Of a stretch of 31,116 bases of DNA, positions 1-31,116 are shown one piece after another (positions within the stretch are counted from its first letter, which is position 1; every line of letters starts with the position of its first letter). The notes beneath the pieces are model-generated. The model was not told the DNA's origin and ran no database searches. It was given only the letters and a program-made list of their open reading frames with translations. Source of the stretch: Clostridia bacterium (GTDB lineage: Bacteria; Bacillota; Clostridia; Oscillospirales; CAG-272); contig JAFNVK010000129.1 of NCBI GenBank assembly GCA_017379815.1, positions 1 to 31,116 of the forward strand, given 5' to 3'. The position numbers and the translations under genes are program-made.

Positions 1-1323
1 GAAGGCAAATCCGAAAACAAGATGCTCCAGCGTATCTACGGTACGGCGTTCCCCACCAAGGACGCACTGAACGCCCACCTGACGAAAATCGAAGAAGCCC
101 GCGGCCGCGACCACAACAAGCTGGGACGCGAGCTGGAGCTCTTCACCACCGTGGATTCCATCGGTCAGGGTCTGCCCGTTATGCTGCCCAAGGGCGCACG
201 CGTCATTCAGCTGCTCCAGAGATGGGTAGAGGATGAGGAGCAAAAGAGAGGCTACCTCCTGACCAAGACCCCCTTGATGGCAAAGCGTGACCTTTACAAG
301 ATCTCGGGTCACTGGGATCACTATCTGGACGGCATGTTCATTCTGGGCGACCCCCACGACGAGACCAAGGAGTGCTTTGCTCTCCGTCCCATGACCTGCC
401 CCTTCCAGTATCAGGTCTTCCTCAATAAGAAGCGTTCCTACCGCGACCTGCCCATGCGTCTTGGCGAGACCTCCACGCTCTTCCGCAACGAGGATTCGGG
501 CGAGATGCACGGCCTTATCCGCGTGCGTCAGTTCACCATCTCCGAGGGACACCTCATTCTCCGTCCCGAGCAGCTGGCTGAGGAGTTCAAGGGCTGCCTG
601 GATCTGGCCATGTATATGCTGGATACGCTGGGCCTGAAGGAGGATTGCTCCTTCCGCTTCTCCCAGTGGGATCCCAAGAGAACCGACAAGTACGAGGGCA
701 CTCCCGAGCAGTGGGAGGAGGCGCAGGGCATCATGAAGACCCTCTTGGACGAGAACAACGTCAACTATACCGTCGGCATCGACGAGGCGGCCTTCTACGG
801 ACCGAAGCTTGACATTCAGATCAAGAACGTCTTTGGCAAGGAGGACACGCTGATCACCATTCAGATCGACATGCTGCTGGCCAAGAAGTTTGGCATGGAG
901 TACGTGGATTCGGGCAACCAGCTCGTCACGCCTTATATCATTCACCGCACGTCCATGGGCTGCTACGAGCGCACGCTTGCGCTCCTGATCGAGAAGTATG
1001 CCGGCGCATTCCCGCTCTGGCTTGCTCCCGAGCAGGTTCGCGTTCTGCCCATCGGCGACGAGCATATCGAGTATGCCAAGAGCGTTACGGAGCGTCTTTC
1101 TGCCGCAGGCCTGCGTGCAGAGCTGGACGATTCCTCCAACACCATCGGCTACAAGATCCGTGCAACCCAGATGCAGAAGGTGCCCTATATGCTGGTCATC
1201 GGCGGCAAGGAGATGGAGACGGGAACCGTCGCCGTCCGCAACCGCGCGGCAGAAACGGTCACCAAGAGCGTGGACGAGTTCCTCGCCGACGCCCTGCTTG
1301 AGGTGGCAGAGAAGAGAAGATAA
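1..1323 (+). CDS. thrS: Threonyl-tRNA synthetase, 5'-truncated (catalytic and anticodon-binding domains)
   Basis: Open frame from base 1 (EGKSENKMLQRIYGTAF). ThrRS motifs RDHNKLG, SGHWDHY, RPMTCP, LIRVRQF, AAFYGPK, IIHR and KVPYMLVIG. Confidence 0.97.
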   Translation, partial: EGKSENKMLQRIYGTAFPTKDALNAHLTKIEEARGRDHNKLGRELELFTTVDSIGQGLPVMLPKGARVIQLLQRWVEDEEQKRGYLLTKTPLMAKRDLYKISGHWDHYLDGMFILGDPHDETKECFALRPMTCPFQYQVFLNKKRSYRDLPMRLGETSTLFRNEDSGEMHGLIRVRQFTISEGHLILRPEQLAEEFKGCLDLAMYMLDTLGLKEDCSFRFSQWDPKRTDKYEGTPEQWEEAQGIMKTLLDENNVNYTVGIDEAAFYGPKLDIQIKNVFGKEDTLITIQIDMLLAKKFGMEYVDSGNQLVTPYIIHRTSMGCYERTLALLIEKYAGAFPLWLAPEQVRVLPIGDEHIEYAKSVTERLSAAGLRAELDDSSNTIGYKIRATQMQKVPYMLVIGGKEMETGTVAVRNRAAETVTKSVDEFLADALLEVAEKRR

Positions 1324-1330
1324 GACTTTT

Positions 1331-1364
1331 GGGACCGTGCCCATCGGCACGGTCCCATCTTTTT
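1331..1364 (+). terminator. Intrinsic terminator after thrS
   Basis: Perfect 11-bp stem gggaccgtgcc-catc-ggcacggtccc followed by atcttttt. Confidence 0.8.
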
Positions 1365-1415
1365 GATAAAAGGGCGGATCGTGTCGCTTTTTCTGCGGAA
1401 AAATCAAAATCGGCA

Positions 1416-1444
1416 TTGACAGAAAAAAGTTTAGACTGTATAAT
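1416..1444 (+). promoter_or_regulatory. Sigma-A promoter of the ACP-MBOAT operon
   Basis: TTGACA (1416-1421), 17-nt spacer, TATAAT (1439-1444): perfect consensus. Confidence 0.9.
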
Positions 1445-1487
1445 ATTAGATAGACAAACACTCTTTCCCGTTTTGGAGGATAGGACC

Positions 1488-1715
1488 ATGGAACAGCTTT
1501 TGGAAATATTGAAGCAGCTGCATCCCGACGTGGATTTTGCCCTTGAGGAGGATCTGATCGGGGACGGCATTCTTGACTCGCTTGACATCGTAACGCTGAT
1601 CACTGAGATCAACTGCACCTTTGACGTCAGCATTCCCGCAGAGGAGATCATTCCCGAGAATTTTGCCTCGGCCGACGCGATCCTGGCTCTGATCGAGCGC
1701 CTCGACGAGGAATGA
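1488..1715 (+). CDS. Acyl carrier protein (DltC-like phosphopantetheine-binding protein), 75 aa
   Basis: RBS ggagga before ATG 1488; acidic small protein with GILDSLD (Ser31 as the 4'-phosphopantetheine site) and C-terminal IIPENFAS. The ORF track start at 1329 runs through the terminator and promoter. Confidence 0.9.
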   Translation: MEQLLEILKQLHPDVDFALEEDLIGDGILDSLDIVTLITEINCTFDVSIPAEEIIPENFASADAILALIERLDEE

Positions 1716-1728
1716 GAGCGGCGGGATC

Positions 1729-3321
1729 ATGAGCTTTACGTCCGCTTCCTTTCTCCTTTTTGCCGTTCTGACGCTCCTTCTGTACTACACGCTCCCCAAG
1801 CGTTGGCAGTGGATCCTGCTTCTCGGCGCGAGCTACGTGTTCTATTTCTTTGCCGGGGCAGAGTATCTGCTCTTTATCCTCTTTACCACGGCGGTGACCT
1901 ATCTTTGCGGCGCTCTTCTGCAGAAGCGCGCGGATGCGGAGGATGCCTTCGTCGAAGAGAATCGGGAGACGCTGAGTAAGGCGGAGCGCAAGGAATTCCG
2001 CGCCGCCGAAAAGAAGAAGCGCTTTCGCCTTCTCGTCGCGGGGCTTCTTTTGGGCTTTGGCGTTCTGGCGGTGGTCAAGTACACCTCCTTCGTCCTCTCG
2101 GGCGTTTCCTCGATCGGACAGGCCTTCGGGGCGGCGCCTCTGCGCATTCCCACGCTGCTTTTGCCGCTTGGCATTTCCTTTTACACCTTCCAATCCATGG
2201 GATACCTCATCGACGTGTACCGCAAGACGGCAAGGGCAGAGAAGAACCCCTTAAGGCTTGCGCTCTTCGTCTCCTATTTTCCCCAGCTGATCCAAGGACC
2301 GATCAGCCGCTTTGGCGACCTTGCTCCGCAGCTCTTTTCGGAGCATCGTTTTGACGGCTTCCGCTTTCGATCGGGTCTTGGGAGCGTGGCGTGGGGCTAC
2401 TTCAAAAAGCTGGTCGTAGCCGATACCGCGATGATCGCGGTCAAGGCGCTTGTGGAGAACAAAGACGGCGGCTTTACGGGAATTTACGTCTTTTTGCTGA
2501 TCCTGTTGTATTCGGCGCAGATCTACGGCGATTTTACGGGAGGGATCGATATTACGATCGGTCTTTCCGAGATGCTGGGGATCCGCCTGGCGGAGAACTT
2601 CGATCGCCCGTTTTCCTCCCGATCCACGAAGGAATACTGGCGCCGCTGGCACATCACCATGGGCACGTGGTTTACCGATTACGTCTTCTATCCGCTCTCG
2701 GTCACGAGGAGTATGCAACGCTTTTCCAAGTGGTCGCGTGAAAAACTCGGCACGGCCGTGGGCAAGCGTCTGCCGGTCTATTTTGCTACGGTCGCGACCT
2801 GGTTCCTCACGGGGCTTTGGCACGGAGCGGGCTGGAATTTTATCGTCTGGGGATTGCTGAACTGCCTGGTGATCCTGGTCTCGCAGGAGCTGCAGCCTCT
2901 TTACGATCGCTTCAACCATCGTTTTCCACGCCTTACGGCAAGCCGCGCGTGGGGAGCGTGGCAGGCTCTGCGCACCTTTTTGCTCATGGGCCTGATCCGA
3001 AGTCTGGATTGCTACCGCAACGTGCCCACTACCTTCCGGATGTGGTGGAGCATGCTGACCGATTGGAATGTCGGCGAGCTTTTTTGCGGAGGGCTGACCT
3101 CCTTCGGGCTTGCTCTGTCCGACTGGTGCGTGCTGCTTTGCGGTATTCTCCTTTTGGCATTGGCCTCGCATCTTGGCAAGAAGCGCCCCGTGCGCGAGTG
3201 GCTTGCCGAGCGGCCGATCCTGCTTTGCGCCGCACTTTGCCTTTTGGCCGTCGTGATCCTGCTCTTCGGCGCGTACGGCATCGGCTACGATGCGTCGCAA
3301 TTCATCTACAACCAATTCTGA
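1729..3321 (+). CDS. MBOAT family O-acyltransferase (AlgI/DltB-like) with C-terminal FIYNQF motif
   Basis: Polytopic hydrophobic protein with LPLGISFYTFQSMGYLIDVY, YFPQLIQGPI, WRRWHITM and GLWHGAGWNFIVWG (catalytic His). Confidence 0.93.
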   Translation: MSFTSASFLLFAVLTLLLYYTLPKRWQWILLLGASYVFYFFAGAEYLLFILFTTAVTYLCGALLQKRADAEDAFVEENRETLSKAERKEFRAAEKKKRFRLLVAGLLLGFGVLAVVKYTSFVLSGVSSIGQAFGAAPLRIPTLLLPLGISFYTFQSMGYLIDVYRKTARAEKNPLRLALFVSYFPQLIQGPISRFGDLAPQLFSEHRFDGFRFRSGLGSVAWGYFKKLVVADTAMIAVKALVENKDGGFTGIYVFLLILLYSAQIYGDFTGGIDITIGLSEMLGIRLAENFDRPFSSRSTKEYWRRWHITMGTWFTDYVFYPLSVTRSMQRFSKWSREKLGTAVGKRLPVYFATVATWFLTGLWHGAGWNFIVWGLLNCLVILVSQELQPLYDRFNHRFPRLTASRAWGAWQALRTFLLMGLIRSLDCYRNVPTTFRMWWSMLTDWNVGELFCGGLTSFGLALSDWCVLLCGILLLALASHLGKKRPVREWLAERPILLCAALCLLAVVILLFGAYGIGYDASQFIYNQF

Positions 3322-3339
3322 CACCCGGAAAGGGAAATT

Positions 3340-4368
3340 ATGAAAAAGAAGATTCTTTGTTGCGCGGCCTTGCTCCTCGCTACGGTCCTTTTGCTTGGCT
3401 TTTTGCAGCTTCTGCTCATGCCGAAGTACATGGCCGACAAGCAGGAGGGCGCGCTGATCGGGGAATACTACCGCGAAACGACGGCGCACGACGTGCTCTT
3501 CGTGGGGGATTGCGAGGTCTACGAATGCTTTACACCTCCCACGCTTTGGGAGGAATACGGCGTCACCTCCTATATCCGCGGAAGCGCCCAGCAGCTCCCC
3601 TGGCAGTCCTACCATCTGCTTGAGGAGATGCTCAAAAGGGAAACGCCAAAGGCGGTGGTCTTTAACGTCTACGCCCTGAAATACGGCACGCCGCAGAACG
3701 AGGCCTACAACCGCATGACGCTGGACGGTATGCGCATGTCGCGGGAAAAGCTTTCGGCGATCCGCGCCTCCATGACCGAGGGGGAGAGCCTGCTCTCCTA
3801 TCTGCTTCCGCTCCTGCGCTTTCACAGCCGCTGGGACGAGCTCTCCGCGGAGGATTGGCAATACCTGCTCCATCGGGACACGGTCTCCCACAACGGCTAT
3901 CTGATGCAAACGGGGATCCTGCCCAAGACCTCGGACCGCGAGGGCGTTCCGCTGGCGGACTACACGCTTCCCGCAACGGCGATGTTCTATCTGGAGCAGA
4001 TGCGCCTGCTCTGCGAGGAGAATGGCGTTGCCCTGATCCTCATCAAGGCGCCCACCAACAACTGGCGCTATTATTGGTACGACGAATGGGATGCGCAGAT
4101 CGCGGATTACGCCGACGGGCATGGGCTTTCCTATTACAACTTTATCGGTCTGGACGGAGAGATCGGTCTTGACTGGAGCACCGACACCTACGACGGCGGC
4201 GCGCACCTGAACGTATACGGTGCGGAAAAGCTGACCTCCTATTTTGGCGAGATCCTTTGCCGCGAGCTTGGCCTTGCGGGGCACCGAGACGATGCGGAGA
4301 TCTCGGCCGTCTGGGCGGAGAAGCTCGACGCCTATAAGCAAGAAAAAGAGAAGGGAAATACACCGTGA
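3340..4368 (+). CDS. Membrane-anchored SGNH/GDSL-like (DltD/AlgJ-like) protein with Cys at the nucleophile position
   Basis: N-terminal K-rich and hydrophobic anchor; block I DVLFVGDCE; block V-like YDGGAHLNVYGA; lies directly after the MBOAT. Confidence 0.75.
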   Translation: MKKKILCCAALLLATVLLLGFLQLLLMPKYMADKQEGALIGEYYRETTAHDVLFVGDCEVYECFTPPTLWEEYGVTSYIRGSAQQLPWQSYHLLEEMLKRETPKAVVFNVYALKYGTPQNEAYNRMTLDGMRMSREKLSAIRASMTEGESLLSYLLPLLRFHSRWDELSAEDWQYLLHRDTVSHNGYLMQTGILPKTSDREGVPLADYTLPATAMFYLEQMRLLCEENGVALILIKAPTNNWRYYWYDEWDAQIADYADGHGLSYYNFIGLDGEIGLDWSTDTYDGGAHLNVYGAEKLTSYFGEILCRELGLAGHRDDAEISAVWAEKLDAYKQEKEKGNTP

Positions 4369-4844
4369 AAAAAACAGTTTGCCTTTTGTTATCCGTCCTC
4401 CTGGCACTCTCTCTTTGTGCCTGCGTTGACCCCGTGACAGACAAAAAGACCTATGCCGCAGCGGTCGAGGGCGTTCGCATCGCCGTGGACGATCCCGCAG
4501 AGCCCGTGCTTTCGGCGCTTGGCGCGTGGAGCAGCTATGATGAATCCCCCTCCTGCGCCTTTGAGGGTCTGGATAAGATCTACGGCTACGGAAGCTTTGA
4601 GATCCAGACCTACACCAAGGACGGCAAGGACTATATCCGCGCGGTCTATCTGATCGACGACGGATGCCGTACCCAAAGGGATATCGCTATCGGGGACACC
4701 GCCGAGGCCGTGAAGGAGGCCTACGGCACGCCCACCCGCGAGAGCGAGGGAAGCCTGCAATATGCGGGCGAGGGCATGACGCTCACCTTCCTGCTTCGCG
4801 ACGGGATCGTGACCAACATTCAATATCTCAAGGACGTGGCATAA
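4365..4844 (+). CDS. Lipoprotein of unknown function
   Basis: GTGA overlap with the upstream stop; signal peptide MKKTVCLLLSVLLALSLCAC with lipobox LCA-C (Cys20). Confidence 0.85.
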   Translation: MKKTVCLLLSVLLALSLCACVDPVTDKKTYAAAVEGVRIAVDDPAEPVLSALGAWSSYDESPSCAFEGLDKIYGYGSFEIQTYTKDGKDYIRAVYLIDDGCRTQRDIAIGDTAEAVKEAYGTPTRESEGSLQYAGEGMTLTFLLRDGIVTNIQYLKDVA

Positions 4845-4849
4845 CGCAA

Positions 4850-4890
4850 GCGCTCTTCCGGTACGGCGGTATCGGGAGAGCGCCTTTTCT
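4850..4890 (+). terminator. Intrinsic terminator of the ACP-MBOAT operon
   Basis: 15-bp stem gcgctcttccggtac/gtatcgggagagcgc (two G-U pairs), loop ggcg, followed by cttttct. Confidence 0.85.
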
Positions 4891-4954
4891 TTCCTGCGGA
4901 CAACGTATATTTCCATTTACCCACGAATAGAAAGGTAAAAAGGGGGGTGAGGGG

Positions 4955-5533
4955 ATGCAGACCGCGTCAAAAACGCTTCGACTGACGGTAAGGGAAGGCT
5001 ATCAGGTCCTGTTGCGTGCCGAGGCAGAGCTTCTTCTGCCGGTGAAGGAGGGGAGGATGCGGGACTTCTATCTCGCACTTGGCGAGACCTGTATGCACTG
5101 GGCGGAGGAGATCGAGGGGGAGCGATTGCGCCGTGCCTATGCGGAGCTTGGCACTCTGCGCGAGCGCTCCGGCTTTCGTGCGGGGCTTTATCGCTTGCGC
5201 ATGCGGATCCCGTGGGAGGAGGGGCGGCTCGTGGCCCTGCTTTGCGAATCCGAGCTGTACGGCGAAAGCCTTTCGCGGCGCGCGGGGCTGCACCGAACGG
5301 TGCAGATCTGGGATGCGGAGGAGGAGCTGATCCTTCCCATGGGGCAGGCACTTGCCCGTCTTGCCCCCTGGATGCAGAAAAGGATGCTCCCCTTTCACCC
5401 GGACGGCTTCTTTCCGCAAGGCGACGGACTGCTCCTCTTTCGCAATCCTTCCCACGGAGGGGAGTTTCTCGAAAAATGGATCGCCGGGCCCTCGGCGGAG
5501 GGGAAGAGGGAGGATCGCGGGAGACCTTCTTGA
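4955..5533 (+). CDS. Hypothetical protein, 192 aa
   Basis: Purine-rich RBS (ggtgagggg) before ATG; fills the gap between a terminator and the next promoter; no motif recognised with certainty. Confidence 0.6.
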   Translation: MQTASKTLRLTVREGYQVLLRAEAELLLPVKEGRMRDFYLALGETCMHWAEEIEGERLRRAYAELGTLRERSGFRAGLYRLRMRIPWEEGRLVALLCESELYGESLSRRAGLHRTVQIWDAEEELILPMGQALARLAPWMQKRMLPFHPDGFFPQGDGLLLFRNPSHGGEFLEKWIAGPSAEGKREDRGRPS

Positions 5534-5568
5534 AGTGTGAATAAATTGTAAATTCCAAAACCCCTTGC

Positions 5569-5597
5569 TTGACACTGCCCGGGAGCGCCGATATAAT
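5569..5597 (+). promoter_or_regulatory. Sigma-A promoter of the HAD gene
   Basis: TTGACA (5569-5574), 17 nt, TATAAT (5592-5597). Confidence 0.88.
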
Positions 5598-5658
5598 AAA
5601 GGCAATGAACGCGCGGGAGAGGGCGATGGCCCAATGCTCTGCAGAAAGGATGGCCGCT

Positions 5659-6417
5659 GTGATCAAGCTGATCGTTTCGGATTTTGACGGAACCGTTTTG
5701 CCCTATGGACAGAAGGCCGTCTCTGCCGCGTGGAGGAGCGCCGTTTCGTCCGCCATGGAGGAGGGCGTTCTTTTTGCGATCTCCTCGGGAAGAACCTACG
5801 GCGAGCTGCTCTCCTTCCTTCCCGAATTGCAGGATGCGGCGTATTTTATTTGCTGTGACGGTGCGTATACCGTCTTCCGCGGCCGTATTCTCTACGCCAG
5901 ACAGATCCCGTTTCCCGAGCTTGAGCGTTTGTTGAAGCAGGAGCACTCCTTTGTCGGTTGCGTCCTGCACGGCGCGTTTGCCAATTACGCCGTGGGGCGC
6001 GTGCCCGAGGCGGTGCTTTCGCATTTTGCGGCAAAGCCGATCACCAATCTGCATCTGATCCGCGAGCCGATCTTTAAGGTCACCTCCTTTGGCGGTGCCG
6101 AGGCGCCCGCGCTTCCCGTTGGGATCCGCATGCATTGGGATGGCGGCCGTGAGGCGATGGCGCAGTACGTCAGCCGCTTTGCCAACAAGGGAACGGCGCT
6201 TTCCGATCTCCAGATGCGCCTGCCCGTGACTCGTCTGCAGACGGCCTGCGTGGGGGATAGCGGAAACGACGTGGCCATGATGCACAATGCGGTCATTTCG
6301 ATCTGCGTGGGGGATCGCTCGGACGAGCTTGCCTCGGTCTGCAACGTGTCCTTGCGCTCTGCAGAGGAATCTCTCGAGCTGATCCGACGGGTCAACGAGG
6401 CCCTCCGAGCCGAATAA
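5659..6417 (+). CDS. Cof-like HAD-IIB family hydrolase (probable phosphatase)
   Basis: RBS agaaagga 8 nt before GTG 5659; motif I SDFDGT, motif II ISSGR, motif III NKG, motif IV GDSGND. Confidence 0.88.
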   Translation: MIKLIVSDFDGTVLPYGQKAVSAAWRSAVSSAMEEGVLFAISSGRTYGELLSFLPELQDAAYFICCDGAYTVFRGRILYARQIPFPELERLLKQEHSFVGCVLHGAFANYAVGRVPEAVLSHFAAKPITNLHLIREPIFKVTSFGGAEAPALPVGIRMHWDGGREAMAQYVSRFANKGTALSDLQMRLPVTRLQTACVGDSGNDVAMMHNAVISICVGDRSDELASVCNVSLRSAEESLELIRRVNEALRAE

Positions 6418-6424
6418 AAAACAC

Positions 6425-6462
6425 GGATGTCTGCCGCCAAAAACGGCAGGCGTCCTTTTTTT
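6425..6462 (+). terminator. Intrinsic terminator after the HAD gene
   Basis: ggatgtctgccg-ccaaaaa-cggcaggcgtcc followed by T7. Confidence 0.88.
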
Positions 6463-6504
6463 GTCGCCGATGCCAAAAAAACAACAAATTCGTCTGGTTT
6501 TGCG

Positions 6505-6529
6505 TCAAAAACCACACAAAACAACATTT
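6505..6529. promoter_or_regulatory. Candidate operator A (copy 1) upstream of the dehydratase promoter
   Basis: tcaaaaaccacacaaaacaacattt matches 10882-10906 at 23 of 25 positions. Confidence 0.6.
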
Positions 6530-6560
6530 CTTTGCGAAAAACATTGAAATAATCCCAAAA

Positions 6561-6575
6561 AAGTTTGTGGTTTCT
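6561..6575. promoter_or_regulatory. Candidate operator B (copy 1), abutting the -35 element
   Basis: Reverse complement agaaaccacaaactt matches 10916-10930 at 14 of 15 positions. Confidence 0.55.
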
Positions 6576-6576
6576 A

Positions 6577-6605
6577 TTGACAAATTGAAGGAGATGTTGT
6601 ATAAT
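6577..6605 (+). promoter_or_regulatory. Sigma-A promoter P1 of the BMC locus
   Basis: TTGACA (6577-6582), 17 nt, TATAAT (6600-6605). Confidence 0.9.
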
Positions 6606-6657
6606 CAAAGCAGATGCTGCAGAGGTCTGCGGCAAATTCAAAAAGGATGTGATAACC

Positions 6658-9171
6658 GTGGCATCTTACAACAGTGCAAAGTGCGCCAAAAGTGCGCGAA
6701 TCGAGCGGCTCAAGGAAGAGCTGTTTCGTCAAATGCCTCAGATCGAGGCAGACCGCGCCCTCCTGTTGACGCAAAGCTATATGGCCACCGAGGGAGAGCC
6801 GATCGTTACCCGACGCGCCAAGGCGTTCAAGAATATTCTGGAGAATATTCCGGTCACGATCCGTCCCGACGAGCTGATCGTGGGATCAGCCACCGTTGCT
6901 CCCCGCAGCTGCCAGGTCTTTCCCGAGTTCTCCTTCTCTTGGCTTGAGGATGAGTTCGATACCGTGGAGACCCGCTCGGCCGACCCCTTCCACATCTCGG
7001 AGCAGACCAAGAAGACCCTCCGCACGGTGTATCAATACTGGAAGGGCAAGACCACGAGCGAGCTGGCAACCTCGCTGATGGCGCCCGAGACCCTCAAGGC
7101 GATGGAGCATAACGTCTTTACGCCGGGTAACTACTTCTACAACGGTGTCGGTCACGTGACCGTGCAGTACGATAAGGTCCTTGCCATCGGCTACCGCGGA
7201 ATCCTTGAGGAGGCCAGAGCAGAGAAGAGCCGCATGAGCTTTGGAGACGCAGACTACTGCTCCAAGGCGGCGCTTCTTGACGGCATCATCATGAGCTGCG
7301 AGGCCGTGATCACCTACGCGCGCCGCTATTCCGAGCTGGCTCGCCAAATGGCGGACGGCGAAAAGGATCCTGCGCGCCGCCGGGAGCTTTTGCAGATCGC
7401 CGAGAACTGCGCACGCGTTCCCGAGCAGGGTGCTACGAGCTTCTGGGAGGCCTGCCAGAGCTTCTGGTTCGTCCAGATGCTTCTGCAGATCGAGTCGAGC
7501 GGACATTCCATCTCGCCCGGACGCTTTGACCAGTACATGTATCCCTATTACAAGGCAGACATTGACCGCGGTGTCATCACGCGCGACTTTGCGCAGGAGC
7601 TGATGGATTGCATCTGGGTCAAGTTCAACGATCTGAACAAGTGCCGCGATGCGGCCTCTGCCGAGGGCTTTGCCGGATATTCGCTTTTCCAGAACCTGAT
7701 CGCAGGCGGTCAGGATATCCACGGCGAGGATGCGACCAACGATCTCTCCTTCATGTGCATCGATGCCACCATGCACGTCCTGCTTCCCGCGCCCTCCTTC
7801 TCGGTGCGCGTGTGGAACTGCACGCCGCATGAATTTCTGATCCGCGCGGCAGAGCTTACGCGGACGGGCGTTGGCCTTCCCGCCTACTACAACGACGAGG
7901 TCATCATTCCCTCGCTCATGTCCCGCGGACTGACGCTTGAGGATGCCCGCGACTATAACATCATCGGATGCGTGGAGCCGCAAAAGGCAGGCAAGACCTG
8001 GGGCTGGCACGACGCCGCCTTCTTCAATATGCTCAAGCCCATGGAGATGGTCTTCTCCAACGGCGTGCTGGAGGGTGAGCAGGTCGGTCTTCGCACGGGC
8101 GAGCTTCCCGAGCTTCGCACCTTCGAGCTTTTCCTTGACGCCTACAAGGCGCAGATGAATTACATGATCTCGCTGCTCGTCAACGCCGATAACGCTATCG
8201 ACGAGGCGCACGCCATCCGTTGCCCGCTGCCTTATCTTTCCTCCATGGTGGAGGATTGCATCCGCCGCGGCAAGACCCCCGAGCAGGGCGGTGCGGTATA
8301 TAACTTCACCGGTCCGCAGGGCTTCGGCATTGCCAACGTAGCCGACGCGCTTTACGCGATCCGCACGCTGGTCTACGAGCAGAAGAAGCTCACGCTTTGC
8401 CAGCTCAAGGAGGCCATGGCCAACAACTTTGGCAAGAGCGACGGCGCGGACGCCGAGGAGCTGACCCGCCGCATCGCGCTGGAGCTTTCCAAGAACGGCC
8501 TTCCCGTGGATGCCGGCGTGGTGGAGGAGATCTACCGCACGGTCAAGGATCGCCGGGCCGATTCGCGCTACGATGAGATCCGCGAGATGATCCTTGATCT
8601 GCCCAAGTTTGGCAACGATCTTCACGAGGTGGACGCCCTGGCAAGAGAGGCGGCCTACACCTATACCAAGCCCCTTCTGCAATACCGCAATCCGCGCGGC
8701 GGACAGTTCCAGGCGGGACTCTATCCCGTGTCGGCAAACGTTCCGCTCGGCGCACAGACGGGCGCAACCCCTGACGGCCGCTATGCCGGAACCCCCGTGG
8801 CCGACGGCGTTTCTCCCAGCGCGGGACGCGACGTCAACGGTCCTACCTCGGCGGCAAACTCGGTATCCGTTCTGGATCACGGAATTGCCTCCAACGGAAC
8901 GCTCTTTAATATGAAGTTCCACCCCAGCGCGCTTGCGGGCGACGCGGGCCTTGAGAACTTCGTGGCATTGGTGCAGACCTACTTTGAAAAGAAGGGAAGC
9001 CATATGCAGTTCAACGTGGTCAGCCGCGAGACCCTGCGCGATGCGCAGAAGAATCCCGATAAGTACCGCAGCCTCGTGGTGCGCGTTGCGGGATACAGCG
9101 CGCTCTTTACCACGCTTTCCAAGTCCCTGCAGGACGATATTATCAACCGAACCGAGCAAACGGCGTTCTGA
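6658..9171 (+). CDS. Glycyl radical enzyme, B12-independent 1,2-propanediol dehydratase
   Basis: IIGCVEP (Cys438, Glu440 counting from GTG 6658), RVAGYS (Gly812), GVGH (His166), SGHS, SLFQN (Phe344), WHD and LYPVS (Val691). SD aaggatgtga favours GTG 6658; GTG 6649 is an alternative start. Confidence 0.85.
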   Translation: MASYNSAKCAKSARIERLKEELFRQMPQIEADRALLLTQSYMATEGEPIVTRRAKAFKNILENIPVTIRPDELIVGSATVAPRSCQVFPEFSFSWLEDEFDTVETRSADPFHISEQTKKTLRTVYQYWKGKTTSELATSLMAPETLKAMEHNVFTPGNYFYNGVGHVTVQYDKVLAIGYRGILEEARAEKSRMSFGDADYCSKAALLDGIIMSCEAVITYARRYSELARQMADGEKDPARRRELLQIAENCARVPEQGATSFWEACQSFWFVQMLLQIESSGHSISPGRFDQYMYPYYKADIDRGVITRDFAQELMDCIWVKFNDLNKCRDAASAEGFAGYSLFQNLIAGGQDIHGEDATNDLSFMCIDATMHVLLPAPSFSVRVWNCTPHEFLIRAAELTRTGVGLPAYYNDEVIIPSLMSRGLTLEDARDYNIIGCVEPQKAGKTWGWHDAAFFNMLKPMEMVFSNGVLEGEQVGLRTGELPELRTFELFLDAYKAQMNYMISLLVNADNAIDEAHAIRCPLPYLSSMVEDCIRRGKTPEQGGAVYNFTGPQGFGIANVADALYAIRTLVYEQKKLTLCQLKEAMANNFGKSDGADAEELTRRIALELSKNGLPVDAGVVEEIYRTVKDRRADSRYDEIREMILDLPKFGNDLHEVDALAREAAYTYTKPLLQYRNPRGGQFQAGLYPVSANVPLGAQTGATPDGRYAGTPVADGVSPSAGRDVNGPTSAANSVSVLDHGIASNGTLFNMKFHPSALAGDAGLENFVALVQTYFEKKGSHMQFNVVSRETLRDAQKNPDKYRSLVVRVAGYSALFTTLSKSLQDDIINRTEQTAF

Positions 9172-9210
9172 TCATAACGCAGGCTCGGCAAGGAGAAAGG
9201 TCGATGCTTT

Positions 9211-9999
9211 ATGGAAAACAATCGCGTCGTGGGAAGGATCTTTGATATCCAGAAATTCTCCACGCACGACGGACCGGGTATTCGCACGGTGGTCTTTCTC
9301 AAGGGCTGTATCCTGAGATGCCGCTGGTGCTGCAACCCCGAGTCTCAGAGCTACCGCATTCAGGAGCTCAAGACCGAAAAAAAGAATAAAGTAGTCGGCT
9401 ACGATACCACGGTCGGCGAGGTCATGCAAAAGGTGATGCAGGATATGCCTTATTACCGCAGAAGCGGCGGAGGAATGACTCTGTCGGGCGGCGAGGCGCT
9501 TTGCCAGACCGAATTTGCCAACGCCCTTCTTAAGGAGGCCAAGGCGCAGGGCATCAACACGGCGGTGGAGACCACGGCCTGCCTCCCCTTTGAGAGCATG
9601 ATCGCTCCGCATCTTCCTTATCTGGACACGGTGCTGATGGATATTAAGCACACCGACTCCGAAAAGCACGAGCGCTTTACCACCATGCGCAACGAGCTGA
9701 TCCTCGACAATGCCAGAAGGATCGCCGAGAGCGGATGCCGTCTGATCATTCGCGTGCCCACCATTCCCACCTTCAACGATACGCCCGAGGAGATCCGCAG
9801 CATCGCACGCTTTGCCGCGTCACTTCCGGGAGTTGAGGAGATCCACCTTTTGCCCTATCACCGTCTTGGCTACGATAAGTATATCGGCCTTGGACGGGAA
9901 TACACCATGGGCGACGTCCCGCCTCCGACCAAGGAAAAGATGGAGGAGCTTCGCCTCGTGGCGGAGCGAGAGGGCCTGCGCGCCATTCTCGGCGGTTGA
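9211..9999 (+). CDS. Glycyl-radical enzyme activating protein (radical SAM), short form
   Basis: HDGPGIRTVVFLKGCILRCRWCCNPES (CxxxCxxC), GGMTLSGGE, LLPYH; no extra ferredoxin insert. Confidence 0.93.
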   Translation: MENNRVVGRIFDIQKFSTHDGPGIRTVVFLKGCILRCRWCCNPESQSYRIQELKTEKKNKVVGYDTTVGEVMQKVMQDMPYYRRSGGGMTLSGGEALCQTEFANALLKEAKAQGINTAVETTACLPFESMIAPHLPYLDTVLMDIKHTDSEKHERFTTMRNELILDNARRIAESGCRLIIRVPTIPTFNDTPEEIRSIARFAASLPGVEEIHLLPYHRLGYDKYIGLGREYTMGDVPPPTKEKMEELRLVAEREGLRAILGG

Positions 10000-10031
10000 C
10001 CGCCATATAAAATCGGAAGGGAAGTGAAGCC

Positions 10032-10400
10032 TTGAACGATATTTACGAAAACAAGCAGAGGATCATCCAGGAGCTTGTTCCCGGCAAGCAGATCACGCTG
10101 GCGCACATTATCGCCAATCCGGATACTACGCTTTACCGCAAGCTGGGGCTTGATCCCACGGTCGATTATTCGCACAAGTCCGCCATCGGTATCGTGACCA
10201 TGTCGCCGAGCGAATACGCCATCATCGCCGCGGATCTTTCTCTGAAGGCCGCAGGTGCCGAGGTCGGATTCGTGGACCGCTTTTCGGGCACGCTCATCGT
10301 GGTCGGAAGCGTCTCCGAGGTAGAGGCTGCGCTCGACGCGGTTACCTCCTATGCCAAGGAGAAGCTCGGCTTCAACGTTTGCGAGATCACCAAGACCTGA
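10032..10400 (+). CDS. pduU: Circularly permuted BMC shell protein, PduU/EutS type
   Basis: QRIIQELVPGKQITLAHII, AIGIVTMSPSE, GFVDRFSGTL; TTG start. Confidence 0.9.
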   Translation: MNDIYENKQRIIQELVPGKQITLAHIIANPDTTLYRKLGLDPTVDYSHKSAIGIVTMSPSEYAIIAADLSLKAAGAEVGFVDRFSGTLIVVGSVSEVEAALDAVTSYAKEKLGFNVCEITKT

Positions 10401-10410
10401 TGACGGCAAG

Positions 10411-10833
10411 ATGAAGCGAATTATCTTCATGGGTCAGCACGGGAGCGGAAAGACCACGCTGATCGAGGTGCTCAAGGGCGAGAAGATCGAATACCGCAAG
10501 ACGCAGTATATCGACTACGGCGAGATTTTTATGGATACGCCGGGCGAGTACACCGAGGCAAACGATCTCGGTGGCGCTCTGGCCGTCTATTCCTACGAGG
10601 CCGACGTCGTTGGGCTCGTGCTTTCAGCCACCGACGATTTTTGCGTTTTTCCTCCCGCCTGCGCCCCCATCGCCAACCGACCGGTCATCGGGATCGTCAC
10701 CAAATGCGACGAGCCGAACGCCCGTCCGGACCTGGCCGAGATGCGTCTGGAGCTTTGCGGCTGCGAGCGGATCTTCCACACCTCGAGCTATTCCAACGAC
10801 GGAATCGCCGAGCTTTTGGACTATTTGCAATGA
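10411..10833 (+). CDS. pduV: EutP/PduV family small GTPase-like protein
   Basis: GQHGSGKTT, YRKTQ, DTPGEY, TKCD; follows pduU as in pdu/eut loci. Confidence 0.9.
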   Translation: MKRIIFMGQHGSGKTTLIEVLKGEKIEYRKTQYIDYGEIFMDTPGEYTEANDLGGALAVYSYEADVVGLVLSATDDFCVFPPACAPIANRPVIGIVTKCDEPNARPDLAEMRLELCGCERIFHTSSYSNDGIAELLDYLQ

Positions 10834-10881
10834 ACGCCTGTCAAAAAAGCCTTCAAACCCACATTTTTGTGTCAAAAGTCC

Positions 10882-10906
10882 TCAAAAACCACAAAAAACA
10901 AAATTT
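10882..10906. promoter_or_regulatory. Candidate operator A (copy 2) upstream of the aldolase promoter
   Basis: tcaaaaaccacaaaaaacaaaattt matches 6505-6529 at 23 of 25 positions. Confidence 0.6.
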
Positions 10907-10915
10907 TAAGAAAAA

Positions 10916-10930
10916 AGAAACCACAAAATT
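10916..10930. promoter_or_regulatory. Candidate operator B (copy 2)
   Basis: agaaaccacaaaatt matches the reverse complement of 6561-6575 at 14 of 15 positions. Confidence 0.55.
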
Positions 10931-10941
10931 CCAAAAAACGC

Positions 10942-10970
10942 TTGACAAAATCCAACAAAAATGATATAAT
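10942..10970 (+). promoter_or_regulatory. Sigma-A promoter P2 of the BMC locus (extended -10)
   Basis: TTGACA (10942-10947), 17 nt, TGaTATAAT (10962-10970). Confidence 0.92.
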
Positions 10971-11033
10971 GATGGCGTAAAAAGCTATCCCTATATAGTT
11001 TCACTTTGTAATTCTGAAAAGGAGATAAAGAAA

Positions 11034-11849
11034 ATGTCTGAGTACGAAATCAAAAAACAAATTTGTGAGATCGGAAAGCGGATCTACAACAAGGGAATGG
11101 TCGCCTCCAATGACGGCAACATCTCCGTCAAGCTCAACGATCGTGAGTTCCTTTGCACGCCTACCGGTGTATCCAAGGGCTTCATGACCCCCGAGTACAT
11201 CTGTAAGGTTGACGCTGAGGGAAAGGTGATCCAGGCAAACCCGGGCTTCAGACCTTCCTCCGAAATCAAGATGCACATGAGAGTCTACAAGGAGAGACCC
11301 GACGTCAAGAGCGTCGTTCACGCGCATCCTCTCTATGCAACCAGCTTTGCTATTGCCGGCATTCCGCTCACCGAGCCGATCATGCCCGAGGCAGTTATCG
11401 CACTGGGCTGCGTTCCGATCGCCGAGTACGGCACTCCCTCCACCGAGGAGATCCCGGATGCCGTTTCCAAGTACCTGCAGCATTTTGACGCCGTCCTTCT
11501 GGCAAACCACGGTGCGCTCTCCTTCTCGGATAGCCTGCTCAACGCTTACCACAAGATGGAGTCGGTTGAGTTCTACGCACAGCTGCTTTACCAGGCAAAG
11601 GTCCTTGGCGGTCCTCAGCAGCTTTCTAACGCACAGGTACAGAGACTGTACGAGATCCGCCGTCAGTTTGGTCTGAAGGGCAAGCATCCCGCTGACATCT
11701 GCCCCAACGCCAAGGCCGGCAAGCCCAGCTGCCACACCTGCGGAATTCACACCGGTGAGTTCAAGGGCGACGTCGCTACGGGCGGCTGCTCGGATGCCGA
11801 TCTGATCGCCGAGATCACCAAGAAGGTTCTTGCTTCTCTGGGCAAGTAA
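11034..11849 (+). CDS. fucA: Class II aldolase, L-fuculose-1-phosphate aldolase-like, with C-terminal encapsulation peptide
   Basis: DGNISV, PSSEIKMH, VVHAHP, LLANHG (Zn-binding His and catalytic Glu); tail DADLIAEITKKVLASL. Fuculose versus rhamnulose specificity is not proven. Confidence 0.8.
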   Translation: MSEYEIKKQICEIGKRIYNKGMVASNDGNISVKLNDREFLCTPTGVSKGFMTPEYICKVDAEGKVIQANPGFRPSSEIKMHMRVYKERPDVKSVVHAHPLYATSFAIAGIPLTEPIMPEAVIALGCVPIAEYGTPSTEEIPDAVSKYLQHFDAVLLANHGALSFSDSLLNAYHKMESVEFYAQLLYQAKVLGGPQQLSNAQVQRLYEIRRQFGLKGKHPADICPNAKAGKPSCHTCGIHTGEFKGDVATGGCSDADLIAEITKKVLASLGK

Positions 11850-11864
11850 AGCAAGCACTGACGC

Positions 11865-12374
11865 ATGAGTATCGACGTAGAACGGTTGGTCAAGGATGCC
11901 GTCCGCGAGCTTCGCGAGCAGGAGCAATCCGCCCCGACCCCTACGCAAAAGAAGCCGATCGAGCGCATCTCACTTGAGGATGCCAAGCTCCTGGCCGCAA
12001 GGGTAGAGGAGAAGGCACGCGAGATGGGTGTGCGCGCGGTGGTCGCTATTGCAGACGAGGGGGGCAACCTCAAGCTCTGCGAGTGCATGGACGATTCCTA
12101 CATCGCCAGCCGCGATATTGCGATCAACAAGGCTTATACGTCCGTTGCGCTGAAGATGTCCACCAAAAAGCTGTCGGCGCTGGCCGCTCCCGGGGGCTCG
12201 CTCTACGGGATCCAGCATACCAACGGCGGCAGGATCGTCATTTTCGGCGGCGGAGACACCCTGGAGCTGAGAGGAAGAATTCTCGGTGCCCTCGGGGTAA
12301 GCGGTGGGACGGAGGAGCAGGATACGGCACTTTCGGCCTACGGAAAAAAGGTTTTCGGCGAGTACTTCTCTTAA
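11865..12374 (+). CDS. GlcG/HbpS/PduO-C-terminal-like (heme-binding family) protein with N-terminal encapsulation-peptide-like helix
   Basis: VVAIADEGGNL, IAINKAYTS, IVIFGGG, GALGVSGGTEEQD; N-terminus MSIDVERLVKDAVREL. Confidence 0.82.
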   Translation: MSIDVERLVKDAVRELREQEQSAPTPTQKKPIERISLEDAKLLAARVEEKAREMGVRAVVAIADEGGNLKLCECMDDSYIASRDIAINKAYTSVALKMSTKKLSALAAPGGSLYGIQHTNGGRIVIFGGGDTLELRGRILGALGVSGGTEEQDTALSAYGKKVFGEYFS

Positions 12375-12408
12375 AAAGAGTATTGCGCCGTGAGAAAGGA
12401 ATACAGTT

Positions 12409-13599
12409 ATGACTGAACAGCAAAAGATCGAAGCCATCGTCAAGCAGGTGCTTGCAGGAATGCAGGGAAATGCAACGGTGGCCGCATCGGGACCGTCCAT
12501 TCCCAAGACCTCCCGCGTCGCTATGCTGACCGCAAAGGAGCATTTTGAGATCCAGGAATATCCCATTCCCGAGATCGGCGACGACGACGTTCTGGTGAAG
12601 ATGGAGGGCTGCGGCGTTTGCGGAACCGACGCACACGAGTTCAAGCGTGATCCCTTCGGTCTGATCCCGGTCGTCCTCGGTCACGAGGGTACGGGTGAGA
12701 TCGTGAAGATCGGTAAGAACGTGAAGAAGGACAGCGCAGGCAAGCCTCTTGGCGTTGGCGACAAGGTCGTCACCTGCATGATCTTCAAGGACAATCCCGA
12801 TATTACCATGTTCGACCTGAACAAGCAGAACGTTGGAGGAGCAGACGTTTACGGCCTTCTTCCCGACGACGATACGCACCTCAACGGCTGGTACGCTGAT
12901 TATATCGTGGTCCGCAAGGGCTCGACCATCTTCAACGTCAGCCACCTGGATCTCGATTCGAGAATCCTCATCGAGCCGGCAGCGGTCCTGATCCACGCCG
13001 TGGAGAGAGCCAAGACCACCAACATCCTGCGCTTCAACTCCAGAGTCGTCGTGCAGGGCTGCGGACCGATCGGTCTGCTCTGCATCGCCGTGCTTCGCAC
13101 GATGGGCATTGAGAACATCACCGCCGTGGACGGCAACGAGCAGAGATTGGATTTCGCCAAGCAGATGGGTGCTACGGCAACCGTCAACTTCACCCAGCAC
13201 AAGGGCATTGAGGCTCTGGCAGGTGCGGTTGAGGCGTCCTTTGGCGGTTATCTTGCCGACTTTGCCTTCCAGTGCACCGGTTCTCCCGTGGCACACGCCA
13301 ACATTTACAAGTTCATTCGCAACGGCGGCGGCCTTTGCGAGCTTGGCTTCTTCATCAACGGCGGCGACGCCACCATCAATCCGCACTTTGACCTGTGCGC
13401 CAAGGAGATCACGCTGGTCGGCTCTTGGGTCTACACCCTGCGCGACTATGCAACCACCTTTGATTTCCTCAAGCGTGCAAAGGCGATCGGACTTCCCCTG
13501 GAGAAGCTCATTACCCACAAGTTCCACCTGGCAGATGCCAACGAGGCTCTGCAGACCAACCTGCGTCAGGACGGTCTGAAGATCGCGATCATCCCGTGA
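12409..13599 (+). CDS. Zn-dependent medium-chain (polyol-type) dehydrogenase with N-terminal encapsulation peptide
   Basis: GVCGTD, GHEGTG, IEPAAV, Rossmann GCGPIG; N-terminus QKIEAIVKQVLAGM. Confidence 0.9.
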   Translation: MTEQQKIEAIVKQVLAGMQGNATVAASGPSIPKTSRVAMLTAKEHFEIQEYPIPEIGDDDVLVKMEGCGVCGTDAHEFKRDPFGLIPVVLGHEGTGEIVKIGKNVKKDSAGKPLGVGDKVVTCMIFKDNPDITMFDLNKQNVGGADVYGLLPDDDTHLNGWYADYIVVRKGSTIFNVSHLDLDSRILIEPAAVLIHAVERAKTTNILRFNSRVVVQGCGPIGLLCIAVLRTMGIENITAVDGNEQRLDFAKQMGATATVNFTQHKGIEALAGAVEASFGGYLADFAFQCTGSPVAHANIYKFIRNGGGLCELGFFINGGDATINPHFDLCAKEITLVGSWVYTLRDYATTFDFLKRAKAIGLPLEKLITHKFHLADANEALQTNLRQDGLKIAIIP

Positions 13600-13625
13600 T
13601 CGGGTAGGGAAAGGATTTTCGGATT

Positions 13626-13940
13626 ATGGCAAACGCAGTCGGAATGATCGAGGTCTACGGTCTGGTTGCGGCATTCGCGGCCTGTGATGCGGGCTGCAAG
13701 GCAGCAAACGTTACCGTCGAGCCCTTCGACAAGAATAAGCCGGCCAACCCGGACGGACTTCCCGTTCCGCTCCAGGTTCTGGTCAAGTTCCGCGGAAGCG
13801 TGGAGAACGTAACGGCAGCCGTTGCCGCGGCAGAGATCGCGGTCAACGAGATCTCGGGTGTGGTCACCAAGCATATCATCGCGGCCATGGACGATGGCTC
13901 GGAGAAGATGCTCAAGCTGAACGCATTCGATAAGAAATGA
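13626..13940 (+). CDS. Divergent BMC-H shell protein with extended pore-loop insertion
   Basis: AVGMIEVYGLVAAFAACDAGCKAANV ... KFRGSVENVTAAV; insertion DKNKPANPDGLPVP. Confidence 0.85.
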   Translation: MANAVGMIEVYGLVAAFAACDAGCKAANVTVEPFDKNKPANPDGLPVPLQVLVKFRGSVENVTAAVAAAEIAVNEISGVVTKHIIAAMDDGSEKMLKLNAFDKK

Positions 13941-14007
13941 TCCCCCGCGGAGAGGCTCCGCAAAAGCATAATTATTTTGTTATTATTTTATTTGGAGGTA
14001 TAAAACA

Positions 14008-14286
14008 ATGGCACAGGAAGCTCTTGGAATGATCGAGACGAGAGGTCTGACCGCAGCAATCGAGGCAGCAGACGCAATGGTAAAGGCAGCAGAGGTAACT
14101 CTGATCGGAACGGAGAAGATCGGTTCCGGCCTGGTATCCGTTATGGTTCGCGGCGACGTTGGTGCAGTTAAGGCAGCTGTTGAGGCAGGCACCGCAACCG
14201 CTTGCAGACTCGGCGAGGTCATCGCAACGCACGTCATCCCCAGACCCCACAGCGACGTTGAGCAGATTCTCCCCAAGCTCAACTAA
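14008..14286 (+). CDS. Canonical BMC-H shell protein (PduA/EutM-like)
   Basis: [40 protein letters not shown]; strong RBS ggagg. Confidence 0.97.
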
Positions 14287-14321
14287 ATCCCATTTTTGGA
14301 GAAACAACAGGTTAAACGGTT

Positions 14322-14621
14322 ATGAAAGCACTCGGATTTATCGAGGTTTCGGGCGTGGTAGCCGCGGTCGATGCCCTCGACGTCATGTGTAAGGCTTCCG
14401 GAGTGGAGTTTGTCACATGGGAACGCAAGCTCGGAGGGCGCATGGTAACGGTCATCGTTACCGGCTCGGTCTCCGACGTCACCGAGGCGATTGCCTGCGC
14501 CAAGCGCAGTGCAAAGGCGCCGATCATGGCGTCCAACGTGATTCCCAATCCGCATGACGAAACCATTCGCTTGGTGAAGCTCAGCGCATCCCGTCTGCTC
14601 AAGAAGGCAGACAAGGCGTAA
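14322..14621 (+). CDS. Divergent BMC-H shell protein
   Basis: ALGFIEVSG, ALDVMCKA, ERKLGGR, GSVSDV, VIPNPH. Confidence 0.92.
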   Translation: MKALGFIEVSGVVAAVDALDVMCKASGVEFVTWERKLGGRMVTVIVTGSVSDVTEAIACAKRSAKAPIMASNVIPNPHDETIRLVKLSASRLLKKADKA

Positions 14622-14654
14622 GCTACGGCTTACGCAGCATCTAAGGAGGCCGAT

Positions 14655-15026
14655 ATGGCAACCAAAAGGGTAACCAAAACCGTTGCGGCGCAAGCGTCCG
14701 GAACGGGTATGATTAAAACAGAAAAACTTACAAAGGAGAATGGAAACATGGTACAACAGGCATTAGGTTTGATCGAGACTCGCGGTCTCGTCGCTGCAAT
14801 CGAGGCAGCAGACGCAATGCTCAAGGCAGCAAACGTTGAGCTGGTTGGCACGGAGAAGATCGGTTCCGGTCTCGTATCCGTTATGGTCCGCGGCGACGTT
14901 GGTGCAGTTAAGGCAGCTGTTGAGGCAGGTGCTGCAACCGCTTCCGGCCTTGGCGAGATCATCGCAACGCACGTCATTCCCAGACCCCACACCGACGTTG
15001 AGAAGATTCTTCCCACGCTGAAGTAA
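14655..15026 (+). CDS. Canonical BMC-H shell protein with possible 31-aa N-terminal extension (alternative start 14748)
   Basis: BMC domain from [13 protein letters not shown] (14748). Both ATG 14655 (AAGGAGG) and ATG 14748 (AAAGGAG) have an SD. Confidence 0.92.
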
Positions 15027-15036
15027 GATCTTCAAA

Positions 15037-15199
15037 CGCTCGCCCGTGGACGGGAGAGCGGCTCGCCCTTCTGCGAGTCGCTCCCTCCCGGGGGAGGAAA
15101 GGCTGCGAGTCTTGCGCGGAGTGCCGGGAACGACCGACGCGCGGCGCAAGCTTCGCAGAGCCCGAGCAGGGCAGAGCAGACCCCGGCTTTGCGGTCTGC
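15037..15199. other. GC-rich multi-hairpin intergenic element
   Basis: Five local inverted repeats: 15037-15060, 15061-15078, 15084-15097, 15103-15158 and 15176-15199. Confidence 0.6.
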
Positions 15200-15231
15200 A
15201 AAAATTCGGATCAAGAAAGGATACATCCAAA

Positions 15232-15483
15232 ATGATCATTGGAACAGTTGTTGGCAGTATCGTGGCCACCAGAAAGAACGAAAGACTCGTTGGACAAAAG
15301 CTGTTGATCATCCGTCCTCTGGAGAATATGGAGGAAAAGAGAGAATTCGTTGCCATCGACAACGTGGGCGCAGGCATTGGCGAGACCGTGCTGGTTGCCC
15401 GTGGCTCGGCGGCCAGAATCGGTTGCGATCTGGAGAGATCTCCGGTCGACGCCGCGATCGTAGGTATCGTAGACGAAAATTAA
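15232..15483 (+). CDS. eutN: BMC-P pentamer (EutN/CcmL/PduN family)
   Basis: MIIGTVVGSIVATRK, VAIDNVGAGIGETVLV, PVDAAIVGIVD; RBS gaaagga. Confidence 0.95.
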   Translation: MIIGTVVGSIVATRKNERLVGQKLLIIRPLENMEEKREFVAIDNVGAGIGETVLVARGSAARIGCDLERSPVDAAIVGIVDEN

Positions 15484-15535
15484 CTCCGTGTCCTTTTTTC
15501 GCGGAAGACTCACAGAAAGGAACGGACTGTAATCC

Positions 15536-16870
15536 ATGGACCTGAAGAAATTAGCAGAGCTTTTGCGGAACGCGGGCGTCGTTGGCGCCGGCGGAGCAGG
15601 CTTTCCGTCCTATGCAAAACTGAATATGGCTGCGGATACCGTGATCCTGAACTGTGCGGAATGCGAGCCCCTGCTCAAGCTGCACCGTCAGCTCCTGGCG
15701 CGTCACGCCGAGGAGATCCTGATGATGCTGGAGGAGATCGCCGCAACGCTTGAGGCTGATCGCGTGATCATTGCGATCAAGCCGGCCTACCGTGAGGCGA
15801 TCGAGGCGCTCAATGCACGTCTTGGGCATTTCCCCAGGGCACGGATCAGCCTTCTCCCCGAGATCTATCCCGCGGGAGACGAGGTGGTCACCATTTACGA
15901 GACGACGGGACGCGTGGTCGCTCCCGGTGCGCTTCCCATCACGGTGGGATGCATCGTCTACAACGTGGAGACCGTGTATAACGCTTATCGCGCGTGGAGG
16001 GAAAACGCTCCCGTCACGCATAAATACGTCACCGTTGCGGGCGCGGTCAACAGCCCCGCGACCTTCCGCGCTCCTCTCGGCATCACCTACCGTGAGCTGA
16101 TCCGCCTGGCAGGCGGAGAGAGCGAGGAGAATACCGTGATCATCGCAGGCGGCCCCATGACGGGGCAGGTTGCACGTCCCGACGACGTCGTGACCAAGAC
16201 CTCGAACGCCGTGCTGGTCCTGCCCAAGAATTCTCCCGTGGTGCAGAAGCGTTTGGCACCCATCTCCATTCAGATCAAGAGATCCATGGCGGCCTGCTGC
16301 CAGTGCCGGATGTGCACCGATCTTTGCTCCAGACATCTTCTCGGGCAGCCGATCGAGCCGCACAAGATCATGCGCGCGGCAGCCAGCGGCGCGATCTCGG
16401 ATCCCCGTGCGCTGCTTGGCGCATTTTCCTGCTCCTCCTGCGGCATCTGCGAGATGTACGCCTGCGGACAGGATCTCACGCCTCGCCGCATCATTGCCGA
16501 GATCAAGGACGAGCTGCTCAAGAACGGCGTTACTGCCCCCAAGGGACTCCCCTCGGCGGGTGTGGATTCGACCCGAGAGGCCAGAATGGTGCCCCTGACC
16601 CGTCTTACGGGACGGCTGGGACTTTCCCAATACGACGTGGACGCTCCGATCAGCGATCGGCACGTTCGCACAAAGGAGGTCAAGCTCATGCTTGCGCAGA
16701 GCATTGGCGCTCCCGCCGTTGCCGCGGTGGCCGTTGGCGACGAGGTAAGGGCAGGGGATGCCGTTGGCACCTTTGCACAGGATAAGCTGGGAACGGGTGT
16801 TCACGCACCCTTTGACGGAAAAGTCACCAAGGTGACCGATCACTACGTTGTGATCCGCACGAACGCTTGA
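15536..16870 (+). CDS. pduS: PduS-like flavin/Fe-S oxidoreductase (RnfC/SLBB family)
   Basis: GVVGAGGAGFPSYAK, NCAECEP, GGPMTG, CCQCRMCTDLC, CSSCGICEMYAC; C-terminal VHAPFDG. Confidence 0.9.
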   Translation: MDLKKLAELLRNAGVVGAGGAGFPSYAKLNMAADTVILNCAECEPLLKLHRQLLARHAEEILMMLEEIAATLEADRVIIAIKPAYREAIEALNARLGHFPRARISLLPEIYPAGDEVVTIYETTGRVVAPGALPITVGCIVYNVETVYNAYRAWRENAPVTHKYVTVAGAVNSPATFRAPLGITYRELIRLAGGESEENTVIIAGGPMTGQVARPDDVVTKTSNAVLVLPKNSPVVQKRLAPISIQIKRSMAACCQCRMCTDLCSRHLLGQPIEPHKIMRAAASGAISDPRALLGAFSCSSCGICEMYACGQDLTPRRIIAEIKDELLKNGVTAPKGLPSAGVDSTREARMVPLTRLTGRLGLSQYDVDAPISDRHVRTKEVKLMLAQSIGAPAVAAVAVGDEVRAGDAVGTFAQDKLGTGVHAPFDGKVTKVTDHYVVIRTNA

Positions 16871-16894
16871 AGAAAGAAAGGATGACGTTGCAGA

Positions 16895-17446
16895 ATGAAG
16901 AATAAAGCAATCGGCATGGTCGAATATCAAACGGTCTCCACGGGCATTACCGCGGCAGATCTGATGATCAAGACCGCAAGCGTTGAGGTTTTGCAGTCCT
17001 CGGTGGTCTGTCCCGGAAAGTACATCACCCTGATCGCCGGAGAGCTTTCCGCGATCCGTGCGGCGATCGACGCCGCAAAGGTCCGCTTTGGCGAAAAGCT
17101 GACCGACTCCTTCGTGCTGGGCAATCCGCACGAGGATATTTTCCCCGCGATCTACGGAGGCGCTCCCGTGGAAAATGCAAGAGCGCTTGGCATTCTGGAG
17201 ACCTTCTCCACGCCGGCCATCATCGTGGCGGCAGATACCGCGGCAAAGACCAGCGACGTCTCCCTGCTTGAGCTTCGCATCGCACGCGGCATGGGCGGAA
17301 AGTCCTATCTGCTTCTGACGGGTGACGTGGCGGCCGTTACGGCGGCGATCGAGACCGCAGGCGCGCGGATCGCGCGCGACGGTATGCTGGTGGACAGCTC
17401 GGTCATTCCAAATCCCGACAAGAGCCTTTGGGCATCGATCCTGTAA
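16895..17446 (+). CDS. pduT: BMC-T tandem-domain shell protein, PduT-like
   Basis: Two BMC domains; VVCPGKY carries the conserved Fe-S-ligating Cys; GMGGKS. Confidence 0.92.
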   Translation: MKNKAIGMVEYQTVSTGITAADLMIKTASVEVLQSSVVCPGKYITLIAGELSAIRAAIDAAKVRFGEKLTDSFVLGNPHEDIFPAIYGGAPVENARALGILETFSTPAIIVAADTAAKTSDVSLLELRIARGMGGKSYLLLTGDVAAVTAAIETAGARIARDGMLVDSSVIPNPDKSLWASIL

Positions 17447-17450
17447 GCCT

Positions 17451-18209
17451 ATGCTGCCGATCGAAAGAAGAAACGAGATCCTGCAGCAGCTGATGATGGA
17501 CGGCAGGGTCGTCGTCAGCGAGCTTGCCGAGCATTATCAGGTCACGGAGGAGACCATTCGCCGCGATCTGGAAAGGCTGGAGGCAGACGGATACGCCAAG
17601 AAGACCTACGGCGGTGCCGTTCGCAACGACAGCATGACGTCGGAGCTGCCGTACATCGTACGCAAGCAGACCAACGTCAGTGGGAAAAAGTATATTGCTG
17701 AGCTGATCGGCTCTCTGATCGGGGACGGCGACAGCCTTCTCCTGGATTCGAGCACGACCGCTCTGTTTACGGTCAAGAGCATTTTCTCCAAGCACAATCT
17801 GACCATCGTGACCAATTCCGTGGAGATCCTTCTGGATCTGCCGCAGAATCACGATTGGAGCATCATTTCCACGGGCGGATCCTACCGCCACGAGTCCATG
17901 GCCTTCTACGGCAGCGATGCCGAGGACGTGGTAAGCAAGTATTACGTGGATTATGCGATCCTCTCCTGCAAGGGGTTGGATATGGAGAAGGGGATCACCG
18001 ACACGCGTGAGCCCTTTGCCCATTTGAAGTCCGGCTTCCTCAAGTCGGCAAAAAAGGTGATCCTTGCCGTGGATCACACCAAGTTTGATAAGATCTCCTT
18101 CGTGCGCTTCGGGGATCTGCGAAACGTGGATCTCGTCGTTACCGACGCTGAGCCGAGCGAAAAATGGAAGCGCTTCTTTGCAGAGCAGAACGTTGAATTG
18201 GTCTATTGA
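17451..18209 (+). CDS. DeoR/GlpR family transcriptional regulator
   Basis: HTH VSELAEHYQVTEETIRRDL, KKTYGGA, LDSSTT, IVTNS, DHTKF. Confidence 0.93.
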   Translation: MLPIERRNEILQQLMMDGRVVVSELAEHYQVTEETIRRDLERLEADGYAKKTYGGAVRNDSMTSELPYIVRKQTNVSGKKYIAELIGSLIGDGDSLLLDSSTTALFTVKSIFSKHNLTIVTNSVEILLDLPQNHDWSIISTGGSYRHESMAFYGSDAEDVVSKYYVDYAILSCKGLDMEKGITDTREPFAHLKSGFLKSAKKVILAVDHTKFDKISFVRFGDLRNVDLVVTDAEPSEKWKRFFAEQNVELVY

Positions 18210-18249
18210 CCGTTTGCATTGTATTTGATACGGAAAGGATGGAATGTTG

Positions 18250-19452
18250 ATGAAAATTCTGGTTTTGAATGCCGGTAGCTCTTCTCTGAAATACCAGCTT
18301 TTTGATATGGAAAAGGAAACGATCCTCGCCAAGGGCCTTTGCGAGCGTATTGGTACCGGAGGTGCCGTTACGCATAAGCCGACGGGGAAGGATCCGGTCT
18401 CCGAGGAGATCTCTCTGCCCGATCACGGCGCCGCTCTTGAGCGCGTGCTTGCCCTTCTGACCGATGCTACGCACGGCGTGGTTGCCTCTATCGAGGAGAT
18501 CGACGCGGTCGGACATCGCGTGGCACACGGCGGTGAGGAGCTCAAGGAGTCTGCACGCATCACGGCCAGCACCATTGCTTATCTGGAGTCCATCATTCCG
18601 ATCAATCCTTTGCACGGCCCTCCGGCCATCGCAGGAATCAAGGCTTGCCTTGCTCTGATGCCCTCGGTTCCGCAGGTTGCCGTGTTTGATACCTCCTTCT
18701 ATTCCGAGATCGAGGATTTCCGTTACGTTTACCCCATTCCGTATGAGTTCTACGAGCAGGACCGCGTTCGCCGCTACGGCTTCCACGGCACCTCTCACCG
18801 CTTCGTCAGCGCTGAGCTGGCAAAGGTCCTTGGCAAGCCGATCGAGGAATTGAAGATCGTCACCTGCCACCTGGGCAACGGCTCCTCCATTACCGCCGTA
18901 GACGGCGGCAAGGCGATCGACACCTCCATGGGCTTTACCCCTCAGGAGGGCATCTGCATGGGCACGCGCTCGGGCACGATCGACCCCACAGTGGTCACCT
19001 ATCTGATGAAGAAGCATGGCTACTCCGCCCAGGAGATGGAGGACATCCTCAACAAGAAGAGCGGATTTTTGGGCGTTTCCGGTATTTCCAACGACACCCG
19101 TGACGTGGATGCCGCCGCCAAGGCCGGTAACTACCGCGCCGAGCTTTCGCTCAAGATCCTGGCCAACGGCATCAAGAAGCACATCGGTGCGTACGCCGCC
19201 GAGATGAACGGTCTTGACGCTCTCGTCTTTACCGCAGGCATCGGCGAGAACCAGGCCAACATCCGCGAGAAGGTCTGCGAGAACATGAAGTTCCTCGGCA
19301 TTGAGATCGACGTGGACAAGAACAACAACTTTACGCGCGGCGTTCCCTTTGACATTACCAAGGAGGGAGCTCGTGTGGCGACCTGGATCATTCCCACCAA
19401 CGAGGAGTATATGATCGCGATCGATACCCAGAGATTGACGCAGGGCAACTGA
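18250..19452 (+). CDS. ackA: Acetate/propionate kinase
   Basis: ILVLNAGSSSLKYQL, GHRVAHGGE, NPLHGP, RRYGFHGTSH, CHLGNG, DTSMG, GTRSG, FTAGIGEN, PTNEE. Alternative start ATG 18244. Confidence 0.95.
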   Translation: MKILVLNAGSSSLKYQLFDMEKETILAKGLCERIGTGGAVTHKPTGKDPVSEEISLPDHGAALERVLALLTDATHGVVASIEEIDAVGHRVAHGGEELKESARITASTIAYLESIIPINPLHGPPAIAGIKACLALMPSVPQVAVFDTSFYSEIEDFRYVYPIPYEFYEQDRVRRYGFHGTSHRFVSAELAKVLGKPIEELKIVTCHLGNGSSITAVDGGKAIDTSMGFTPQEGICMGTRSGTIDPTVVTYLMKKHGYSAQEMEDILNKKSGFLGVSGISNDTRDVDAAAKAGNYRAELSLKILANGIKKHIGAYAAEMNGLDALVFTAGIGENQANIREKVCENMKFLGIEIDVDKNNNFTRGVPFDITKEGARVATWIIPTNEEYMIAIDTQRLTQGN

Positions 19453-19470
19453 TAGAAAGGTGGATTTACC

Positions 19471-20916
19471 GTGGCAACTTACAGCGAGTCCGATATCCGT
19501 AAAATTGTAGAAGCGATCGTGAGGAATACGGCGGGAGCCGCATCCTCCGCATCCTATACCTCGACGACCTATAACGGCAGAAGCCTGATCGGTATTTACG
19601 AGGATATGAACGAGGCCATCGACGCCGCAGAGCAGGGCTACCGTGCCGTGCGCGCGATGACCGTTGAGCAGAGAGAAAAGATCATCACCGAGATCCGCCG
19701 TCTGACCGTGGCCGAGGCCGCGATCATGGCCGAAATGGGCGTTGCCGAGACCGGCATGGGCCGCGTGGATCACAAGAAGGCCAAGCACCTTCTGGTGGCC
19801 GAGAAGACCCCCGGAACCGAGGACATCGTTTCCGAGGCCAAGACGGGCGACAACGGTCTTACCCTGACCGAGATGGCACCCTTTGGCGTGGTCGGCGCGA
19901 TCACCCCCAGCACCAACCCCTCCGAGACGGTGATCTGCAACTCCATCGGCATGATCGCCGCAGGAAACGGCGTTGTCTTCAACCCGCACCCCAACGCGAT
20001 CTGCGTTTCCAACTACGCCGTTGACCTGGTCAACCGCGCATCCTACGCCGCAGGCGGACCGAAGGTACTGGTCTGCTCCATGGTCAAGCCCACGCTTGAC
20101 AGCGCCAAGATCATGCAGACGCATCCGAAGATCCGTCTTCTGGTCTGCACGGGAGGCCCGGGCGTCGTCAAGGCCGTGCTTTCCTCCGGAAAGAAGGCGA
20201 TCGGTGCAGGCGCAGGCAATCCCCCCGTCATCGTGGATGACACCGCCGACATCGCAAAGGCAGGAAAGGACATCATCGACGGATGCTCCTTTGACAACAA
20301 TCTGCCCTGCATTGCCGAGAAGGAGGTCTTTGCCTTCCGCAACATCGCAGACCGTCTGATCGAGGAGATGCAGAAGAACGGCGCGTACCTGATCAACCGC
20401 GAGCAGGCCGACAAGCTGGCCGGTATCGTGCTGGAGGAGAAGGTCAACAAGGCAGGCAAGACCGTCAAGTCGGTCAGCCGTACCTGCGTTGGACGCGATG
20501 CAAGAGTGCTTCTGGAGAAGATCGGCGTCAAGGTGGGCAGCGAGATCCGTTGCATCATCTGTGAGACCGACTTTATGCACGATTTCGTTCAGCACGAGCT
20601 GATGATGCCCATTCTGCCTATCGTTAGAGTGGACAACATTGCCGAGGCGATCGACCTTGCCGTCAAGGCAGAGCACGGCAACCGCCACACGGCGCATATG
20701 CACTCCAAGAACATCGATAATCTCTCCGCCTTTGCCAAGGCAGTGGAGACCACCATCTTCGTCAAGAACGCGCCCTCCTATGCGGGCATCGGCTTTGGCG
20801 GAGAGGGACACACCACCTTTACCATTGCAGGACCTACCGGCGAGGGCATTACCTCGGCGAGATCCTTTACCAGAAAGCGCAGATGCGTGCTTTCCGAGAA
20901 TTTCCGGATCATCTGA
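19471..20916 (+). CDS. pduP: CoA-acylating aldehyde (propionaldehyde) dehydrogenase with N-terminal encapsulation peptide
   Basis: PSTNP, TGGPGVV, GAGAGNPP, NLPCIAEKE, HELMMP, TIAGPTGEG; N-terminus ESDIRKIVEAIVRN. Confidence 0.92.
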   Translation: MATYSESDIRKIVEAIVRNTAGAASSASYTSTTYNGRSLIGIYEDMNEAIDAAEQGYRAVRAMTVEQREKIITEIRRLTVAEAAIMAEMGVAETGMGRVDHKKAKHLLVAEKTPGTEDIVSEAKTGDNGLTLTEMAPFGVVGAITPSTNPSETVICNSIGMIAAGNGVVFNPHPNAICVSNYAVDLVNRASYAAGGPKVLVCSMVKPTLDSAKIMQTHPKIRLLVCTGGPGVVKAVLSSGKKAIGAGAGNPPVIVDDTADIAKAGKDIIDGCSFDNNLPCIAEKEVFAFRNIADRLIEEMQKNGAYLINREQADKLAGIVLEEKVNKAGKTVKSVSRTCVGRDARVLLEKIGVKVGSEIRCIICETDFMHDFVQHELMMPILPIVRVDNIAEAIDLAVKAEHGNRHTAHMHSKNIDNLSAFAKAVETTIFVKNAPSYAGIGFGGEGHTTFTIAGPTGEGITSARSFTRKRRCVLSENFRII

Positions 20917-20937
20917 TCCTTCGCGGGAGACGTGGCT

Positions 20938-21594
20938 ATGAACTATACGGAACAAGAAATGCAAGCCCTCATCGACAACATCGTCAAGGCGGTTGTCGCG
21001 GGCGGCGTACAGAATAACGGCGAGATCCCCGTGGGCATCTCCAACCGTCATATCCATCTGACGCGTGAGCACGTGGATATCCTGTTCGGCAAGGGCTACG
21101 AGCTGACCAAGATCAAGGATCTTTCCCAGCCCGGCCAGTTTGCCTGCAAGGAGCAGCTCACCATCGTCGGCCCTTCCATGAGAGCCATCGAGGGTGTGCG
21201 CGTGCTGGGTCCTGAGCGCAAGAAGTCGCAGGTGGAGATCTCCAGAACCGACAGCTTCGTGCTCAAGGTCAAGCCCCCTGTGCGTGAGTCGGGCGATCTT
21301 TCGGGATCCTCTCCCATCACGATCATCGGCCCCAAGGGCGTGGTCACCCTCAGCGAGGGCTGCATCATTGCCAACCGCCACATTCACATGAGTGAGGAGG
21401 AGGGCAAGGCCTTTGGCGTTCGCGACGGCGAGTATTGCGACGTGGAGCTTTGCGGCGAGAGAAGAAGCCTGTTCTATGACGTGCAGATCCGCGTACACAA
21501 GGATTTTCGTCTGGAAATGCACATCGATACGGACGATGCCAATGCCGCAGGCGTTGGAAACGGCTTCCGTGCCAAGCTGATCAAGAGAAAGTAA
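20938..21594 (+). CDS. pduL: Phosphate propanoyltransferase with N-terminal encapsulation peptide
   Basis: IPVGISNRHIHL, LSQPGQFAC, VRVLGPER, RESGDL, ANRHIHM, HIDTDDANA; N-terminus EQEMQALIDNIVKAVV. Confidence 0.95.
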   Translation: MNYTEQEMQALIDNIVKAVVAGGVQNNGEIPVGISNRHIHLTREHVDILFGKGYELTKIKDLSQPGQFACKEQLTIVGPSMRAIEGVRVLGPERKKSQVEISRTDSFVLKVKPPVRESGDLSGSSPITIIGPKGVVTLSEGCIIANRHIHMSEEEGKAFGVRDGEYCDVELCGERRSLFYDVQIRVHKDFRLEMHIDTDDANAAGVGNGFRAKLIKRK

Positions 21595-21646
21595 GTCCCA
21601 TGCAAGGAGCGCACGACCGCGCCTTGCCACCGAGAAGGGAAAACCA

Positions 21647-22786
21647 ATGAATATGTTTTATTTGCGGTCGCGCATCTTCTTTGGAGAGGATGCGCTCGCC
21701 GCGCTTAAAGATATGGAGGCAAGGAACGTCACCATCATCACCGATGAGTTCCTCGTCAAAAACGGCGTGGCCGACCGTGTGGCCTCCATGATCACAGGGG
21801 CCCGTGAGGTGCGGATCTTTTCCGAGATCCGTCCCGATCCGCCGATCGATATGATCGCCAAGGCGCTTGCCTTTTTGCTGGAGAGTGACACCGACACCGT
21901 CGTCGCCGTGGGAGGAGGATCCTCCATTGACGCGGCCAAGGCAACGGTGCTGATGTACGAGCAGAAGGTCGGACGCGACGTCAAGCTGGTTGCCATTCCC
22001 ACCACGAGCGGAACGGGAAGCGAGGTCACGCGCGTGGCCGTCGTTACCGATCCCGAGGCGGGAAAGAAATATCCGCTCTTTTCGGAGGCACTGCTTCCCA
22101 ATGCGGCTATTCTTTCGGGGGACTTGACCGTCAGCGTTCCTCCCGCCGTTACGGCGCATACGGGCTTTGACGTCATCACGCACGCTCTAGAGGCCTACGT
22201 TTCGGTGAACGCAAACGATTTTACCGACGCCTTTGCCGAAAAAGCGCTCGAGCTGGCCTTCACCTACCTGCCCGTGGCCTACCGCGACGGGGAAAACCGA
22301 AAGGCGAGAGAAAAGATGCAAACGGCCTCCTGCCTTGCGGGAATGGCCTTTAACGATGCAGGACTTGGTGTCAACCACGGCATCGCACACGCGCTGGGAG
22401 CGGTCTTTCATCTGCCGCACGGCATGGCGAACGCGATGCTGCTCTACCACGTGATGCGCTACAACGCGGAGCTGGACACGGCCGCCTTTGCTGGCGAGCC
22501 CAATCGCGTTTGCAATCGCTTGGCACGCATCGCGCGCTTTATCCACCGTCCTGCCTTTACCAAGCAGCAGGGTGCGCGCAATCTGCTTGACGAGATCAAG
22601 CGCCTGACCGTGGAAATGAAGATCCCGCAGACGCTTGGTGAGGTGGGAGTCTCCCGCGAGGAATACGAGAAGATGCGTGAGCACATCGTGGAGAGCGCTT
22701 TGCGTGATGCCTGCACGGCGACTAATCCGCGCAAGCCGGACGCAAACGCGATCCGCACGATCCTGCGCGGCATCGAACGCTTCTGA
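21647..22786 (+). CDS. Iron-containing alcohol dehydrogenase (PduQ/EutG/FucO family)
   Basis: GGGSSIDAAK, PTTSGTGSEVT, DVITHALE, HGIAH, HGMANA. Confidence 0.92.
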   Translation: MNMFYLRSRIFFGEDALAALKDMEARNVTIITDEFLVKNGVADRVASMITGAREVRIFSEIRPDPPIDMIAKALAFLLESDTDTVVAVGGGSSIDAAKATVLMYEQKVGRDVKLVAIPTTSGTGSEVTRVAVVTDPEAGKKYPLFSEALLPNAAILSGDLTVSVPPAVTAHTGFDVITHALEAYVSVNANDFTDAFAEKALELAFTYLPVAYRDGENRKAREKMQTASCLAGMAFNDAGLGVNHGIAHALGAVFHLPHGMANAMLLYHVMRYNAELDTAAFAGEPNRVCNRLARIARFIHRPAFTKQQGARNLLDEIKRLTVEMKIPQTLGEVGVSREEYEKMREHIVESALRDACTATNPRKPDANAIRTILRGIERF

Positions 22787-22818
22787 ACAAAGGAAAAAGC
22801 GGCAACGCTTGCTACACG

Positions 22819-22865
22819 AAAAAAGGTACGCTCCATGCAAAACGCATGGAGCGTACCTCTCTTTT
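22819..22865. terminator. Bidirectional intrinsic terminator between the BMC operon and the pantothenate kinase gene
   Basis: Perfect 15-bp stem aggtacgctccatgc-aaaac-gcatggagcgtacct, with an A-run before and ctctttt after; lies between convergent genes. Confidence 0.9.
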
Positions 22866-22900
22866 GGCAGGGCGGGGAGCCGCTGCGCCAAGGAATGGCT

Positions 22901-23749
22901 TTATTCGTGATTGAGTGCCGCGCCGATGACCGTGCCGAACTGCGCATTCTCGGGAATGAGGAAGCGCACGCCAAAGCTGTCCGAAAGATTTTCAAAGACG
23001 TAGCGAATGGGCGCGATGGTGGTGAGGTTTCCGGTCAGCACGATGCGGGAAAGGTTGAAATTCCGTGCGGCAAAGACTGCGAGCATCGCAATGGTCTCGG
23101 CCACCATGTTGGTGATGCCGAGCGCGAGGTCGGAGGGAGTCGCCAGATCCGAGACCTTGCCGAAGTTTGCGGCGGTCAGGTTTTCGTTCACGCCCTGATA
23201 GGGGCGATGCTTGGCGATGTCCTTGATGCGCAGGTCAATGTTGTCGAGGTTGCCGTCGGCGCAGAGCTGCTCGATGTGGTCAATGCTGTCCACGCCCAGA
23301 AGCTTGCGGGAGAGGCCGACCACCGTGCCTCCGCCAACGCCCGTTCCGCCAAGGTACTTGATCTGATACTTCTCGCCTTCCTTTTTCGCGTAGATCAGAG
23401 CCGTGCCCGTTCCCATGCTCACCACGATGGCCTCGTCAAGGCCGGAGAGATAGAGTCCTCCGATGCCGATGGAGGAAAATTCCGGAACGGCGTAGCAGGG
23501 AAGGTTATAGATGGGCTTTGCCAGATGCGCAGCACCTGCACCCGTGGTGTGGATGCGCGCAATATCGGATAGCTCCAGGCCGTTTTGCGCGGTAAATTTA
23601 CCAAAAGCGCCGTAGACCGAGGTCAAGGGATCGGTGGCGCGAACGAACTGCGGATGGATGAGCTCCTTATTTCCGCTTTTGTCCGTACGGAAGCCAACGA
23701 TCTTGGTCGTCGTGCCTCCAACGTCGATTCCGATTACGGTTTTGTTCAT
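22901..23749 (-). CDS. coaW: Type II pantothenate kinase
   Basis: IGIDVGGTTTK, TGAG, EFSSIGIG, SMGTGT, GGTGVGGGT; RBS GGAGGTG 8 nt before the ATG. Confidence 0.82.
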   Translation of the reverse strand: MNKTVIGIDVGGTTTKIVGFRTDKSGNKELIHPQFVRATDPLTSVYGAFGKFTAQNGLELSDIARIHTTGAGAAHLAKPIYNLPCYAVPEFSSIGIGGLYLSGLDEAIVVSMGTGTALIYAKKEGEKYQIKYLGGTGVGGGTVVGLSRKLLGVDSIDHIEQLCADGNLDNIDLRIKDIAKHRPYQGVNENLTAANFGKVSDLATPSDLALGITNMVAETIAMLAVFAARNFNLSRIVLTGNLTTIAPIRYVFENLSDSFGVRFLIPENAQFGTVIGAALNHE

Positions 23750-23801
23750 GACGGGGTCACCTCCAAGGGAAATCAAGAATTCTTGGAAAAATCTTTATTT
23801 T

Positions 23802-23830
23802 ATTATAGCATTTACTTGTAAAAAATGCAA
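23802..23830 (-). promoter_or_regulatory. Sigma-A promoter of the pantothenate kinase gene
   Basis: On the minus strand: TTGCAT, 17 nt, TGcTATAAT. Confidence 0.8.
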
Positions 23831-23844
23831 CCTTATGATATAAT
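23816..23844 (+). promoter_or_regulatory. Sigma-A promoter of rqcH-trxB-hydrolase
   Basis: TTGTAA (23816-23821), 17 nt, TGaTATAAT (23836-23844). Confidence 0.8.
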
Positions 23845-23898
23845 ATTTTTGAAAGTTTTTTCTGCGCGCTTGCGCGGAGGAAAGAAGGAGGTGGAGAT

Positions 23899-25665
23899 AT
23901 GGCTTTTGATGCGGGAATGCTGCGCTGCGTGCTTGCCGAGATCCGTGAGCGATCGGTCGGGGCAAGGGTGGAAAAGGTTTTTCAGCCCGAACGGGATGAG
24001 ATCGTCCTGCTTTTGCGAGGACCTGACGGCGGAAGCCGCCTGTTGATCAACGCAGGCTCGGGAAATCCGCGCATGGGCTTTACCTCCTCCGCAAAGGAAA
24101 ATCCCGCCGTCCCCCCCATGCTCTGTATGCTTTTGCGCAAGCATTTGCAGGGAGCAAGGCTTTGCGATGCCCGACAGGAGGGCTTTGAGCGCGTGGCCTG
24201 CCTGGAGTTTGAGGGGCGTGACGAGATGGGATTTTCCTCCCGTCGCTATCTGATCGTGGAGCTGATGGGCAAATACAGCAATCTGATCTTTGCCAACGAG
24301 GACAAAAAGATCCTTGCCGCATTGCGGACGGTAGATTTTTCCACCTCTGCCTTGCGCCAGGTCCTTCCGGGAATGCTCTACGAGCTTCCCCCAAAGCAAA
24401 ACAAGCAGGATCCTCTCCTTGCCACCGAGGCGGAGTTTGACCGCCTTTGGGATGCCGCAGGCAGGGATCTGCCGCTCAATAAATGGATCAGCACATCCTT
24501 CCTCGGCATTTCGGCCGCCGTTGCGCGCGAGATCGCCTACCTTGCCACGGGCGAATGCGATCCCATTCTTGCCGACTGCGCGCGAGAAAGCGTACGCGAG
24601 GTCTTTCTCTCCTTCTTTGCCCGTGTGCGGGAGGAACAATTCTCGCCCTGCATGATCCTGGACGGCGAAAAGCCCGTGGAATACGCCTTTTGCACGCTTT
24701 CCCAGTATACGTCGCCGCTTACCTGCCGCGACTTTGCAAGCGCGGGGCAGCTGCTGGACGCCTTTTTTGAGACGCGCGACCGAGAGGCGCACGTCAAGCA
24801 GCGCGCGGCCGATATTCTGCATATTCTGACCAACGCCGATACGCGCCTGCGCAAGAAGCTTCAGCTGCAGCGCGAGGAGCTTTCCGCTTGCGAGAAGGGC
24901 GAGGAATACCGCAGAGCCGCCGATCTCATTACGGCAAATCTCTATCAGCTGTCTCGCGGAATGTCCCGCGTGGAGCTGACCGACTATGCGGATTACCGCG
25001 AGGACGGAAGCTTTGGCACCTGCGTGATCACGCTGGACACACGCCTCTCCCCCTCGGCAAACGCGCAGGTCTACTATAAGAAATACAACAAGACCAAGAC
25101 CGCACGCGTGGAGCTTGCCAAGCAGATCGCCCTTGGCGAAGCGGAGCTTCGCTACGTGGACACCGTCTTTGATGCGCTGACGCACGCCGAAACGGCGGCC
25201 GACCTGCAGGAGATCCGCGACGAGCTTTACCGCTCGGGCTACGCTTCACGCATGAAGCATTACGTTGCTCCTCAGAAGAATAAAGCTCCCGCGGTGGCAC
25301 AGTTTTTGACCTCGGGCGGCTTCCGCGTCTATTGCGGCAAGAACAATCTGCAAAACGAATATATCACGCACAAGCTGGCAGGGAAGCAGGATTACTGGTT
25401 CCACGTCAAGAACCTCCCGGGCTCGCATACGGTGATGCTCCTGGAGGGGCGCGAGCCCTCGGTGGAGGATTTCACCGAGGCCGCCGAGATCGCCGCCTAC
25501 TTCTCGAAGGGGGCGGACGGCGACAACGTGGAGGTGGATTACACCCGCGTCAAGGACGTCAAAAAGCCTGCGGGAGCAAAGCCCGGCTTTGTGATCTATC
25601 ATACCAACTGGTCCTGCGTGGTCACGCCGAGCGCGGAGCGCGTCAAGGCACGCCGCGTGAAGTAA
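23899..25665 (+). CDS. rqcH: NFACT family ribosome quality control protein RqcH/Rqc2 (FbpA/PavA-like)
   Basis: MAFDAG, VEKVFQP, LLRKHL, ELMGKYSNLI, YYKKYNKTK, GKNNLQNE, WFHVKNLPGSH, VDYT...KPGFVIY. Confidence 0.93.
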   Translation: MAFDAGMLRCVLAEIRERSVGARVEKVFQPERDEIVLLLRGPDGGSRLLINAGSGNPRMGFTSSAKENPAVPPMLCMLLRKHLQGARLCDARQEGFERVACLEFEGRDEMGFSSRRYLIVELMGKYSNLIFANEDKKILAALRTVDFSTSALRQVLPGMLYELPPKQNKQDPLLATEAEFDRLWDAAGRDLPLNKWISTSFLGISAAVAREIAYLATGECDPILADCARESVREVFLSFFARVREEQFSPCMILDGEKPVEYAFCTLSQYTSPLTCRDFASAGQLLDAFFETRDREAHVKQRAADILHILTNADTRLRKKLQLQREELSACEKGEEYRRAADLITANLYQLSRGMSRVELTDYADYREDGSFGTCVITLDTRLSPSANAQVYYKKYNKTKTARVELAKQIALGEAELRYVDTVFDALTHAETAADLQEIRDELYRSGYASRMKHYVAPQKNKAPAVAQFLTSGGFRVYCGKNNLQNEYITHKLAGKQDYWFHVKNLPGSHTVMLLEGREPSVEDFTEAAEIAAYFSKGADGDNVEVDYTRVKDVKKPAGAKPGFVIYHTNWSCVVTPSAERVKARRVK

Positions 25666-25693
25666 CGAAACGAAAAAGAAAGAGGAATCGATC

Positions 25694-26608
25694 ATGATCT
25701 ACGATATTATCATCATTGGAGCAGGTCCTGCCGGAATGACGGCCGCTCTTTACGCCCTGCGCGCGGAGAAGTCCGTGCTGATCCTGGACGGAAACGGCTA
25801 CGGCGGACAGATCGCCCAATCCCAGGGCGTGGAGAATTATCCCGGTATTCCCATGGTCAACGGTATGGACTTTGCCGACGCGCTGATGGGACAGATCCAG
25901 GCCCTTGGCGTGGAGATGGAGTTTGCCCTGGCCACCGCGATCCGCAAGGAGGGCGACCTCTTTACCGTAGAGAGCGACGGTGGAAGCTTTGAAGGGCGCT
26001 CGGTGATCCTGGCGACCGGTCTGAAGCACCGCAAGCTGGGGGCTGAGGGCGAGGAGCGCTTCCTTGGCCGCGGCGTATCCTTCTGTGCCGTTTGTGACGG
26101 AGCCTTCTTCCGCCGTATGGACGTGGCGGTCGTTGGCGGCGGAAATACCGCCGTGCAGGACGCGCTCTATCTGGCCGAGATCTGCTCGAAGGTCTATCTC
26201 ATTCACCGCAGGGATCAGTTCCGCGCCGAGGAGGCCGTGGTTGCACGCCTGAAGGATCATCCCAACATCACCTGCGTGATGGAAAGCGCCGTGGTCTCCA
26301 TGAACGGCGACACCGCTCTGCGCTCGCTGACGCTGGAGAACCGCAGAACGGGAGAGCGCTCCACGCTGGAGGTTGCTGCCGTATTTGAGGCGGTCGGCAT
26401 GGAAACGCAGAGTGCCGCCTTCTCCGATCTGGTCAAGCTGGACGGAGACGGGTATCTTCTGGCAGGGGAGGATTGCAAGACCTCGGTTGCCGGACTCTTT
26501 GCGGCAGGAGACTGCCGACAGAAGGCGATCCGCCAGCTGACCACTGCCGTTTGTGACGGAACGGTTGCCGCACTTGCCGCGATGGATTACCTCAAGGAGC
26601 TTGCCTGA
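25694..26608 (+). CDS. trxB: Thioredoxin reductase
   Basis: GAGPAG, ENYPG, ATG, CAVCDG (CxxC), GGGNTA, HRRD, FAAGD. Confidence 0.9.
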   Translation: MIYDIIIIGAGPAGMTAALYALRAEKSVLILDGNGYGGQIAQSQGVENYPGIPMVNGMDFADALMGQIQALGVEMEFALATAIRKEGDLFTVESDGGSFEGRSVILATGLKHRKLGAEGEERFLGRGVSFCAVCDGAFFRRMDVAVVGGGNTAVQDALYLAEICSKVYLIHRRDQFRAEEAVVARLKDHPNITCVMESAVVSMNGDTALRSLTLENRRTGERSTLEVAAVFEAVGMETQSAAFSDLVKLDGDGYLLAGEDCKTSVAGLFAAGDCRQKAIRQLTTAVCDGTVAALAAMDYLKELA

Positions 26609-26610
26609 CC

Positions 26611-27558
26611 ATGGCAGAAGCGATCCTGATCACCGTAGGCGTTCTGCTTCTGCTTTGCGCCGCGATCACGGTGTACGCGTATTTTTCAGCCTTTCATATA
26701 TCCAACAAACGAAAGGCCAATCCCCCCGAGCTTCCAACGGGGGAGCAGTACCTGCCGCATCAGGCGAACACGATCCGTCTGGTAGCCGATATGCGAGCCT
26801 ATCCGACCGAGAGGATCACGATCCGCGCCGCGGACGGCGTCCGTCTTTCTGCACGCTATTTTCACGTGCGTGACGGCGCTCCCGTGGAGATCCAGTTCCA
26901 TGGATACAGAAGCAATCCCATTTACGATTTCTGCGGGGGAAGCGAGCTGACCCGTGCCCGCGGCTACAACGCGATCATGGTGGACCAGCGCTCCCACGGC
27001 GAGAGCGAGGGCAACGTCATTTCCTTCGGTCTGCGCGAGCGCTATGACGTCAAGGCATGGGCGGAGTACGCCGCCGAGCGCTTTGGCAAGGACTGTCCCG
27101 TGGTGCTGACGGGCGTTTCGATGGGCGCCGCCACGGTGCTGATGGCTTCGGCCCTTCCTCTGCCCGAAAACGTGGTGGGCATCATTGCCGATTGCCCCTA
27201 TTCCTCACCCAAGGCCGTTATTCAGAAGGTCTGTCGGGATATGCATTTTCCCGTGCGGCTGACCTATCCCTTTCTTCGACTCGGTGCTCGTCTGTTCGGC
27301 GGCTTTTCCTTGAGCGATGAGGGAGCCGTGGATGCAGTCAAGGAGAGCCGCGTGCCGATCCTGGTGATTCACGGTGAGGACGATCGCTTCGTCCCCTGCG
27401 AAATGAGCCGTGAGATCGCAAAGGCCGCACCCGAAAAGGTGAGGCTTGAGACCTTTCCCGGGGCGGGGCACGCGCTGAGCTATATGCTCGATCCCGTGCG
27501 CTACCGCCGCGTGACCGCGGAGTTTTTGCAGCGTTGCCTTGATGCAAAGCGCAGTTAA
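26611..27558 (+). CDS. Membrane-anchored alpha/beta hydrolase
   Basis: N-terminal TM segment; FHGY, DQRSHGESEG, GVSMG nucleophile elbow, HGEDD, GAGH. Confidence 0.9.
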   Translation: MAEAILITVGVLLLLCAAITVYAYFSAFHISNKRKANPPELPTGEQYLPHQANTIRLVADMRAYPTERITIRAADGVRLSARYFHVRDGAPVEIQFHGYRSNPIYDFCGGSELTRARGYNAIMVDQRSHGESEGNVISFGLRERYDVKAWAEYAAERFGKDCPVVLTGVSMGAATVLMASALPLPENVVGIIADCPYSSPKAVIQKVCRDMHFPVRLTYPFLRLGARLFGGFSLSDEGAVDAVKESRVPILVIHGEDDRFVPCEMSREIAKAAPEKVRLETFPGAGHALSYMLDPVRYRRVTAEFLQRCLDAKRS

Positions 27559-27569
27559 ACCTTGTTTTC

Positions 27570-27590
27570 AGAATATTCAAAGAATATTCA
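27570..27590. repeat. Tandem agaatattca direct repeat (11-bp period, each unit containing the palindrome GAATATTC)
   Basis: Exact copies at 27570-27579 and 27581-27590, immediately upstream of a -35 box. Confidence 0.7.
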
Positions 27591-27591
27591 C

Positions 27592-27619
27592 TTGAAACAC
27601 AGGTTGTTTGTGGTATAAT
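27592..27619 (+). promoter_or_regulatory. Sigma-A promoter of the ABC transporter pair
   Basis: TTGAAA (27592-27597), 16 nt, TGgTATAAT (27611-27619). Confidence 0.7.
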
Positions 27620-27671
27620 ATAACGTTGTATAATTTTGGAAACAGAAGGGAAGTGTGATCGGACCTTGGCG

Positions 27672-29420
27672 ATGATCAAGAGATTGGCGAGGTGCGTGCG
27701 GGAATACAAGCTGCCCGCGGTGCTGACGCTGATATTTATTTTGGGAGAGGCAGTTATCGAAACGCTGATCCCCTTTATCACAGCAGACCTGATCAGCAAC
27801 ATCAAGGACGGTGCGGGTATGCCGCAGATCGTGCAAACGGGCTTGCTCCTTGTGCTGATGGCTCTGCTTTCGCTCGCTTGCGGCGGTATTGCAGGCTTTA
27901 CCTGCGCAAAGGCGGCGGCAGGATTCTCCAAGAATCTGCGCCACGATCTTTTTGCAAAGGTGCAGACCTATTCCTTTGCCAACATGGATAAGTTCTCCTC
28001 CTCCTCGCTGGTCACCCGTATGACCACCGACGTGGTCAACGTGCAGATGTCCTTTATGATGCTGATCCGAACGGCGATCCGCAGTCCGCTTCTGCTCATC
28101 TTCTCGGTCGTCATGGCCTTTGTGATGGGAGGAAGTCTGGCCTTCACCTTCATCATCGTGATCCCCGTTCTTGGCGGCGGACTTCTCCTGATCGCCAAGA
28201 AGGCAATGCCTGCCTTCCACGCCGTATTCCGCAAGTATGACCGACTCAACGAATCCATTGAGGAGAACGTTCGTGCCATGCGCGTGGTCAAGGGCTTTTC
28301 GCGTGAAAACCATGAGAAGGAAAAATTTGACGGCGCGGCCGAGACCATTCGCATGGACTTTACCCGTGCCGAGCGCATCGTGGCGCTGAATACGCCCCTG
28401 ATGCAGCTGTGCATGTATTTTAACATGGTCATGATCCTTTTGATCGGCTCGAGCATTGCGATCAGCTGCGGAGGAGATCCCTTTGACGTGGGTCAGATCT
28501 CTGCCATGCTGACCTACGGCGTGCAGATCCTGATGTCCTTGATGATGCTCTCCATGATCTTCGTGATGCTGACCATGTCGGCCGAGTCGGCAAGACGTAT
28601 TTACGAGGTTCTGGGCGAGGAATCCACGCTTCAAAACCCTGAAGATCCCGTGACCGAGGTAGTTGACGGATCGATCGACTTCGATCACGTCAGCTTTAAG
28701 TACGCCGAAACGGCGAAGCGCAATTCGCTCTCGGATATCGATCTGCACATCCGATCGGGCATGACCGTCGGTATCATTGGCGGAACGGGCTCGGGCAAGA
28801 CCTCGCTCGTACAGCTTATTCCGCGTCTTTATGACGTCACCGAGGGGTGCGTCAAGGTCGGCGGTCTTGACGTTCGAGCCTATGATCTGGACACCCTGCG
28901 CGGCGCGGTTGCGATGGTTCTGCAGAAGAATCTTCTTTTCTCGGGCACAATTCGCGAGAATTTGCGCTGGGGTAACGAAAACGCCACCGACGAGGAGATC
29001 CGCGAGGCCTGCCGCCTGTCGCAGGCAGACGAATTCGTCATGTCCTTCCCGGACGGCTACGATACCAAGATCGAGCAGGGCGGAACGAACGTCTCGGGCG
29101 GACAAAAGCAGAGGCTTTGTATTGCCAGAGCCCTGTTGAAGAAGCCCAAGATCCTGATCCTCGACGACTCCACGAGCGCCGTGGATACCAAGACCGACGC
29201 CCTGATCCGCGAGGGCTTCCGTTCTTATATTCCCGATACCACCAAGATCATTATCGCTCAGCGAATCGCCTCGGTGGAAAAGGCGGATATGATCATCGTG
29301 ATGAACAACGGGGCAGTGGAGGCCGTGGGTAACCACGAGCAGCTCCTTGCCACCAATGACATCTATCGCGAGGTCTATGAGCAGCAAACGAACGGAGGTG
29401 GGCAGAATGACGAAGAATAA
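27672..29420 (+). CDS. ABC exporter half-transporter (TMD-NBD fusion), degenerate-site subunit
   Basis: TMD followed by Walker A GGTGSGKT, signature VSGGQ and Walker B ILDDS (Asp in place of the catalytic Glu). TTG 27666 is an alternative start. Confidence 0.93.
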   Translation: MIKRLARCVREYKLPAVLTLIFILGEAVIETLIPFITADLISNIKDGAGMPQIVQTGLLLVLMALLSLACGGIAGFTCAKAAAGFSKNLRHDLFAKVQTYSFANMDKFSSSSLVTRMTTDVVNVQMSFMMLIRTAIRSPLLLIFSVVMAFVMGGSLAFTFIIVIPVLGGGLLLIAKKAMPAFHAVFRKYDRLNESIEENVRAMRVVKGFSRENHEKEKFDGAAETIRMDFTRAERIVALNTPLMQLCMYFNMVMILLIGSSIAISCGGDPFDVGQISAMLTYGVQILMSLMMLSMIFVMLTMSAESARRIYEVLGEESTLQNPEDPVTEVVDGSIDFDHVSFKYAETAKRNSLSDIDLHIRSGMTVGIIGGTGSGKTSLVQLIPRLYDVTEGCVKVGGLDVRAYDLDTLRGAVAMVLQKNLLFSGTIRENLRWGNENATDEEIREACRLSQADEFVMSFPDGYDTKIEQGGTNVSGGQKQRLCIARALLKKPKILILDDSTSAVDTKTDALIREGFRSYIPDTTKIIIAQRIASVEKADMIIVMNNGAVEAVGNHEQLLATNDIYREVYEQQTNGGGQNDEE

Positions 29421-31116
29421 GCAGTCTATGCCTATGGGCGCAAGACCTCCTAAGAGAAAGCTGAACGGAAACGTGCTCAAGCGCCTGCTCAAGATGCTCT
29501 TTAAGGCATATCCCGTTCTGCTCCCGCTCTCCATCCTGTGTATTCTCTTTACGGCGATCGTTTCCACCATTCCCTCGATCTTTTTGCAGAAGGTGACCGA
29601 GACGGTGCAGCTCTACCAGCCCACCAAGGATTGGGCGGCGGCATCCGAGATCATCATTCCGCAGGTGATCACCCTGATCGTCCTGTACGTCTTTTCGATT
29701 ATTTCCATTACGCTTGAGAGCCAGCTGATGGCCTATATCACGCAGGGCTTCCTCTACAAGATGCGTAAGGCGATGTTCGATCGGATGCAGGATCTCCCCA
29801 TCAAGTATTTCGATACGCACAAGCACGGCGATATCATGAGCTATTATACCAACGATATCGATACGCTCCGTCAGCTTGTGTCGCAGTCGATGCCTACCAT
29901 CATCCGTGCGTCGGTCATCGTCATTTCGGTCCTGTCGATCATGCTGTATTACAGCGTCTGGCTCACGCTCCTGCTTCTGGTTGGCGTGGTCTTTATGGTG
30001 CTGGTCTCCAAAAAGGTCGGCGGCGGCTCTGCACGCTTCTTCATCAAGCTGCAGCGCTCGGTTGGCGGACTTGAGGGCTACGTGCAGGAGATGATGAACG
30101 GACAAAAGGTCGTCAAGGTCTTTAGCCACGAGGAGCAGGCACAGAAGGATTTTGACGAGGTCAACGAAGCGCTCTTCCAGAACGCCTACCGCGCAAACGC
30201 CTATGCGAATATGCTCGGCCCGATCATCATGAACATCGGTAACGTGATGTACGTGATCGTAGCGGTCGTCGGAGGACTGCTGATGGCGGCAAACGTGCCG
30301 AACCTCAGCCTTTCGGGTCTTGCTCTCGGCGTGGACATTATCGTCCCGTTCCTCAACATGACCAAGCAGTTTACGGGTAACATCAACCAGTTCTCCCAGC
30401 AGATCAACTCCATCGTCATGGCAATGGCGGGAGCTGAGCGCGTCTTTGAGCTGATGGATCAGTCCCCCGAGGTAGATGACGGCTACGTCACCCTGGTCAA
30501 CGCCACGGTGGATGCCGAAGGAAACGTCCGCGAGGCCGATCACCACACCGGCGTTTGGGCATGGAAGCATCCGCACAGCGCGGACGGAAGCATCACCTAT
30601 ACGCTTCTGCGCGGCGACGTGCGCATGACCGAGGTCGACTTTGGCTACGAGGAAGGGAAGACCGTTCTGCATGACGTCAGCGTCTTTGCCGAGCCCGGAC
30701 AGAAGGTCGCCTTCGTTGGCGCAACGGGCGCCGGAAAGACCACCATCACCAACCTCATCAACCGCTTCTATGATATTGCCGACGGCAAGATCCGTTACGA
30801 CGGCATCAATATCAACAAGATCCGCAAGTCGGATCTGCGCCGCTCGCTCGGTATCGTTTTGCAGGATACCAACCTCTTTACGGGTACCGTTATGGAGAAC
30901 ATTCGTTACGGCAATCTGGATGCTACCGATGAGGAGTGCATTCGTGCCGCAAAGCTTGCGGGTGCGGACGATTTCATCACCCGTTTGCCCGGCGGATATG
31001 AGACCGAGCTTTCCAACAACGGAAGCAACTTGTCGCAGGGCCAGCGCCAGCTGATCGCCATCGCCCGTGCAGCGGTTGCCGATCCGCCCGTGATGATCCT
31101 GGATGAGGCCACCTCC
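29407..31116 (+). CDS. ABC exporter half-transporter (TMD-NBD fusion), 3'-truncated; absent from the ORF track because there is no stop
   Basis: RBS ggaggtg before ATG 29407, overlapping the upstream gene end; open to the window end; Walker A GATGAGKTT, signature LSQGQRQ, Walker B ILDEATS. Confidence 0.93.
   Translation, partial: MTKNKQSMPMGARPPKRKLNGNVLKRLLKMLFKAYPVLLPLSILCILFTAIVSTIPSIFLQKVTETVQLYQPTKDWAAASEIIIPQVITLIVLYVFSIISITLESQLMAYITQGFLYKMRKAMFDRMQDLPIKYFDTHKHGDIMSYYTNDIDTLRQLVSQSMPTIIRASVIVISVLSIMLYYSVWLTLLLLVGVVFMVLVSKKVGGGSARFFIKLQRSVGGLEGYVQEMMNGQKVVKVFSHEEQAQKDFDEVNEALFQNAYRANAYANMLGPIIMNIGNVMYVIVAVVGGLLMAANVPNLSLSGLALGVDIIVPFLNMTKQFTGNINQFSQQINSIVMAMAGAERVFELMDQSPEVDDGYVTLVNATVDAEGNVREADHHTGVWAWKHPHSADGSITYTLLRGDVRMTEVDFGYEEGKTVLHDVSVFAEPGQKVAFVGATGAGKTTITNLINRFYDIADGKIRYDGININKIRKSDLRRSLGIVLQDTNLFTGTVMENIRYGNLDATDEECIRAAKLAGADDFITRLPGGYETELSNNGSNLSQGQRQLIAIARAAVADPPVMILDEATS

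Follow-up and report, generated by a model that had tools for sequence, protein, structure and literature searches.

A four-gene carrier, MBOAT, SGNH and lipoprotein operon as the probable surface half of a two-locus aminoacyl-transfer system in Clostridia

The four-gene unit and its products

The window analysed here (the whole 31,116-nucleotide stretch of DNA) contains four open reading frames on the forward strand that encode a DltC-like carrier protein, an MBOAT, a membrane-anchored SGNH protein and a small lipoprotein (Table 1). They are separated by gaps of 13 nt and 18 nt, followed by a 4-nt overlap. Of the terminator-like hairpins in this region, the two strongest flank the unit, one after thrS and the other after the lipoprotein gene, and a sigma-70-type promoter whose -10 hexamer ends 43 nt before the carrier ATG precedes it. 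No AMP-binding domain was found among the open reading frames of the unit, either in the ORF list or in a Pfam scan; the ORF list likewise holds no small ORF in the unit for a DltX-type microprotein, and an Rfam scan of the whole window gave no match. An earlier note on this DNA had described a perfect promoter at this distance from the carrier start, four tightly packed genes closed by a terminator, and no room inside the unit for a ligase, all of which we recovered.

Table 1. Positions of the genes, signals and key residues of the unit within the window.
Feature	Position	Strand	Description
Terminator of upstream thrS, 5' boundary of the unit	1330-1357	+	12-pair hairpin with 9 G-C pairs, then a T run
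Sigma-70-type promoter	1416-1444	+	TTGACA-17-TATAAT, 12/12 match
Shine-Dalgarno	1475-1479	+	GGAGG, 8 nt 5' of the carrier ATG, read off the sequence
DltC-like carrier protein	1488-1715	+	75 aa; PF00550, 26.4 bits, above cut-off
Predicted phosphopantetheine site, Ser31	1578-1580		DSL motif
MBOAT	1729-3321	+	530 aa; PF03062, 65.6 bits (cut-off 27)
Predicted catalytic His308 of the MBOAT	2650-2652		WRRWHIT motif
C-terminal hexapeptide of the MBOAT	3301-3318		FIYNQF, residues 525-530
Membrane-anchored extracytoplasmic SGNH-fold transferase (predicted)	3340-4368	+	342 aa; AlphaFold model, pLDDT 96.6
Cys58 at the SGNH nucleophile position	3511-3513		GDCE motif
His289 of the SGNH protein	4204-4206		DxxxH block, with Asp285
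Lipoprotein	4365-4844	+	159 aa; lipobox Cys20; AlphaFold model, pLDDT 91.3
Cys64 of the lipoprotein	4554-4556		Invariant, unpaired
Intrinsic terminator closing the unit	4850-4893	+	15-pair hairpin (4850-4883), then CTTTTCTTTC

The promoter was compared across 26 split-type loci that open with the carrier gene and show 1.7 kb or more of upstream DNA. A 12/12 promoter lies 30-81 nt 5' of the carrier start in 20 of them and an 11/12 promoter in 2, while in the remaining 4 only 3-20 nt separate thrS from the carrier gene. Loci with the ligase gene upstream score just 6-10 of 12, and none of 27 reaches 12/12. Given that the promoter is kept 5' of the carrier gene in related split-type loci, it represents more than chance. 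Metatranscriptome contigs from the bovine gut (at least 95% identity) span the carrier/MBOAT and SGNH/lipoprotein junctions at low, sparse depth. The MBOAT/SGNH junction is spanned in a single run, X1, which is only presumed to be RNA, and the runs known to be RNA leave parts of the MBOAT and SGNH genes without coverage; none of these low-depth contigs reaches beyond position 4868. Because RNA-library contigs can contain DNA, they support co-transcription only weakly.

The DS[LF] motif that surrounds the predicted phosphopantetheine serine is kept in 64 of 67 carrier homologues, and by model scores the carrier is closer to DltC than to FAS-ACP. In the MBOAT, the predicted catalytic histidine aligns with the DltB His region and is conserved among homologues. 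Its C-terminus matches the acyl-shuttle hexapeptide FxYxxF, which has been defined as either C-terminal or DltX-borne (PMC12148441), and FIYxQF forms the protein end in nearly all MBOAT homologues. The protein also has two extra C-terminal helices, so that the motif is fused in the manner of PatA and AlgI.

The SGNH protein begins with a helix (residues 2-26), and its modelled fold matches TesA and PAF-AH with Z of 12-14 and PatB with Z of 12.3-12.6. Foldseek aligns it with DltD structures at the level of fold only (E 3e-4 to 3e-3, TM 0.38-0.45), and DltD is not among the best 50 re-ranked structural matches, a result that does not by itself exclude a relationship. A Pfam scan gave no DltD family match and only a sub-threshold Lipase_GDSL_2 hit; close homologues bear the precomputed protein-database label PF27429.1. 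The family is large, with more than 7,000 SGNH homologues and 6,369 clusters at 50% identity. Across 70 representatives, the nucleophile position is Ser in 50, Cys in 20 and nothing else, and the DxxxH block is conserved. From its position only, we infer a putative catalytic role for Cys58.

The lipoprotein model is a tandem alpha/beta repeat of the DUF4309/YjgB type, with Z of 11.8 to 4IFA, 10.8 to 4H0A and 10.3 to YjgB (4YGT). C20, C64, Y73 and D99 are invariant in 36 sequences. In other lineages, the same domain is fused behind the SGNH domain (P0122, P0130, P0131 and P0132). P0124, whose linker retains a lipobox-like stretch, may represent a read-through call, not a true fusion. Since nearly all loci have the lipoprotein gene as a neighbour and several proteins have its domain fused to SGNH, it belongs to the system, in agreement with the accessory role proposed before.

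A second locus with a ligase, and gene order in relatives

On another contig of the same genome, C149, lies a gene for a stand-alone, DltA-like amino-acid adenylation enzyme, placed behind a gene for a transglutaminase-like lipoprotein. The enzyme contains a full-length adenylation domain (323.7 bits on TIGR01733, cut-off 317.4) and matches DltA models from end to end. Equivalents of its Asp235 and Lys517 occur in all aligned ligases, except that the Asp is missing from that of G053. Its pocket, located by motif-anchored alignment and not from a structure, reads D-A-K-C-A-G-L-G-M-K, against D-L-(M/T/A)-V-L-C-(T/G/S)-V-(C/A)-K in canonical DltA; four canonical DltA enzymes differ from it at nearly every variable position. 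The pocket lysine is invariant in the ligase alignment, and, set against published codes, this one residue may point to an acidic substrate. The transglutaminase-like lipoprotein, to which SGNH fusion proteins are homologous in their C-terminal part (33% identity, E 4e-40), combines an Ig-like domain with a domain of the transglutaminase-like cysteine-protease fold (Cys-His-Asp). Its gene lies directly 5' of the ligase gene in 28 of 29 loci of the genus.

Related loci were searched for with a 12-sequence SGNH alignment, drawn mainly from the Cys subfamily. In 28 loci from related gut Clostridia, the gene immediately 5' of the carrier gene encodes an orthologue of the C149 ligase (54-66% identity). 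Twenty-seven of these carry, in this order and on one strand, the transglutaminase-like, ligase, carrier, MBOAT and SGNH genes, followed in all but two by the lipoprotein gene, while the 28th begins inside the ligase gene. The order carrier, MBOAT, SGNH, lipoprotein is the same wherever a locus extends far enough to reveal it. In G053 and G056, which represent two other families of the order, the ligase gene adjoins those for the carrier and the MBOAT. Thus, the earlier description, self-contained and with no adenylating ligase, is not borne out for the system as a whole, for a dedicated DltA-like enzyme is encoded on C149 and its orthologue stands 5' of the carrier elsewhere.

Sister operons also include an Asp-type racemase or a GNAT. 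A racemase-sized gap separates the transglutaminase-like gene from the ligase gene in 7 of the 27 loci; in L152, the one in which the gene was checked, it encodes an Asp-type racemase (208 bits on TIGR00035; 212 on a cysteate-racemase model with a cut-off of 190). Neither a homologue of this racemase nor an orthologue of the GNAT that the G053 and G056 clusters encode was found in the source genome, which is just 72% complete, so that absence of the racemase is not shown. Racemase copies elsewhere in the genus are of uncertain orthology, because they are unlinked and only 37-44% identical to the operon-embedded enzyme.

In a sample of 36 genomes of the genus, the ligase is present in 33 and the SGNH gene in 32. 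Three of the genomes yielded neither the ligase nor the unit; in the one that is 95% complete (G029, 20 contigs), we found no SGNH gene, ligase, orthologous MBOAT, transglutaminase-like gene or racemase. Judged by gene order and occurrence, a widespread cassette of six to seven genes is split in this genus, and the four-gene operon represents its second half, standing apart from the first.

Known acylation systems and alternative readings

Dlt, the DltA/C/B/X/D system for teichoic acid D-alanylation in Bacillota, resembles the cassette in its stand-alone adenylation enzyme, DSL carrier, MBOAT histidine, FxYxxF motif and membrane-anchored extracytoplasmic SGNH-fold transferase. An ordinary dlt pathway, with dltA simply located elsewhere, would account for these kinds of parts, for the top NCBIfam names (DltA, DltC and DltB), and for the finding that, among solved structures, the MBOAT has sequence relatives only in DltB (6BUG and 8JEM, E about 1e-21, with the alignment spanning the His). 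However, every score falls far under its equivalog cut-off: the ligase reaches 253 bits over its full length on TIGR01734 (cut-off 559.85), the carrier 39.9 on NF003464 (cut-off 68) and 25.6 on TIGR01688 (cut-off 52.35), and the MBOAT 136.8 on TIGR04091, over residues 142-404 only (cut-off 375). The last match is generic, given that a paralogous AlgI-type MBOAT on contig C47 of the same genome scores 169.4 bits on the same model. In Dlt the hexapeptide resides on DltX, a separate microprotein, whereas here it is the MBOAT C-terminus; moreover, the SGNH protein is outside the DltD family. The cassette also has two extra conserved lipoproteins (transglutaminase-like and DUF4309-like) and, in sister loci, the Asp-type racemase, and its genes lie at two loci in this genus. 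Since the Dlt models stay below cut-off, the ligase pocket differs, the Tyr motif is MBOAT-fused and Cys replaces Ser, the unit is not an orthologous dlt operon, and ordinary D-alanylation is a highly improbable explanation. The proposal of a Dlt-like, carrier-fed MBOAT and SGNH envelope acylation unit, distinct from canonical dlt and alg, is borne out. AlmEFG offers a precedent of another kind, in which a DltA-like ligase and a DltC-like carrier aminoacylate an envelope molecule, the lipid A of Vibrio cholerae, with an amino acid that is not D-alanine but glycine. Nevertheless, AlmG is a cytoplasmic-face enzyme of the lipid A acyltransferase family, and AlmEFG is not known to include an MBOAT, SGNH protein or Tyr shuttle. 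With PatA/PatB (peptidoglycan O-acetylation) and AlgI/AlgJ/AlgX, the cassette shares an MBOAT with two extra C-terminal helices and FxYxxF, as well as a separate extracytoplasmic SGNH partner. It is very hard to credit that it, too, acetylates from acetyl-CoA, with the carrier gene as a bystander, even though the fused motif and the structural match to PatB would suit this. Here, a carrier and a dedicated adenylation enzyme are predicted to feed the MBOAT, Cys stands in place of Ser, and the carrier gene is kept directly 5' of the MBOAT gene in all loci of sufficient length, whereas acetyl-CoA-fed MBOAT/SGNH pathways operate without a carrier protein (PMC12148441). An acetylation role fits a separate MBOAT and DHHW/AlgJ-like pair on C47.

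The absence of a ligase from the operon, its own strong promoter and the capacity, in principle, of acyltransferases to load carriers would all agree with a ligase-independent unit, one that loads its carrier from the pool of fatty acids or acyl-CoA and exports a lipid or a short acyl group. Such charging is very unlikely, because a dedicated ligase exists whose orthologue lies immediately 5' of the orthologous carrier in 28 loci; furthermore, ligase and unit are present together in most of the genus and both went undetected in the same three genomes, and by model scores the carrier is DltC-like, not FAS-ACP-like. Hence, of the two sources that the earlier note had named for charging in trans, the unlinked ligase is supported and the acyl pool is unlikely. 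Finally, the product may not be a decorated polymer at all but, for example, an amino acid joined by an amide to peptidoglycan stem peptides or a surface protein through a chain of cysteine thioesters. Thioesters favour aminolysis, and this reading draws on the replacement of Ser by Cys at the nucleophile position across a whole SGNH subfamily, on the constant association with a transglutaminase-like Cys-His-Asp protein, and on the invariant, unpaired Cys64 of the lipoprotein. The reasoning is purely inferential, however, and Ser-type SGNH relatives occur in similar contexts; we consider it unlikely.

A proposed pathway and its significance

Taken together, the window probably encodes that half of an aminoacyl-transfer system which works in the membrane and at the cell surface; the system would occupy two loci, depend on a carrier protein and be mechanistically related to Dlt. 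The results above establish which genes are present, how they are arranged, divided and distributed together, the folds of their products and which motifs are conserved; each chemical step is inferred by analogy with DltA/C/B/X/D and PatA/B, and so, in its turn, is the choice of cargo and acceptor a matter of inference. The C149 ligase would adenylate an amino acid and load it onto the Ser31-phosphopantetheine of the carrier. By way of His308, the MBOAT would then pass the amino acid through the membrane to the Tyr in its C-terminal FIYNQF, a shuttle mechanism that has been published for Dlt and PatA/B (PMC12148441). The membrane-anchored SGNH protein would accept it on Cys58 as a thioester, and delivery to an envelope acceptor may be aided by both lipoproteins, the small one and the transglutaminase-like one. 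An ancestral single operon would have broken in this genus, with the distal half gaining its own consensus promoter.

Given that the ligase pocket is unlike that of DltA and that an Asp-type racemase is embedded in L152, D-alanine is an improbable cargo and a different amino acid the likelier one; our leading guess is that it is possibly an acidic D-amino acid, such as one resembling D-Asp. It is also conceivable, though doubtful, that an acidic D-amino acid passes from the MBOAT Tyr along a chain of cysteine thiols (first SGNH Cys58, perhaps next lipoprotein Cys64, and last the transglutaminase-like Cys) and ends in amide linkage to peptidoglycan or a surface protein, not as a teichoic acid ester.

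No paper describing the cassette was found in the literature searched, where the earlier statement that the four-gene architecture is not recognised as a characterised system also holds. The published division of bacterial MBOAT-SGNH acylation sets Dlt, with a carrier and a separate DltX, apart from acetyl-CoA systems, with a fused Tyr motif and no carrier. The cassette unites both types, having a carrier as well as a fused Tyr motif, and adds a Cys at the nucleophile position and two surface lipoproteins. For annotation, a seemingly ligase-less carrier-MBOAT operon calls for a search of the genome for the cognate ligase before a different mechanism is posited.

The family is very large, and the cassette is found in uncultured gut and rumen Clostridia. 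The cysteine relay, if true, would be a previously unseen, ribosome-independent form of extracellular surface editing by gut Clostridia. If the cargo is indeed an acidic D-amino acid, surface charge would be shifted in the direction opposite to that of D-alanylation, which could affect how abundant gut commensals resist cationic peptides, adsorb phage and are recognised by the host.

Layout and transcription of the four-gene unit

The promoter, the four packed genes and the terminator that the earlier note had described were all confirmed by ORF listing and scans, each at its reported place and correct in every particular. Successive genes of the unit are separated by 13 nt and 18 nt, and the last two overlap by 4 nt (ORF listing).

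Features of the four-gene unit and its upstream neighbour
Feature	Position	Strand	Basis
thrS	22-1323	+	ORF listing, family scans
Strong terminator after thrS	1330-1357	+	hairpin search
Perfect promoter, TTGACA-17-TATAAT	1416-1444	+	sequence
GGAGG	1475-1479	+	sequence
Carrier protein, 75 aa	1488-1715	+	PP-binding match
MBOAT, 530 aa	1729-3321	+	PF03062 match
SGNH-like protein, 342 aa	3340-4368	+	only a sub-threshold GDSL match in family scans
Lipoprotein, 159 aa	4365-4844	+	no family match
15-pair terminator closing the unit	4850-4883	+	hairpin

Promoters were counted in 26 of the 80 loci from a one-genome-per-species scan, namely the split ones that start with the carrier gene and have at least 1.7 kb visible upstream. 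A 12/12 consensus promoter is present 30-81 nt 5′ of the carrier start in 20 of them and an 11/12 match in two; in the remaining four, the carrier gene sits 3-20 nt behind thrS. Where the ligase is upstream, the best match reaches just 6-10/12. Judged on this sequence comparison, the promoter ahead of the carrier gene is genuine.

Bovine-gut metatranscriptome contigs of at least 95% identity span the carrier/MBOAT junction (1519-1972 and 1574-1974) and the SGNH/lipoprotein junction (4155-4598 and 4216-4537), and none of them runs past 4868. The MBOAT/SGNH junction is spanned by one contig (3211-4023) of uncertain RNA status. This coverage fits, albeit weakly, a single transcript of the unit. 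A contig from run X3 fuses 2787 to 3382 over 6 nt of microhomology, so that it misses 594 nt from the 3′ part of the MBOAT gene; this join, seen in a single low-depth contig, is probably an assembly chimera.

Beyond the unit lies a 192-aa ORF without a family match (4955-5533); most genus loci have it 3′ of the lipoprotein gene, whereas unsplit cassettes lack it. A second perfect TTGACA-17-TATAAT promoter (5569-5597) lies over the listed TTG start of a HAD-family hydrolase ORF (5569-6417), whose true start is probably further downstream than 5569.

Component proteins and comparison with known systems

The carrier protein scores 26.4 bits on the PP-binding family, and among named models DltC fits it best (39.9 bits, cut-off 68); its Ser31 lies within a DSL motif, with DS[LF] kept in 64/67 homologues. 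The MBOAT scores 65.6 bits on PF03062 and 136.8 on the DltB model, against a cut-off of 375, and its WRRWHIT region aligns with the catalytic-His region of the DltB structures 6BUG and 8JEM. It ends in FIYNQF, and FIYxQF is kept in nearly all homologues. FIYNQF matches the FxYxxF acyl-shuttle hexapeptide that has been reported in DltX and at the PatA C-terminus (PMC12148441).

The SGNH protein is modelled confidently by AlphaFold (pLDDT 96.6): behind a membrane helix at the N-terminus comes an SGNH fold, which matches TesA and PAF-AH at Z 12-14 and PatB at Z 12.3-12.6; its DltD match has a Foldseek E of 3e-4 to 3e-3. At the nucleophile position, 50 of 70 representatives carry Ser and 20 carry Cys, with no other residue present, and the Cys form (GDCE) marks the subfamily containing the window's protein. 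Asp285, His289 and Asn291 are conserved. The family is large: one database has over 7,000 homologues, and a second has 6,369 clusters at 50% identity. In the AlphaFold model of the lipoprotein (pLDDT 91.3), an alpha/beta repeat occurs in tandem; the fold is similar to the N-terminal domains of 4IFA and 4H0A and to YjgB, a DUF4309-family protein from B. subtilis (Z 10.3-11.8). Its Cys20 is predicted to be lipidated; Cys64 is also invariant and is kept in fusion proteins. Cys64 (4554-4556) is unpaired and lies within an E-x-x-S-C motif, and it is one of three conserved surface thiols, along with SGNH Cys58 and the Cys of the transglutaminase-like protein encoded beside the ligase.

Although the system would work like Dlt, it is not an orthologous dlt operon. 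It fails all four Dlt equivalog tests, its SGNH protein falls outside the DltD family, it has no separate DltX, and the higher DltB-model score in the genome (169 bits) belongs to a paralogous MBOAT on another contig, C47. With PatA/AlgI-type systems it shares the fused Tyr motif; those systems, fed by acetyl-CoA, are stated to be without a carrier protein (PMC12148441), unlike the carrier-bearing unit in the window. The earlier view that this is no standard dlt or alg operon holds. No description of a hybrid combining a carrier protein with a fused Tyr motif was found in the literature searched. The C47 locus (L008:922-3681), outside the window, encodes the paralogous MBOAT, ending in FAYLNF, followed by a DHHW/AlgJ-like protein; this classical carrier-less pair is probably the genome's O-acetylation system.

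The ligase and the related cassettes

The window comes from a MAG that totals 1.36 Mb in 204 contigs, is 72% complete and has seven AMP-binding genes. Of these, only the gene on contig C149 matches DltA models over its whole length (252-262 bits). It also exceeds the cut-off of the amino-acid adenylation-domain model (323.7 vs 317.4 bits) and, as a single domain, is about as similar to NRPS adenylation domains as to DltA structures. The earlier interpretation is partly supported. It was right in taking the unit as Dlt-like, with a carrier that is charged in trans, but not in calling it self-contained and free of a ligase: this DltA-like enzyme exists, and its orthologue precedes the carrier gene in linked loci. 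Ligase orthologues occur in 33/36 genus genomes, and directly upstream of the ligase in 28/29 genus loci is a gene whose lipoprotein product combines an Ig-like domain with a transglutaminase-like Cys-His-Asp core; that of the window's genome is interrupted by the contig end. The SGNH-like gene is present in 32 of the 36 genomes sampled, and genus loci keep the four genes in the sequence carrier, MBOAT, SGNH, lipoprotein, often behind thrS.

A one-genome-per-species scan yielded 80 loci, all from MAGs of uncultured gut or rumen Clostridia, Oscillospiraceae or Faecousia. In 27 of these, with SGNH identities of 53-65% and ligase identities of 54-66%, the transglutaminase-like gene, ligase, carrier, MBOAT and SGNH genes are tightly packed on one strand; a 28th locus starts within the ligase gene. 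The lipoprotein gene follows SGNH in 25/27. Twenty of these loci have a six-gene cassette including the ligase. In the other seven linked loci, the transglutaminase-like gene and the ligase stand about 0.8 kb apart (1.9 kb in locus L163); at L152, the sole gap locus checked, the space between them holds an Asp/Glu-family racemase gene. Set beside the linked loci, the window's four genes are the downstream half of a larger cassette, which has been split in the genus.

Four loci (L159, L160, L161 and L167) have SGNH (57-58% identity) and lipoprotein genes, but the 8-9 kb upstream of them has no MBOAT, carrier or ligase, which may represent a second, different cassette split. Genomes G053 and G056 belong to two additional families within the order. 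They have a variant cassette (L053:8411-15049 and L089:4622-10484) in which the genes for ligase, GNAT, carrier and MBOAT are consecutive, the GNAT acetyltransferase separating ligase from carrier. In G053, SGNH genes of the Ser type form a tandem pair, and the ligase is without the alpha-amino-binding Asp (YIAAIR vs FDAPLK); in G056, the gene 3′ of the MBOAT encodes 641 aa, including a polysaccharide deacetylase domain.

Genome G029 (95% complete, 20 contigs) was found to lack the SGNH gene, ligase, orthologous MBOAT, transglutaminase-like gene and racemase homologue, and the only MBOAT it has kept is the AlgI-type paralogue. This joint absence, as a case of co-occurrence, supports the reading as one split cassette. 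Domain fusions point to the same shared system: in the SGNH homologues P0125 and P0157, the C-terminal part is an Ig plus transglutaminase-like module with homology to the lipoprotein encoded beside the ligase (28-33% identity; E 3e-24 and 4e-40), and the small-lipoprotein domain is fused in P0122, P0130, P0131 and P0132 (33-36% identity). P0124 may be a read-through call instead of a true fusion. Two metagenomic SGNH homologues have other C-terminal parts, a DUF4300 module in P0222 (924 aa) and an ILEI-like stretch in P0176 (497 aa). From their sequences, the surface partner domains of the SGNH family appear to be swapped between lineages.

Candidate cargo and place among acylation systems

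The ligase pocket, read from an alignment on conserved adenylation motifs, is D-A-K-C-A-G-L-G-M-K in the genus ligases and six-gene loci; racemase-bearing loci have nearly the same pocket, residue 301 being A and residue 331 being I. The canonical DltA pocket, from four Clostridia sequences, is D-L-(M/T/A)-V-L-C-(T/G/S)-V-(C/A)-K. Since the alpha-amino-binding Asp is present, the substrate is expected to be an amino acid; beyond this Asp, the pocket is unlike that of DltA and contains an invariant Lys. The L152 racemase scores 208 bits on TIGR00035, which places it in the aspartate-racemase subfamily, and also exceeds the cysteate-racemase cut-off (212 vs 190 bits). Unlinked homologues of 37-44% identity occur in 32/36 genus genomes; none was found in the window's genome (72% complete). 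The pair formed by the transglutaminase-like gene and the ligase is flanked by asnA in at least 20 genus loci, and in many of them by asnS as well. Given the pocket, the racemase with its homologues and the asnA/asnS neighbours together, an acidic D-amino acid is our leading guess for the cargo.

The pair lies directly behind asnA (aspartate-ammonia ligase), often before asnS, in L092:8615-13858 (G015), L093, L090 and about 17 other genus loci, a placement not seen in unsplit cassettes. Adjacency to asnA is possibly a hint of an Asp/Asn-related cargo, or it may merely reflect the insertion site.

What is new in the window is the splitting of the operon and the newly fixed consensus promoter before the carrier gene. 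The whole system is an uncharacterised variant of carrier-fed MBOAT-SGNH envelope acylation.
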